Shown piece after piece: positions 1-64,000 of a stretch of DNA of 64,000 nucleotides; the stretch's first letter is position 1, and every line of letters begins with the position of its first letter. A model generated the notes under the pieces. The model was given only the letters and a program-made list of their open reading frames with translations, did no database searches and was not told where the DNA came from. The translations under genes and the position numbers were made by a program. Source of the DNA: Cyanobacteriota bacterium (GTDB lineage Bacteria > Cyanobacteriota > Cyanobacteriia > PCC-6307 > Cyanobiaceae); assembly GCA_046052125.1 (NCBI GenBank), contig JBJOMY010000004.1, forward strand, positions 128,001 to 192,000, in the 5' to 3' direction.

Positions 1-812
1 CCCTCAATGGAGGCAATCCCTATAAGCGCGCCCCTTGGAATGTGGTGGTGGGCTTTAGCGGTCAGGAAGTCACGCCGATGAATTTCAGCGGCAGCCTGAT
101 GCCCTATGGCATGAACACCAACAACTACAGCAATGGCAAAACGCAGGTGAAGGATGTCATCTGCATCGCTTACAACTGCGCTGAGAAGAACCAGCTGGTG
201 GGCCTGCGCGTGGCCGCCACCATGAACAACCTCAACGATCCGCGCAACCCCACCTCTGGCAATTTCATCAGCCTCGGCACGGAACAGTTTTTCTCTGTGG
301 GGCCTGATTCACCCAGCTTCAATCGCCTGCGCGCTAGCTACACCCACTACCTCCCGGTGAACTGGCTGAAGATCTTCAAAGGCTGCCGGCCCAAGCCCGG
401 TCAGAAAGAAGATTGCAAGCAGGCCCTGGCCTTCCAGGTGACCGCAGGAACCAACGTGGGCAACCTGCCCCCCTACGAAGCGTTCTGCCTCGGTGGCTCC
501 AACTCCGTTCGCGGCTACTACGACTGCGATCTGGGGGTGGGCAAGAGCTTCGGTGAGGCCACGCTCGAATACCGCTTCCCGATCTTCAGCATCATCAGCG
601 GTGAGGTGTTTGTGGATGGCGGCACCAGCTTCGGTAGCCAAGCCAATGTTCCTGGCAACCCTGGCGGGCTGCTTCTTAAACCTGGCGATGGTTTCTCTGT
701 GGGTACCGGTTTGATCGTGACCACTCCGGTTGGTCCGCTCCGCCTGGAAGTGGCCAGCCAAGACTTCACCGGTCAGTGGCGCTTCAACCTGGGTGTGGGT
801 TGGAAATTCTGA
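1..812 (+). CDS. bamA: BamA/Omp85 outer membrane protein assembly factor, C-terminal part (5' end outside the window)
   Basis: Frame is open from the window start; GGSNSVRGY motif, TPVGPLRLE and a C-terminal Phe (GWKF); precedes the lpxC-fabZ-lpxA-lpxB cluster. Confidence 0.92.
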   Translation, partial: LNGGNPYKRAPWNVVVGFSGQEVTPMNFSGSLMPYGMNTNNYSNGKTQVKDVICIAYNCAEKNQLVGLRVAATMNNLNDPRNPTSGNFISLGTEQFFSVGPDSPSFNRLRASYTHYLPVNWLKIFKGCRPKPGQKEDCKQALAFQVTAGTNVGNLPPYEAFCLGGSNSVRGYYDCDLGVGKSFGEATLEYRFPIFSIISGEVFVDGGTSFGSQANVPGNPGGLLLKPGDGFSVGTGLIVTTPVGPLRLEVASQDFTGQWRFNLGVGWKF

Positions 813-820
813 GCAACAGC

Positions 821-1663
821 GTGACGATCTGGCCCAGCGATTACTCCCAGGCTTGGACCCTGAATGCTCCGGTGGAGCGCTCGGGAGTTGGTCTGCATAG
901 CGGCGCCACGGCGCGTTTGCGTTTGGAGCCGTTTGAGCAGGCCGGCTATTGGGTGGGCTGGCTCGATGCGCCCGAGCTGCCGCTGCAGCAGTTGCATCCC
1001 TCCCAGGTTTGCGAAACCCAGTTGTGCACGGCTCTGCAGCTGGATCAGCGCCGGCTGGCCACGGTGGAACACCTGCTGGCCGCTCTGGCGGGGGTGGGAA
1101 TCACTTCCGCGCTGTTGCTGGTGGATGGGCCAGAGATTCCCTTGATGGATGGCTCTGCTCAGCCCTGGGTGGAGGCGATTGCCGAGGTGGGCTTGAAAAC
1201 GCTGGGGCCGCGGCCTCTGGCCTCCGCGTTATCGGCGCCGATCACCCTGCAGCACGGCCAGAGCTTCGTGACGGCTCTTCCCAGTGACCGCTTCAGGTTG
1301 GCGGCTGCGATCGAGTTTCCCCAGCCGGCCATCGGCCGCCAGTTGTTCAGCCTGGAACTCACGCCCGAGGCGTTTGTGGAGCAGATCGCTCCAGCGCGCA
1401 CGTTCGGGTTCAAGCAGCAGGTGGAGCAGTTACTGGCGGCTGGTCTGATCAGGGGCGGAGCGCTCGATAACGCTCTGGTGTGCGACGGCGATGGCTGGGT
1501 GAACCCCCCGCTGCGCTTTGCCGATGAACCGGTGCGCCATAAGCTCCTTGACCTACTGGGCGATCTCGCCCTGGCGGGTCTGCCTCAGGCTCAGGTGTTT
1601 GCCTTCCGTGGTTCCCACGGATTGCACACGGCCTTGGCTGCCGCCCTGGTTTCTTCCTCCTGA
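821..1663 (+). CDS. lpxC: UDP-3-O-acyl-N-acetylglucosamine deacetylase
   Basis: [25 protein letters not shown] and [13 protein letters not shown] motifs; GTG start at 821 chosen to avoid overlap with bamA. Confidence 0.95.
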
Positions 1664-1668
1664 TTGCC

Positions 1669-2127
1669 TTGACCGCCTCCCCCACGCCATCGGCGCCTGT
1701 GCTCACCAGCGAGCAGATTCAGGGCTTGCTGCCGCATCGCTACCCCTTCGCGCTGGTGGATCGGGTGATCGAGCACGAGCCCGGCAAGCGGGCGGTGGCG
1801 ATCAAGAACGTGACCTTCAACGAACCCCAGTTCCAGGGGCATTTCCCCGGTCGGCCGCTGATGCCTGGGGTGCTGATTGTGGAAGCGATGGCCCAGGTGG
1901 GTGGCTTGATCGTGACCCAGATGCCCGACCTGCCCAAGGGGCTGTTCGTGTTCGCCGGCATCGATGGCGTGCGCTTCCGCCGTCCGGTGGTGCCAGGTGA
2001 TCAGCTGGTGATCAGCTGTGAGCTCCTGAGCCTCAAGCGCAAACGCTTTGGCAAGGTGAAAGCGGAAGCCACCGTGGATGGCGAACTGGTTTGCGCCGGA
2101 GAGCTGATGTTCTCCTTGGTGGACTGA
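1669..2127 (+). CDS. fabZ: 3-hydroxyacyl-ACP dehydratase
   Basis: [32 protein letters not shown]. Confidence 0.97.
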
Positions 2128-2136
2128 GCCGCTGCT

Positions 2137-2979
2137 GTGATGTCGTCTCTCGCCATGGAAGCCAGCACGGGCGAAACCAGAATCCACCCAACGGCGGTGG
2201 TGGATTCCCGCGCTCAGATCGATGCAGGGGTTGTGATCGGCCCCTATGCGGTGGTGGGCCCTGAGGTGTCGATCGGCGCCGGCAGCCGGATTGGTCCGCA
2301 CGTGGTGCTGGACGGCCGGGTGACCATGGGAAGCCGCAATCGCATCTTCCCGGGTGCGTGCATTGGCGCTGAACCCCAAGACCTCAAATACAACGGTGCC
2401 TCCACCGAGGTGGTGATCGGCGACGACAACGCCATCCGCGAGTGCGTGACCATCAACCGCGCCACCCACGACGGTGAACAAACACGGATCGGTAGCGGCA
2501 ATCTGTTGATGGCCTACAGCCATCTGGGCCACAACTGCCTGCTGGGGGATCGGATCGTGATCGCCAACGGCGTGGCTGTGGCCGGCCATGTGGTGATCGG
2601 GGACCGCGCCGTGATCGGCGGTGTGCTCGGGATCCACCAGTTCGTGCACATCGGCACGATGGCGATGGTGGGTGGCATGAGCCGCATCGATCGGGATGTG
2701 CCCCCCTACGCGATCGTGGAGGGTCATCCCGGCCGTTTGCGCGGGCTCAATCGCATCGGCATCAAACGCAGCGGGTTGGCGGAGCTTGATGGCGGTGCCC
2801 AGGCCAAGCAGTTGCAGCAGGTGTGGGCAGAGCTGTATCGCTCAGATGCCGTTCTGGCCGATGCTCTCCAACAGGTGCGGCGTCAAACCTTGCTCGCGCC
2901 AGCCGAAACCCTGGTGAGCTTCCTGGAGGCCTCGATCGGTCCCGGTCGCCGCGGTCCGCTGCCTGCCGGGCGTTCATGA
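2137..2979 (+). CDS. lpxA: UDP-N-acetylglucosamine acyltransferase
   Basis: Hexapeptide repeats, [22 protein letters not shown]; exact start uncertain. Confidence 0.95.
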
Positions 2980-4166
2980 GGCGTCTGCTGATCAGCACCG
3001 GTGAGGTATCCGGTGATCTGCAGGGCGGTCTGCTGGTGGCCGCTCTGCGCAAGGAAGCCGATCGGCGCCAACTGCCGCTGGAGATCAGTGCCCTCGGTGG
3101 TGAGCGGATGCGCCAGGCCGGCGCCGCGCTGTTGGCCAACACCACTCCCATGGGCTCGATCGGCTTGTGGGAGGCTCTGCCACTGGTGGTGCCCACCCTG
3201 CGGGTGCAGCGGCGTGTGGGGCGCTGGCTGAAGCGCACGCCCCCCGATGCGGTGGTGTTGATCGATTACATGGGCGCCAATGTGGGCCTTGGCCTGAAGG
3301 TGAAGCGCAGGCTGCCCCAGGTGCCGATCTTCTATTACATCGCCCCTCAGGAGTGGGCGTTCCGGGTGGGCGAGGGCAGCTCCACCCGGCTGATTGGCTT
3401 CACCGATCGAATCCTGGCGATCTTTCCCGAGGAGGCCCGGTTCTACGGGGCCAGGGGCGCCCAGGTCACCTGGGTGGGCCATCCCTTGCTCGACACGCTC
3501 GTCGATCTGCCGAGTCGGGATGCGGCAAGGGCTCAGCTGGGTTTGCAGCCCCATGAGCGTTTGCTGCTGCTCTTCCCTGCCTCCCGTCAGCAGGAACTGC
3601 ACTATCTGCTGCCGCCCTTGGCTGCTGCGGCCGCCGAACTCCAGCGCCGTTGCCCGGGCTTGCGGGTGATGGTGCCGGCAGGGCAGGCCGCGTTTGAGTC
3701 GGTGCTTGCCCAGATGCTGGAGGCCGCTGGCGTGCAGGCCGAGGTGGTGCCAGCCGCCCAGGCGGATCAGCTGCGGCCCGCGCTCTGCGCTGCGGCGGAT
3801 CTGGCGCTGAACAAATCCGGCACGGTGAATCTGGAACTGGCCCTGCGGGGCGTGCCCCAGGTGGTGGCCTATCGGGTGAGCAGGCCCACCGCCTGGGTGG
3901 CGAAGCATCTGCTCAACTTCCAGGTGGATCACATCTCTCCGGTGAATCTGGTGCTGCAGGAGCGGCTCGTGCCCGAGTTGCTGCAGGACCAGCTCACCGC
4001 CGAGGCGGTGGTGCACGAAGCTCTGCCTCTGCTCAGCGACCCAGCCGCGCGTCAACGGGTGGTCGAGGGCTACCAGCGCCTGCGGCAAGCCCTTGGTGAG
4101 CCCGGCGTCACCCAACGGGCGGCGGCTGCCATCCTGGACGCTCTGCCGAACGCCGACTCCGCTTGA
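2976..4166 (+). CDS. lpxB: Lipid-A-disaccharide synthase
   Basis: [32 protein letters not shown] overlap with the lpxA stop. Confidence 0.95.
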
Positions 4167-4789
4167 TCAAGCGAGCCCTGCCCCTGCTGCTAGCCGTTGT
4201 GCTGCTCCTAGCGGGACCAGCCCACGCCGCCGTGGAGGAAGCCGTGCTGGCTGGCGGCTGCTTCTGGTGCCTGGAGCACGATCTCGAAAAGCTGCCCGGG
4301 GTGCTCGATGCCGAAAGCGGCTACAGCGGTGGAAGCCTTCGAAACCCCACCTACCGCCAGGTGAGCGCGGGTGGCACAGGGCATCAGGAAGCGGTGCGGG
4401 TGCGTTTTGATCTCTCCAAGATCAGCTATCCCACCTTGTTGCGGGCCTACTGGCGCAATGTGGACGCCCTCGATGGAGGCGGACAGTTTTGCGATCGCGG
4501 CAGTTCCTATCGCCCGGTGATTTTCACGAGCGGCAAGGAGCAGCAACAGCAAGCCAAAGCCAGTCTCCAGGCGGCCGCCAAGGAGCTGAAGCAGCCAGCC
4601 TCATCGATTCGGGTTCAGATCAAACCGCTCGAGCGCTTCTGGTCGGCCGAGGGCTATCACCAGGATTACGCCGAGCTCAACAGCGTGAAATACCGCTACT
4701 ACCGCTGGGCCTGCGGCCGGGATCGGCGCCTGGATCAGCTTTGGGGTTCTAAGGCCCGCAGCCGCGCTCCCTGGGTGTCGTCTTCCTGA
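4163..4789 (+). CDS. msrA: Peptide-methionine (S)-S-oxide reductase with N-terminal signal peptide
   Basis: GGCFWC active site and AEGYHQDY; hydrophobic leader ending in AHA. Confidence 0.93.
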
Positions 4790-4945
4790 CCCAATCAGAC
4801 ACAGCCCTCCTTGGTCAATTCGGAGGAAATGCTGAAGCCCCTGGTGGGCCCTTTTGGTTCTTTTTGAGTGGTGGAGCGGGTTTCCGCCCTTTTTCCTCTT
4901 AGGAGAGTCTCCTAGCTTTTATCGGACTCGAATGCAGGTGTGTGT

Positions 4946-5137
4946 ATGTATCTGCTGACGATTCGCGATGGTCTCGTGACCCGTCACATCGGCCCCTATG
5001 AGAGCCCGAAGCAGGCATCAGACGATCTGGATCGCTTGCTGCAGCACTTTGGTGAGCGTGCTCGCTGGCAGATCCATGCCCTAGAGGCTCCGCGGGACGT
5101 GATGCAAAGCAGCGACCGCATCGCCGCTGCGGCCTGA
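4946..5137 (+). CDS. Small hypothetical protein
   Basis: 63-aa ORF (MYLLTIRDGLVTRHIGPY...) in an otherwise unoccupied interval, preceded by an AT-richer promoter-like region. Confidence 0.65.
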   Translation: MYLLTIRDGLVTRHIGPYESPKQASDDLDRLLQHFGERARWQIHALEAPRDVMQSSDRIAAAA

Positions 5138-5149
5138 GGGCTCAGCGGT

Positions 5150-5395
5150 TCAGGCCTTGGGTTCGCGCTGTTGCCCGGGGTAGCCGCGCAACAGGCCGCT
5201 TTCCACCATCAGGCCCACACCGGCAACGATGGCCACCAGGCTGAGGGTGCCGTACCAGAACCAGGGGCCATGCGGTTGCCCCATGGCCTGCAGGGTGCGG
5301 CGCTGCACGGCCTCTCCGAATAGGCACAGTCCGGCGGGCAGCAGCAGCACGCCGATCTGAGCCTTCACGAACCAGCGGATCTTGCGAACGGCCAT
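5150..5395 (-). CDS. Small two-TM membrane protein
   Basis: 81 aa with two hydrophobic segments; co-oriented downstream of pepA. Confidence 0.7.
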   Translation of the reverse strand: MAVRKIRWFVKAQIGVLLLPAGLCLFGEAVQRRTLQAMGQPHGPWFWYGTLSLVAIVAGVGLMVESGLLRGYPGQQREPKA

Positions 5396-5428
5396 GACGT
5401 CGAGCTGGAACGGTCGTGAGCAGCCAGC

Positions 5429-6919
5429 CTAGGCGGGGCCTCCGGCTTGCACCCAGTTCACCAGGGTGCGCACGCCATAGCCAGTGGCGCCGGCGGGATC
5501 GAGGCCTCGCCCCTTGTCGCTCCACACGGTGCCGGCGATGTCCATGTGGGCCCAGGCCACATCGGCATTCACGAAATCCTGAAGGAACAGCGCCGCGGTG
5601 ATCGAGCCGCCGGGGCGGGGACCGGTGTTCTTCATGTCGGCCAGGCCGCTCTTCAATCCCTCGCGGTAGGAGGCCCGCAGGGGCATGCGCCAGAGGTTCT
5701 CGCCCCCTTGCTCCCCTGCCTGCAGCAGTGCTTCGGCCAGGCCATCGCAGGGGGACCAGAGGCCGGCGATCTCTTCGCCAAGCGCGATCACGCAGGCGCC
5801 GGTGAGGGTGGCCAGATCCACCACCGCGTCGGGTTCGAGCTTGCAGGCGTACACCAGCGCATCAGCCAGGGTGAGACGGCCTTCTGCATCGGTGTTGTTG
5901 ATCTCGATCGTCTTGCCGTTGGAGGCCTTCACGATCGCCCCGGGGTGAATGGCGCCGCCGCTGATCATGTTTTCGCAGGCGGCCACGATCATGTGCACCT
6001 CCACGCCGGCGGGTTTCAGCTCGGCGATGGCCCGCATGGCACCCAGCACCGCTGCGCTGCCGCCCATGTCGTACTTCATCATCTCGATCTGCGAGCCGGC
6101 GGTTTTGAGGTTGTAGCCGCCGGAATCGAAGGTGAGCCCCTTGCCCACCAGCACCAGCCGGCGGTTCGCGACGCTCGCGGGTCGGTAGGTGAGGTGGATG
6201 AATTTCGGAGGTAAGTCCGATCCCTGGGCCACCGCCAGGTAGGAGCCCATCCCGAGCGCTTCACACTCGGCGCGCTCCAGCACCTTCAGTTCGAGTCCGA
6301 ACTCGCGAGCGATGGTGGCCGCGGTGTCAGCCAGGGCGGCTGGTGTCATCACATTGGGCGGCGCCGCCACCAGCTCCCTGGCCAGCTCCACACCGCTGCA
6401 CACGGCTTGGCTGTTGGCGATCGCTCCATGGGCGGTGTCCGGCAGGCCCAGCAGGTCCACCTGTTGGGGGCAAGGCTTCGGATCGGCTTCGCTCTTGAAG
6501 CGTTGATCGGCGTAGAGGCTGAGGCGCACCGCCTCGGCCATGGCGGTGGCTGCACTGGCAGGGTCGAGCCCCTCCACGGGCATCGCTAGTCCCAGTTGCT
6601 GGGCACCCGCCGCCGCCGCGGCCTTGCTCGCGGTTGCTGTGGCGCTGCGCAGCTGTTCAGGGCCGAAATCGGCCGGGGCACCCAGGCCCACCACCACCAG
6701 CAGGCTGGGGCTCTGGCCGAGCAGATCGATGCTCAGGCACTCGCCCGGTTTGGCTTTGAAACGCCGTTGCTCCAGCCGCTCGGCCACGGCAGCACCGAAG
6801 CGTTCGGTTAAGGCACGGCGGCTCGATTCAGCGGCTTCGCCGCCGAACAGGCCCACCGCCAGGGCCTCGCCGCTCCAGCTGCTGAGGCTGGCTGTGCTGC
6901 AGCGGATTTCGGCGGGCAT
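5429..6919 (-). CDS. pepA: Leucyl aminopeptidase (M17)
   Basis: VGKGLTFDSGG, MKYDMGG, NTDAEGRL, DLATLTGA. Confidence 0.96.
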   Translation of the reverse strand: MPAEIRCSTASLSSWSGEALAVGLFGGEAAESSRRALTERFGAAVAERLEQRRFKAKPGECLSIDLLGQSPSLLVVVGLGAPADFGPEQLRSATATASKAAAAAGAQQLGLAMPVEGLDPASAATAMAEAVRLSLYADQRFKSEADPKPCPQQVDLLGLPDTAHGAIANSQAVCSGVELARELVAAPPNVMTPAALADTAATIAREFGLELKVLERAECEALGMGSYLAVAQGSDLPPKFIHLTYRPASVANRRLVLVGKGLTFDSGGYNLKTAGSQIEMMKYDMGGSAAVLGAMRAIAELKPAGVEVHMIVAACENMISGGAIHPGAIVKASNGKTIEINNTDAEGRLTLADALVYACKLEPDAVVDLATLTGACVIALGEEIAGLWSPCDGLAEALLQAGEQGGENLWRMPLRASYREGLKSGLADMKNTGPRPGGSITAALFLQDFVNADVAWAHMDIAGTVWSDKGRGLDPAGATGYGVRTLVNWVQAGGPA

Positions 6920-6953
6920 CTCGGCGGTTCAGCTGGCCGCGATGGTAGAGCGA

Positions 6954-7574
6954 TCAGTCGGGATCAGCGGTGAAGGGGGTGGCCCAGCGCCCGCGGGTTT
7001 CCTTGTTGAAAGGCGGTAGCCAGTGGCGGATCAGTGCCTGCTCCAGGGCCCGCCGCTCCCGTACAGGCTCGGGCGCATCACTCCAGAAGCGGATGCTCAG
7101 CTGGCTGCCCATCCCCACCTGCTGCAGGGCTTCCCCGTAGGCCGCCAGGTAGCTCTTGCAGTCGTGCTCCCCTTTCCAGCGCCGATCGGCCTGGGCGGTT
7201 TCGCCCACGTAGAGCAGCAGGTGGCCGGAAAGGTGGGGCGGCCGATCAAGCACGAAGTAGAGCGCCGCTCCGCTGTTGGCTGCTTCCGGCCAACGCCAGA
7301 ACTGCAAGTGCTGGGGGGCGAGGGCCAGGGGATCCAGGCGCTGCGCGGTGGCTGCTGCTCCGACCACCGCTCCACCAAACAGATCCATCTGGCCGGCGGA
7401 GAGAATGCGCGCTTCGGCGGCCCCAGCAAAGCGGGGTTGTTGAAACTCCAGCAGCCGTTGCTGCCACTCGCGCAGCTGATGCTCCTGAAGGGGTAGCGCT
7501 TCAGGGCCAAGGGCACCGGCCCCGATCGTGCTTCTGAATAGATCCCCTTGCCGGGGCGTGTTGCGCTCGGCCAT
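6954..7574 (-). CDS. GIY-YIG nuclease family protein
   Basis: ALYFVLD...LLYVGET resembles the GIY-YIG motif; ALEQALI and PPFNKE near the C-terminus; ATG at 7574. Confidence 0.7.
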   Translation of the reverse strand: MAERNTPRQGDLFRSTIGAGALGPEALPLQEHQLREWQQRLLEFQQPRFAGAAEARILSAGQMDLFGGAVVGAAATAQRLDPLALAPQHLQFWRWPEAANSGAALYFVLDRPPHLSGHLLLYVGETAQADRRWKGEHDCKSYLAAYGEALQQVGMGSQLSIRFWSDAPEPVRERRALEQALIRHWLPPFNKETRGRWATPFTADPD

Positions 7575-7578
7575 CGCT

Positions 7579-8271
7579 TCAGGCTGAGCGCGGCAATTGC
7601 GGCCCGGCAGGTCCCTGGCCAAAGCGCACCTTGCCGATGAGCTCTTCCACCAGCGCCGGAGGCAGTTGCAGGCGGTGTTGCAGATCGGCCAGATCGCTGA
7701 AGGGAGCCCGCTGGCGCTCCCGCAGCAGCCGGGCCCGCCGTGGGCCATCGAGCTGGGGGAGCTGGCGCTCCAGCGCGGCGGGACTGGCGTGATTCAGATC
7801 GAGTTGGCTGCGGGAGGGCGCTGGTGGCGCGCCATCGCCGTACCAACGAAACAGCAATAAGGGCTCCCAGGCCTCCACCTGCTGCTGGGGCAACTCGAGC
7901 AGCCGTTGCAGATCCTCCGGGCCGCTCAGTTGAACGCCGCCCTGTTGGAGCCTGAGCAGCAGATCCACCTGGTTGGCCGTGATGCCCGGCAGCCTCAACC
8001 AGTCGGCGGCGCTGGCTCGGTTCACATCCAGCCGCCAGCCCAGGGCTGCCGCGTGCTGCACCTCGGCCGGATTGTGCAGGCGCCGATCCGGATCGTGCCG
8101 CAGCTTTAGCTCCAGTAGATCGCGCTCCACAGCAGCGTTCATCTCCGCCGCCTGGGGCTCACTGACGGCTGGGCCAGTGGTCGCAGCGCTGGATTTCCGT
8201 TGCCTCGGCAGCTGCCCGGTGGCCTCCAGCAGGCTGCGGGCGAGTGGATCCAACCAGTGGCCCCGGGCCAT
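7579..8271 (-). CDS. ComEA-like helix-hairpin-helix protein
   Basis: LDVNRASAADWLRLPGI and LDLNHAS repeats; ATG at 8271. Confidence 0.8.
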   Translation of the reverse strand: MARGHWLDPLARSLLEATGQLPRQRKSSAATTGPAVSEPQAAEMNAAVERDLLELKLRHDPDRRLHNPAEVQHAAALGWRLDVNRASAADWLRLPGITANQVDLLLRLQQGGVQLSGPEDLQRLLELPQQQVEAWEPLLLFRWYGDGAPPAPSRSQLDLNHASPAALERQLPQLDGPRRARLLRERQRAPFSDLADLQHRLQLPPALVEELIGKVRFGQGPAGPQLPRSA

Positions 8272-8303
8272 GGAGGCGAAGGCGCTGCAGATGTCGCCCG
8301 ACC

Positions 8304-9014
8304 TTAACGATCTTCCGGCCAGTCCACCAAACCGAGGCGGATGCCTTTCACGGCGGCATGGAGGCGGCTGCGGGCCGGAAGTTTGCGCCGGATCTGAGCG
8401 ATGTGGCTTTTCACCGTTTCGATGCTGATGAAGAGGGCAGCGGCGATCTCCTGATTCGAGGCATTGCCAGCCAGCAGCTGCAGCACCTCCACCTCCCGAT
8501 CCGTGAGCTGCGCCAGGGGGGCGTCGCCCAGGCCCGCATAACCCTGGAGGTACTGGTCCATCAGACCCTTCTCCACATAGGCCGCCCCCTGGGCCACCAC
8601 CTGCAGGGCTCTCACTACCGTGCCGCGACCAATCTCGGATTCCAGGCAGATGCCGTCGCAGCCGGCTTCCAGGGCTCGGCGGATCGTGATCAGCCGCCGC
8701 GGCTGGGTCACCACCATCAGCGTGCAGGGGGCTGGATTGAGCTGTTTGGCGGCCTCCACCAGCGATCCACCATGGCCCTGCTCGAGGCGGTCGGTGCACA
8801 GCAGCACCGTGCCGCTGTGCTTTTTCAGTCGCTTGAGTGCTTCGGCTTCGGTGGTGCAGGCCCCCACCAGCTGCTGCCCTGGTTGCAAGCAACTGATGAA
8901 CAGGCTCAGGGCCATGCGGCTGCCCAAGCAGACCACCACGCGATGGGGTTCCAGCAGATCGCTGCCGCTGCTCACGAAACCGCGCACCTCCTCAATCAGG
9001 GGGGTGTAATCCAC
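8304..9014 (-). CDS. LuxR/NarL-family response regulator with atypical receiver domain
   Basis: C-terminal LTDREVEVLQLL...SNQEIAAALFISIETVKSH helix-turn-helix. Confidence 0.88.
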   Translation of the reverse strand: MDYTPLIEEVRGFVSSGSDLLEPHRVVVCLGSRMALSLFISCLQPGQQLVGACTTEAEALKRLKKHSGTVLLCTDRLEQGHGGSLVEAAKQLNPAPCTLMVVTQPRRLITIRRALEAGCDGICLESEIGRGTVVRALQVVAQGAAYVEKGLMDQYLQGYAGLGDAPLAQLTDREVEVLQLLAGNASNQEIAAALFISIETVKSHIAQIRRKLPARSRLHAAVKGIRLGLVDWPEDR

Positions 9015-9159
9015 GGTTCGATTCCGCTCGCTTCACTTCCACTCTGCGCAGAGCGGCTCGGGACGTCAGCTGCAGCCTGGAGCACAGATACGTGGATCCG
9101 CACTCGTCAGCCCAGGAGCGTCTCAGCACAATTATTCGAATCGCTTGGGCCTGTTCGCC

Positions 9160-9483
9160 GTGGCTTTCTTCGACTCCGAGATCGTTCAGGACGAAGCCAA
9201 GCGCCTCTTTGGCGATTACCAGCAGCTGATGCAGCTGGGCGGTGAATACGGCAAGTTCGATCGTGAGGGGAAAAAGCTGTTCATCGAGCGCATGGAGGAG
9301 CTGATGGACCGCTACCGGGTGTTCATGAAGCGATTTGAGCTCTCGGAAGATTTCCAGGCCAAGCTCACCGTGGAGCAATTGCGCACCCAGCTCGGGCAGT
9401 TCGGCATGACCCCCGAGCAGATGTTCGAGCAGATGCACCGCACCCTTGAACGGATGAAGAGCGAACTGGAGAAGGAGGGCTGA
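9160..9483 (+). CDS. DUF1825-like conserved cyanobacterial protein
   Basis: [17 protein letters not shown]...KFDREGK...FELSEDF pattern. Confidence 0.8.
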
Positions 9484-9526
9484 AGCGCCCACTGCCTACG
9501 ATCCGGCCCTGAACAGCACTGCAGCA

Positions 9527-10798
9527 ATGGCCAAGGGCGCGTGGGGATTGCCGCAGTGGCTCGAGCGGGGTGTGGCCGACCTGTTTCCGGCCGGTGTTGC
9601 AGAGGGAGCCGCGCAGGATCCCGATCAGCAGTTGGCAGCGCGCCTAGTTGAGGCCGAACGCAACGGCCGCCCGCTGCGGATCAAGCTCGGCATCGATCCC
9701 ACCGGCTCGGATATCCATCTGGGCCACTCGATCCTGTTCCGCAAGTTGCGGGCCTTTCAGGATGCGGGCCACACGGCCGTCCTGATCATTGGCGATTTCA
9801 CCGCGCGAATCGGCGATCCCACCGGCAAAAGTGCCACCCGCGTGCAGCTCAGTGAAGCGGAGGTGGAGGCCAATGCCCGCACCTATCTGCAGCAGCTCGG
9901 CCAGGGCCAGGACCCTGGCTATGCCCTGCTCGATTTTGAAACCCCCGGTCGCCTCGAGGTGCGCCGCAACAGCGAGTGGCTTGCGGCTCTGGATCTGCCG
10001 AAGGTGATTGAGCTGCTCGGCATCTCCACCGTGGGCCAGATGCTCGCCAAGGAGGATTTTGCCAACCGCTACGGCTCCGGCACCCCGATCTCCCTGCACG
10101 AATTCCTTTATCCGCTGCTGCAGGGATACGACTCAGTGGCGATCCAGGCGGATCTCGAGCTGGGCGGCACCGATCAGAAGTTCAACGTGGCGATGGGCCG
10201 CGATCTGCAGCGCCATTTCGGCCAGCGCACCCAGTTCGGAATGCTGTTGCCGATCCTGCCGGGCCTCGATGGGGTGCAGAAGATGAGCAAGAGCCTCGGC
10301 AACACCGTGGGCCTCTCGGAGGATCCTCTCTCGATGTATTCGAAGCTCGAGAAGGTGCCTGATGCTGCGGTGGAGGAGTACCTCACCCTGCTCACCGATC
10401 TCGATCTCACGGCCCTGCCGGCCAACCCGCGCGAGCGCCAGAAGGCGATGGCCTTGGAGGTGACGCGGCAGCGCCACGGCCAGGCGGCCGCCCTTCAGGC
10501 CCAAGCCGATGCCGGCAAGTTGGTGGGCGGTGCCAGCGGCAGCGGCGCCGCTGATGCGGAGGTGCCCGAAGCCTCCCTGGCGGCGGTGAACTTCCCCGCG
10601 AAGGCCTTCTATCTGCTGAGCGCCGTGGGCATCTGCGCCAGCAGCAGTGATGCACGCCGCCAGATCCAGGGCGGTGGCGTGAAGCTCGATGGGGAGAAGC
10701 TCAGCGATCCCAACCAGGAATTCAGCGCCGCCACTGAGCTGGAGGGCAAGGTGTTGCAGCTGGGCAAAAAAACCTTCCGCCGCCTCGTGGCGGGTTAG
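9527..10798 (+). CDS. tyrS: Tyrosine--tRNA ligase
   Basis: [27 protein letters not shown]-terminal S4 domain. Confidence 0.97.
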
Positions 10799-10811
10799 GC
10801 GCTGCGGCCAG

Positions 10812-11561
10812 TTAAATCACGGTCACCAGTCCTGTCTGCAGGTCGAAGTAGGTGGGCTGGATCCGGACCTTGCCCGCTGCTTGGGCATCCGCCAGGGTGG
10901 GGCTCCGCTTGATCAGCTTGGCGGCGGCGTAACGGGCGTTGCCCTTGATTGCCTGGGTGAGGTCGTCGCCAGGCTGAAGCGATTGCCGGATCGGTTTCAC
11001 AAGATCTTCCAGGAGCGGCGTAAGGGGATCACTGCCCATGGCAGCTTTAACGGCGCCGCAGCTGCTGTGGCCGATCACCAGGATCAACGGCACCTCTAGA
11101 ACCGCAACGCCGTATTCCAGGCTGGCGATGCCGTCGCTGTAAGCGTTATTGCCCGCCACGCGCACCTGGAACAGTTCGCCCGAGCCGAGGCCGAACATCC
11201 ATTCCGGGGCTACCCGGGCATCCGCGCAGCTCAGCAGGGCCGCCCAGGGCCGCTGCCCCTTGGTGAGGGACAGGGGGTTGATCTGGCAGCTGGTGTCAAA
11301 GATGGCCTGCTGGATCCGCATCCGTTCCTGCGGATTGTTGGATTGCATGCTGCGCTGCCAGGCCTTGCTGAAGATCCGGTTGCGTTGCAGCAAGGCCTCC
11401 AGCGGATCGCTGCTGGGGGTGCAGGCCTCCAGCTCCTTGCTTAGGTCCAGGGCTGCAGTGGGTGCAGCCTGGCTTGCGGAACGGCCTAGACCGGTCGCGG
11501 TGGCTCCAGCGCCGGCGGCCATGCCAAGAGCCTGTAGGGCGTGGCGGCGGCTGAATGGCAT
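10812..11561 (-). CDS. Beta-class carbonic anhydrase with Tat-like signal peptide
   Basis: CADARV and GHSSCGA zinc motifs, VRVAGN; N-terminus MPFSRRHALQALG. Confidence 0.9.
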   Translation of the reverse strand: MPFSRRHALQALGMAAGAGATATGLGRSASQAAPTAALDLSKELEACTPSSDPLEALLQRNRIFSKAWQRSMQSNNPQERMRIQQAIFDTSCQINPLSLTKGQRPWAALLSCADARVAPEWMFGLGSGELFQVRVAGNNAYSDGIASLEYGVAVLEVPLILVIGHSSCGAVKAAMGSDPLTPLLEDLVKPIRQSLQPGDDLTQAIKGNARYAAAKLIKRSPTLADAQAAGKVRIQPTYFDLQTGLVTVI

Positions 11562-11719
11562 CGGTGCGCTGGCGAGGGGCGGCGGCCTTGGGACTGGGCC
11601 GACTGCAAGCTGACCAGGACCGCCGCAGCGCGCCTCCGTGTGAATGATTTCGTTACAGGTCGAGGGCCTTCGCTCGAGGCCGCTCCGTAGCCTGAAATCG
11701 TGCCTTTGCATCCCAGCAC

Positions 11720-12448
11720 GTGAGCACGAGCCCTGCCGACCGGATCATCGTTGCCCTCGATGGCATGGCGCCGGAGCAGGCCCTCGCGTTCGCCCGGGCG
11801 GTGCCGGCGCTGCGCTGGGTGAAGGTGGGTCTGGAGCTGTTCGTGGCGGCTGGCCCTGCGGCGGTGCAACAGCTGCGCGATCAAGGCAAGCGGGTGTTCC
11901 TGGATCTCAAGTTCCACGACATCCCCGCCACCATGGCCGGGGCTTGTCGCAGTGCGGCGCGTCTCGGTGCTGAGTTGATCACTGTGCACGCCTGCGCCGG
12001 CCGTGAGGCGCTGGCGGCGGCCCAAGAGGCGGCGCAGGAGTCGGCCAGCGCTGCAGGGCTGCCTACCCCGACCCTGCTGGCGGTCACGGTGCTCACCAGC
12101 TGGGATCCGGCCCGTTTTGCCTCCGAGCTGGCCATCGATGAGCCGGTGCCTAGCTATGTGCCTCGCCTGGCTGAGCTGGCGGCCTCCGCCGGAATTGGTG
12201 GGTGTGTGTGCTCGCCCCTGGAGGTAGCAGCCCTACGGAGCGCCCATCCCCATCCCTTTGCGCTCGTCACCCCAGGGATCCGCCCATCGGGTGCGGCCCT
12301 GGGAGATCAGCAGCGGGTGATGACGCCCGCTCAGGCCATGGCCGCAGGCTCCAGTCAGTTGGTGATTGGCCGGCCGATCACGGCGGCTCTGGATCCAGCC
12401 GCAGCGTTCGCTGCCTGCTGCGCTGAGCTGGACGCCGGGTGTTCCTGA
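11720..12448 (+). CDS. pyrF: Orotidine-5'-phosphate decarboxylase
   Basis: [31 protein letters not shown]. Confidence 0.97.
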
Positions 12449-13419
12449 TCCACAACCGCCCGGAGCAGGCACCGCTGCTGGCGGCGGCGGCCGTGAGTGC
12501 TTGCCGTCTAAGCGGCAGTTGGACCTCAGATCTGCAGCCGGCTTTGCTCGCGCTGTTGTTTGAGCGCCTGCTGGGGGTTGAGCTGGAGCTTGACGCTCTT
12601 CCTGTCGTGGAGCCGGCTCAGCTGGCCTGTGAGCTGCCGGAGCTCACCCAGCGGCGCGAGCTCATCGACTTGCTTGTGCTGCTCGAGATGGTCTGCCGGC
12701 CGATTCCGCCTGAATTGCAGGCTTCGGTGGAGCACTGGGCGTCTGCGCTGGGGGTGGAGGACAGCGCTGTGCTGCTGGCGCGCGATCTCACCCGCCAGGC
12801 TCAGGCCTGTGCCACGGCCGATTTTTATCGCCTCAACTGGATTGGGGAGGGCGACGATCAGCGCGATCCCCACTTTCAGCAGCTGCTCGAGCAGTACGGC
12901 ACGGCCGCCTATGCCCTCACCGTGGAGCCCGACCCTGCGGAGCAGCAGCGTTGGGCGGCCTTGGCGCAGTGCCCGCCGCAGAGCTTGGGCCGTGGCTTGT
13001 GGGACTTCTACCAAGAGCGGGGCTTCCGCCTGCCGGGCGAACCCGGTGCGGCGAATGCCGCCCTGGCCCATCACGACTGGGTGCATCTGGTGGCGGGCTA
13101 CGACACCACACCGATCGGTGAACTGGAGGTGACGGCCTTCATGGCGGCCGCCAGCTCCTCGCCTGGAGCGATGGTCGGCTTCCTCGGTGCCGTGAGCATC
13201 TACGAAACCGGCTTGCTGCAGAGCCTGGTGCTGCTGGATCACTACGGCCACACCCTCTCGGACCCGGGCGGCCGTGAGCGGGTGGCGACGGCGATCGCCC
13301 GGGGTGCCGGCTGCCGCGTGGATCCGCTCTTGGAGGTGGATTACTTCGACCTGGCCGAACAGCCGCTGCGGCTGATCCGTGAGCAGTGGGGCGTGGAACC
13401 GGATTCGCTGAGTGCTTAA
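12439..13419 (+). CDS. Hypothetical protein with a Coq4-like HDxxH..GE C-terminal domain
   Basis: 326-aa [12 protein letters not shown] and [20 protein letters not shown] motifs. Confidence 0.6.
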
Positions 13420-14609
13420 GCCGCCAGGCTCCCCTGAGGCACCAGTTCGGCGTAGAGCTGCTCCAGCTGGTCGATGTTGCGGCTGAGGGTGTAGCGCTCC
13501 AGCGCCCGTTGGCGGGCGCGGCGGCCGAGCTCCGCGGTGAGCACGGGTTGATCACGCAACACCGGCAACAGCGTGCGGAGTTGTGTGGTTACGCCTTGGG
13601 TGCTGATCACAATGCCGGCGCCCCCATCGAGCACTTCGCCATCGGCGCCGGCATCGGTGGCCACGCAGGCGGTGCCGCTGGCCATCGCCTCCAGCAGCGC
13701 CAGGCTCAGCCCCTCCACCAGGGAAGGCAGCAGGAACACCTCCGCCAGTTGCAGCAGGGCCAGCCGCTTGGCTTGATCAGGTTCATGGCCCCACCAGTTC
13801 ACCTGGATCTCTGGGCCGTAGGTCTGCATCAGTGATTGGCGCACTGGGCCATCACCCACCACCACGAGCGTGCAGCCCGCAGGTTGCACCAGCCGCCAGG
13901 CCCTCAACAGGGCTTCCACGTTTTTCTCGGTGGCGATGCGGCCCATGTAGAGGAACACCCTGCGGCCAGCGAAGCGCTGCTTCAGCTCTTGCAGCTCCTT
14001 GGAATCGGATCCGGGGATGCCGGGTTTCCACTGCTCGGGCTCAACGCCATTGGGGATCACCACCAGCCGATTGGCCGGAACCCCGAGCCGCATCAGCACA
14101 TCGGCCTGCAGATCGGAGAACACCACGACTCGGTCGTAGCGGGCCAGCGATGGGGCGTAGAGCTGATAGGTGAGCTGCTGGGTGCCCGAGCTCAGGTTGC
14201 GCAGGGCAGCATCGAACGGCGGATGAAACGTGGCCACCAAGGGGAGGCCCAGTTGCTGGCAGAGATCGGGAAGCCGGAAATCGAGTGGAGAGAGCGTGAG
14301 GCTGGCGTGCACCAGATCAGGTCGCAGCCGCTCAAGCGATTCCCGCAGCTCCCGCTGTGCCCCTGGCGAGGGGATTGTGTACACCTGCGACTTCACCAGA
14401 TAGGGCAGGGCCACTTCCGGGTTGGCATCGCTGCTGCCGAGGCCAAGGCCTGGGTCTTCGGCTGATCGGCCCAGCCCCCCAGCGGGCGTGTCGAAATGAA
14501 TGAAGCTGATCTCGTGGCCGCGGCTGCGCAGGGCCTCTGTTGTGGTCAGGCCGTAGGTGACATTGCCGCAGAAGGGCGATTTCTTGCCCAGCCAGGCGAT
14601 ATGGACCAC
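13416..14609 (-). CDS. Glycosyltransferase family 4
   Basis: VIPNGVE, YMGRIATEKN, PSLVEGLSLALLEAMASG. Confidence 0.92.
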   Translation of the reverse strand: MVHIAWLGKKSPFCGNVTYGLTTTEALRSRGHEISFIHFDTPAGGLGRSAEDPGLGLGSSDANPEVALPYLVKSQVYTIPSPGAQRELRESLERLRPDLVHASLTLSPLDFRLPDLCQQLGLPLVATFHPPFDAALRNLSSGTQQLTYQLYAPSLARYDRVVVFSDLQADVLMRLGVPANRLVVIPNGVEPEQWKPGIPGSDSKELQELKQRFAGRRVFLYMGRIATEKNVEALLRAWRLVQPAGCTLVVVGDGPVRQSLMQTYGPEIQVNWWGHEPDQAKRLALLQLAEVFLLPSLVEGLSLALLEAMASGTACVATDAGADGEVLDGGAGIVISTQGVTTQLRTLLPVLRDQPVLTAELGRRARQRALERYTLSRNIDQLEQLYAELVPQGSLAA

Positions 14610-14639
14610 TCGGGCGCAGCGCTCGATCCTGAGCCGACG

Positions 14640-16013
14640 CTAGCAGCGTTCCCAGGGCCTCTCCAGAAGGGCAGCAGCAAGGGCCAGCGCCGCCAGAACC
14701 CAGAGCACCGGGAGCAATCCATAGCGGCTCACCACGGTTCCCGCCAGCACCAACGGCAGGCTGAGGGCAATGTTGATCAGGTTGTTCTGGAGCCCGAACA
14801 CCTTGCCCCGCATCGCCTCCGGGGTGTCTTCCTGGATGGTGGTCTGGGCAGGAATCGCCAGTAAGGCTGCGCCCACCCCAAGCACGGCGCAGAGGGTGAG
14901 GGTGGGGGTGAGGCTGCCCCGCAGCTGGCCGAGCAACACCAGGCTCCAGGCGATCGTGCCAAGGCCAGTGGAAGCGAGCCGGCGGCGGTTGAAGCGATGC
15001 CCCACCTGAGCCACGGCCACAGCGCCCACGGCCAGGCCGACGCCACTCATCGCCAGCAGGGTGCCGAACTGGGTAGGGCCGAGCTGCTGAATGGCCGAGG
15101 CGAGGCTGATGGCCAGCACGTACAAGGCCGCCAGCAGGCTGTAGAGGAGCACCAGCTGCAAGAGCGCGCTGCGCACACTCGGACGCTCGCGCAGCACCTG
15201 CAGGCCGTCAGCCATTTCCTGCCAAACGGTTTGCTCCCGTTCCTGGCGAGGGGTTTCCTCCACGCGGATCCAGGCAATCGAGAGGGCCGCCAGGCCGTAG
15301 CAAAGCGGTAGAAGCGCAAATTCGCCGTTGGCGATGCCGATCGAACCGAGCCAGAACTTCAGCAGCCGCAGGATCGGATCACCCAGGGCAAAGCCCACGA
15401 TCGTGGCCCCCATGCTGGTGGCCTGATACAGGGAATTGGCGGCTAGCAATTGGCGGGTGGGCACCAGCATCGGGATGGCGGCCTGCTCGGCTGGGGCAAA
15501 AAATTGGGTGAGCACCGATTCGAGAAAGGTGATCACCAGCAGCGCCCAGTAACCCCAACTCAGCCCGAGCCATTCGGGTCCATCCAGCAGGCTCAGGGGT
15601 GCCAGCAAGGTGAGCACCGCGCGGATGCCATTGCTGGCCACCATCACTTCCCGCTTGGGCCAGCGGTCGGCCCAGACCCCGGCCACCAGGCCCAGCACCA
15701 TCGCTGGAATCGTGTTGGCCACGTAGATCCCAGTGGCCAGAAGGGTGATCAGCTGGGCGCGGCTGTCGATGCTGAAGCGAAAGGCTCCGGCCGCTTCAGC
15801 CAGGGCTCCGTCGCTCGGCAGTGGTGCTGTCACCCAGTACTGGGCGATCAGAAACACCATCAACACGATGTAGAACTTGTCCGCCAGCTGGCTGAAGATC
15901 TGGCCGAGCCAGAGCTTGCGGAATTCCGGCAGCGCCAGCACGGCTTGCAGGCCAGTCGATCTTGACGCTTCGCTCAAGGGGGGAATCGGCTGTGACCTGG
16001 TGTTCCGGATCAC
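14640..16013 (-). CDS. MFS transporter
   Basis: FRKLWLGQIFSQLAD, GVWADRWPKR, MRGKVFG; multiple TM segments; GTGA overlap with the recO stop (start uncertain). Confidence 0.9.
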   Translation of the reverse strand: MIRNTRSQPIPPLSEASRSTGLQAVLALPEFRKLWLGQIFSQLADKFYIVLMVFLIAQYWVTAPLPSDGALAEAAGAFRFSIDSRAQLITLLATGIYVANTIPAMVLGLVAGVWADRWPKREVMVASNGIRAVLTLLAPLSLLDGPEWLGLSWGYWALLVITFLESVLTQFFAPAEQAAIPMLVPTRQLLAANSLYQATSMGATIVGFALGDPILRLLKFWLGSIGIANGEFALLPLCYGLAALSIAWIRVEETPRQEREQTVWQEMADGLQVLRERPSVRSALLQLVLLYSLLAALYVLAISLASAIQQLGPTQFGTLLAMSGVGLAVGAVAVAQVGHRFNRRRLASTGLGTIAWSLVLLGQLRGSLTPTLTLCAVLGVGAALLAIPAQTTIQEDTPEAMRGKVFGLQNNLINIALSLPLVLAGTVVSRYGLLPVLWVLAALALAAALLERPWERC

Positions 16014-16825
16014 GATGATGCCCCACGGCCACCACTGATGGCGCTTTCGCCAAAGCACTGGCGCAGCAGCTTCCAGGAGCGTGGGCTGCGGCCGAGGTGT
16101 TCGCGGCTCCACAGCTCCACTAGTTGCAGCAAGCGCAGCCACACCGGCCATGGCCCCATCAGCTCGCCGTCGCGGCGACGTGGCAAAGCAGGGCGCAGCA
16201 GGCGTTGCAGCAGGGCGAGCTCAGAGGCATTGAGCACCAGCTGTGCCCCGGCCACGGCTCCGATCACGAAGCCTTCGCCGGGCAGGAGGCTGCAGCGCCA
16301 CTCCCAGTTGCCGAGTGGCGGCTCGAGCCGCGTGCCACTGCGTGCACAGCAGGCCAGCGGTAGGGCGTAGCCCCCTAGGGCCAGCAGATGCACCACCCCT
16401 TGAACGGCAATCGCAAGGGCTTCAACGCTCTCCTGGCGCTCCTGCACCACCAGCTCCAGCCGGCTCAATTGCAGCAGTAGATCCTCGAGAACCCCCTCCA
16501 CAGCCTCGCCGCTGGGCACCAGCAGCAGCGTTTGCTCAGCTAGCCCCTGAGCCGCCGCTAGTGTTTCCAGCCGCTCGGCCAGGGCGGCGAAATTGCGCAG
16601 CACCCTGAGCTGGCGCACGCGTTTGAGGCTGCTCCGTCCGCCGGCCTGCAACTGCAGCACCGCCAATGGAACGGCGGCTGCCATCGAGCTTTTGGGCTTC
16701 CGGGCCCCGGGCGCCGCCAGCCGGATCACTCCCTCGCTGGCGCTGAGCAGCGTGATCAGGCGGTCGCTTTCGCCCAGCGCACTGCTGCGCAGCACGAGGC
16801 CTTCGAGTCGCTGCTCGGCGCTCAA
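16010..16825 (-). CDS. recO: DNA repair protein RecO
   Basis: GLVLRSSALGESDRLITLLS...GARKPKS. Confidence 0.9.
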   Translation of the reverse strand: MSAEQRLEGLVLRSSALGESDRLITLLSASEGVIRLAAPGARKPKSSMAAAVPLAVLQLQAGGRSSLKRVRQLRVLRNFAALAERLETLAAAQGLAEQTLLLVPSGEAVEGVLEDLLLQLSRLELVVQERQESVEALAIAVQGVVHLLALGGYALPLACCARSGTRLEPPLGNWEWRCSLLPGEGFVIGAVAGAQLVLNASELALLQRLLRPALPRRRDGELMGPWPVWLRLLQLVELWSREHLGRSPRSWKLLRQCFGESAISGGRGASS

Positions 16826-17520
16826 GGCTCGCCGCTGGCAGCGGAGCTGCCCTGATCCCCCTGTCGCAGGGCCTGAATCAGAGCGACGCCCCGGCTGGTG
16901 CCCAGTCGGCTGGCACCAGCCTCCACCAGCTCGAAGGCTTGCTCCAGGCTGCTGATGCCGCCCGAGGCCTTCACGGCCGCCCGGCCTCGCGCCAGCTGCC
17001 GCAGCTGCGTCACCTGGGCCACCGTGGCCGCTGGGCCGAAGCCGCTGCCGGTTTTGAGCATGGCTGCCCCAACATCGATGCTGGCTTCCACGGCCAGCTC
17101 CAGGGCTGCGGGGCTGAGTCGCCCCACCTCAAGAATCACCTTCACCGGTAGGCCCAGTTCCACGATCGGGGCCAGGTCGTTGCAGAAGCGGCTGCTGTCG
17201 CCATCGGCGAGGGCACCGAAGTCAGGCACCACATCCAGCTCCTCCGCGCCGGCTGCCGCCGCCCATTCCGCCTCAGCGCGTTTGATCACCGCCGGCACGG
17301 CTCCGAAGGGGAATCCCACCACGCTCACCAGTCGAGGCCCCCGCCCGCCGCTCGGCCCGAGCCGCTCGCGCGCCTCGGGCAGCCAGCGCGAGGCCACGCA
17401 CACTCCGGCGAATCCGAAGTGACGCGCTTCATCGCAGCAGCGCAGCACCGCTTCACGGCCCTGATGGGGATCCAGCAGGGCGTGATCGATCAGCGGTGCG
17501 AGATCAGGCAGGTCGCGCAA
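16822..17520 (-). CDS. deoC: Deoxyribose-phosphate aldolase
   Basis: IDHALL, VVGFPFG, KVILE, VKASGGI, RLGTS. Confidence 0.95.
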   Translation of the reverse strand: MRDLPDLAPLIDHALLDPHQGREAVLRCCDEARHFGFAGVCVASRWLPEARERLGPSGGRGPRLVSVVGFPFGAVPAVIKRAEAEWAAAAGAEELDVVPDFGALADGDSSRFCNDLAPIVELGLPVKVILEVGRLSPAALELAVEASIDVGAAMLKTGSGFGPAATVAQVTQLRQLARGRAAVKASGGISSLEQAFELVEAGASRLGTSRGVALIQALRQGDQGSSAASGEP

Positions 17521-17565
17521 GCGGGGAGGGCTCAGCAGGTCGGGCCAGTCTGGGCGACTTCCACG

Positions 17566-18153
17566 TCAGCCCTTGGCCTGGATCACCCCGTAGCCGCCGT
17601 GGTTGCGGCGATACACCACCTGGAGTTCACCGCTGCCGGCATCACGGAACAGATAGAAGTCGTGGTCGATCAGCTCCAGCTGATGCAGCGCCTCATCCAG
17701 GCTCATCGCCGGCATGGCGAAGTATTTGCGCCGGACCCCACGGCTGGGCAGGGCGGCTTCCTTGCCATCGACCAGGGAGCCGCTCACCGCGTCGTCACCG
17801 GCTAGTTCCGCCAGGCTCGGGGTGGCGCTGGCGTGATGGCCTGCGCTGTGGTGATGGTCGCCGTGGCGGTCTTTGTAGCGCCGGAGTTGGCGGGTGAGTT
17901 TGCCTGCCACCAGATCGATGCTGGCGTACAGGTTTTCGCTGCGTTCCTGAGCCCGGATCACCGTGCCGTTGGCAAACACGGTCACCTCGGCGGTTTGTTG
18001 CGGCACCCGCGGATTGCGGGCCACCGAGAGATGCACGTCCGCCTCCTTCACCATCCCATCGAAATGACCGATGGCTCGCTTGAGCTTGTCTTCGGTGTAG
18101 TCGCGAATGGCTGGAGTGACCTCCAGGTTGCGTCCGTGGATCAACAACTTCAT
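17566..18153 (-). CDS. hpf: Ribosome hibernation promoting factor, long form (LrtA/RaiA family)
   Basis: MKLLIHGRNLEVTPAIRDY, NLYASIDLV, VVYRRNHGGYGVI. Confidence 0.93.
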   Translation of the reverse strand: MKLLIHGRNLEVTPAIRDYTEDKLKRAIGHFDGMVKEADVHLSVARNPRVPQQTAEVTVFANGTVIRAQERSENLYASIDLVAGKLTRQLRRYKDRHGDHHHSAGHHASATPSLAELAGDDAVSGSLVDGKEAALPSRGVRRKYFAMPAMSLDEALHQLELIDHDFYLFRDAGSGELQVVYRRNHGGYGVIQAKG

Positions 18154-18200
18154 CCCTTGCCTCCCGGGCGATGGGCTCGCTTGAACGCTAGGAACGGTGC

Positions 18201-18884
18201 GTGATTTCCACCACGGGCGACGCAATCTGTTTTGAGCCTGCGGGGCTGGTGCCATTCCCGCGGGCCTGGGCTTGGCAACAGCAGCTGCAGCAGCGGTTGC
18301 TGGCGGATCCCATCGGTCCCGACGCACTGCTGCTGCTCGAACACGAGCCCTGCTACACCCTTGGCCGCGGGGCTGATCAGGCTTTTCTGAACTTCGATCC
18401 GGCCGACCCACCCGCACCCTTATTCCGGATTGATCGCGGTGGTGAGGTGACGCACCACTGCCCGGGGCAGCTGGTGCTCTATCCAGTACTCAACCTCCAG
18501 CGCCATGGCGCCGACCTGCACCTTTATCTCAGGGAGCTGGAGGGGGTGGTGATCGATCTGCTGGCCGAGCTCGGGCTGCAGGCGGAACGACTCAGTGGCC
18601 TCACCGGTGTGTGGCTGGAGGGACGCAAGATCGCCGCCATCGGTGTGGGGGCGCGGCGCTGGATCTCTCAGCACGGCCTGGCGCTGAATGTGGAGGCTGA
18701 CCTGGCCGGATTTGCCCGGGTGGTGCCCTGCGGCATCGCCGATCGGCCGGTGGCACGGCTGGTGGATTGGCGGCCGGAGCTCACGGCGGCGGCCCTGCGG
18801 CCGATGTTGTTGCGCTGTTTCAGCCGCCGGTTCGGGCTCAGCCTGCGGCCTCCCACTCGCCAGGAAGGCCTGCAGGGGTGGTAA
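18201..18884 (+). CDS. lipB: Octanoyltransferase
   Basis: [35 protein letters not shown]. Confidence 0.95.
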
Positions 18885-18908
18885 GACCGGGCCACCTGAA
18901 TCGCTTCG

Positions 18909-20840
18909 ATGCCCACCGCTGAGATCAACTGGAGCGGCAGCCGCCAGGATCAGCGGGCCCTGGCCGCTCGCCCGGATTGGAGTGCTCTCACCGGCCTTGA
19001 GCAGCTGTGGGGGCCGTTGGCCGAACGCCATGGGGATGCCACCGCACTGGATGCCCCCCATGCCAAGCCGCCGGAGCAGCTGAGCTTCCGCGATCTTCAC
19101 GCCCGCATTGAGCAGGCGGCTGCAGGGTTTGCAGCCCTCGGTGTGAAGCCGGGCGAGGTGGTGGCTTTGTTTTCGGAGAACAGCCCCCGTTGGCTCGTGG
19201 CTGATCAGGCCCTGATGCGCCTGGGTGCCGCCGATGCAGTGCGTGGCAGTGCGGCGCCGGTGGAGGAGTTGCGCTACATCGCCGCCGATTGCGGGGCCGT
19301 GGCTCTGGTGCTCGAGTCGGCGGAGTTGCTGTCGCGGCTGAAGCTCAGCAGCGAGTTGCTGGGCCAACTGCGCTTTGTGGTGGTGCTGCAGGGCGATCGC
19401 GGCTCAGTGGTGCCGGTGTTGCCCTGTTTCACCTGGGAGGAGCTGATGGCCCGCGGCGCCGCAGCCCCCGCGCCGGCCTGGCCCCAAGGGGGCGATCAAC
19501 GCCTGGCCACCGTGCTGTACACCTCCGGCACCACGGGCCAACCCAAAGGCGTGCCCCTCAGCCACGCCAACCTGCTGCACCAGCTGCGCCATCTCGGCGT
19601 GGCCGTGGCTTCGCAGCCTGGCGATCGGGTGCTGAGTGTGCTGCCGATCTGGCATGCCTACGAGCGCAGCGCCGAATATTTCCTGCTCGCCTGCGGCTGC
19701 TCGCAGACCTACACCAACCTCAAGCAGCTGCGGCCCGATTTGCAACGGGTGCGGCCCCACTATCTGATCAGCGTGCCGCGTCTGTGGGAGGCTCTGCTCA
19801 GCGGCTTTGAGGATGCGCTGGCGGCGATGCCCTCCGCTCGCCAGAAGCTGCTCCGCTCCGCCTTGGGCCTGAGCCGCTACCACTGCCTCTCACGGCGGGT
19901 GGCGGCCGATCGCACCCTCGCTCCCGAGCCGGCCGGGCGCCGGTTGCTGGCGGCGGGTGGGGCGCTGTTGAGCTGGCCCTTGCATGGCCTGGCCAGCCGC
20001 GTGCTTTGGCCCAAGGTGCGCCAGCAGCTGATCGGTGGCCGTTTGCGCACGGCCATCAGCGGTGGAGGTGCCCTGGCGATCCACGTGGATGGCTTCTTTG
20101 AGGCGGTGGGGATTGAGCTGTTGGTGGGCTACGGCCTCACCGAAACCAGCCCCGTGCTCACCTGCCGCCGCCGCTGGAACAACCGCCGCGGCAGCTCCGG
20201 CCAGCCCCTGCCGGGCACGGCGATCCGGATTGTTGATCCCGAGAGCGGTGCGCTGCTCCAGGTGGGCCAGCGGGGCCGCGTGCTGGCCAGAGGGCCCCAG
20301 GTGATGGGGGGCTATCTGGGCAAACCCGAAGCCACCGCCAAGGTGCTGGATGCGCAGGGTTGGTTTGACACCGGCGATCTGGGCCAACTTTTGGCTGATG
20401 GAACCCTGGTGCTCACCGGCCGCGCTAAGGACACGATCGTGCTCAGCAGCGGCGAGAACATCGAACCGGGCCCCCTGGAGGAGTGCCTGGTGGCCTGCAC
20501 CCTGGTGGAGCAGGTGATGCTCGTGGGGCAAGACCGCAAAGCTCTTGGAGCCCTGGTGGTGCCCAAGGCCGAGGCCCTGGCCAACTGGGCCCGCGAGGAG
20601 GGGCTGCCGCTGCCGCAGGGCAGCGCCGCCGACCCGGCGTTGCTCAAGGCGCTCACCGGCAGGCTCAATCGCCGCTTGCAGGCGCGTGCCGGTGCCCGCC
20701 CGGATGAGCGCCTGGCCGGTGTGGCCCTGGTGGAGCCGTTCACCCTCGACAACGGCCTGCTCACCCAGACCCTCAAGCAGAAGCGCGATCGCATTGCCGA
20801 GCGCGATGCGGCGGCGATCGAGGCGATCTACGGCCGTTGA
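18909..20840 (+). CDS. Long-chain acyl-ACP/CoA synthetase (Aas-like)
   Basis: YTSGTTGQPKG, GYGLTET, FDTGDLG, GRAKDTIVLSSGENIEP. Confidence 0.9.
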   Translation: MPTAEINWSGSRQDQRALAARPDWSALTGLEQLWGPLAERHGDATALDAPHAKPPEQLSFRDLHARIEQAAAGFAALGVKPGEVVALFSENSPRWLVADQALMRLGAADAVRGSAAPVEELRYIAADCGAVALVLESAELLSRLKLSSELLGQLRFVVVLQGDRGSVVPVLPCFTWEELMARGAAAPAPAWPQGGDQRLATVLYTSGTTGQPKGVPLSHANLLHQLRHLGVAVASQPGDRVLSVLPIWHAYERSAEYFLLACGCSQTYTNLKQLRPDLQRVRPHYLISVPRLWEALLSGFEDALAAMPSARQKLLRSALGLSRYHCLSRRVAADRTLAPEPAGRRLLAAGGALLSWPLHGLASRVLWPKVRQQLIGGRLRTAISGGGALAIHVDGFFEAVGIELLVGYGLTETSPVLTCRRRWNNRRGSSGQPLPGTAIRIVDPESGALLQVGQRGRVLARGPQVMGGYLGKPEATAKVLDAQGWFDTGDLGQLLADGTLVLTGRAKDTIVLSSGENIEPGPLEECLVACTLVEQVMLVGQDRKALGALVVPKAEALANWAREEGLPLPQGSAADPALLKALTGRLNRRLQARAGARPDERLAGVALVEPFTLDNGLLTQTLKQKRDRIAERDAAAIEAIYGR

Positions 20841-20944
20841 TCTGCACCGTTGCGTTGGCGGGTGAACGGGCCGGAAACCCGCCCGGCCGCTGCGTTGCCC
20901 CAGCCGCCCAACGCTGACAACCTGTGCGCTGATTGTTCAGACCC

Positions 20945-21388
20945 ATGGCCGACGGCAGCCTCTCGATCAAGCGCTCGATCACCGTGCGCGCCGTGGTGAC
21001 CCCTCGCTGGAAAGAGGACGCCGAACGCGAGATCAGCAATGCCATCGCCGGCAGTGATGCCCAGCTGGCGCAGCTTGAGCAGGAAGGTCAGCAGCTGGTG
21101 GATGCGATCCGCAGCCAGAGCGCCAATCCCCTTGATCCCCGCGTGCAGGACCAGGTGGCCTCGGTTCAGGAGCAGGTGGCTGCCAAGCGGGCTGAGCTCG
21201 AGGAGCAGAAGCGTCAGCTGATCGAGCAGCAGCGGCAGGTGCGCGATCTGGAGATGGAGCAGATCGTGGAGCAGGGCCAGCTGGAGAGCTTCTGCGATGT
21301 GAGTGTCGGCGACAACCTCGTGGAGAAGTTGTCGGTGTCTGTCGTGGTGCGCGATGGGGTGATCGAAGCGATCGAAGGCACCCTCTGA
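20945..21388 (+). CDS. YlqD family protein
   Basis: IKRSITVRAVVT...coiled coil...VGDNL...RDGVI. Confidence 0.8.
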   Translation: MADGSLSIKRSITVRAVVTPRWKEDAEREISNAIAGSDAQLAQLEQEGQQLVDAIRSQSANPLDPRVQDQVASVQEQVAAKRAELEEQKRQLIEQQRQVRDLEMEQIVEQGQLESFCDVSVGDNLVEKLSVSVVVRDGVIEAIEGTL

Positions 21389-21461
21389 TCAGCTGCTGCG
21401 CCAGCACAGGGCGGGGAAGCGAGCCACGTAAAATCCGCCCCAATTGCGCGGCAGACCTCCG

Positions 21462-22799
21462 TTGGCCACCCACGAAATCTTTATGCCCGCCCTCTCCTCC
21501 ACCATGACGGAGGGCAAGATCGTGGAGTGGCTCAAGAAGCCCGGCGACAAGGTGGAGCGCGGTGAGTCGGTGCTCGTGGTCGAGTCCGACAAGGCCGACA
21601 TGGACGTGGAATCGTTCAACGAGGGCTATCTCGCCGCCGTGCTGATGCCGGCTGGCGGCACCGCTCCCGTTGGCGAAACCATCGGTCTGATCGTGGAGAC
21701 CCAGGCGGAGATCGCCGAGGTTCAGGCCAAGGCCCCCAGTGGTGGCGCTCCTGCAGCGGCAGCTGCCCCTGCCGCCCCTCCCGCTGTTGCTGCGGCTGCG
21801 CCTGCCGCTCCCGCTGCACCGGCTCCTGTGGTGGCAGCCCCGGTGGCTGTGGCCGCCGCTCCGGCTCCGGTGAGCAATGGCCGCATCGTGGCCAGCCCCC
21901 GCGCCAAGAAGCTGGCCAGCCAGCACGGTGTGGCCCTGGAAACCCTGCGTGGCAGCGGCCCCCACGGTCGCATTCAGGCGGAAGACGTGGAGCGCGCCCT
22001 CGGCCTCACCGTGGCTGTTCCCCGCGTGGCTGAGGGCTCAGGCCCTGCTGCTGTGGCTGCAGCCGGCAATGGTGCTGCTGCGCCCGCACCGGCCCCGGCC
22101 GGCGACGCCTTCGGTCGCCCCGGCGAGAGCGTGAGCTTCAACACGCTCCAGAACGCGGTCAACCGCAACATGCTGGCCAGCCTGGAAGTGCCATGTTTCC
22201 GGGTGGGCTACACGATCACCACCACCAAGCTCGACGCCTTCTACAAGCAGGTGAAGAGCAAGGGCGTCACCATGACCGCCCTGCTCGCCAAGGCTGTGGG
22301 CGTGGTGCTCGCCCGCCATCCGCAGGTGAATGCCGCCACCAGCGCCGACGGCATCGCCATGGCCTACCCCGCTGCGGTGAATGTGGCCGTCGCGGTGGCC
22401 ATGGAAGACGGTGGCCTGATCACCCCGGTGCTGGCCAACGCCGACAAGACCGATATCTATTCACTGGCTCGCAACTGGGCTGATCTGGTGAGCCGTGCCC
22501 GCAGCAAGCAGCTGCAGCCCGACGAATACAGCACCGGCACCTTCACCCTCTCCAACCTGGGCATGTTCGGTGTGGATCGCTTCGACGCGATCCTGCCCCC
22601 GGGCACCGGCGCGATCCTTGCGGTGGCGGCCTCCCGCCCCACGGTGGTGGCCGGCAAGGACGGCTCTATGCGAGTAGCCAATCAGATGCAGGTGAACCTC
22701 ACCTGCGATCACCGCGTGATCTACGGCGCCCATGCCGCCGCCTTCCTCAAGGATCTGGCCCAGCTGATCGAAACCAACCCCGAAAGCCTTGCCGTCTGA
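21462..22799 (+). CDS. pdhC: Pyruvate dehydrogenase E2, dihydrolipoamide acetyltransferase
   Basis: Lipoyl domain VESDKA, Ala/Pro linkers, DHRVIYG; TTG start. Confidence 0.96.
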
Positions 22800-23895
22800 G
22801 CCGGCCGATCAGCGGCTGTCGAGCTACATCTTCGATCTTCCGGAGACGTTCATTGCTCAACGGCCCGTCGAGCCGCGCCACTCCGCCCGGTTGCTGGCTG
22901 TTGATCCGGGTCCATCCTCCAGCTGCCGCCACCTGACGGTCTGGGATCTGCAGCACGAGCTGCAGCCTGGCGATCTTCTGGTGGTGAACAACACCCGGGT
23001 GCTTAAAGCCCGTCTGCATGTTCGGCGGCTCAGCGGTGGTTCGGTGGAGCTGCTGGTGCTCGAGCCGGTGCAGGGCAGCGATTGGTTGTGTCTGGCGCGT
23101 CCTGCCAAACGGCTCAAGCCCGGTGAGGTGTTGCAGCTTGAGCACGACGGACAGGAGCCGTTGCCGCTGGAGGTGGTGGGCATCGATGAGGCCAGTGGAG
23201 GTCGCGTGGTGCGCTTCCCTCAGGAGTGCACCAGCCCCGAGGCGATCGAAGCCCTGCTGGCGCGTTATGGCTCGATCCCCCTGCCTCCCTACATCCAGCA
23301 GCAGAGCGACGACGACGACACGCGCTATCAGACCCGCTACGCCTCCCGCCCCGGAGCCGTGGCCGCACCCACGGCGGGGTTGCACTTCAGCGATGAACTG
23401 ATCAGCGCGATCCGCGCCCGTGGTGTGGAGTTGGCGGAGGTCACCCTGCACGTGGGTCTGGGCACGTTTCGGCCTGTGGAAACCGAAGACCTCACGCAGC
23501 TGGAGTTGCACAGCGAATGGGTGGAGGTATCGCCCAAGCTGGTGGAGGCCGTGGCTGCCTGCCGCGCCCGCGGCGGCAGGGTGATTGCCGTGGGCACCAC
23601 CAGCGTGCGCAGCCTGGAGGCGGTGGCCCAGCTGCATGGCGGCGCGCTGAAGCCCCACACCGGCCCCGTGAACCTCGTGATTCAGCCGGGCTATCGCTTT
23701 GCGGTGGTGCAGGGCCTGCTGACCAACTTCCACCTGCCCAAGAGTTCGCTGCTCCTGCTGGTGAGCGCCCTGATCGGCCGCCAGCGCCTGCTGGGTCTCT
23801 ATGAGCAAGCCAAGGCCGAGGGCTATCGCTTCTTCTCCTACGGCGATGCCATGTGGATCGCGCCGGAGGCGGTGATGGCGGAAGCGCGCCCCTGA
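22789..23895 (+). CDS. queA: S-adenosylmethionine:tRNA ribosyltransferase-isomerase
   Basis: [33 protein letters not shown]. Confidence 0.97.
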
Positions 23896-23929
23896 TGAAG
23901 CGTGACCCTGAGGCTGAAAATCAGCCATC

Positions 23930-23957
23930 AAAAAAGCCCCCGGGGGTTCCGGGGGCT
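23930..23957 (-). terminator. Intrinsic terminator downstream of sodB
   Basis: AGCCCCCGG/CCGGGGGCT stem with an A-run on the + strand (U-tract on the - strand). Confidence 0.8.
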
Positions 23958-23980
23958 GGGGTTGTGATCGCGACGATCGA

Positions 23981-24580
23981 TCAGGCGGCGGCCAGGTTGG
24001 CGGCCACGAAGTCCCAGTTCACCAGCTTGTCGAGGTAGGTGGTGATGTAGTCGGGACGGCGGTTCTGGTAGTCGAGGTAGTAGGCGTGCTCCCACACATC
24101 CATGGTGAGCAGAGCCTTCTGACCGTGGGCCAGGGGCAGATCGGCGTTGCCGGTCTTGGTCACCTTGAGGGTGCCGTTGTCGAGCACCAGCCAGGCCCAG
24201 CCGCTGCCGAACTGGGTGGCGCCGGCGGCCTTGAACTCCTCAACGAACTTCTCGAAGCTGCCGAAGTCAGCGTTGATTTTGTCGAGCAGAGCGCCGCTGG
24301 GGGTGCCGCCGCCATTGGGCTTGATGCACTGCCAGTAGAAGCTGTGGTTCCACACCTGAGCGGCGTTGTTGAACACGCCGGCTTTGCTGGCGTCACCGGC
24401 CACGGCGGTGATGGTGTCTTCCAGGCTCTTGCCTTCCAGCTCGGTGCCGGCCACCAAGTTGTTGAGGTTGGTCACGTAAGCGTTGTGGTGCTTGCCGTGG
24501 TGGAACTCAAGGGTTTGGCGGGAGATGTGGGGCTCGAGCGCATCGAGGCCGTAGGGCAGCGCAGGCAGCGTGTGAGCCAT
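23981..24580 (-). CDS. sodB: Fe superoxide dismutase
   Basis: [16 protein letters not shown] (Fe-type pattern), DVWEHAYY. Confidence 0.93.
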
Positions 24581-24733
24581 GAGACGTGGGGTCGTGCTGG
24601 GTGTGGCCGGCCTAGCGCCGGTCGGCCCGGCATCCTAACGATCGCTTCAGGTTTCGTAAGTCGCGAGAACCGAATCCCCAGGAGGGTGTACGGGCGCCAC
24701 GTGTGAACGCTGGCGCTCCGGAGGACACCTGAA

Positions 24734-25357
24734 TCAGCCCTTGATCTCCAGCAGTTCCACTTCAAAGATCAGCGTGGCATTCGGGGGAATCACACCGCCC
24801 GCACCGCGCTCGCCGTAGGCCAGATCGGCGGGAATCACCAGCTTGCGCTTGCCGCCCACCTGCATGCCTGCCACACCTTCATCCCAGCCTTTGATCACCC
24901 GGCCGGCGCCGAGGGGGAAGGAGAAGGGACCGCGGCCATAGCTGCTGTCGAACTCTTTGCCGTTCTCCAGGGTGCCGCGGTAGTTCACCACCACGGTCTG
25001 ACCCGAGGTGGCTTCGGGGCCATCACCCAGCTCCAGATCGGTGATGCGCAGGCCGCTGGGGGTCACGCGTTCCTTGGCGACCACCAGTTCTCCACCGAGG
25101 GCGGAAGCGCCGGAATCGGCGATCTGATCAGGGCTGCCGGTGTCGTTGGCCATGGTGAAAAGGGTGGGGTTGGGGTCTTCGGGATCCAATTCGAACTGGC
25201 CACGCACAGGGGCTTGCATCGCCGCCGGCGCGGCTGAGACGACTGCGGCTTGTGCCGTGGGTTGCGCCTGCACTGTGGAGGGCGACACCAGCTGACTGAC
25301 CAGGGCCAGCAACAGGCAGGCCACGCACACAGCTGAACTGATCAGGATGTCGCGCAT
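24734..25357 (-). CDS. FKBP-type peptidyl-prolyl isomerase
   Basis: [32 protein letters not shown]-terminal hydrophobic segment. Confidence 0.95.
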
Positions 25358-25399
25358 GGGCTGGTTGGATCGCTGCGTTGGCGCGATTCTGCCCCAGCT

Positions 25400-25774
25400 T
25401 CAGTCGGGAAGGTCGCCATAGCCGCTGGTGTTGCTGGCGGGATCGTCGCTGCGCTGACGCCGCAGCTGCTGCTCGAGGCGATCAATGCGCCCGCGCAGCT
25501 CATCCACCTCCCGCTGCCGGGCGAGGCCCAGATCCTGCAGCAGGTGATCGAGGTTGCGCTCCACCTGGCGTTCGGTCTGTTTCTCCAGCTCGGGGTTCTC
25601 TCCGCGGAGGCTGGCGAGCACGTCATCCACCAAAGCAGTGGCCTGGCTCGGATCCAGCCGGCCACTGCGTACCCAGGCCTGGGTCACGCCCCTGAGTCGT
25701 TCAGACACCAGCGACGTGGTGCCGAGCCCGCGCACCAGCAGCTGTTGCAGGGGATTGCTCGGATCCATGGCCAT
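25400..25774 (-). CDS. Phasin-like conserved protein
   Basis: Amphipathic helical protein with LGLARQREVDELRGRIDRLE. Confidence 0.65.
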   Translation of the reverse strand: MAMDPSNPLQQLLVRGLGTTSLVSERLRGVTQAWVRSGRLDPSQATALVDDVLASLRGENPELEKQTERQVERNLDHLLQDLGLARQREVDELRGRIDRLEQQLRRQRSDDPASNTSGYGDLPD

Positions 25775-25819
25775 CGCCGTTGAAGCGCTCTGTGCAAACC
25801 ATGGCGCTTCCTAGGGTCT

Positions 25820-27295
25820 GTGGCCATGGCAGGCAACCGGCCGTTGTGGAGATGGTGGATCGCTCTCGCAGCAGGTGGGCTGGCGGGAGCGGCTCTGCCT
25901 CCTTGGGGCTGCCCGCCGTTGCTGTGGCTGGCGCTGCTGCCGTTGTGGGCTCTGGGCCCGGGGCCGGCTCTGGCCTGGGGTGCTGCGGCAGTGCTGGTGA
26001 GTCACCGCTGGTTGCTCTGGTTGCACCCGTTGGATTGGGTGGGGGTGCCGCTGCCTCTCAGCCTGCCCCTGTGCGTCCTGCTCTGGCTGGGCCTTGGGGT
26101 GTTGGGAGCCCTGCTGGTGTCGGGGTGGCGTTGGGTTGTGCAGCGTCTTGGAGCCGATCGCCTCAGCACGGCCTGCCTAGCGGCATCGCTGTGGGGTTTG
26201 GCGGAGGTGCTTCTGGCGAAAGGACCGCTGTTTTGGATCGGCCTGGGCACCGCTGTGTTGCCGGGAGATCGGGCCCTGGCGGGTCTGGCGCAGCTGGTGG
26301 GCGTTGGTGGCCTGGCCGCCCTGCAGCTGCTGCTGAGTTGGTGGGTGTGGCGCTGGCTCCTCAACTTGTTCTCGCAGCGTTCAGGAGCAGGACGTTCAGC
26401 GCTGACCTGGCTGGTGCTGGTGTTGGTGCTGCACGGTTGGGGCTGGTGGCTTGTGCTGGCGGAGCAGCGGACGGCCGAGGCTGCGAATCGATCCCTCTCG
26501 CTGCTGGTGCTGCAGCCGGCGATCCCCACCCGTGAAAAATTCAGCTGGACCCAGCAGCAGGCCCTGATGCGGCGCCTCGCTGCAGCGCAGGCTCAGGCAG
26601 AAGCGCTCGGGGTGGATGCCCTGTTGCTGCCTGAGGGGGCGCTGGCCCTTGGAGAGCCCTTGCCCCGCGCGGCTGCGGTTGAGGTGTTGAGCGGTGGCTT
26701 TCGCCAGGCGGGCGAGCGTCTCCACAGTTCGCTGCTGCGATTTGAGCCGGGTTCGTTAACGGCCGATCAGGCCCTCGATAAGCACCGGCTGGTTCCCCTC
26801 GGTGAGTGGATCCCCGCTCCCCAGTGGCTCGCCTGGAGTGGGCTGTCCGCGGTGGGGGGCATCGATCCCGGCCAGCCTTCACGCCTGCTGTCTCGCCCTG
26901 GTGGGGACGTGGGCGTGGCGATTTGCTACGAGCTGGCTGATGGCACGGCTCTGGCGGCAGCCAGTCGGGACGGGGCGCGCTGGCTGTTGGCGAGCGCCAA
27001 TCTCGATCCGTATCCCAGCCAGCTCCAGCGGCAATTTGAAGCCCTCGCTCAGCTGCGCGCTTTGGAATCCAGCCGCTGGCTGGTGAGTGCGGCCAACACG
27101 GGCCCGAGCTTGGTGGTGAACCCAGCTGGCGAGGTGCTTCAGCGCTTGCCCGCCGGAGAGGCGGGAACCCTGGCGGTTCGGATCAGTGAGCGCTCGGAGA
27201 TCACGGTCTACGGGCGCGTAGGTGAGTGGCCCTTGCTGCTGCTTGGCCTCACCAGCGGCATCGCCCGGACCCGTTTCAGGGTGCGACAATCTTGA
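25820..27295 (+). CDS. lnt: Apolipoprotein N-acyltransferase
   Basis: N-terminal TM segments; LPEGA, KHRLVPLGE, ICYE nitrilase-fold triad. Confidence 0.92.
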   Translation: MAMAGNRPLWRWWIALAAGGLAGAALPPWGCPPLLWLALLPLWALGPGPALAWGAAAVLVSHRWLLWLHPLDWVGVPLPLSLPLCVLLWLGLGVLGALLVSGWRWVVQRLGADRLSTACLAASLWGLAEVLLAKGPLFWIGLGTAVLPGDRALAGLAQLVGVGGLAALQLLLSWWVWRWLLNLFSQRSGAGRSALTWLVLVLVLHGWGWWLVLAEQRTAEAANRSLSLLVLQPAIPTREKFSWTQQQALMRRLAAAQAQAEALGVDALLLPEGALALGEPLPRAAAVEVLSGGFRQAGERLHSSLLRFEPGSLTADQALDKHRLVPLGEWIPAPQWLAWSGLSAVGGIDPGQPSRLLSRPGGDVGVAICYELADGTALAAASRDGARWLLASANLDPYPSQLQRQFEALAQLRALESSRWLVSAANTGPSLVVNPAGEVLQRLPAGEAGTLAVRISERSEITVYGRVGEWPLLLLGLTSGIARTRFRVRQS

Positions 27296-27314
27296 GACAT
27301 TCTTGAGATCGCCT

Positions 27315-27863
27315 GTGCCTTTGCTGCCCCGGGCTCTGGCGTTGTTGATCGGCTCCGGCGCATGGCTCGGGCTGGCTGGCGGGGCTCTGGCGGCTCCTGG
27401 GCCCCTGCGCGATGAGGCGCAGCTGCTGGAGCAGCTGCGTTCCCTGGGGGTGGCTGTTTCGCTTGCGGGTGAGTGCGGTGCCCCTGGGCAGCTCGCCACT
27501 TACAACATGGGCGCCAACGTGCTGTGCCTGGGTGATGCGTTGCTGGCGAGGCCGGCTGAGCGCAGCAAGGTGTTGCATCACGAGTTGGTGCATGTGGTGC
27601 AGGACTGTCTCGATGGGCTCGAGACGCCCACCTCAATGACCCTGGTGGATGGTCTACGCCGCGCCGGCGATCTCACGGAGCGCCAGCTCAACGGTTTTTT
27701 CCTGCAGCACCTACGCGATCAGGGCAATCTCAGCCACGTGGTCGCCACAACCGCTCCATTGCCGCAGGACAGCCGACAGCGGGAGATTGAGGCCTACGCC
27801 TTGCAGGCCGACCCTGCTCTGGTGCAGCACTTATTGCGTGAAAGTTGCCGGCGCAAGCCATAA
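27315..27863 (+). CDS. Putative secreted zincin-like (HExxH) protein
   Basis: Signal-like leader ending in ALA; HELVHVVQ and downstream EIEAY; start uncertain. Confidence 0.65.
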   Translation: MPLLPRALALLIGSGAWLGLAGGALAAPGPLRDEAQLLEQLRSLGVAVSLAGECGAPGQLATYNMGANVLCLGDALLARPAERSKVLHHELVHVVQDCLDGLETPTSMTLVDGLRRAGDLTERQLNGFFLQHLRDQGNLSHVVATTAPLPQDSRQREIEAYALQADPALVQHLLRESCRRKP

Positions 27864-27886
27864 AAGAAGCGCCCCATGGGGCGCTT
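27863..27886 (-). terminator. Hairpin terminator between the HExxH gene and the small peptide gene
   Basis: AAGCGCCCC-AT-GGGGCGCTT inverted repeat (27867-27886), followed by a U-rich run on the - strand. Confidence 0.65.
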
Positions 27887-27915
27887 GCTGTATCGAATGA
27901 ACAAAGCGTTCCGGA

Positions 27916-28017
27916 TCAGAAGATCTGAGCGCGTGGGTTGATCACGCTGGCCAGCTGAGCCTGATGCAGGCGCTTGGCTTTGAGGATCTGAGCGCGGATG
28001 AGAGCAAGTGTGTTCAT
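27916..28017 (-). CDS. 33-aa peptide downstream of a glutamine-II riboswitch (MNTLALIRAQILKAKRLHQAQLASVINPRAQIF)
   Basis: Translated by hand from ATG 28017 to TGA 27916; lies between the riboswitch-like RNA and a terminator; not in the ORF track. Confidence 0.75.
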   Translation of the reverse strand: MNTLALIRAQILKAKRLHQAQLASVINPRAQIF

Positions 28018-28034
28018 GGCGGTGGCCTGAAACC

Positions 28035-28088
28035 GGCAGCCCCGTTCCCTGCTGCCAAGGCGTGCGTCCCACAAAGGGGATGAACGTG
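28035..28088 (-). ncRNA. Glutamine-II (Downstream-peptide) riboswitch
   Basis: Minus strand CACGUUCAUCCCCUUUGUGGGACGCACGCCUUGGCAGCAGGGAACGGGGCUGCC: 5' CGUUC is complementary to GAACG in the loop of a GGCAGC/GCUGCC hairpin (pseudoknot), plus a UCCC/GGGA stem. Confidence 0.8.
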
Positions 28089-28096
28089 CTTAAACC

Positions 28097-28110
28097 GTGG
28101 CAACGGCTAC
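28097..28110 (-). promoter_or_regulatory. Putative NtcA-binding site
   Basis: Minus strand GTA-GCCGTTGC-CAC, one mismatch to GTA-N8-TAC, immediately upstream of the riboswitch. Confidence 0.55.
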
Positions 28111-28206
28111 TTGATCAAAAGAGTTCGTGGTGTACCACTCGCTCATTTTTCTGGTGTTTTCGGGTGTTGTGAGCGCTCGCGCGGTGTGAGGGATTGCCTA
28201 AAAGCG

Positions 28207-28237
28207 AAAAACCCCGCAGCCAACGGCTACGGGGTTT
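28207..28237 (-). terminator. Terminator downstream of tRNA-Ala
   Basis: AAACCCCG-CAGCC-AAC-GGCTA-CGGGGTTT hairpin with an A-run on the + strand. Confidence 0.7.
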
Positions 28238-28250
28238 GACAGATCTTGAA

Positions 28251-28323
28251 TGGAGCCTAGGAGATTCGAACTCCTGACCCCTTGCATGCCATGCAAGTGC
28301 TCTACCAGCTGAGCTAAGGCCCC
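28251..28323 (-). tRNA. tRNA-Ala (GGC)
   Basis: Reverse complement GGGGCCTTAGCTCAGCTGGTAGAGCACTTGCATGGCATGCAAGGGGTCAGGAGTTCGAATCTCCTAGGCTCCA; 73-nt cloverleaf, anticodon GGC, G3:U70 pair. Confidence 0.97.
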
Positions 28324-28428
28324 GATGGGATCAAAAGGCTGATCGGGGCTGGACTCCCGAACCGGCCTTGCGGCCCGCCGTTTCGATGCAGAGAGCTTAC
28401 ACCGCAGGGGTGCAGGCCTGGTAGCTGC

Positions 28429-29046
28429 CTACACCTGCCGCCAAACGGCGACGAGTTTTCCCTGCACCGCCACCTGTTCGGCGTCGAGCAGGATCGGTTC
28501 ATAGGCGGGGTTGGCTGCCTCGAGGCGCACCTGGCGGCCATCGCGGTGAAAGTGCTTGAGCGTGGTGCCGCTACCGGGCACCAGGGCGCTCACGATCGTG
28601 CCGTTGCGCAGCCGGCTTGGCTCCAGCACCGGTTCCATCAGCACCACGTCGCCATCGGCGATGTGGGCATCCACCATCGAATCGCCATTCACGGTGAGGG
28701 CGAACAGGCCGCGGGTTTCCAGCACGGGCGCCAGATCGAGGCGATCGCTCACGTCGTCGAAGGTTTCCACCAGCCCGCCGGCGGCCACGGCGCCCAGCAC
28801 GGGGATGCCTGGGGTGAGTGCGCCCAGGAGCTGCAGGGTGCGGGCTTGGCCTTCCTGCCAGGTGATCCAGCCCTTCTGCTGCAAGTGCCGTAAACGGCTC
28901 TGCACCGGAGCCGGGGAGCGCAGCCCCATGGCTTCCATCATCTGGCGGATGGAGGGGCTGTGGCGGTGTTGGCCGATGAAGCTCGCTAGCCAGTCGTACA
29001 GCTCCTGCTGGGCTGGGGTGAGCGGTTCAGGAGATCCTGCGGGCAC
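28429..29046 (-). CDS. lexA: SOS repressor LexA
   Basis: Winged HTH (SPSIRQM...GLRSPAP), VAAG cleavage site, GDSM serine, TLK lysine. Confidence 0.95.
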   Translation of the reverse strand: MPAGSPEPLTPAQQELYDWLASFIGQHRHSPSIRQMMEAMGLRSPAPVQSRLRHLQQKGWITWQEGQARTLQLLGALTPGIPVLGAVAAGGLVETFDDVSDRLDLAPVLETRGLFALTVNGDSMVDAHIADGDVVLMEPVLEPSRLRNGTIVSALVPGSGTTLKHFHRDGRQVRLEAANPAYEPILLDAEQVAVQGKLVAVWRQV

Positions 29047-29066
29047 CGGCGATGCGGATGGCTGTC

Positions 29067-29080
29067 AATACATTTGTACC
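29067..29080. promoter_or_regulatory. Putative LexA box upstream of lexA
   Basis: Minus strand GGTACAAATGTATT is close to the cyanobacterial RGTAC-N3-DGTWC motif, about 20 bp before the start codon. Confidence 0.65.
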
Positions 29081-29135
29081 GTTCGCCTGTTCGCTTGGCA
29101 AGCCTTGAAGTGTGTGTTGCTCTCAGGGCGTGGGC

Positions 29136-30086
29136 TCAGACGCCGCCCAGGAGTGCCGCCAGCAGTGCCTGTTGCGCATGAAGGCGGTTTTCGGCCTGAT
29201 CAAAGATGCGAGTGCTGCTGCCTTCCATGGCGCCGGCACTGATTTCCAGGCCGCGATAGGCGGGCAGGCAGTGCAACACGATCGCCCGGGGATCGGCTTC
29301 GGCTACGAGCTCTTCATTGAGGCACCAGCCACTGAAGGCGGCTTCGCGGGCTGCTTTCTCGTCTTCCTGGCCCATGGAGGCCCACACATCGGTGTAGAGG
29401 GCGTGGGCGCCACGCACGGAAGCAACCGGCTCGTGCACTACCTCGATGCTGCAGCGCGTGCCTGCCAGCTGGCGGGATTGCTCCAACACCGTGGCGTCCG
29501 GTTCATACCCCTGGGGGCAGCCAACCCGCACGTTCACCCCCAGCAGGGCGCCGCAGAGCATCAAGGAGTGGGCCACGTTGTTGCCATCACCCACATAGGC
29601 CAGGGTGAGTCCATCCAGTTCGCCGAAGGCTTCCTGCAGGGTGAGGTAGTCGGCCAGGGCCTGACAGGGGTGCTCGAGATCGGTGAGGGCGTTGATCACC
29701 GGGATCGAGGCCCAATGGGCGTACTCCGCCAGCTCCTCTTGGGCAAAGGTGCGGATCGCCAGGGCATCCACGTAACGGCTGAGCACGCGGGCGGTGTCAG
29801 CCACCGGCTCACCGCGACCAACCTGGCTGACCTGGGGATTGAGGTCGATGGTCTGGCCTCCCAGCCGGGCCATCGCCACCGTGAAACTCACCCGGGTGCG
29901 GGTGGAGGCCTTGCTGAAGATCAGGCCGAGGCTGCGGCCACCGAGATCGATGCGGGTTCGGCCCGCCTTGAGATCGGCCGCCAGCTGGAGCAGAGCTGTG
30001 GTCTGCTCAGCAGTGGTGTCGGTGGAGGAGAGAAAGTCGCGCCCTTTCAGCTCCGCCAAGGCTGGGTAGCCGCTGCTGGCAGCCAT
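29136..30086 (-). CDS. argF: Ornithine carbamoyltransferase
   Basis: STRTR, HPCQ, YTDVWASMGQE, HCLP. Confidence 0.97.
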   Translation of the reverse strand: MAASSGYPALAELKGRDFLSSTDTTAEQTTALLQLAADLKAGRTRIDLGGRSLGLIFSKASTRTRVSFTVAMARLGGQTIDLNPQVSQVGRGEPVADTARVLSRYVDALAIRTFAQEELAEYAHWASIPVINALTDLEHPCQALADYLTLQEAFGELDGLTLAYVGDGNNVAHSLMLCGALLGVNVRVGCPQGYEPDATVLEQSRQLAGTRCSIEVVHEPVASVRGAHALYTDVWASMGQEDEKAAREAAFSGWCLNEELVAEADPRAIVLHCLPAYRGLEISAGAMEGSSTRIFDQAENRLHAQQALLAALLGGV

Positions 30087-30147
30087 CGGCCTTTCTTCAA
30101 AGAACCCTTATCCGGGATCAAGGGCCCCGCCGTCAAGGCCTTGGCCT

Positions 30148-32028
30148 TCAGGCGATGGCCACTGCCTCCTCCGGCATCACGCTGCTGGCCAGCAGGTTCT
30201 TGAGATCGTCGCCCTCGATCACCTCTTTTTCGAGGATCTGCTGGGAGATGCTCTCCAGCAACTCACGGTTGTGGTTGAGGATCGAGAGGGCCCGGTCGTG
30301 GGCGCGATCCACGAGGGTGCGCACCTCCTTGTCGATCGCCTGAGCGGTGGCATCGCTCACCACCCGTCGCGGGTTGTTGCCGCCGCCGAGGAAGCGGCTG
30401 CCGCCTTGCTTGTCGTAGGCGAGGGGGCCGAGCACATCACTCATGCCGTAGGTGCCCACCATCTGCTCGGCGATGTCGGTGGCGCGCTGCAGGTCATTGG
30501 CAGCGCCGGTGGTCACCGCTCCAAACACGATCTCTTCGGCGCTGCGGCCGCCGAGCAGGGTGGCGATCTGACCTTCCAGGTCTTCTTTGGAGTTGAGGAA
30601 GCGCTCCTCGGTGGGCAGCTGCAGGGTGTAGCCCAGCGCTGCCATGCCGCGGGGCACGATCGAGATCTTCGCCACCTTGCTGCCGCCAGGCATCAGGTGG
30701 CCAACGATGGCGTGGCCCACTTCGTGATAAGCCACCACCTTCTTCTCATCGGGTTGCAGCACCCGGCTCTTCTTCTCCAGGCCGGCCACCACGCGCTCGA
30801 TAGCCTCATTGAGATCGCCCTGTTCCACGGCGGTGCGCTTAGCCCGGGCCGCCAGCAATGCCGCTTCGTTCACCAGGTTGGCCAGGTCGGCGCCCGAAAA
30901 GCCGCTCGTGGCCTGGGCGAGCTTGTCGAGATCTACGCCCGGGGCCAGCTTCACCTTGCGGGCATAGATGTCCAGGATCGTCTTACGGCCGGAGAGGTCG
31001 GGGCGATCCACCAGCACCTGCCGGTCGAAGCGGCCGGGGCGCAGCAGAGCGGCGTCGAGAGTCTCGGGCTGGTTGGTGGCGGCCAGCACGATCACCGGTT
31101 TGTCCTTGGCGGCAAAGCCGTCCATCTCGGTGAGCAGCTGGTTGAGGGTCTGCTCGCGTTCGTCGTTACCGCCCACCACGCCCATCGAGCCGGCGCGGCT
31201 CTTACCGATGGCATCGAGTTCATCGATGAAAATGATGCAGGGAGCTTTCTTCTTGGCTTCTTCAAACAGATCGCGCACGCGAGCTGCGCCAGCTCCCACA
31301 AACAGCTCAACGAATTCCGAGCCGCTGATGATGAAGAAGGGCACGCCCGCTTCACCGGCCACGGCTTTGGAGAGCAGGGTTTTGCCGGTGCCGGGAGGGC
31401 CCACCAGCAGAACGCCCTTGGGGATACGTGCACCGATCGCGGTGTAGCGCTCAGGTGTCTTGAGGAAGTCGACGATCTCAGTGAGTTCCTGCTTGGCCTC
31501 ATCCACGCCGGCCACATCGGCGAAGGTGACGCGGGATTCCTCATCGGGCACGTACACCTTGGCCTTGCTCTTGGTGAAGCTCAGCGCGCCTTGGGCGCCG
31601 CCCATGGAACGACGGGCGAAGAACTGCAGCACAAGGATGAAGATCAATGGCGGCACGATCCAGCTCAGGGCCGTGGTGATGAAGCTGGGCTTCTGGGGTG
31701 GTGCCGCGGCGAATTCCACGCCGTGCTCCTCGAGCCGCTTCGGCAGATCCATGTCGAAGATCGGCGTGGTGGCCAGCACACTTGGGGCGCCTTCCGCCGG
31801 CGCCTCTTTCAGCTCGTAGCGGATCTGTTCTTGGGTGATGTAGGCGCGGCGTACGTTGCCGTCATCCACCTGACTCACAAACAGCGAGTAGGGAACGCGA
31901 GGCACCTGCTGCATGCCCTGATTCGGCAGGAAGCTGCTCACCAGCAGCAGCACCCCGAAGCCGATCAGCACCAAGTTCACGATGCCGAACCGGCGGTTCG
32001 GAGGCGTGTCGTCCTTGCGGATAGCCAT
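30148..32028 (-). CDS. ftsH: ATP-dependent zinc metalloprotease FtsH
   Basis: Two TM segments, [21 protein letters not shown]. Confidence 0.97.
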
Positions 32029-32113
32029 GCGCGGGCAGCCGGAATGGCATCCAAACTAGGGGTCACCCACGGCCCCAGTGGTGGGTGAGAACCGAACGGG
32101 AGTTGCTCTCGCC

Positions 32114-32767
32114 ATGTGTGGCCGCTATTCCCTCACCGCCCGCCTCGATCAGCTGCTGCCGCGCCTGCAGGGTGCGCTGCCACTGGGGTTGGATCAGCAC
32201 TACGCCCCGCGCGGCCTGATCGCCCCGGGAGAACCGGTGCTGGCATTACGACAGGAGCATGGTCTGCTGCAGCCGGCCCTGATGCTGTGGGGGTTGCTGC
32301 CGGAATGGAGCAAGGATCCGTTGGCGGGTCCGCGGCCGTTTAACGCCCGTGCTGAAACCGTGGCCGAGAAGGCCAGCTTCCGCGGCGCCTGGAGGCATCG
32401 GCGCTGCCTGTTGCCGGCTGATGCCTTTCTGGAGAAAGGGCATCGCATCCACCGCCGTGATCACGGCCTGTTCTGGCTGGCGGGGATTTGGGACCGCTGG
32501 ATCGGCCCTGATGGCAGCGAGGTGGAGAGCTGCTGTGTGCTCACCACCTCGCCCAATGGCCTGGTGGCGCCACTGCACAACCGCATGCCGGTGATCGTTC
32601 CCGATGGGCTGGAACAGGCCTGGCTGGAAACCAAAGATGGTCCTGGCCTGCGGGCGCTTGAGCCGCTGCTGCAGGGCTGGGATCCGGGGAACTGGAGCGC
32701 AACAGCACCGCCAAGGCGAGCTCCGCGATCAGAGCCAGGCAGCCAGCAGTTGCCGTTGTTTCCCTGA
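32114..32767 (+). CDS. SRAP (SOS response-associated peptidase, YedK-like) protein
   Basis: N-terminal MCGRY, FNARAET, RRCLLPADAFLE, HNRMPV. Confidence 0.9.
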   Translation: MCGRYSLTARLDQLLPRLQGALPLGLDQHYAPRGLIAPGEPVLALRQEHGLLQPALMLWGLLPEWSKDPLAGPRPFNARAETVAEKASFRGAWRHRRCLLPADAFLEKGHRIHRRDHGLFWLAGIWDRWIGPDGSEVESCCVLTTSPNGLVAPLHNRMPVIVPDGLEQAWLETKDGPGLRALEPLLQGWDPGNWSATAPPRRAPRSEPGSQQLPLFP

Positions 32768-32803
32768 TCTCCACAATGAAGCCAGTCCGGTGGAGCGGCG
32801 TTC

Positions 32804-33550
32804 GTGCACACCCCGCGCATGCGACGCCGCCACAGCGGTTATGTGGGCCTGTTGATCACCTGCTTGGGGGTGCTGGTCTGCCTGATGTTGCCCAAGGGGC
32901 TTCGGCAGCTGGCTGTGATCGGCTATCTGGCCCTACCCCTGGTGTTGATCAGCGCCCTGGGGATGCCCATCAAGGAGGGGCGATGGCCAACGCTGCGCAT
33001 GCACGTGTTTCGGATGTTGGGCTTTGTCACCTGGGTGGCATCGCTGATCTGGTACCTCACGCCCTTGTCGCAGCAGAGCACCGGTGTGCCCTTGCTGGTG
33101 CTCTGGTCGCTGTTGGTGATCTGGAGCTGTGAGCGGCTGATTCGCAACCTGGCCTTGGAACGGCAGATCAACCGGGAGGTGTTGTTCGGTGCCTTGGCTG
33201 GCTACCTGCTGCTCGGCCTGGCGGCGGGATTGCTGTTCAGCGCCCTGGAAACCGTGGCGCCCGGGAGCTTCGTCGCCACCAGGTCCAGCCATGGGCCTGT
33301 GCTCCGCTCCCAAGGAACGACGGCCAACCCAGCCCACCCTGTGTGGGCGGTGGATTTTGTGGAGCTCAATTACTTCGCGTTTGTCACCCTCACCACCACG
33401 GGTTACGGCGACATTCACCCCTTCTCGGCCCAGGCCCAGATGCTGTGCGTGATCGTGGCCATCGCCGGCACGGTCTATCTGGCGATGGTGATGGGCTTGT
33501 TAATCAGTCGCTACACCGCCCGGGATGTGGAGGATCAGCTCGATCCGTGA
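32804..33550 (+). CDS. Potassium channel family protein
   Basis: YFAFVTLTTTGYGDI pore/selectivity motif; several TM segments; start uncertain. Confidence 0.85.
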   Translation: MHTPRMRRRHSGYVGLLITCLGVLVCLMLPKGLRQLAVIGYLALPLVLISALGMPIKEGRWPTLRMHVFRMLGFVTWVASLIWYLTPLSQQSTGVPLLVLWSLLVIWSCERLIRNLALERQINREVLFGALAGYLLLGLAAGLLFSALETVAPGSFVATRSSHGPVLRSQGTTANPAHPVWAVDFVELNYFAFVTLTTTGYGDIHPFSAQAQMLCVIVAIAGTVYLAMVMGLLISRYTARDVEDQLDP

Positions 33551-34626
33551 GCGCTGAGCTCAAAGCACCAGTCGGGCCCGAGCGGTTGTAGTCGCTGCGC
33601 TAGCCAGGGCTCCGCCTGATTTACATCCACCAACCCCAGATCACCCAGGGGAGTGCGGGCGGCTAGTCCCCCCAGCAGTTTCGGGGCGATCACTGCGGCC
33701 AGTTGCTGTACGCAGCCCTGATGCAGGGCGGAGGCGGCGAGCGCTGGGCCGCATTCCCAGAGCACTTGGTTGCATCCGCGCTGGGCGAGGGCCTCGAGCA
33801 GCTCCCGGGGTTCGCAGTGCTCGAGGCTCAGCCGCTCCACCCCCCACAGATCCAGCAGATCGCATCGATCCGCTGGTGCGTCATGGCCATGCACCACCAG
33901 GGTGCGGGCCAGGTGTTGGTCCCAGAGCGCAGCGCCGGCCGGTAGATCCAGGGATCGGCTGAACACCACGCGCAGTGGTTCAGGGGAGCGATGGCCCCGG
34001 CTGGTGAGTAGGGGGTTGTCGGCCCGCACGGTGCCCCCGCCCACGATCACCGCGTCGCAACGGGCCCGGAGTTGATGCACCCAGCTGCGGGCCGTTGGGC
34101 CGGAAATCCACTGGCTTGAGCCATTGGGCAGGGCCGTGCGGCCATCGAGGCTCATCGCCCACTTGAGAATGCCCAGGGGCCGGCCCTGCTGCACCCGGTG
34201 GATGAAGGCGCGGTTGAGCTGGCGCGCTTCGCTCTCGCACACCGCTTCGATCACCTCGATGCCCGCGCTCCGCAGCTGGGCTAGGCCCTGGCCGGAGACG
34301 CGCGGATCCGGATCGGTCATCGCCACCACCACCCTCGCAATGCCCGCGGCCTTCAAGGCCTCTGTGCAGGGCGGCGTGCGGCCGTGGTGGCAGCAGGGCT
34401 CCAGTGTGACCACCGCCGTTCCGCCCTCGGCACGGGCACCGGCCTGGCGTAGGGCGTGCACCTCGGCATGGGGGGTGCCGGCCCGCTGATGGAAGCCTTC
34501 ACCCACCAGGTGGCCGGCGGCATCGAGCACGACGCAGCCCACGAGGGGGTTGGGGCTGGTGCGGCCTGCCCCCAGGGCGGCCAGTTGCAGGGCACGCTGC
34601 ATCCAGGGCCGCCAGGGGGCGCTCAT
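33535..34626 (-). CDS. ribD: Riboflavin biosynthesis deaminase/reductase
   Basis: PNPLVG, HAE, TLEPCCHHGRTPPC, SLDGR. Confidence 0.96.
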   Translation of the reverse strand: MSAPWRPWMQRALQLAALGAGRTSPNPLVGCVVLDAAGHLVGEGFHQRAGTPHAEVHALRQAGARAEGGTAVVTLEPCCHHGRTPPCTEALKAAGIARVVVAMTDPDPRVSGQGLAQLRSAGIEVIEAVCESEARQLNRAFIHRVQQGRPLGILKWAMSLDGRTALPNGSSQWISGPTARSWVHQLRARCDAVIVGGGTVRADNPLLTSRGHRSPEPLRVVFSRSLDLPAGAALWDQHLARTLVVHGHDAPADRCDLLDLWGVERLSLEHCEPRELLEALAQRGCNQVLWECGPALAASALHQGCVQQLAAVIAPKLLGGLAARTPLGDLGLVDVNQAEPWLAQRLQPLGPDWCFELSAHGSS

Positions 34627-35147
34627 GAGCCGATGTGTTGGGCCTGATCCTCACGCCAGCTGGGCAGGCTGCGCCATTCCGCCACCACGTAGGGGGGAAC
34701 GGGCAGCTCAACGAACACCCCAGGTAGCTCAAGCCGCAGCGGTCGGTTCTGATGCAGTTCAGACAGCAGTGGATTGAGGTTGAACTCGGCGGCGGCGTCT
34801 CGTCCATCGGTCGCCAACTTGGGGTTGGCAGTAGTGATGTCGTCGAGTTCCCAGGTGTTGCGCCCGGAGTGCACCAGCAGCGCCGTGGGGTGATCGAGGC
34901 GCACCCTCCCGGGGAAGCCCACGATCCGCAGCGTCACAGGGCCGCCGGGCGGGCCGCTGCGGTAGGCCACGGCCTGCCAGCTCTGGTAATCGAGATCGCG
35001 CAGGCTCTCGAGGCTGCGCACCACCTCCTGGCCGTTTTCATCGTCATGGGCATGCACTTGGGCCCAGGCGGGCTGCAGTGGTGTGAGCAGCAGCAGCGCG
35101 CCGGCCAGGCAAGCCACAACAGCCCGAACGAGAGAACCTGAGGCCAT
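34623..35147 (-). CDS. DUF3122-like exported protein
   Basis: Signal peptide (AWA), RSLESLRD..WQAV..LRIVGFPG; ATGA overlap with ribD. Confidence 0.75.
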   Translation of the reverse strand: MASGSLVRAVVACLAGALLLLTPLQPAWAQVHAHDDENGQEVVRSLESLRDLDYQSWQAVAYRSGPPGGPVTLRIVGFPGRVRLDHPTALLVHSGRNTWELDDITTANPKLATDGRDAAAEFNLNPLLSELHQNRPLRLELPGVFVELPVPPYVVAEWRSLPSWREDQAQHIGS

Positions 35148-35188
35148 GAACCAGCAAATCTGACGTTCAGCGTATGGAACGGAGCGGC

Positions 35189-35458
35189 TCAGTCGTAATG
35201 GCTCCACATCCGCAGCACCCTGACAACTCCCCCCTTGCTGTCAACGGAGTACACCAGCCGGTGCTGAATGTTGATCCGCCGTGAGTAGGCGCCGCGTAAG
35301 TCGCCCACCAGGGTTTCAAAGGGAGGCGGTTGCTGGAAGGGGTCTTCAGCCAGCAAAGCCAGAAGCTGTTGGGCTTTGTCTTTGAGTGCCGGAGCTGCGC
35401 TGGCAAGTTTGCGGGCGTCCTTCTGTGCCTCCCGGGTGAAAAGAACACGCCAGCTCAC
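35189..35458 (-). CDS. yoeB: Txe/YoeB family toxin
   Basis: LVGDLRGAYSRRINIQHRLVY and C-terminal WSHY; GTGA overlap with the antitoxin stop. Confidence 0.9.
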   Translation of the reverse strand: MSWRVLFTREAQKDARKLASAAPALKDKAQQLLALLAEDPFQQPPPFETLVGDLRGAYSRRINIQHRLVYSVDSKGGVVRVLRMWSHYD

Positions 35459-35697
35459 CAGCCGGCGTCCTCACTGAGTTCATCGATTGGTGCGGCCATC
35501 CCCTCGAGGATCGACTCACGCATGCCTGGGATGGACGTGAGGTGAAGGGTTTCCTGGATGGCGCGCCAGTCCTGCTCCGAGAGCAGCACCGCACTGCCGC
35601 GCTTGCCGTGGATCTCAACCGGTTGATGCGATTCGCGCACCTCATCGATCAGTGAGAACAGGCGTCGACGCGCCTCGCTAGCCGTGATGGCCCCCAT
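35455..35697 (-). CDS. yefM: Phd/YefM family antitoxin
   Basis: MGAITASEARRRLFSLIDEV...PVEI...AVLLS..DW.AIQETLHL; 80 aa. Confidence 0.9.
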   Translation of the reverse strand: MGAITASEARRRLFSLIDEVRESHQPVEIHGKRGSAVLLSEQDWRAIQETLHLTSIPGMRESILEGMAAPIDELSEDAGW

Positions 35698-35700
35698 GAC

Positions 35701-35738
35701 CAGAAAAACGCGTACCACTAATCGTACGCGTTTTTCTG
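35701..35738. promoter_or_regulatory. Inverted repeat, probable TA autoregulatory operator
   Basis: Perfect 15-bp arms CAGAAAAACGCGTAC / GTACGCGTTTTTCTG with an 8-bp spacer, directly upstream of the antitoxin ATG. Confidence 0.75.
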
Positions 35739-35747
35739 TGGTGGTGT

Positions 35748-38243
35748 TCAGCTCCGCTCCGCACCAGGAATGTGCTGCCAGTTGGTGTGGGTGGCCCACA
35801 CCCCCCAGATGGCCATGGCCCGCAGGTAGTGGCAGGCGCGGAAGGTGTTCACGGCGGTGATCGCTTCGGGGGTACGGAACTGCAGGCCACCGCGATACAC
35901 CTGCTCCACCACGGCTGAGGTGATCGCCAGGGCGGTTTCGGTGTCGCCCATCAGCCGGTAGTAGCTGGCGATGCCGAAGTTGATGCCGGTCCACACCTCC
36001 AGGGGGTGGGTGCCGTTGGGGTCGAGGGGGGTGCCATCGCGGCGCAGGCCATTGGCCACACCGAGGCGGCCGCCTTCAAAGCGCTCGAAGCAGGCTTCCT
36101 TCACGGCCTTGAGGGTGCTGCGGCTGTTGGCTTCGCTCACCACCGGCGGCAGCCCGAGCAGCCGGGCGTAGAAATCGCCGCAGAGTTGGTCGGCCATCAC
36201 CACCGGCGTGCCGCTCTCGGCGTCGATGTCGTAGTACTCGCCGTTCCAGAGCAGCGTGTCGAAGTTGGCCCGCGATTGCTCCAGCCAGCCGCTGAAGGTG
36301 CGTTGTTCGCCAGAGGTGTCGAGCCCCGTCTGCAACTGCAGCTGTTGGGCGATGGCCAGGGCGGCCTCCAGGGCTGCGATCCACAGGGCTCCGCAGTAGG
36401 CGCTCACGCCCTTGAGGGGCCAGTCATCGAAGGTTTGATCCGGTGCGCCGCCGTTGTCGGGTAGGCCGTCGTTGTTGGCGTCAAAGGTTTTCAAGTAGTG
36501 CAGCGCTTCCACCGCAGCGGGCCAGCACTCCGCCAGGAAGTTGATGTCTTCGCCGTTGGGCGCCAACTTGAAGGTGCGCCACACCTGGAGCACGTAGTCG
36601 CTGGCCAGGTCCTTCCAGAGGTTGCAGTCCTGGTAGGCGGTGTAGTTCGTGGCATCCCAGGGCCGCTCATTCGGTGCGCCCAGGTCGTGGGGGGTGGCTC
36701 CTTTCACCTTGCGGGCCGCTTCCACGCGCCCTTTGCCCTGGGTGAAATACCAACCGATCGGCCGCGGCGAGGCATCGGCAGCGGGGATCGCCCGCGCGAA
36801 GCTGCGCAGCACTGCCTTGTCGAGCTCCGGCCAGAGCTGCAGCAGCGCCAGTGAGCCGTAGAGCCGCACATCGAGGCTTTCGTACCAGGCGTAGTCGAGG
36901 CACTCGAGCACGCCGAAACGGCCGTAGGGATCTTCCCGTGATGCGGCGCTCCAGAGGCTGCCGCCACTGCAGAGGTCGTAGAGCTCGTTGAACAGAGCCA
37001 TCCGCAGTGGCTCGGGCAGATCGCTGCGCTCAAGCACCGGCTGCTGCCAGGCCTCGATCTGTGCACGCCAGCTGCGCCAGTCGCGCAGGCCCTCGGCGGC
37101 GATGGCGGCGGCATTGATGCCACTCGTGCCGAAGAAATCGGTGTAGCGGCGCAGGGCGCTGGTGCCGGTGGCAAAGGCCGTCACCGGCAGATCCCAGCTG
37201 ATCACCAGCGGAATCTCGATGCTCTGGCCGGGCTCCAGGCGGCACTGAACCGCCAGGGCGGCACTGGCGGGATCGTTGACTCCGCTGCGCCGATCGTTGT
37301 TGCTTTCAGGAATGGAGCCATTGGCGCTGAAATCGCTCCAGATTTCGCTGCCATCGCCGTGGGGATTCCAGCGGCTGCAGCGCTGGATTCGCACCCATGG
37401 TTGCTCGCTGGTGGCAATGCACCACTGACCCTGACCTTCGGCAACCGGAGAGGAGACATCGCCCTCCAGCAGCACGCCTTTCAGCGAGCCATCGTCTACC
37501 CAGCGGTTGCGATGGCCCTCGCTGTTGCCGATGGCCGGTGCGTAGTTGTGCTCGGGGCTGCCGTCGTCACGGAAGTGCACCTCAGCTGAGGCGTCGGTGT
37601 TGGTGAACCAGCCGGTGGTGTTGCGCCAGCTCAGCAGCAGCGACAGATCAAGCGGCTTGCGGGTGGGGTTGCGCAGGGTCCACACAAACACCGCCACCGG
37701 GTAGCTGGTCTGCCTGTAGTTGCCCGGCAGGATCGGGCTGAAGGCCTCGCAGCTCACCTCAGCATCGAAGACGCCCTGGTAGTGGCTCCAGCTCAGTGGG
37801 TAGCGGGCCGCGTAGGTGCCGGTGGATCGATCGGCGCTGCTGGCGGGGTACCAGTTCCAGGCCGGTAGAGGTTGGCCAGCCTCGGGCCGTGAGGCATCCA
37901 CCTCGGGTGCAACGGCCAGGGCGTGGGCGCGCGGGGTTTTGCCGTTGTCTTCAAACAGGGCGAACTGACAGTCGGGCAGCACACCAAACCAGTGCTCGCC
38001 TCCATCGAGGTGCCAGAGGTTGAAATTCCCGTCGGGCGCGCGGCCGATGCAGCCCGCACCGAAGCCCCCCAGGGGCATGCCGTGATTGGGGCCGTCGTCG
38101 AGGTTGCTGGCGTAGCGAACGGTGTAGGGCTTGCTCCAGCCCTGGCCCAGGGCCCGCGACCAACTGGCACTGGGGGCTTGCCAGGTGCTGCGGGATTTGC
38201 GGCGCAGCAGGGATCGGAGGGCGGTGAGGCCGAGGCGCGCCAT
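35748..38243 (-). CDS. GH116 family glycoside hydrolase
   Basis: HGMPLGGFGAG, LFNELY, FGVLECLDY, PHDLG, WKDL, DQTFDDW, FRTPEA, YLRAMAIW. Confidence 0.88.
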   Translation of the reverse strand: MARLGLTALRSLLRRKSRSTWQAPSASWSRALGQGWSKPYTVRYASNLDDGPNHGMPLGGFGAGCIGRAPDGNFNLWHLDGGEHWFGVLPDCQFALFEDNGKTPRAHALAVAPEVDASRPEAGQPLPAWNWYPASSADRSTGTYAARYPLSWSHYQGVFDAEVSCEAFSPILPGNYRQTSYPVAVFVWTLRNPTRKPLDLSLLLSWRNTTGWFTNTDASAEVHFRDDGSPEHNYAPAIGNSEGHRNRWVDDGSLKGVLLEGDVSSPVAEGQGQWCIATSEQPWVRIQRCSRWNPHGDGSEIWSDFSANGSIPESNNDRRSGVNDPASAALAVQCRLEPGQSIEIPLVISWDLPVTAFATGTSALRRYTDFFGTSGINAAAIAAEGLRDWRSWRAQIEAWQQPVLERSDLPEPLRMALFNELYDLCSGGSLWSAASREDPYGRFGVLECLDYAWYESLDVRLYGSLALLQLWPELDKAVLRSFARAIPAADASPRPIGWYFTQGKGRVEAARKVKGATPHDLGAPNERPWDATNYTAYQDCNLWKDLASDYVLQVWRTFKLAPNGEDINFLAECWPAAVEALHYLKTFDANNDGLPDNGGAPDQTFDDWPLKGVSAYCGALWIAALEAALAIAQQLQLQTGLDTSGEQRTFSGWLEQSRANFDTLLWNGEYYDIDAESGTPVVMADQLCGDFYARLLGLPPVVSEANSRSTLKAVKEACFERFEGGRLGVANGLRRDGTPLDPNGTHPLEVWTGINFGIASYYRLMGDTETALAITSAVVEQVYRGGLQFRTPEAITAVNTFRACHYLRAMAIWGVWATHTNWQHIPGAERS

Positions 38244-38270
38244 GGGGCAGCTGAGGGTGGGGCCAGCTTG

Positions 38271-38522
38271 TCAGAGCTTGCTGTTCGGTGCCTCAGCGCC
38301 CACTTCCTGTTCCACCAGGGCATCGAGGGTCACAGCGGAGCGCACCAGGGCCTGGTAGTGCTGCACCACCCGCCGGTTGCGCTCCAGCCAGCCCGCCGGA
38401 TTGCCCTGGGCGGCGGCGAGGCTGCCGGTGTGATCGCCATCGAGCAGATCGAGATCGTTTTGCTGGTTGATCAGTGCAAGCACCAGCTCATGAATGCGCT
38501 GGCGGCGATCGGCGTCGGGCAT
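38271..38522 (-). CDS. Small hypothetical protein
   Basis: 83-aa helical ORF filling the gap between grrM and GH116 on the same strand. Confidence 0.65.
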   Translation of the reverse strand: MPDADRRQRIHELVLALINQQNDLDLLDGDHTGSLAAAQGNPAGWLERNRRVVQHYQALVRSAVTLDALVEQEVGAEAPNSKL

Positions 38523-38570
38523 GGAACGGAAAAACCGCTCAACACGTGATAGCCCAGCCAGAGCTGTGGC

Positions 38571-39764
38571 TCAGTGGCCGGGAGGCGGCCCAGCTTCGAA
38601 GCGATCGAGCAGCACCTGCACCGGGATTTGCGTACGGAAGCGGCAGGCGCTGGTTTCACTGCAATCCAGCGTGCCGTGCTCCCAGAACTTGTTGCTGCCC
38701 ATGCCGCCGCCGCAGAGGCCGTAGTAGTCGCAGCTGCTCTGGCAGCGCTGCATCCCCGCCACCACATCAGCCCAGAGTTGCTGGAAGCGGGGGCTGTGGG
38801 CGGCATCCACCAGCGTGGTGTCGCGGATGTTGCCGAGGTTGAACGTGCCGTAGCGCTCGCTGCTCACCGAGAGCAGCTCCGGATCAAAGGTGGAGAAGTT
38901 GCCCTGCCAGTCCACGCTGAGGATCGAATAGGGCCGGTTGAGTTCGTTCTGATTGAGGCGCCGGTTGCGCTGGATCAGATCGATCACCTGCTGAAACTCC
39001 CGCAGCATCACCGGATGGCCATCGGCTTCGCTGAGCTGCCAGAAGCGCGTGAGGAACTCCCGGTAGCGCTCCTCCTGCTCACGGCCCTGCATCGAGGAGC
39101 TGGTGTGCACGCCCTCTTGCTCCTCCACGTTGAAGCCCACGGAGCTGATGCCGTTGTCGCGGAAGAAGCGATACATCGCTTCGGGCTGCTCCATCGCCGC
39201 GGCGGTCACCACCGCGATCACGTGGCAGGGGATGTTGTGGCGCCGCAGGGTGTCGATACCGCGCAGGCAGAGATGGTGCGAGGGGTTGCCATTGCGGAAA
39301 CGGCGATGGGCGTCGTGGATGGCCTCCGGCCCGTCGATGCTCACGCCCACCACGATGCGGTTGCGACGGAAGCAGTCGCACCATTCGTCGTTGATCAGCG
39401 TGCCGTTGGTCTGCACGTGCTGCTCGATCACCACGTTGCCGTCGCTGAACTCGTGCAGACAGCGCTCGATGATCGCGGTGGCTTCGTCGTAGTAGCTGCA
39501 GGGCAGGGTGAGCGGTTCGCCGGCGTGCCACACCAACGACAGATGCGGCCCGCAGAAGGGGCTCTCCATCACCCGCTGCAGCAGCAGGGGCAGGAGCTCC
39601 AGGTTGAACACCCGCCGCTTCTGCCGATCGGGCAGATAGCAGTAGTCGCAGTCGAGGTTGCAAAGGGAGGTGGATTGCACCACTACCAGGCCGATTGGGC
39701 CGAAACGGCTCAGATCGAGAGCTGCATCGGCCGAGGGGGCCGTTGCGACTGTGCTGCTGCTCAC
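38571..39764 (-). CDS. grrM: Radical SAM/SPASM peptide maturase, GrrM/OscB type
   Basis: CNLDCDYC, WHAGEP, QTNGT, GVSIDGP, STFDPEL, Cys-rich C-terminus; adjacent to a Gly-rich precursor. Confidence 0.9.
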   Translation of the reverse strand: MSSSTVATAPSADAALDLSRFGPIGLVVVQSTSLCNLDCDYCYLPDRQKRRVFNLELLPLLLQRVMESPFCGPHLSLVWHAGEPLTLPCSYYDEATAIIERCLHEFSDGNVVIEQHVQTNGTLINDEWCDCFRRNRIVVGVSIDGPEAIHDAHRRFRNGNPSHHLCLRGIDTLRRHNIPCHVIAVVTAAAMEQPEAMYRFFRDNGISSVGFNVEEQEGVHTSSSMQGREQEERYREFLTRFWQLSEADGHPVMLREFQQVIDLIQRNRRLNQNELNRPYSILSVDWQGNFSTFDPELLSVSSERYGTFNLGNIRDTTLVDAAHSPRFQQLWADVVAGMQRCQSSCDYYGLCGGGMGSNKFWEHGTLDCSETSACRFRTQIPVQVLLDRFEAGPPPGH

Positions 39765-40147
39765 CAGTTCACGAAGCTGCCGGGCAGCACGTTGGCCCAG
39801 CCGCCATTGCCCCAGCCGCCATTGGGCCAGCCGAGATTCACATTCAGGCCGCCGCCGTAGTAGCGGCCGCCATTGCCCCAGCCACCACCATTACCCCAGC
39901 CGCCTCCGCGCCAACCGCCGCCATTACCCCAGGCGCGACCGCCACCGTTGCCCCAGTAGCGCGCCACCAATTCGCCGTTGCCGGAGCTGAGTTGTGGCTG
40001 CCAGGCGCCGTCGCGTAGAGCCTGGATGCGGCTCTCAAGCGGATTCCTAAGATCCGGGGCTTGAAACACAGCGGCCTGAGCCGTCTCGGTGAAGACGGCG
40101 GCTGCGGCGGTGAGGGTGAGCAGCTGCAGCAGAGAACGGGGTGCCAT
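39761..40147 (-). CDS. grrA: Gly-rich repeat RiPP precursor (GrrA/OscA type)
   Basis: Hydrophobic leader, then W-x-N-G-G repeats ending in FVNW; GTGA overlap with grrM. Confidence 0.88.
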   Translation of the reverse strand: MAPRSLLQLLTLTAAAAVFTETAQAAVFQAPDLRNPLESRIQALRDGAWQPQLSSGNGELVARYWGNGGGRAWGNGGGWRGGGWGNGGGWGNGGRYYGGGLNVNLGWPNGGWGNGGWANVLPGSFVNW

Positions 40148-40184
40148 GGCAGTGACGGTTGCGGTGATCAGGAGGGCTGGGGCG

Positions 40185-41069
40185 TTATTGCAGGGAGAGC
40201 ACGGCGGCGGTGAGCAGCACGTTGGTGAAGTAGGTCTTGATCGCGTCTTGGCTCAGGTTCACAGCGCTGCCCGGTCCCACCCATTGATTGATGCGGCTCT
40301 GGGCGTTGGGATCGTCGTTGATGTAGGCCTGCATCAGCCGGGCGATGGCCAGGTTGCTCAGGTTGAGCAGGCCTGAGTTGTTCTCCGGAACGATGCACGA
40401 CACCGCTGCCCGGCTGTAGGGCACGAGTGGATTGATGCTGCCGGCCGGGTCCGCAGCAGCGCGGTTAGCCAGCAGCCAAAGGCTGTCGCCCGCCAGGAAC
40501 TGGATCTGGCCGCCCTTGAGCGCCGCCAGGGCGGCTGCAGTGTTGTCGATTGTTTGGAGCTTGGCTCCTGGAACGCTCTTCTGGATGGTTTGAGCGGCGA
40601 GGGTGTTGTTCACCACCCCCACGGTTTGGCCCGTGAGTGCACCGGGGGTGCCGTCGTTGCCAGCCGGGGTGATCAGGCGGGTGCCAGAGAGGGCAAAGGG
40701 CAGGGAGTAGTCAACGAACATCGAGCGCCCCCAGCTGAAGCCCACGCCACAGGCCAGGTCGACGTTGCCGCTGGCGATGGCGGCGAGGCCCTGCTCCACC
40801 GACTCAACTGGTTGGGGAACCAGCTGCACAGGCTTACCGGTGTACTCGCTCAGCTCCTTCTGGATTTCCTTGGCAAATTCCATGCCGAGGCCCACGTAGC
40901 CGTTGCCCTGTTGGGTGGTGTAGGGCAGGTCGCCATCCATCACCAGGGTGTTGAGCCGGCCGCTGCGGCTCACGCGATCGAGCACCGAGCTGTCAGCCAG
41001 GGCGGGTTGAAGCGCACCCAGGGTGATGCCGACCAGTGCACCGGCCAGAGCGGTTAAACGAAGAGCCAT
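40185..41069 (-). CDS. grrP: Orphan extracellular substrate-binding protein (GrrP type)
   Basis: Signal peptide (ALA), amino-acid-binding-protein-like sequence, FSWGRSMFVDYSLPF; no permease or ATPase nearby. Confidence 0.8.
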   Translation of the reverse strand: MALRLTALAGALVGITLGALQPALADSSVLDRVSRSGRLNTLVMDGDLPYTTQQGNGYVGLGMEFAKEIQKELSEYTGKPVQLVPQPVESVEQGLAAIASGNVDLACGVGFSWGRSMFVDYSLPFALSGTRLITPAGNDGTPGALTGQTVGVVNNTLAAQTIQKSVPGAKLQTIDNTAAALAALKGGQIQFLAGDSLWLLANRAAADPAGSINPLVPYSRAAVSCIVPENNSGLLNLSNLAIARLMQAYINDDPNAQSRINQWVGPGSAVNLSQDAIKTYFTNVLLTAAVLSLQ

Positions 41070-41182
41070 AGGGCGTTGCAGCGACCCAAGCAAGCTCGCC
41101 AAAGTTAGGCGGCCTGAGCCGGTTTGGCTGCAACGGGCGGCAGCCGGGTTGGCCCTGCAGGCTGCCCATCCAGAATGACTGG

Positions 41183-42436
41183 ATGATCGAGGTGATCGGC
41201 ACCGATGCCGGTGCGCCGGCCACCTTGCCGGTTCAGCACCAGCAACGCCTGCGGCAGGCCCAGCTGATTGCGGCGCCGAAGCGCCTCCATCCGGCCCTGC
41301 GCGCCTGGGCTGGCGATTCCCTGCCCGAGCTGCTCGCTAGTGATCAGCCGCAAGTGCTGCTGGAGCGGCTTGGCTCGCTGGCGCCGGATGCGGCGGCGGT
41401 GGTGCTGGCCAGCGGCGACCCGCTCTGGTTCGGCATCGGTCGCTTGTTGTTGGAGGGCCTACCCCCGCAGCGCCTGCGTTTCCACCCGGCTCCCAGTTCT
41501 CTGCAGCTGGCGTTCGCACGGATTGGTCGCCCCTGGCAGGACGCCGGCTGGCTGAGCCTGCACGGCCGCGATCCCGATCCCTTAACCGCTCGGTTGCAGC
41601 AGCGCCCCGCCGCCCTGGCCGTGCTCACCGATCCAGGCCAGGGCGGTGCGGACGACGTGCGCCGCTGCCTCAGAGCCGCGGGCCTGGAGCAGGCCTACCG
41701 CTTCTGGTTGTGCGAGCGCCTGGGGCATGCGGAGGAGCGGGTGCAGTGTCTGGCTCCTCATGAGCCATTACCCGCGGATCTCGATCCGCTGCACCTGGTG
41801 CTGCTTGTGGCGCAAGATCCACCGTTGCCCCAGCAGCTGCCGCTGTTCGGCTTGCCGGATGGGGTGTTTCTGCAGCATCCCGATCGCCCTGGGCTGATGA
41901 CCAAGCGTGAGGTGCGTATTCAGCTGCTAGCGGAGCTGGATCTACCGGCCCGCGGTGTGCTCTGGGATATCGGTGCTGGGGTGGGTTCGGTTGGGCTGGA
42001 AGCGCTGCGCCTGCGCCCGGCGCTGCAGCTTTGGGCCCTGGAGCAGCGCGGCGGTTCGGCGTCGTTGATCCAAGCCAACGGCGAGCGGCTTGGCGTGGTG
42101 CCGGCCGGCGTGGTGGAGGGGCGCGCCCCTGAGGCTCTGCTGCAGCTGCCGGATCCCGATCGCGTGTTGCTCGGTGGGGGTGGCCGCGACCGGCGGGCTC
42201 TGTTGCAGGCCGTGCTGGATCGCCTGCGCCCGGGTGGTGTGGTGGTGATTCCCTTGGCCACCCTGGAGGCCCTGGCCGAGCTGCGGCCTGTGCTGGAAGC
42301 CGCTGGCCTTCAGGTGAGCCTCAGTCAGCATCAGGCCTGGAGAGGTGCTCCGCTGGCTGATGGCACCCGGCTGGCGCCGCTCAATCCCGTGCTGGTGTTG
42401 CGGGGCGAGCGCCGGGCTGAGGGATCAGCGGCCTGA
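41183..42436 (+). CDS. cbiET: Bifunctional precorrin-6Y methyltransferase/decarboxylase CbiE-CbiT
   Basis: VLASGDPLWFGIG, SSLQLAFAR, MTKREVR, WDIGAGVGSV. Confidence 0.92.
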   Translation: MIEVIGTDAGAPATLPVQHQQRLRQAQLIAAPKRLHPALRAWAGDSLPELLASDQPQVLLERLGSLAPDAAAVVLASGDPLWFGIGRLLLEGLPPQRLRFHPAPSSLQLAFARIGRPWQDAGWLSLHGRDPDPLTARLQQRPAALAVLTDPGQGGADDVRRCLRAAGLEQAYRFWLCERLGHAEERVQCLAPHEPLPADLDPLHLVLLVAQDPPLPQQLPLFGLPDGVFLQHPDRPGLMTKREVRIQLLAELDLPARGVLWDIGAGVGSVGLEALRLRPALQLWALEQRGGSASLIQANGERLGVVPAGVVEGRAPEALLQLPDPDRVLLGGGGRDRRALLQAVLDRLRPGGVVVIPLATLEALAELRPVLEAAGLQVSLSQHQAWRGAPLADGTRLAPLNPVLVLRGERRAEGSAA

Positions 42437-42860
42437 ATGGACTGACGAGCGCGGAGCTGCCCACGCGGATGCCGAGCCGGATTGCCTCACCGGCGGCGAG
42501 CTCCACCACGCTATCGGCTACTTCATCGGGGCCGTAGCTGCGGCAGGGCAGGCGGGGGCAAGGGGTGGCGTTGGCCTCGATCGCGATCACCCGCCGGTCG
42601 CGGATGAACAGCATGTCGAGCGGGGAGGGGGTGTGGTGCATCCAGAACTTGAGCACCTGCGGTTGGTCGTAGGGGAACCACATGCCCCGCAGCGGCGCAA
42701 GGGGTGGCCGCCCCATCAGCCCCCAGCTCTGTTGCTGGGGTGTGCGGGCCACCTCCAGCTGGATGCAGGGGGCGCTGCTGGGCTTGAGGCTGGTGGCTTC
42801 GAGGCACCACTGCGCTTCGATCGGCAGCTGTTGTGGTGGCGGGGCTGAAGGCGTGGTCAT
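42381..42860 (-). CDS. DUF192 family protein
   Basis: LEVARTP..GLM.R..RGMWF..FWM..PLDMLF..VVELAAG. Confidence 0.85.
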   Translation of the reverse strand: MTTPSAPPPQQLPIEAQWCLEATSLKPSSAPCIQLEVARTPQQQSWGLMGRPPLAPLRGMWFPYDQPQVLKFWMHHTPSPLDMLFIRDRRVIAIEANATPCPRLPCRSYGPDEVADSVVELAAGEAIRLGIRVGSSALVSPFRPLIPQPGARPATPARD

Positions 42861-42868
42861 CGGCAGGG

Positions 42869-43522
42869 TCAGCGCTGTGGTGGGCCATCACTGAGGCAGT
42901 AACCCTGCCCCCGCACGGTGTGAATCAGGCGTTTTTCACCTTGTTCCTCCAGCTTCTGGCGCAAGTAGCGCACGTACACCTCGATCACGTTGCTGGCGGT
43001 GGCCTGCTGGTCGTGCCACACCTGCCGAAGGATCTGCTCACGGCTCAGCACCTGCCCGCGGTGCTCCATCAACAGCAAGAGCAACGCATATTCACGGGCC
43101 GTAAGCGGCACCAGTCGCTGGCCGCGGCGCACCTCATGGCGGCTGGGCACCAGGCTCAGATCGCCCAGGCTGAGCCGATCCTCCGGCGGATTGTCCTTCT
43201 CGATCAGCTTGCGATGCAAGCGCAGGCGCATCAGTAGATCGCTCGTTCCCGCCGACGACAACCAGAAATCCGTGGCACCGGAGCGCAGCATCCGGGAGCG
43301 GGCGGCCACGCTGTCCTGGCCGATGTCGAGCAGCACTGGCACCGTTCCCCAGCGTTCGCGCAGGGCCGGCAGCTGATCGGCCAGCTCAGCCCCGAGGATC
43401 ACCAGATCGCAGCGGCCCTCAGAGGTTTGGTCTCCCACCCGGCATTGGTAGCCCGAGGCCTCCAGCCGCGGGGCCAGGGCCTCTGCCTCTGCCCCCAGCA
43501 GCAGCAGGGTGGTGCCGCTCAT
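42869..43522 (-). CDS. OmpR-family response regulator with degenerate receiver (NblR-like)
   Basis: [38 protein letters not shown] overlap with the NAD kinase stop. Confidence 0.85.
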
Positions 43523-44436
43523 CCGGGGCCGCCGTTGCTTGGCTTGGCCACATGGGGTAGGCCCCAACCCAGCTTGTTGCGCAGCACCTGGAAGAACTCA
43601 TGGTCGGCCAGGCGCACGAAGCGTACCGGGTGCTCGCTGCGGCGGATCAGCACCCGGTCTTCCGGCCACACGTAACAACCGGCGCTGCCGTCCACCACCA
43701 TCATCAGCCGCTCAGGCGTGGCCGGAAACACCGTCACGGGCTCTTGATCGCTGAACACCAGGGCGCGGGAGGCCAGGGAATGGGGCGCGATCGGCGTGAG
43801 CTGCAGCACCGGGCAGTCGGGGGTGATCACAGGGCCGCCCGCGCTTAAGGCGTAGGCCGTGGAGCCGGTGGGGGTGGAGAGGATCACTCCATCGGCGGCG
43901 ATATCGACAGGGGCGTGGCGGCCCACGGCGATCTCGAAGTGACACATCGAGGTGAGCGGTTCGCGGTGCAGGGCCATCTCGTTGAGACAGAGCACCTCCC
44001 AGCGGCGCTGCTCACCACGCATCACACTCACCACCAGGGTGGTGCGCTCCTCCACGGTCCAGTCGCCAGCGATCACCTGCTCGAGGGCTTCCTCCAGCTC
44101 GGGCAGATAGGTCTCGGCCAGAAAGCCCAGATGGCCGGTGTTGATCGTGAGGATCGGCACGTCGATCGGCGCCGTCATCCGCGCGGCCGAGAGCACCGTG
44201 CCATCGCCGCCCAGCACCATGGCCATCGCCATGGAGGAATCGAAATTCGGAGGCACGCAGGCGGCATGCCCCTTGGCCCGCAGGTGCTGATCCGGATTGG
44301 CGAAGCCCACCATGCCGCCGGAGCTGCTGGCGCGCACCACGTCATAACCAGCCGCACGCAGCCGCGTTTCGATGCTGTCGGCGGTGGCCAGGGCCAGGTC
44401 CTTGCCGTCGTTAACGATCAGTCCGACGCAGGGCAC
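43519..44436 (-). CDS. nadK: NAD(+) kinase
   Basis: [31 protein letters not shown]. Confidence 0.95.
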
Positions 44437-44507
44437 TGACTGGGGCTGAAGATCAGGCGATTTTATGGGTCACTTCCGGTTCTGCTCATCTGGAGCAGAA
44501 CATCGCT

Positions 44508-45515
44508 TCAGAACTGCTCCAGGAAGCGCAGATCGGAGGTGAACAGCCGGCGAATGTCATCAATGCCGTGGCGCACCATGCAGAAGCGCTCCACACCCAG
44601 GCCGGCAGCGAAGCCGCTGTAGCGCTCGGGATCGATGCCGAGGCCCTCGAGCACCGCTGGATCCACCATCCCGCAACCCATCACCTCCAGCCAGCGGCCA
44701 CGCCACTGCACATCCACTTCGGCGGAGGGCTCGGTGAAGGGGAAGTAGCTGGCGCGGAAGCGCACCGGCAGATCGCCGAAGAAACGCTGCAGGAAGGTGG
44801 TCACGGTGCCGCGCAGATGGCTGAAATCGAGGCCTTCATCGATGGCCAGCACCTCCACCTGGTGGAATACCGGCGAGTGGGTGGCATCCACCGCATCGCG
44901 GCGATACACGCGCCCGGGCGCCACGATCCGCACCGGCGGCGGATTCTTCTCCAGGTGGCGGATCTGTACTGGGGAGGTGTGGGTGCGCAGCAGCTCGTGC
45001 TCGCTCAGATAAAAGGTGTCCTGCATATCCCGCGCCGGGTGGTGCGGAGGGATGTTGAGGGCGCTGAAGTTGTAGTGGTCGGTCTCAATCTCAGGGCCTT
45101 CTTCAACCCGGTAGCCGAGGCCGGCAAAGATATCCACGATCTCTTCCACCGTGCTGATCAGCGGGTGGCGGTGGCCTGCGGGCGTGAAGCGGGCCGGCAT
45201 CGTCACATCCAGCGTTTCGCCGGCGATGCGCTCGGCCATGGCTGCGCTCTTCACGGCCGCCAAGCGTTCACTCAGGAGGGTTTGCGCTTGCTCCTTGAGC
45301 ACGTTGGCGCGCTGTCCCACCAGCGGTCGCTCATCGCCGGGCAGTTTGCCCATGGCGCCCAGCACTCCAGAGAGCTTGCCCTTCTTACCCAGTAGGCCAA
45401 CGCGCAGCTCTTCCAGTTCAGCGGCTGAACCTGCGGCGGCGATGGCTTTTGCCGCTTCAGCCTCCAGTTGCTCCAGTTGCTCTGTGAGCTGCTGCAGGCT
45501 GACGGTGGCGCTCAC
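44508..45515 (-). CDS. pheS: Phenylalanine--tRNA ligase alpha subunit
   Basis: [24 protein letters not shown]. Confidence 0.98.
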
Positions 45516-45583
45516 GGCTGTGTTCCGGCGATCGCTGACTTTAAGAAGGCGGCCTCTAGCCTCGATCCAATCGGCTTGATGCC

Positions 45584-46381
45584 TTGCGGATCCTGATCAG
45601 CAACGACGACGGCGTGTTTGCCGACGGCATCCGCGCGCTGGCGGCTGAAGCGGTGAACCGGGGGCACCACGTGACGGTGGTGTGCCCGGATCAGGAGCGC
45701 TCGGCCACCGGCCACGGGCTCACCCTGCAAACTCCCCTGCGCGCTGAGCGCGCCGACGAGTTGTTTGCCCCCGGCATCACCGCCTGGGCCTGCAGTGGCA
45801 CCCCCAGCGATTGCGTGAAGCTCGCGCTGTTTGCGCTGCTCGAAGAGTGGCCGGATCTGGTGCTCTCCGGGATCAACCACGGTCCCAACCTCGGCACCGA
45901 CACCCTGTATTCGGGCACCGTGAGCGCGGCCATGGAGGGCACCATCGAGGGCTTGCCGGCACTGGCGGTGAGCAGTGCCGATTTTCAGTGGCGCCAGTTC
46001 GGGCCGGCTGCCCGCATCGCCCTCGATGTGGCCGAGCACACCGTTGCCGCCGGCTGGCCCCAGGGCGTGCTGTTCAATCTGAATGTGCCACCGCTGCCGG
46101 CTGAGGCGATCGGCCCGCTGCGCTGGTGCCGCAAGGCGGTGCGCCGCTACACCGATCAGTTCGACAAGCGGGTGGATCCCCGCGGCCGCACCTACTACTG
46201 GCTGGCCGGTGAGGTGGCCAACGACCTGGACGCCCAAGTGGCCGGCCCCAGCGACTGGCCGGTGGATGTGGCCCATGTGGCTGGCGGTGGGGTGTCGCTG
46301 ACGCCGTTGCAGCCGGAATTGTTTTGGCGTGGTGCGGCTTCAGAGCTGCCTGAACTGCCTCAGCTGCCGCTGGGCCGGTAG
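45584..46381 (+). CDS. surE: 5'/3'-nucleotidase SurE
   Basis: [27 protein letters not shown]. Confidence 0.96.
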
Positions 46382-46938
46382 ACGCGCTGCAGCAGCCAGA
46401 TGCTGATCCACAGGCCGATCAGGTGGGCGAACACCACCTGGGTGTTGCTCAGCACCGAGAGCATCTCCAGAGATGTGATCGGATAGTTGGTGATCCGGCC
46501 TCCGGGCGTGGTCATCACGCCACCAAAGGCGAAGCCCGCCTGCATGGAGGCCTGGAAAAACAGGGAGCCTGCTAACGACTGATAGCCCACCACCCCGAGG
46601 GTGAGTCCGATCAGATCAGCCAGGATGCCGCGCTTGATCAGCCTGCCGGTTTCCCCCTTGCTGGGATGCACAGGGCTGGCCAGGGCGCGGCCGCAGCGCA
46701 CCACCAGCCAGCTCTGCCAGAGGCACCAGAGCAGCACAAAGAAGGCGATCGAGGTGAGTGAGATCCCTGGGCTGAGGCCCAGGGCCTTATCGGCGCGGGC
46801 GCCAATCTGGCCGCCGATGTTGTTGAACAGCAGCACGCCCATCACCACCACCGCCAGCACCAGCTGCGCCCAGAAGCGCACCCAGCCCAGGCGCCTCAGC
46901 GCAGCGGAAATCAGCTGGAGGTCGAGGCGATCGGCCAT
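46360..46938 (-). CDS. DUF3611-like membrane protein
   Basis: [15 protein letters not shown]; four TM segments; NTQVVFAH. Confidence 0.75.
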
Positions 46939-47069
46939 GGGATTGAGCGAGGGCGCCGGAGTTCGCCCAAACCTGCCATGGGAGGATCCCTAGGGCGAGG
47001 GCCCCGACGCTTCTTGTTGGTGATTCGGCTGTTGTTTAGGCCGGCTGTGATTGCAGCGGTGGGTACCCC

Positions 47070-48071
47070 TTGATTCCTCTGCGCACCCCAGATCAAGCCG
47101 CCGGCCCTGCGGCGATTGCCCTCGGCAGTTTTGACGGGCTGCATGAAGGTCACCGCCAGGTGATTGCGTCGGTGGTGGAACGGGCCGTGCCGGCTGGATT
47201 GGTGCCCACGGTTGTGAGCTTCTGGCCCCACCCCCGCGAGGTGCTCTACGGCGAAACGCGTCTGCGCCTGGATTTACCGGCCGAGAAGCTCGATCTGCTG
47301 GAGCCCCTTGGCATTGATCAGCTGGTGCTTGTGCCGTTCACCCCGGCGCTCGCTGCCCTGAATCCCGCTGATTTCGTGGAGCAGGTGCTGGTGCAGCAGC
47401 TGCGGGCCGAGCTGGTGGCGGTGGGCGAGAACTTCCGCTTCGGGGCGGGCCGCAGCGGCGATATCCACACACTGCGCGAGCTGGGTGCGGCGCGCGGGAT
47501 TGAGGTGCTGGTGCAGCCGATCCTCCGCGATAGCAGCGGCCGCCTCAGCAGCAGCCGCATTCGCCGCGCCCTTGAGGCCGGTGATCTCCAAGAGGCCAGT
47601 CGGCTGTTGGCGCGGCCTTATCGCTTTGGTGGCCGCGTGGTGCGTGGCCGCGGCCTGGGCCGCGAACTGGGCTGGCCCACCGCCAACCTGCAGGTGGATG
47701 GCCGCAAGTTTTTGCCTCAACAGGGTGTCTATGCCGCCTGGGTCTGGCTACAGGGCGAGCGCCTGCCGGGTGAACGTCTGGCGGCGGTGATGAATCTCGG
47801 CCCTCAGCCCACGGTGGATCCCACTGCCCCATCGGCAGTGGAGGTGCATGTGCTCGGTCGGCAGCTGGAGCTGGAGGGAGTGCAGCTGCTGGTGGAGCCG
47901 GTGGCGCTGCTTCGCCAACAGGAGCGCTTTGAAAACCTCGAAGCGCTGGTGGCCCAGATCGGCCGCGATGCGGCCCGGGCGGAAGCCTTGCTGCTCTCAG
48001 CCGGCGGGGTAGGCGTTGGCCAGGCCCCAGCTGATGAAGGCAGCGATGGCCCCCAGCAGCAGAATCCCTGA
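47070..48071 (+). CDS. ribF: Bifunctional riboflavin kinase/FAD synthetase
   Basis: GSFDGLHEGH, GENFRFG, SSSRIR, GWPTAN, VEVH. Confidence 0.96.
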   Translation: MIPLRTPDQAAGPAAIALGSFDGLHEGHRQVIASVVERAVPAGLVPTVVSFWPHPREVLYGETRLRLDLPAEKLDLLEPLGIDQLVLVPFTPALAALNPADFVEQVLVQQLRAELVAVGENFRFGAGRSGDIHTLRELGAARGIEVLVQPILRDSSGRLSSSRIRRALEAGDLQEASRLLARPYRFGGRVVRGRGLGRELGWPTANLQVDGRKFLPQQGVYAAWVWLQGERLPGERLAAVMNLGPQPTVDPTAPSAVEVHVLGRQLELEGVQLLVEPVALLRQQERFENLEALVAQIGRDAARAEALLLSAGGVGVGQAPADEGSDGPQQQNP

Positions 48072-48140
48072 GATCAGCACCAGCATCGGGCTGTCGGATC
48101 CGCCCTGCTCCATGACCACGCCGTTGTGGAACGTGTGCAC
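47997..48140 (-). CDS. ndhQ: NdhQ-like small subunit of photosynthetic complex I (47 aa, single TM)
   Basis: Translated by hand: MHTFHNGVVMEQGGSDSPMLVLISGILLLGAIAAFISWGLANAYPAG; matches the recalled NdhQ pattern F..G.M...G.DSP...IS..L.LG.IA..I.W.L..AY; alternative ATG at 48113. Confidence 0.72.
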   Translation of the reverse strand: MHTFHNGVVMEQGGSDSPMLVLISGILLLGAIAAFISWGLANAYPAG

Positions 48141-48174
48141 ACCCTAAGCAGACCGTCTTGTTCCAGCCCTGTTC

Positions 48175-49239
48175 ATGACTGCACCCGCACAACTTCAGCC
48201 GGTGTTGCGTCTGCTCGACGCCAACCTCGATCGCGCCCGCGAGGGTTTGCGGGTAGTGGAGGACTGGTGCCGTTTTGGCATGGATCGCGCTGATCTGGTG
48301 GCGCGCCTGAAAGATCTGCGCCAGCGCCTCGGGCTGCTGCATCAGAACCGCTACAAACAGGCGCGCCATACGGCAGGTGATGTGGCCGCAGGCATGGCTC
48401 ACCCGGCCCAGGATCAACGGTTGCGACCCGAGCAGGTGCTGGCGGCCAACTGCGGCCGGGTGCAGGAGGCGCTGCGGGTGCTCGAGGAATTCGGCCGAGG
48501 TGTGGATCCGCAACTGGTGGCCGAGGCCGCGGCGATCCGCTACGCCCTCTATGACCTGGAGGTGGAGCTGCTCCGGGCGGCGGGGTCGGGCGAGCAACGC
48601 CGCCGTCAGCTGCGCGATTGCCGGCTGTACCTGGTGACCAGCCCATCGCCGCGACTCGAAGCGGTGGTGGAGGCGGCCCTGCAGGGCGGCGTGTGCCTGG
48701 TGCAATACCGCGCCAAGGAGGGCAGCCTGGCCCCAGATGGTCAGCCGATCACCGATGCAGTGCGCCTCGAGCAGGCCAGGGCGCTGCGTCAGCTGTGCAG
48801 CCGGCATGGAGCCCTGTTTTTGGTGAATGACCGCATCGATATCGCCCTGGCGGTGGATGCCGATGGGGTGCATCTGGGCCAGGGGGATCTACCGCCAGCC
48901 CTGGCGCGCCAGTTGTTGGGCCCGGAGCGCTTGATTGGCCGCAGCACCCACGCCATCAGCCAGCTGCGCCAAGCGGTGGCCGATGGTTGCGACTACGTGG
49001 GTGTGGGCCCCGTGAACGCCACCCCCACCAAGCCCGGCCGTGAGCCGGTGGGTCTCGATTACGTGCGTCAGGCGGCGGCGGAAAGCCCGATTCCGTTCTT
49101 CGCGATCGGTGGGATCGAGCCCGCCAACCTGGCGGCGGTGCAGGCTGCGGGCGGTGAGCGGGTTGCGGTGGTGCGGGCGATCACGGAAGCACCGGATCCA
49201 GCTCAGGCCAGCCGTGAGTTGCTCACCCTGTTGCAGTGA
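48175..49239 (+). CDS. thiE: Thiamine-phosphate synthase (cyanobacterial long form)
   Basis: DANLDRAREGLRV N-terminal domain; VQYRAK, VNDR, GVHLGQGD, TPTK. Confidence 0.95.
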   Translation: MTAPAQLQPVLRLLDANLDRAREGLRVVEDWCRFGMDRADLVARLKDLRQRLGLLHQNRYKQARHTAGDVAAGMAHPAQDQRLRPEQVLAANCGRVQEALRVLEEFGRGVDPQLVAEAAAIRYALYDLEVELLRAAGSGEQRRRQLRDCRLYLVTSPSPRLEAVVEAALQGGVCLVQYRAKEGSLAPDGQPITDAVRLEQARALRQLCSRHGALFLVNDRIDIALAVDADGVHLGQGDLPPALARQLLGPERLIGRSTHAISQLRQAVADGCDYVGVGPVNATPTKPGREPVGLDYVRQAAAESPIPFFAIGGIEPANLAAVQAAGGERVAVVRAITEAPDPAQASRELLTLLQ

Positions 49240-49463
49240 TGGCTATGAGCGAGACCACCCTCCAGATCCGTCTCAACGGCGATCCCATTCAGTGCCCCGC
49301 AGGTTTATCGCTGCTGCAGCTTCTAGAGCTGCGGGGCTACAAGCCGCAGCTGGTGGTGGTGGAGTTCAACGGCGAGATCCTTCCCCGGGCGCGTTGGGCT
49401 GATCAGCCCGTACGGGAAGCCGATGCGGTGGAAGTGGTCACCATCGTGGGGGGCGGTTCCTAG
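49239..49463 (+). CDS. thiS: Sulfur carrier protein ThiS
   Basis: LNG...VVVEFNGEIL...D.VEVVTIVGGG; follows thiE. Confidence 0.9.
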   Translation: MAMSETTLQIRLNGDPIQCPAGLSLLQLLELRGYKPQLVVVEFNGEILPRARWADQPVREADAVEVVTIVGGGS

Positions 49464-49492
49464 ATTTCAGTTCAACTCTTCCGGCTCTGGTT

Positions 49493-50452
49493 TTGCCTGA
49501 ACAGCACTCCACACCGCTGCAGCGTCGCGGCATCGCTCGCTTGATGCTGCCTGCGCTGATTGGTGCAGCCCTGGCTGTTGTGGTGCTCTTGCCCCAGCCG
49601 GCACTGGCTGCCAGTGGTGGGCGGATCGGCGGCGGCAGCTTCCGTTCCGCGCCGATGCCCCGCAGCTACAGCGGTGGTTATGGCGGCGGTGGTTACCAGC
49701 GGGGCTATGGCGGTGGGGGCATCGGCTTCCCGTTCATCGTTCCCTTCTTTTTCGGGGGCGGAGGCCTCTTCGGCTTCCTGGTGCTGATGGCGGTGGTGGG
49801 TTTGGTGCTGAACGCCTTCCGAGGCGGCGGTGGTGGTGCTCAGGCTCTGCCCGCTGGCATGCGCGGTGGTGATCTCGATGGGTACCGGCCGGATGGTCCG
49901 GTGGCGATCGCTCAGTTGCAGGTGGGCTTGCTGGCCTCTGCGCGCGAGCTGCAACGGGATCTGCGCAATCTGGCCTCCAGCTCCGACACCAGCACCAGCA
50001 GTGGCCTGCAGCGTGTGCTTCAGGACAGCACCTTGGCACTGCTGCGTCACCCCGATCTATGGGTCTACGCCAACGCTGAGTTGGGTCAGGTTCCTTTCCA
50101 GGCGGCCGAATCCACCTTCAATCGCCTCTCGATGACGGAGCGCAGCAAGCTCTCCGGCGAGATCACCACCAATGTGAGTGGCACGGTGGGTAGAGGCGGC
50201 AGCGGCAGCGCCGGCGATGCCGATGCCACCAGTGACTACATCGCGGTGACGCTTCTGGTGGCCAGCCGCAGCAGGATCGCTCTCAAGCCTGTGAATGGCA
50301 GCGAAGAGTTGCGCGAAGCCCTGCGGGTGATCGGCTCGGTGCCCTCCGATCAGCTGTTGGCTCTGGAGGTGATCTGGCAGCCCGAAGGTGCTGGCGAAGT
50401 GCTGAGCGCAGACGAGTTGATTACGGCCTATCCGGATCTCAAACACCTCTAA
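49493..50452 (+). CDS. DUF1517 family membrane protein
   Basis: ALAASGGRIGGGSFR, Gly/Tyr-rich tract, LQVGLLA, ERSK, YPDL; start uncertain. Confidence 0.85.
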   Translation: MPEQHSTPLQRRGIARLMLPALIGAALAVVVLLPQPALAASGGRIGGGSFRSAPMPRSYSGGYGGGGYQRGYGGGGIGFPFIVPFFFGGGGLFGFLVLMAVVGLVLNAFRGGGGGAQALPAGMRGGDLDGYRPDGPVAIAQLQVGLLASARELQRDLRNLASSSDTSTSSGLQRVLQDSTLALLRHPDLWVYANAELGQVPFQAAESTFNRLSMTERSKLSGEITTNVSGTVGRGGSGSAGDADATSDYIAVTLLVASRSRIALKPVNGSEELREALRVIGSVPSDQLLALEVIWQPEGAGEVLSADELITAYPDLKHL

Positions 50453-50662
50453 ATCGTCCTGGCGCAAGGGCTCTGCGGCGCATCAGCACCCCAAGTGAAT
50501 TGCTGCAGCACCTTTTGATTGTCTGCAGATTTGAGGAACTACAGAAACTCTTCCGCTGAAAAGATGTTGTAATCCGGTTCAGCGCACAGATCAATTTGTA
50601 GGTTGACAGTCCTTCACCCCGAGTGCGTGTCAGCCTCACATCGCCATTCAGAAACCCGTGCC

Positions 50663-50797
50663 ATGAAGTGGCAGGCCAATGGCGAATTGGCTGGCAGCGA
50701 TCTGCACGCCCTGCTCAACCGACTCCACCAGGTCGAAACCGAAGAGCGTGCTCAGGAGCTGCAGCAGTGCCTGGGCCGGCGCGCCGAGGAAGGCTGA
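50663..50797 (+). CDS. Small hypothetical protein (44 aa)
   Basis: MKWQANGELAGSDLHALLNRL...; ATG follows an AT-richer intergenic region. Confidence 0.5.
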   Translation: MKWQANGELAGSDLHALLNRLHQVETEERAQELQQCLGRRAEEG

Positions 50798-50893
50798 GCC
50801 GGCAAGCCTGAAGCTGATCTGCAAATCGGCCGTAGCCCGTTGCGGTGGCCCGGCGGCTTCAGCACACTGCGCACACCTGGAAGGCGCCGCCGG

Positions 50894-51049
50894 ATGAAGC
50901 GTTCGCTGCAATGGGTGAACAGCCCTGTGTTGCTCGAAGCGCTCGAGCGCTATGAGCAGCGGCGTCTGCCCCGCTCCATGCAGCTCTGGGTGGAAGCGGT
51001 GTTGGAACTCAAGGCTCCCGCTCAGGCGCCGTTGCGCCCCCATTGTTGA
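50894..51049 (+). CDS. Small hypothetical protein (51 aa)
   Basis: MKRSLQWVNSPVLLEALERYEQRRLPRSMQLWVEAVL; protein-like composition; its tail overlaps larB antisense. Confidence 0.5.
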   Translation: MKRSLQWVNSPVLLEALERYEQRRLPRSMQLWVEAVLELKAPAQAPLRPHC

Positions 51050-51719
51050 GAATCCGCAGGGCGGCCATGGCGGCTCCGTAGCCGTTGTCGATGTTCACCA
51101 CGCAAAGCCCTGGGGCGCAGCTGGCGAGCATCCCCTGCAGGGCTGCCTGGCCACCGGCGCTCACGCCATAACCCACGCTCACCGGCACGCCGATCACCGG
51201 CTGGGGCATCAGCCCGGCGAGCACCGTGGGCAGGGCCCCTTCCATGCCGGCGCAGGCGATCAGCACGCGGGCCTGTTGGAGCCGCTCCAGCTGCCCCAGT
51301 AACCGGTGCAATCCAGCAACGCCCACATCGAGCACCAGATTGCAGTGGATGCCGTGCCAGTGAAGGGCCAATTGGGCTTCGCTGGCCACGGGGAGATCGC
51401 TGGTGCCTCCGCTGAGCACCACCACTTCGCCGAGCTGAGGCTGGGGTGGTGCTGGAGGCCCGAAGCTCAGGCAGCGGGCTTCCTGGTGAAACCGCAACTC
51501 CGCCAGTTGGTTTGCCGCTGCCGGATCCGCCTGCAACAACTGCTCCACCCTTGCTGCTTTGGCTGCGTCGACGCGTGTGGCCAGGGCTAGCTCGCCGTGG
51601 AGCCGCAGCCGCAGCAGGATTGCGGCGATCTGCTCGGCGGTTTTGTGCTCGCCCCAGATCGCTTCCACCATCCCGATCCGCTGGCGCCGTTGCAGATCCA
51701 GGCGTGCTTCCTCGTTCAT
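51009..51719 (-). CDS. larB: LarB/CpmA-like (PurE-fold) protein
   Basis: RLDLQRRQRIG..EAIWGEHK, GTSDLPV, DVGVAGLHRL, AGMEGALP, VPVSVGYG, VVNIDNGYGAA. Confidence 0.9.
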   Translation of the reverse strand: MNEEARLDLQRRQRIGMVEAIWGEHKTAEQIAAILLRLRLHGELALATRVDAAKAARVEQLLQADPAAANQLAELRFHQEARCLSFGPPAPPQPQLGEVVVLSGGTSDLPVASEAQLALHWHGIHCNLVLDVGVAGLHRLLGQLERLQQARVLIACAGMEGALPTVLAGLMPQPVIGVPVSVGYGVSAGGQAALQGMLASCAPGLCVVNIDNGYGAAMAALRILNNGGATAPEREP

Positions 51720-52162
51720 GCCGCCGGTTGCAGTTCCCCTTCGAACACCAGCGGGAAGGGATTGCCTTGCCGGGTGCCTGTCGCCTCACGGGCCAGCTGT
51801 TCAAAGCGCTCCTGCACGGCCTCCACCTCCTCCAGTGGGATGGCCTTCCATTGATCGCGGCTTGCCCAGCGGATCAGCAGTGTCCCTTCCTCGCGCTCGG
51901 GGTCCCAGAGCAGATCGCGGCCCAGATAACCCGGCTGCTGTTTGAGCCAGGGATCCCAGCTGCCGCGCTCAGCTTCCAGCCAGGCCTGGCGTGCTTCGGC
52001 CGGCACCTTCACCCGAAGGTGCTCCACAACAGCCACCTCGAATGAGCCACCAGGGAGCTGCTGCTCGGCAATCGCCACATCGGGATGGCCAGCGATCAGC
52101 ATCAGCAGGCAGAGCACGAGAGCCGAAACGCTAGCCAGCGCCAGAGCCAGTGCTTGGTTCAC
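51716..52162 (-). CDS. TIGR03792-like cyanobacterial protein (ABM-like fold)
   Basis: [14 protein letters not shown]...W.PWL..QPGYLG; N-terminal hydrophobic segment. Confidence 0.7.
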
Positions 52163-52644
52163 GGTTTTTGCAGCAGGGCCACCGCCTGGCAGGAGATGCC
52201 TTCTTCCCGTCCCTCGGGGCCCAGCTTTTCGTTGGTGGTGGCCTTCACACCCACCTGATCGGGTTCCAGGCCCATGCGCTCAGCAATGGCCGCTCGCATC
52301 GCTTCGATGTGGGGTTTGAGCTTGGGGCGCTCAGCGATCACCACCGAATCCACATTGATCACGCTCCATCCCCGCTCCACGATCAGGGCCACCACCTGCT
52401 CCAGCAGCACCAGGCTGTCGGCCCCTTTCCACTTCGGGTCGTCGGGGGGAAAGTATTTGCCGATGTCGCCCAGCGAGAGGGCGCCGAGCAGGGCGTCCAT
52501 GATCGCGTGCACCAGCACATCGGCATCGCTGTGGCCATCGAGGCCGAGGCCGGCGGGATGCTGGAGGGTTTGGCCTCCCAGGATCAGCGGCCGGCCTGGC
52601 ACCAGGCGATGGATGTCGTAGCCGTTGCCGATGCGCAGCTGCAT
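52159..52644 (-). CDS. ispF: 2-C-methyl-D-erythritol 2,4-cyclodiphosphate synthase
   Basis: [29 protein letters not shown]. Confidence 0.97.
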
Positions 52645-52691
52645 GGGGAAAACCAGCACCAGCGCTGACCCTATCGCTGCAGTGCCTTGGT

Positions 52692-53390
52692 TTATTGCTG
52701 TTGCTGTTGTGCCTGCCAGCGTTCGAACAGGTCTGGCCGGCGCTCGCTGGTGCGCTGCTGCTGCTGTTGGGCGCGCCAGCGGGCGATGGCGCCGTGATCG
52801 CCCCTGCGCAACACCTCGGGCACGCTCATGCCACGGAAATCCGCTGGGCGGGTGTAGTGGGGATGCTCGAGAAGCAGAGCGCTGTGGCTCTCCTCCTCCA
52901 GGCAGGCTTCCGTGCCCACCGTGCCGGGGAGCAGCCGCACCACACCGTTGATGATTGTCATCGCCGGCAGTTCACCGCCGGTGAGGACGAAATCACCGAT
53001 CGACACCTCCTCGTCGGCGAGGGCGCGGATGCGTTCATCGAAGCCTTCGTAGTGGCCGCACAGGAACAGCAGTTGCTCGTACTCGGTGGCCCAGCGGCGT
53101 AGATCGGCTTGCTGCAGGGGTTTGCCCTGGGGACTCATCAACAGGACCCGTCGCCGCGGCAGCACCGGGATCGCTTCAACGGCGGAATACACCGGCTCGG
53201 GTTTGAGCACCATGCCGGCACCACCGCCGTAGGGCTCGTCATCCACCTTGCGGTAGCGATCGGTGGCGAAGTCGCGCGGGTTGTGCACGTGCAGCTCAGC
53301 CCGCCCCGCGGCGAAGGCGCGACCGATCACCCCAAGGCCCTGCAGCGGCGCGAACGCCTCCGGGGCCAGGCTCACCACATCGAGGCGCAT
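52692..53390 (-). CDS. trmD: tRNA (guanine37-N1)-methyltransferase
   Basis: [33 protein letters not shown]. Confidence 0.97.
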
Positions 53391-53394
53391 GGGT

Positions 53395-53868
53395 TCAGGC
53401 GGCAGCGGCCGGCTTGCTGACGCGGCGGATCTCCGAGCTGAAGCTCGCCCGGCCCGGTGTGCCGTCGGCGGGTTGCTCGATGGTGGAGCGCAGGCGCAAG
53501 TTGGGTTTGTTGAACCAGATCCGCTCGCGTAACTCCGCTCCGTTCTGCTGGCTCACCAGCTCAAGGCTGCCATCGGGCCAGAGGGTCCAGTGGCCTTGCT
53601 GCTCCCCCGCGCTGAAGCTGCCATCCGCGTTGAACAGCAGCTGCCGCGGCGCTTGATCCTTGGGCCCCACGCTCAAACCGCCGGGACTGCCCTCCAAGTA
53701 GCGCACCACCAGCTCGCCCCGCTCGCTGCTGTGCCATTCATCGCCTTCGCCGGCGTCAGCCTCCGAACCAAGCACAAAGCGGGAGCGCAGGCTCATCCAC
53801 TCGCCTTCACAGAAGCGCAGGAAGGCCTCGATCGTGGCGGGTGGGAAGGGGGCGGCGGGATCGCTCAT
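53395..53868 (-). CDS. CpcS/CpeS-family phycobiliprotein lyase-like protein
   Basis: GEWMSLRS, ERIWF..PNLRLRS, ASFSSEIRR. Confidence 0.8.
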   Translation of the reverse strand: MSDPAAPFPPATIEAFLRFCEGEWMSLRSRFVLGSEADAGEGDEWHSSERGELVVRYLEGSPGGLSVGPKDQAPRQLLFNADGSFSAGEQQGHWTLWPDGSLELVSQQNGAELRERIWFNKPNLRLRSTIEQPADGTPGRASFSSEIRRVSKPAAAA

Positions 53869-53891
53869 CGGGTGATTCTCTCAGCTGCCCC

Positions 53892-54884
53892 TCAGCTATC
53901 GCCCCGGTAACCGAGTTCAGCCAGGCGTGAGGCGCTGCGGCGCCAGTTCGGCACCACCTTCACGAACAGCTCCAGATACACCGGCCCATTGATCAGCTTC
54001 TGCATCTGCTGCCGCGCACCACTGCCGATGTCCCGCAACATGCGCCCACCCTTACCGATGAGGATGCCTTTCTGGCTGTTGCGCTCCACCAGCACGGTGG
54101 CCAGAACGGCCGTGCGAGGACCGTCATCGACAATCCGCTCGATCTGCACAGCCACCGAGTGGGGCACCTCCTCACGCGTGTGCTGCAGCACCTGCTCGCG
54201 GATCAGCTCCGCCAGCAGCAATTGCTCCGGCTGGTCGCTCACTGCATCCGGTGGATAGAGGTGCGGCCCCTCCGGTAGGACGGCCGAGAGGGCATTCACC
54301 AGGCCGCTGGTGCCGTCGCCGGTGAGGGCGCTCACCGGATGCAAAGGCCAGTTCGGCACCAGCTCGCGGTAACTGGCCTCCAGCTCGGCGGCCTGGTCGG
54401 GGTCGACGAGGTCGTGCTTGTTGAGCGCCACATGCACGGGCGCTTTGGCATGGGCCAGCAGCTCCACGATGAAGCCGTCGCCGCGCCCCGCCGGTTGGCT
54501 GCCATCCACGAGCAGCAACACCAGATCCACCTCGCCAATGGCACCGCGCGCGCTCTGCACCAACCGTTCGCCGAGCAGGTGGTGCGGTTTATGAATGCCC
54601 GGGGTGTCCACCAGCACCAGCTGGGCTTCCGGGGTGGTGAGGATCGCCCGCAGGCGGTTCCGGGTGGTTTGGGCGATGGGGGAGGTGATCGCCACCTTCT
54701 CGCCCACCAATTGGTTCAACAGGGTCGACTTGCCCACATTCGGCCGGCCCACCAGGGCGACAAAGCCTGAGCGGAACCCCTCTGGGCTCTGCCCCAGCTG
54801 AAAGCCGCCCGCCATGGCTTCCGCCGGCAGCTCGCTGAGATCCGGAAACGGCGGCAGCGGGTCGGTGGGGGGGCTTGGCTCCAT
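53892..54884 (-). CDS. era: GTPase Era
   Basis: GRPNVGKS, QTTR, DTPG, NKHD, KH domain ILIGKGG. Confidence 0.96.
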   Translation of the reverse strand: MEPSPPTDPLPPFPDLSELPAEAMAGGFQLGQSPEGFRSGFVALVGRPNVGKSTLLNQLVGEKVAITSPIAQTTRNRLRAILTTPEAQLVLVDTPGIHKPHHLLGERLVQSARGAIGEVDLVLLLVDGSQPAGRGDGFIVELLAHAKAPVHVALNKHDLVDPDQAAELEASYRELVPNWPLHPVSALTGDGTSGLVNALSAVLPEGPHLYPPDAVSDQPEQLLLAELIREQVLQHTREEVPHSVAVQIERIVDDGPRTAVLATVLVERNSQKGILIGKGGRMLRDIGSGARQQMQKLINGPVYLELFVKVVPNWRRSASRLAELGYRGDS

Positions 54885-54916
54885 AACCTCACCATGGCAG
54901 CCCGCCGATCTCGCTG

Positions 54917-55444
54917 ATGACCGACGCCCCCTCCCTCCAGCCCACCTTCCAGCAGGCCATGGAGATCACGGCCCAATGGCTGGCGCTGTGGGAGAACGGT
55001 GAACTGAGCGATGAGGTGCTCAGCGATCGTGTGGCTGAGATGGTCGCCAGCCGCGATGGCGCCCGAGGCTTTTTTGTGGTGTCTCTGGCGGGGGATTGCC
55101 CGTTGATGGATCGCCTGCCCGAGCCGGTGGTGCTGTCGCTGCGTCAAGCCGGGGCGGGGGTTGTGGATCTGAGCGTCCGCAACTTGGCGATGAGCACGGC
55201 GATGGCGCTTCACCATCAGCGCAGCGGCGATGCGGGCCAGCAGGCCGGTTCGGAGCGGGTGCAGCTGCGCTGCACAGAACTGCTTCGCCTGCTGGAGCCC
55301 AGTGCGGTGAAGGATCGGCTGGAAACCCTGCTGGAAGCCACCGCTGGCCGCGGCGAGGACGTGGCCTTTCTCGATCGCTGGGGATACGACGCCGAGCAGA
55401 AGGCCGCGATCGCTGATGCGGTGGAAGCGGTGGCTGAAGCCTGA
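54917..55444 (+). CDS. Conserved hypothetical protein
   Basis: 175-aa ORF with GARGFFV, NLAMSTAM, FLDRWGYD. Confidence 0.75.
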   Translation: MTDAPSLQPTFQQAMEITAQWLALWENGELSDEVLSDRVAEMVASRDGARGFFVVSLAGDCPLMDRLPEPVVLSLRQAGAGVVDLSVRNLAMSTAMALHHQRSGDAGQQAGSERVQLRCTELLRLLEPSAVKDRLETLLEATAGRGEDVAFLDRWGYDAEQKAAIADAVEAVAEA

Positions 55445-55478
55445 CTCCTCAGGTTGTTTGGGCAATCGGCTGCCCATG

Positions 55479-55502
55479 AAAAAAGCACCCTTGCGGGTGC
55501 TT
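55479..55502 (-). terminator. Intrinsic terminator downstream of the Bax inhibitor-1 gene
   Basis: AAGCACCC-TTGC-GGGTGCTT stem with an A-run on the + strand. Confidence 0.8.
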
Positions 55503-55545
55503 GAGGAGATCCCCATCGAAACAGGGAGCTGGTCTGAAGGAGTGA

Positions 55546-56280
55546 TCAGTCGCGACGGCCGCCGCCGTTGAGAGCAATCACCAGCCGCAGGATGAAGATG
55601 AACAGGTTGATGTAGGTGAGATACATGCCCAGAGCGCCGGCCAGGTACTGGTCGTCGCTGTAGGTGCGGGGCATCGTGTAGAAGTCCACGAAGGCGGCAC
55701 CCACGAAGATCACGGTGCCAAAGCCGGCGATCATCAGCTCGAAGCCGCCGCCGCCGAAGCCGGGAACGAAGATCCCGCCGATCACCTGCACAAGCATGGC
55801 GATGATCAGGCCAAGGATGCCGAGGCCCACCACACCACTGAGGGCTTGGCCAAGGTTGTCGCTCATGCGGCGACCCATCACCGAAGCCGCCACAAAGGTG
55901 ATGCCGGTGGCCAGGGCTGCCGTGCCGATGGCGCCGATGCCTGCGGTGCCGATGGCCATCGCCACCAGGCCGCTCAGGGTGTAACCGGTGATCAGGCTGT
56001 AGGCGGCCAGCAGCGGTAGTGCCGTGCTGTTGTTGCCCTTCATCGCCACGTTTTGGGCGACGAAGAAGAGCACGAAGTTGCCGATCAGGGCCACCCAGAA
56101 CAGCGGCATGAACAGGCTGGGATTGCTGGCCATCAGGGCCAGGCCACCCATCACACCACCGGCGGTGAGCACCATGCCGCCGCCCACGTAGGGCAGGGCC
56201 TTGTTGACCACATTGGGGCCCACCAGGGCGCTGGATTGCGCCTCGCGGATGGCCTCCTGGAAATTGCTGCTGGCCGGCAT
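55546..56280 (-). CDS. Bax inhibitor-1/YccA family membrane protein
   Basis: About seven TM segments; ALGMYLTYINLFIFILRL C-terminus. Confidence 0.88.
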   Translation of the reverse strand: MPASSNFQEAIREAQSSALVGPNVVNKALPYVGGGMVLTAGGVMGGLALMASNPSLFMPLFWVALIGNFVLFFVAQNVAMKGNNSTALPLLAAYSLITGYTLSGLVAMAIGTAGIGAIGTAALATGITFVAASVMGRRMSDNLGQALSGVVGLGILGLIIAMLVQVIGGIFVPGFGGGGFELMIAGFGTVIFVGAAFVDFYTMPRTYSDDQYLAGALGMYLTYINLFIFILRLVIALNGGGRRD

Positions 56281-56353
56281 GGCACAGGGGGAAGACTCCA
56301 CTCATCCTGCCAGCGCTGTCCAGGTTGCGCGGCGCGGCTTGGTGTGGATCCCC

Positions 56354-56887
56354 CTATCGCTGGTCGCTGAAGCTGTCCCTGCCGCTGTGGGGCCAGAGCA
56401 GCACCACCAGTACGGCCACGGCTGTGCCGATGCACGATTCGGCAAAGCGCAGCATTGCGTTTAGACCAGGACTTAATGCTGGATCCAGGCTGGCCGTCAC
56501 CATCACAACGATCACGGTGATGGCGGCCAGTCGGCCATGGCTGGGCACAGTCAAAGCCGTGCAGATCACGCCCGTGGCAAAGATCGCCACGGCCATGCCG
56601 ATCGGATGAAACGGCAGAACCGTGAGGTAGAGCGCGCTGGTGAAGGCGCCGATGGCTGTGCCGAGCACCCGCAACGAGGCTGAGCTGGTGGTGTCTTTGC
56701 GGGTGAGTTGGGTGACCACAACCGCTGAGATGGCTGACCAGAGGCCGCCGATCTTGGGGAGATATCCGGGGAACAGGCTCGTGAAGCTGAAGCCAATCCA
56801 GTAGGCCAGTAGACCTGCCAGAGCGATCTGCGCTGGGATGAGCAGCAGCTCTCCACGCTGATGCCGGCTGAAGACAGGCTGCTTCAC
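56354..56887 (-). CDS. FUSC/aromatic acid exporter family membrane protein
   Basis: WSAISAVVV, RVLGTAIGA, RFAESCIG; GTGA overlap with the phoH stop. Confidence 0.8.
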   Translation of the reverse strand: MKQPVFSRHQRGELLLIPAQIALAGLLAYWIGFSFTSLFPGYLPKIGGLWSAISAVVVTQLTRKDTTSSASLRVLGTAIGAFTSALYLTVLPFHPIGMAVAIFATGVICTALTVPSHGRLAAITVIVVMVTASLDPALSPGLNAMLRFAESCIGTAVAVLVVLLWPHSGRDSFSDQR

Positions 56888-57870
56888 GACTGCCTGCCTC
56901 TCGCGCTGTCGCGCGTTGCATAGGCATTCACGAGCCGCTGCACCAGCGGGTGGCGGACCACATCGGCAGCGGTGAGCCGGCAGATCGCTACGCCTTCCAC
57001 CCCCTCCAGCACCTGCGCGGCTTCGATCAGCCCGCTGAGTTGGTTGGCAGGCAGGTCGATCTGGGTGGGGTCGCCCGTCACGACCATGCGGGAGCCTTCG
57101 CCGAGGCGGGTGAGCACCATGCGCATTTGCGCGGGGGTGGTGTTCTGCGCCTCATCGAGGATCACAAAGGCATCGGCCAGGGTGCGGCCGCGCATGTAGG
57201 CCAGAGGCGCCACCTCGATCACGTTTTTTTCGATCAGGGCGGCGGTGCGTTCCTGGCCCAGCAGCGTGTGGAGGGCGTCGTAGAGGGGCCGCAAGTAGGG
57301 ATCCACCTTCTGCTGCAGATCTCCGGGCAGAAAGCCGAGGCGCTCGCCGGCTTCCACGGCCGGACGGGTGAGGATCAAGCGCTCGACCCGCCGCTCCTGC
57401 AACGCGCGCACGGCTTGCACGGCAGCAAGGAAGGTTTTGCCCGTGCCAGCGGGGCCTAGGGCCAGGGTGAGGTCGTGGCGCTCAATCGCTTCCACATAGG
57501 CCTTTTGCTTGAGGGTGCGCGGGCGCAGCAGTTTGCCGCTCTGACTGCGAGCCAGCACCTGTTTACCCAGCTGTTGGTGCTCCTCGCCCCGGCCTGTGTC
57601 GAGCGCGGTGAGGGCCGTCTGCACATCCACCTGGGTGATGGCCTGGCCCTCCTGCCAGAGGGGGCGCAGCAGTTCCACCAGTCCTGCGGCCCGCTCCAGT
57701 TGGTTGGGGCGCCCGCGCAGCTGCAATGACAAACCCCGCAGCACCAACGAAGCACCAGTCAGGGCTTCCAGGCGATGCAGGGTGGATTCCGCCTCCCCTG
57801 CCAGCGCCATGGCGGCGTCCTGGTCGGGGAGGTCGATACTGAACGACGTGAGGGTGTCAGCCCCGGACAT
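56884..57870 (-). CDS. phoH: PhoH family ATPase
   Basis: GPAGTGKT, RPAVEAGE.LGFLPGD, YMRGRT, LDEAQN. Confidence 0.93.
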   Translation of the reverse strand: MSGADTLTSFSIDLPDQDAAMALAGEAESTLHRLEALTGASLVLRGLSLQLRGRPNQLERAAGLVELLRPLWQEGQAITQVDVQTALTALDTGRGEEHQQLGKQVLARSQSGKLLRPRTLKQKAYVEAIERHDLTLALGPAGTGKTFLAAVQAVRALQERRVERLILTRPAVEAGERLGFLPGDLQQKVDPYLRPLYDALHTLLGQERTAALIEKNVIEVAPLAYMRGRTLADAFVILDEAQNTTPAQMRMVLTRLGEGSRMVVTGDPTQIDLPANQLSGLIEAAQVLEGVEGVAICRLTAADVVRHPLVQRLVNAYATRDSARGRQS

Positions 57871-57881
57871 GGGGCGCAGCC

Positions 57882-58292
57882 TCAGGCTTCAGCGGCTTCT
57901 TCAGCGGGGGCTTCAGCAGCAGCAGCGGCTGCTTCTGCGGCGGCAGCGGCTTCGGCTGCCTTGGCTTCTGCAGCTTCCTTAGCGGCTTGCTTGGCAGCGG
58001 CTTCACGAGCGGCAGCCTGTTTCTTCTGGCCCACCACAACGGAGGGACGCACCTTCTTCTCCACCAGACCACCGCGCTCCAGCAGGGTCAGCACGCTGTC
58101 GGTGGGCTGTGCGCCCTGAGCCAGACGAGCGCGGATCGCTTCGGTGTCGAGACGGGTCTCTTTGGTGCGGGGGTTGTAGAAGCCCAGCTCCTCGAGGGGG
58201 CGACCGTCGCGGCGCGAGGTGCTGTTGCAGGCCACCAGGCGGAAGCTCGCTTCCCGCTTCTTACCGAACCGCTTCAGGCGGAGCTTGATCAT
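57882..58292 (-). CDS. rpsP: 30S ribosomal protein S16 with Ala/Glu-rich tail
   Basis: [27 protein letters not shown]. Confidence 0.97.
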
Positions 58293-58390
58293 TGTGGCCT
58301 TGCCTTGCTGACTGGATAAAGGGTGCGAGATCCGTGTTGAAGCGGAATCAAGCGCCAAACGACCACAATACTCTCCGGGGTGAACCCCCA

Positions 58391-59863
58391 CTAGAGCTCG
58401 CCGAACCCCTTGCGCTTCTTGGCGGGCTTCGGCGCTTTGGGCATGCCACCGCCGCCACGCCCGGGCATGCCACCGCCCATGCCACCCATGCCGGGCATCC
58501 CAGGGAACCCACCCATACCGGGGAAGCCGCCGCCCATGCCCGGCATTCCGGGCATGCCGCCGCCGCGGGTCATCTGCTGCATGAAGCCGCGCATCTGCTG
58601 GAAGTTCTGCAGCACCTTGTCCACATCCGCCGGGGTGTGGCCGCTGCCGCTGGCGATGCGGCGACGGCGGGAGGGATTGGCGGCCAGCAGGTCGGGATCG
58701 CTGCGCTCCGCCTCGGTCATCGAGCCGATCATCGCTTCGATCTTCTTGAGCTGCTCTTCGCCCTGCTTGAGCATGCCGTCGTCGATCTTGTTCATCCCCG
58801 GGATCATTTTCATCAGACCGCCCAGGGAGCCCATGCGCTTGATCAGGCGCATCTGCTTGACGAAGTCCGAGAAGTCGAAGGTGGCTTCCTGGAGCTTCTG
58901 CTGCATCTTGGCCACATCGGCCAGCTCCACCTCCTTCTGGGCTTTCTCCACCAGGGTGAGCACATCACCCATGCCGAGGATGCGGCTGGCCATCCGCTCG
59001 GGGTGGAACGGCTGCAGCGCCTCCACCTTCTCGCCGGTGCCGATGAACTTGATCGGCGCGCCGCTCACCTTGCGGATCGAGAGGGCGGCGCCACCGCGGG
59101 AGTCGCCGTCGAGCTTGGTGAGCACGGCACCGGTGATGCCCACCTGCTCATGGAAGGCGCGGGTGAGCTCGGCCGCTTCCTGGCCGATCATCGAATCCAC
59201 CACCAGCAGCACCTCATCGGGGCTGCAGGCCTCGCGGATCCGCACCATCTCCTCCATCATCGATTGATCGATCTGGAGGCGACCGGCGGTGTCCACCAAC
59301 ACCGTGTCGAAGCCCTCGGCTCTGGCCTTCTCGATGCCGGCGGCGGCGATGGCTTCGGGCTTGGCTTCGGTGCCGAGGCTGAACACCTCCACGCCGATCT
59401 GGCCGCCGAGGGTCTTGAGCTGATCGATCGCTGCCGGGCGATACACGTCGGCTCCCACCAGCAGGGCCTTGCGGCCCTGCTCTTTGAGGTGGAGGCCGAG
59501 CTTGGCGGTGGCGGTGGTTTTACCGGCGCCCTGCAGGCCGGCCATCAGCACCACGGAGGGTTCGCCCGGTTTGCCGCCAGCCGCCAGGGGCGCGTTCTCG
59601 CCGCCCATGGTGTCCACGAGCTGCTCGTGCACCACCTGGATGAATTTCTGGTCCGGGCTGATGCCGCGCACCACCTCGGTGCCGAGGGCCTTCTTGCGGA
59701 CTTCGTCCACAAAGTCCTTCACCACCGGCAGGCTCACGTCGGCCTCCAGCAGGGCCCGACGCACTTCCTTCAGGGCGCCGTCGACGTTGCTTTCGCTGAT
59801 TGAGCCCTGGCCGCGCAGGTTCTTGACGGCGTCTTCAAACCGCTGGGAAAGCTCGTCAAACAT
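58391..59863 (-). CDS. ffh: Signal recognition particle protein
   Basis: [19 protein letters not shown] domain, GMPG-rich tail. Confidence 0.98.
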
Positions 59864-59952
59864 CAGAAATGGAGGCGGCTGGGGGCTGGCGGCAGCAGCC
59901 GCAATTGCCGCGATCGTAAAAAGTCGCCAGCGTCAGCTTGATTTGGGAGCCG

Positions 59953-61908
59953 TCAGCTCGATTTGTAGGCCGCCAGCAACCAGCGCTCGCCGTCGCGCGC
60001 AAACACATAGGTATTGCGCAGGGTGGTGTTGGCGGTCTGCCCCAGCAGCTTGCCGCTGCTGTCGCGGCGCTCGTCGCTGTACTGGAGCGTCACCTGGGCA
60101 GCAATGCGGTTGGCGCTGCGCTCGCTCACGCTGAAGCTCTGCACGTTGGTGGTCACGGTTTCTGTGGCGCCGGCGCTGCGGTTGGCCTGCAGCTGCTGTT
60201 GCAGTCGCTCCACCTGGCTGCTGCGGGCCAGGTCTGCCAGAGCCACGGGAGAGGCTTGGCCAGCCAGCACAGCGGCCTTGGCGGTGAGCCAGGCTTCCAG
60301 TAGCTCCTGGAGCTGGGCATCGCTGGGCTCGGCCGCGCTGAGTGGGAAGGCCGGAGCGGGTGGCTTCGGAGGTGGCTCGGGTGCCACAGGCTTGCTCTGC
60401 TCGGCTGGCTGCACCGGCAGCGGCTGGGCGGTTTCCGTGCGGGGGCGCTGCAGTAGCCATCCGCCAAGCGAGATCAGCACCACCACAGCGCCGGCGGCCG
60501 GCAGGCCCCAGCGGGGCAGATCCTTCAGGGCAGGAAGCTCGGGGAGTTGCGGCAGCTCGGGCCAGCGCCAGCGGGGGCCGTCCCAGAGATCGTCCTCTTC
60601 GGGTGGCTCCTCAGCGGCCTGCGGCGCTTCAGCGGGGGCATCGAGGTTGAACTCGGGCCAGCTCAGTGCCGGCTCGGTTGTATCGGCGGCGAAGGGGGCG
60701 GGCTCCTGCGGCGTACGCGCCGTGCTCTGTCGGCCGCGGATGCGGTCCTGCTGCTCCACATAGGCCTGCACATCGCGGTCAGCGAACCAGGCCTCGAGAT
60801 CCACATCCGCTTCGATATCGCGGAAGCCCGGCAGCACCTCGCGGCTCAACCAGTCGCGGCAGTAGGCGCAGAGGCGGGCCAGGGGGTCGTCGCTCTGCTC
60901 CTGGGCCCACTGGCGCAGCTCGGCATCTGCACCGGCATCAAACAGTGCTTGGGCCTGCTCCACCTGGCCCAGCAGGAGCTGCTGGCAGGCCAGGAACACG
61001 TCGGTGCCGGGTTGGCCGCCCGCCTCAAGCCGCTGGAATGCCGCCTGGATGCGTTCGGGCTTGCGCTGCACAAAGCCGGCAGCGGTGAGCGCAAAGCTGG
61101 CCAGAAAGTCTGCGGTGGCGGAGCCGCTGTCCGCCCAGCGGCTAAACAGATCCACCTGCTCCTGCACGGTCAGGAACTGACGGATCTGTTTGAAAAAGGG
61201 TTGGAATTCGGCCTGAGGGAACTCCGAATCGAGCTCGCCCTCCAGGCCTCCCCGCTGCTGCACGAGCTGCTCCAGCAGGGTGATGCCTTCTTGCCGAGAC
61301 CCAACCGCCGAAAGATCGCGGCTGATCAGGTCGAGCACTCGATAAGGCAGCAGGCTTTTGAGCTCCTGCTCCAGTTGGCGGCGCTGTTCCGGCAGCTGGC
61401 CCATGCGCTGCAGCAATTGCAGACCTTGCTGCAGGGTGCGGGCGGCGGCCTCAAAGCGGCGTTGGCTGCGGAAATCGCTCGCGGCTGCTTTGCAGGCCAG
61501 TCCGGCTAAGAGGGTGAGATCTGCTTCTCGGCTGCTGCCGAGGGCTGGGGCCTGGGGGGGCTGAAGGCCACGGCTTGCTGCTTCGAAGGCCTCCTGCGCC
61601 TGCCCTGCTTCCATCAGCAGCAGCAGCCCGCCCACCTCGCGTGAGGGGGGAATCTCCAAGGCGGCGATGGAGCCTTCGCCGTTGTCGGCGATGGCCGTGA
61701 GCTCGCGCTCGTAGGCATGGCGCCTCTCCTCATCACTGAGGAGTTCGGCGCTCGCCTGCAGCAATTCAGCCCGGGCCTGCAGGGTGTCGTGGGTAAAGCC
61801 TTGATCCGGCGCACGATCCAAGCGTTGCTGCAGGGTGCGCAGCACCGATTCGCTATCGGTCGTGGCGGAAACCCCGAGGAGGCGGAAGTGATCGATCGGC
61901 AGTTCCAA
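59953..61908 (-). CDS. ftn2: Ftn2/ZipN (ARC6 family) cell division protein
   Basis: MELPIDHFRLLG J-like domain, LPYRVLDL, FLTVQEQ, TM segment and C-terminal IMS-like domain. Confidence 0.88.
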   Translation of the reverse strand: MELPIDHFRLLGVSATTDSESVLRTLQQRLDRAPDQGFTHDTLQARAELLQASAELLSDEERRHAYERELTAIADNGEGSIAALEIPPSREVGGLLLLMEAGQAQEAFEAASRGLQPPQAPALGSSREADLTLLAGLACKAAASDFRSQRRFEAAARTLQQGLQLLQRMGQLPEQRRQLEQELKSLLPYRVLDLISRDLSAVGSRQEGITLLEQLVQQRGGLEGELDSEFPQAEFQPFFKQIRQFLTVQEQVDLFSRWADSGSATADFLASFALTAAGFVQRKPERIQAAFQRLEAGGQPGTDVFLACQQLLLGQVEQAQALFDAGADAELRQWAQEQSDDPLARLCAYCRDWLSREVLPGFRDIEADVDLEAWFADRDVQAYVEQQDRIRGRQSTARTPQEPAPFAADTTEPALSWPEFNLDAPAEAPQAAEEPPEEDDLWDGPRWRWPELPQLPELPALKDLPRWGLPAAGAVVVLISLGGWLLQRPRTETAQPLPVQPAEQSKPVAPEPPPKPPAPAFPLSAAEPSDAQLQELLEAWLTAKAAVLAGQASPVALADLARSSQVERLQQQLQANRSAGATETVTTNVQSFSVSERSANRIAAQVTLQYSDERRDSSGKLLGQTANTTLRNTYVFARDGERWLLAAYKSS

Positions 61909-62038
61909 TCCGCCCGGTTCGCTTGGGCGTGACTGTAGTCAGGGTCTGTGGTTTTGGCCTGGTCCTGCACACCGCTTGGTGATGGACCCCGTACAGTCGC
62001 CTCAGCATCAGTAGTGGCCGGACAGCCGGAAACCGCGC

Positions 62039-63148
62039 ATGACACAGGCAGATCTCGGCCAGAGCGTCGCCAGCAACGGGGCTCCCGGCTGCTCCGCCGA
62101 TGTGAATGCCGTTGGCTTGCACGCCGAGCGTCTGCTGAACCTCTACCCCTCCACCCCCGCTGTGGTGACGCGGGATGAGGGCCTGATGCTCTACCGCGAC
62201 ATGGTCCTGGGTCGGCGCTTCGAAGACAAGTGCGCCGAGATGTATTACCGGGGCAAGATGTTCGGCTTCGTGCACCTCTACAACGGCCAGGAGGCCGTGA
62301 GCACGGGCGTCATCAAGGCGATGAAGATGCAGCACGACTGGTTCTGCAGCACCTATCGCGATCACGTGCACGCCCTCAGCTGCGGGGTTCCGGCCCGCGA
62401 GGTGATGAGCGAGCTGTTCGGTAAGGAAACCGGTTGCAGCAAGGGCCGCGGCGGCTCGATGCACCTCTTTTCAAAGGAGCACCATCTGCTCGGTGGCTAC
62501 GCCTTTATTGGTGAAGGCATCCCCGTGGCCCTTGGCGCCGCCTTCACCAGCCGCTACAAGCGTGACGCTCTCGGTGATGCCAGCAGCGATGCCGTGACCG
62601 CCGCCTTCTTCGGCGATGGCACCTGCAACATCGGTCAGTTCTATGAGTGCCTGAACATGGCGGCGCTCTGGAAGCTGCCGATCATTTTCGTGGTGGAGAA
62701 CAACAAGTGGGCCATCGGCATGGACCACAACCGTGCCACCAGCGACCCCGAGATCTGGCGCAAAGCTGCGGCCTTCGGCATGGCCGGTGAAGAGGTGGAT
62801 GGCATGGATGTGTTGGCGGTGCGTGGTGCCGCCCAACGCGCCATCGAGCGCGCCCGCGCCGGTGAAGGCCCCACCCTGCTGGAGTGCCTCACCTACCGCT
62901 TCCGCGGCCACTCCCTCGCTGATCCCGATGAGCTGCGTGCCGAGGCAGAGAAGGAGTTCTGGGCTCAGCGCGATCCGATCAAGCAGCTGGCCGCTCACCT
63001 GATCGAGCACAACCTCGCCACGGCCGATGAGCTCAAGGGCATCGACAAGGAGATCGATGCCGAAGTGGCCGACTGCGTGGAGTTCGCGCTGGCTGCTCCC
63101 GAGCCCAAGCCTGAAGAGCTCACCCGCTACATCTGGGCTGAAGATTGA
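62039..63148 (+). CDS. pdhA: Pyruvate dehydrogenase E1 alpha subunit
   Basis: [26 protein letters not shown]-binding motif, YRFRGHS. Confidence 0.97.
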
Positions 63149-63187
63149 TCCTGGGATCGCTGGCTGCGGCCGCGATCCAACCAGGAA

Positions 63188-64000
63188 TCACAGGGCATGC
63201 AGCCGGGCCTGCTCCTTGGCGGCTCTGAACACCAGCGCGTGCCGTTGCACCAAAGGAGTGAGCTCGTCGTAGCCACCGCCAATCACGGTGGCTACAGGGA
63301 TCGATCGCCTCAGGCAGGCATCCAGCACCAAGCGGTCGCGGTTGAGCAACCCGTTGCTGCTGAGGTTCAACCGCCCTAGCCGGTCGCCATGGTGGGGATC
63401 CACGCCGGCGTTGTAAAGCACCAGATCCGGTTGCACGCGATCGAGTAGCTCGGGAATCAGATCGCCGATGGCCAGCAGATAGTCGTCATCACCGAGTCCA
63501 TCGTCGAGGGGTAGGTCGACATCGCTGCTCTGTTTGCGCAGTGGGAAGTTGCTCTGGCAGTGGGCTGAGAAGGTGAACACCCTCGGATCGCCGGCGAAGA
63601 TCGCCGCTGTGGCATCCCCCTGGTGCACGTCAAGGTCGATCACCATCAGTTGTTGCACCAGCCCTTCCGCCAGCAGCACCCGGGCGGCTACGGCGCAATC
63701 GTTGAAGATGCAGAAGCCGCTGCCGTGATCGGGGTAGGCGTGATGGGTGCCGCCGGCGAGATGGCAGGCGAGGCCGTGCTGGAGCGCCAGCCGCGCCGTG
63801 ACCACGGTGCCGCCCACCGCCAGCCAGGTGCGCTGCACCAGGGGTGTGGTGGCTGGCAGGCCGATGCGCCGCTGCTCCGAATGGGTGAGTTCGCCGCGGG
63901 CAAACGCCTCGTGGTAGCGCGGTTCATGCACCAGCTCCAGCCAACGCCGCGGCGCCGGCATGGGCCGGTGGATCTGCGCTTCGCTGGCCAGGCCCTGATC
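63188..64000 (-). CDS. Histone deacetylase family protein (5' end outside the window)
   Basis: GGTHHA, GFCIFND, DLDVHQGD, AGVD, GGGY; frame stays open to the window edge. Confidence 0.92.
   Translation of the reverse strand, partial: DQGLASEAQIHRPMPAPRRWLELVHEPRYHEAFARGELTHSEQRRIGLPATTPLVQRTWLAVGGTVVTARLALQHGLACHLAGGTHHAYPDHGSGFCIFNDCAVAARVLLAEGLVQQLMVIDLDVHQGDATAAIFAGDPRVFTFSAHCQSNFPLRKQSSDVDLPLDDGLGDDDYLLAIGDLIPELLDRVQPDLVLYNAGVDPHHGDRLGRLNLSSNGLLNRDRLVLDACLRRSIPVATVIGGGYDELTPLVQRHALVFRAAKEQARLHAL

Follow-up and report, generated by a model that had tools for sequence, protein, structure and literature searches.

The closest described system is the OscA/OscB pair (GrrA/GrrM, the 'GRRM system') of filamentous cyanobacteria, which belongs to the triceptides (Nguyen et al., Nat Chem 2020, through the reviews PMC11002830 and PMC10304443). 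According to these review accounts, OscB forms three-residue cyclophanes from residue i to i+2, joining Trp-C7 to the Cbeta of Asn or Asp and Phe-C4 to the Cbeta of Asn, and the chemistry that the initial annotation of the present DNA had assigned to GrrM/OscB-type enzymes agrees with this description. A Lyngbya 'lsc' cyclophane cluster is given as 2.6 kb in the PCC review, a size similar to the 2.66-kb interval described below. Among enzymes with solved structures, the two nearest to GrrM are anSME (PDB 4k36-4k39) and the triceptide (multiple cyclophane) synthase ChlB (PDB 9gm3/9gmc), which was crystallised with a leader peptide. As far as the published accounts of ChlB describe it, the enzyme is part of a fused rSAM/HExxH protein and its substrate motifs contain Tyr (YDR), unlike the Trp/Phe-x-Asn motifs of GrrA.

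What this enzyme class does chemically is known; a full-text literature search found no report on the picocyanobacterial product, its function or destination, or the reason for the constant orphan binding protein, nor any mass or structure data for a picocyanobacterial GrrA (Nguyen 2020 and Sugiyama 2022, outside the reach of the search, may cover product and function). The present analysis adds the export features of GrrA and GrrP, the counts of overlapping starts, the linkage of GrrP, the presence and absence of the cassette and its traces in environmental RNA.

In the window, by which we mean the whole stretch of 64,000 nucleotides analysed, three co-oriented genes in the order grrP-grrA-grrM occupy positions 38571-41069 (window coordinates) on the minus strand, as follows:

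40185..41069, minus strand: grrP (ATG at 41069; stop codon included), exported-looking orphan protein of 294 aa, similar to amino-acid substrate-binding proteins (SBP); TIGR04262 and Pfam SBP_bac_3
40148..40184, minus strand: spacer of 37 nt between grrP and grrA, read from the sequence and spanned by RNA-library contigs (X1 record 4, X7 record 29)
39761..40147, minus strand: grrA (stop codon included), precursor of 128 aa; TIGR04260
39761..39764, minus strand: GTGA, overlap of grrM start and grrA stop, read from the sequence
38571..39764, minus strand: grrM (stop codon included), radical SAM, putatively SPASM-type, enzyme and predicted cyclophane maturase of 397 aa; TIGR04261 and Pfam Radical_SAM

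Judged by its sequence, this is an intact and complete GrrP-GrrA-GrrM (GRRM; OscA/OscB-type) triceptide locus, and it is an unremarkable example of a cyanobacterial three-gene system that has been catalogued before; the family and the chemistry of the enzyme class have already been described. The SBP-like gene, the 128-aa Gly-rich peptide and the radical SAM enzyme listed in the initial annotation were all present in the same orientation, and the NCBIfam search that it had proposed returned scores far above the curated cut-offs for GrrM (TIGR04261, 600.2 bits, cut-off 310, profile positions 1-362 of 363 covered), GrrA (TIGR04260, 72.8 bits, cut-off 31) and GrrP (TIGR04262, 319.2 bits, cut-off 190). 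All three genes thereby match the same families as the OscA/OscB system. The three open reading frames (40185..41102 for the SBP-like protein, 39761..40147 and 38571..39764) are intact and full length with respect to their HMMs, and the start of GrrP at the ATG at 41069 (MALRL...) is backed by alignment to its two closest relatives (L004 and L005).

The gene order grrP-grrA-grrM was found in 30 of 30 picocyanobacterial loci. The GTGA overlap, also noticed earlier, lies in the junction AAC TGG TGA, where the GTG at 39764-39762 overlaps the TGA at 39763-39761; an overlapping in-frame grrM start occurs in 27 of the 30 loci (GTG at -4 in 19, TTG at -7 in 8), and grrA and grrM would be translationally coupled through it. 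The distance of only 37 nt between grrP and grrA was absent from the initial annotation. Taken as a whole, the sequence evidence is probably best explained by a GRRM triceptide locus in which GrrM forms cyclophanes on GrrA, the product is exported by the Sec route and GrrP is a likely partner.

The enzyme carries two conserved Cys regions:

39639..39662, minus strand: radical SAM [4Fe-4S] motif of GrrM, C35-x3-C39-x2-C42 (CNLDCDYC), invariant in 23 GrrM
38643..38744, minus strand: C-terminal Cys cluster of GrrM, residues 341-374, C341-x3-C345-x5-C351 … C374, invariant in 23 GrrM

By homology to the characterised enzyme, GrrM would be a cytoplasmic radical SAM enzyme of the class that forms three-residue cyclophanes. 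The motif CNLDCDYC, already recognised in the initial annotation, was located at residues 35-42 and aligned with the CxxxCxxC of anSME and ChlB. The C-terminal cysteines aligned with the CxxCx5C of anSME; the fourth anSME Cys is replaced by Met355 in GrrM and by Ser in ChlB, and neither protein has a Cys at the upstream positions of the other (first) auxiliary cluster, a reduced Cys set that the two have in common. The Pfam SPASM profile scored 17.6 on GrrM, under its gathering score of 21.5. An AF2 model of GrrM (pLDDT 85.5) gave anSME 4k36 and ChlB 9gm3 as its best folds, with TMq values of 0.70-0.72. ChlB is distant from GrrM in sequence (E 1.5e-18) and has the same fold (TMq 0.72); neither enzyme has an N-terminal RRE domain, for which GrrM would leave no room.

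Among solved structures, anSME is the best match to GrrM in both sequence and fold, with the same rSAM core and a C-terminal region that may be of the SPASM type. We considered that GrrM might act on another substrate, for instance as a sulfatase-type maturase, and that GrrA might be an unmodified secreted Gly/Trp-rich envelope protein. The closest solved structure by sequence is indeed the anaerobic sulfatase maturase 4k37 (E 4e-23), in a comparison that contains no OscB-type structure. However, GrrM scored 158.8 bits with the sulfatase-maturase HMM TIGR03942, under its cut-off of 349.45 and far from its score with the GrrM/OscB HMM, so that the grouping with anaerobic sulfatase maturases named in the initial annotation as adverse to its reading was not seen. 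No sulfatase gene adjoins the locus, and in each of the 30 picocyanobacterial loci grrA immediately precedes grrM, mostly with the overlapping codons described above. As the Asn residues of the GrrA motifs are also conserved whereas the spacers vary, we consider this explanation highly improbable.

The substrate of GrrM, in the preferred reading, is GrrA, the sole copy above the TIGR04260 cut-off in the 2.64-Mb genome. Three segments can be distinguished in it:

40073..40147, minus strand: GrrA residues 1-25, Sec-type signal-peptide-like segment (MAPRSLLQLLTLTAAAAVFTETAQA/AV cut point), by a crude signal-peptide rule
39998..40042, minus strand: GrrA residues 36-50, helix-like motif conserved in the leader (PLESRIQALRDGAW; pattern in the family E-x-R-[LI]-x-x-[IL]), from the alignment of 28 GrrA
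39764..39958, minus strand: GrrA residues 64-128, Gly-spaced core that holds eight [W/F]-x-N motifs and has Trp as its last residue, by motif count

The core string with its eight aromatic-x-Asn motifs had been given exactly in the initial annotation and corresponds to residues 64-128, with WGN at 65, 73, 84, 90 and 112, WPN at 107, WAN at 117 and FVN at 125. When the 65-residue core was shuffled 100000 times with its composition preserved, an average of 1.5 motifs resulted and no shuffle reached eight. Across the 28 aligned GrrA sequences, the motif Asn positions are conserved and the spacers variable, N67, N75, N114, N127 and W128 being invariant or nearly so. The motif types, Trp-x-Asn and Phe-x-Asn, are those described for OscA/OscB in the review accounts; since every one of the eight falls under the two kinds on which OscB is reported to act, GrrA could by fair inference carry as many as eight rings, seven of them on W-x-N and one on F-V-N. 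Use of the full set is a prediction, in particular for W-P-N with Pro at X2, which could also be a site of ring formation. Picocyanobacterial cores are Gly-spaced (W/F-x-N-G-G), whereas several other cyanobacterial GrrM loci have contiguous runs such as WENWENWEN.

At each motif, GrrM would take the Cbeta hydrogen from the Asn at position 3, and this carbon would then be bonded to the aromatic ring of the first residue, at C7 of Trp or C4 of Phe, each ring formed lowering the mass by 2 Da. GrrM may recognise GrrA through the conserved helix E-x-R-[LI]-x-x-[IL], which lies between signal peptide and core; R40 is among only five invariant columns of the alignment, and in other cyanobacterial GrrM loci comparable R-L-x-x-[VI]-R motifs stand ahead of Trp-rich cores of quite another kind. 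Within the region coding for the core, positions 39792-39833 hold 2.8 copies of a 15-nt tandem repeat. W79 (in WRG) and the terminal Trp fall outside the motifs, and neither had been mentioned in the initial annotation.

The signal-peptide-like start of GrrA had been left out of that annotation. Twenty-eight of 28 aligned GrrA sequences passed the rule, a home-made one (hydrophobic window, basic n-region and small-x-small site) that is also passed by 6 of 23 cytoplasmic GrrM controls. Modified GrrA would be exported by its Sec-type signal peptide, which would be cut off after AQA25, so that a poly-cyclophane chain of about 103 residues would come to lie outside the cytoplasm. If this is true, the system would represent radical-SAM stapling of a secreted protein and not of a small antibiotic-like peptide.

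A different fate of the core would follow from the leader/core logic of most characterised triceptide work, as the accounts available describe it: an unlinked protease might cut out the core or single W-x-N units as diffusible cyclophane peptides of a classical small RiPP, with GrrP as a sensor or re-uptake receptor. The GrrP features given below, namely its amino-acid-binding-protein fold with the conserved Arg and Asp and its sequence match to sensor domains, would fit such a role. Yet the cassette contains no protease or transporter gene, its neighbours being a GH116 gene, an unrelated 83-aa core gene and cbiE/T; the core is poor in protease-type sites; and the GrrA N terminus is Sec-like and not of the double-Gly or another RiPP leader type. 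The C-terminal residue, moreover, is Trp in 30 of 30 picocyanobacterial GrrA (outside the picocyanobacteria, Trp in 9, Arg in 9 and Tyr in 1 of 19). On balance, we judge a small RiPP unlikely.

In the preferred reading of an exported GrrA, the co-encoded, exported and transporter-less GrrP would be its likely extracytoplasmic partner. Its N terminus was assigned as follows:

40995..41069, minus strand: GrrP residues 1-25, signal-peptide-like N terminus (…ALA/DS cut point), by the crude signal-peptide rule

The same rule was passed by 21 of 27 GrrP sequences, against the 6 of 23 GrrM controls, and in four GrrP relatives a lipobox (VAC/Q cut point) takes the place of the signal-peptide site. The AF2 model of GrrP had a pLDDT of 88.5, with residues 1-25 below 50, and its best folds were those of the Glu/Asp-binding protein DEBP (2vha/2ia4, TMq 0.73); the best sequence match among solved structures was to the sensor VFT domains of BvgS (E 7e-22). 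The model places GrrP in the type II periplasmic binding fold, like GltI/DEBP-type proteins and BvgS VFT domains. It differs from these in an extra conserved C-terminal helix and a W263-x-G-P motif, in the lack of an ABC permease or ATPase gene beside it (the neighbours are grrA/grrM, cbiE/T, the 83-aa ORF and GH116) and in its constant linkage to grrA-grrM, which it adjoins in 30 of 30 picocyanobacterial loci.

C107, C225, F111, W113 and R115 are invariant in 27 GrrP sequences. By sequence alignment the Cys pair sits where DEBP also has Cys, which fits export. GrrP also has, at the aligned positions, the Arg and Asp that are conserved in amino-acid-binding proteins such as DEBP, the Asp in 24 of the 27 sequences. 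In such proteins these two residues bind the carboxylate and the ammonium of a free amino acid, and since GrrP retains them, its ligand could be a small molecule instead of GrrA. That GrrP may bind GrrA is suggested only by gene linkage and shared export signals.

Every one of the 30 picocyanobacterial loci has Gly at residue 108 of GrrP together with a GrrA that ends in N-W or N-x-W, whereas the 11 other loci all have Asp or Asn there and a GrrA whose end is mostly N-R, N-R-R or N-R-W. We regard this apparent covariation with the GrrA C-terminus as a lead only, because the split matches one phylogenetic divide and one locus (L063, with Asn108 and a GrrA ending in R-N-W) breaks the pattern. 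A more specific picture, which we put forward tentatively and hold to be rather doubtful, is that GrrA is no small natural product freed from a leader but a protein of about 100 residues, exported by the Sec route, which its Trp/Phe-Asn staples, spaced by Gly, turn into a rigid aromatic ladder that resists proteases in the periplasm or envelope, and that the carboxylate of its invariant C-terminal Trp docks in the amino-acid pocket of the co-exported GrrP, in which Arg115 is invariant. The two proteins would then form an extracytoplasmic module for signalling or structure in roughly half of the Synechococcus/Cyanobium genomes.

Picocyanobacteria are among the most abundant phototrophs of lakes and oceans. 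Among 201 genomes from the host's family, 82 carry GrrM, and the cassette is present in about half (69 of 131) of the well-assembled Synechococcus/Cyanobium-type genomes sampled. Within the genus, the 2.66-kb cassette is present or absent between two core genes; it is missing from four of the eight sampled genomes (own genome counted), two of which have, at that same site, a clean junction of 22 nt. This patchy presence would be compatible with a decaying or silent remnant in the host strain, an explanation to which we give very little likelihood. Against it, the three reading frames are intact and full length, the catalytic Cys residues are invariant, and the GC content of the cassette (65%) is akin to that of the window (66%), so that composition gives no signal of horizontal acquisition. 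Near-identical sequence also occurs in environmental RNA: contigs of four freshwater metatranscriptomes from four studies cover all three genes with at least 93% likeness and span both gene junctions, although such contigs are blind to strand, level and single transcripts and derive from close relatives, not necessarily from the host strain.

Upstream of grrP, one further feature was delimited:

41070..41182, no strand assigned: divergent region of 113 nt between grrP and cbiE/T, presumed to be a promoter region

No sigma-70-like consensus was found in 41070..41182, and the only terminator-like site in a terminator scan lay inside grrP on the wrong strand; both scans are uninformative for a high-GC cyanobacterium. 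The depth of the RNA-library contigs was zero at 41159-41275 in all four metatranscriptomes. At the other end of the locus, the 83-aa ORF at 38271..38522, downstream of grrM, was considered as a fourth cassette gene and rejected, because 152 of the 201 family genomes have it, GrrM-less ones among them, and it lies away from grrM in other genomes that carry GrrM.

The interpretation of the three-gene cassette as a GrrM-type radical SAM locus, which the initial annotation had proposed for 38571..41069, proved right on the basis of profile searches against NCBIfam. The radical SAM enzyme GrrM scored 600.2 bits against TIGR04261 (cyclophane-forming rSAM/SPASM maturase GrrM/OscB, cut-off 310), the Gly-rich precursor peptide GrrA 72.8 bits against TIGR04260 (cut-off 31) and the substrate-binding-like protein GrrP 319.2 bits against TIGR04262 (cut-off 190). 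Grouping of GrrM with the anaerobic sulfatase maturases, an outcome that would have overturned this assignment, was rejected, as TIGR03942 returned 158.8 bits, below its cut-off of 349.45. Pfam searches returned Radical_SAM in GrrM and SBP_bac_3 in GrrP, no match for GrrA, and a SPASM score in GrrM of 17.6, under the gathering threshold of 21.5. The cassette is intact and unexceptional, belonging to a family that already has a name and a characterised chemistry and that is common within this clade.

Features of the cassette and its neighbours
35748-38243, minus strand: GH116 protein (beta-glucosidase 2 / glucosylceramidase-type), 831 aa, both Pfam domains
38271-38522, minus strand: 83-aa ORF, no Pfam or NCBIfam match
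38571..39764, minus strand: grrM ORF, 397-aa radical SAM protein, CNLDCDYC at residues 35-42
38643-38744, minus strand: part of GrrM (with residues ~260-340) where Cys present in anSME are missing, as they are in ChlB
39761..40147, minus strand: grrA ORF, 128-aa peptide
39792-39833: 15-nt tandem repeat, 2.8 copies, inside the grrA core
40185..41102, minus strand: grrP ORF, substrate-binding-like protein, ATG at 41069
41183-42436, plus strand: fused CbiE-CbiT precorrin-6Y methyltransferase, divergent from grrP

The three co-oriented genes of the initial annotation were recovered as minus-strand ORFs filling 38571-41102, its core string was exact with eight motifs counted, and the GTGA in which the stop codon of grrA overlaps the start codon of grrM (…AAC TGG TGA) was seen in the sequence. 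From the ATG at 41069 GrrP begins MALRLTALAG…, in agreement with the aligned N termini of its two closest relatives, and 37 nt separate grrP from grrA. A TIGR04260 search of the whole genome (2.64 Mb, 10 contigs) returned this single grrA above the cut-off. Gene order was then compared in the best 30 picocyanobacterial loci (L004-L033, including the window's own, L015), where grrM was directly preceded by a GrrA ORF and GrrP lay upstream of GrrA in all 30. An in-frame grrM start overlapping the grrA stop was kept in 27 of them (GTG at -4 in 19, TTG at -7 in 8), suggesting that the translational coupling first proposed from the overlap would be a conserved trait.

GrrM above the cut-off occurred in 82 of the 201 genomes of the GTDB family of the window, in 69 of its 131 high-quality genomes, in 22 of its 64 genera, and in none of the ~1.3-1.9-Mb genomes among the family genomes listed. 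Sampling across the phylum returned 41 of 401 genomes, with the matches concentrated in a few families. The cassette is flanked by the GH116, 83-aa ORF and fused cbiE/cbiT genes, a DUF192 gene, an NblR-like regulator and a NAD kinase. The 83-aa ORF, found in 152/201 family genomes including small ones devoid of GrrM, is a separate, unnamed picocyanobacterial core gene; GH116 lies beside it in relatives too. Here 2660 nt (38523-41182) separate the 83-aa ORF from cbiE/T and contain the whole cassette, whereas two genomes of the same genus without GrrM have only 22 nt between the same genes (L061:1744-1765, L062:1744-1765), and one more GrrM-bearing genome of the genus carries the two genes on separate contigs. 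The cassette is therefore acquired, lost or relocated whole, with no GC signature.

A passage of the review PMC11002830 describes co-expression of XncB, OscB (IPR026357) and MscB, each with its own precursor, NMR on the products revealing C-C cross-links from i to i+2. For OscB the bonded pairs are Trp-C7 with Asn/Asp-Cbeta, and Phe-C4 with Asn-Cbeta; such products go by the name of triceptides, and enzymes of this kind by that of 3-CyFEs. Paracyclophanes at Phe motifs are attributed to OscB in a passage of PMC11499958, and a list in a Pasteur-collection review includes a 2.6-kb cyclophane cluster in Lyngbya. Full-text literature searches found nothing on a picocyanobacterial GRRM product or function. 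The 65-residue GrrA core of the window holds eight motifs (five WGN, WPN, WAN and FVN), a number reached by none of 100000 shuffles of the same core (mean 1.5). Counts of [WFYH]-x-[ND] vary among close relatives (9 in L004, 7 in L005, 8 in the window), differences consistent with repeat expansion and contraction in the grrA core.

Alignment of 28 GrrA sequences, obtained from the best 30 loci after dropping two near-duplicates, showed invariant M1, R40, G98, N114 and W128. The picocyanobacterial precursors open with a hydrophobic N-terminal segment that has a small-x-small site, followed by the helix-like motif E-x-R-[LI]-x-x-[IL] and then by [W/F]-x-N motifs, five to eleven in number and spaced by Gly; a Trp closes the chain in all of the best 30 loci, and GrrA-like ORFs of other cyanobacteria (n=19) end in Trp (9), Arg (9) or Tyr (1). 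Some GrrM loci of other cyanobacteria have very different cores (WENWENWEN…) after a similar R-L-x-x-V-R leader motif, which points to the helix as the putative element recognised by GrrM. A search HMM trained on picocyanobacteria found no GrrA within 5 kb in 17 of 31 non-picocyanobacterial loci. Contiguous Trp-x-Asn/Asp runs lacking Gly spacers occur in the GrrM-adjacent precursors of L084, L087 (the WENWENWEN… core), L089, L092 and L093, which have an R-L-x-x-V-R-like leader motif in common with the picocyanobacterial type.

The AF2 model of GrrM (pLDDT 85.5) had as structural matches anSME and ChlB (TMq 0.70-0.72), the latter a triceptide synthase whose crystal structure includes its leader. 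Invariant Cys residues were C35, C39, C42, C131, C341, C345, C351 and C374; C129 is nearly invariant. In the alignment, three upstream Cys of anSME have no Cys counterpart in GrrM, and the fourth Cys of the anSME CxxCx5CxxxC is replaced by Met355; ChlB likewise lacks Cys at the same four positions. In anSME these Cys presumably ligate the first auxiliary cluster; if so, the sequences hint that GrrM, like ChlB, may have fewer or differently wired auxiliary Fe-S clusters.

GrrP was modelled (pLDDT 88.5) as a type II binding protein, closest in fold to the Glu/Asp-binding DEBP and other amino-acid binders, its best solved sequence match being the BvgS VFT sensor domains. C107, C225, F111, W113 and R115 are invariant. 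In profile alignments R115 and D196 fell on an Arg and an Asp conserved among amino-acid binders, two residues that presumably bind carboxylate and ammonium, and both C107 and C225 matched Cys in DEBP. No transporter genes adjoin grrP in the locus neighbourhood. A crude signal-peptide rule selected 28/28 GrrA and 21/27 GrrP versus 6/23 GrrM controls; the six remaining GrrP have no basic residue, possibly owing to the chosen start codon, and four GrrP carry a lipobox. Residue 108 (window ~40746-40748), within the motif C-G-x-x-F-x-W-x-R, is Gly in 30/30 picocyanobacterial loci (L004-L033), where GrrA ends N-W or N-x-W; 11/11 other cyanobacterial loci (L063-L086) have C-[D/N]-x-x-F and GrrA mostly ending N-R, N-R-R or N-R-W, a pattern confounded by phylogeny and with L063 as an exception.

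Finally, near-identical sequence was present in RNA libraries: contigs of four freshwater metatranscriptomes, each run belonging to a different study, covered 29, 22, 25 and 25 of the 30 bins into which 38000-41500 was divided, with a likeness of at least 93%; such contigs carry no strand, level or single-transcript information. The grrA-grrM junction was spanned by assembled contigs X6 record 23 and X7 record 28, and the grrP-grrA junction by X1 record 4 and X7 record 29. Depth was zero at 41159-41275 in all four runs, and the coverage pattern argues against blanket DNA carry-over. Contig X1 record 1 covers the 83-aa ORF.
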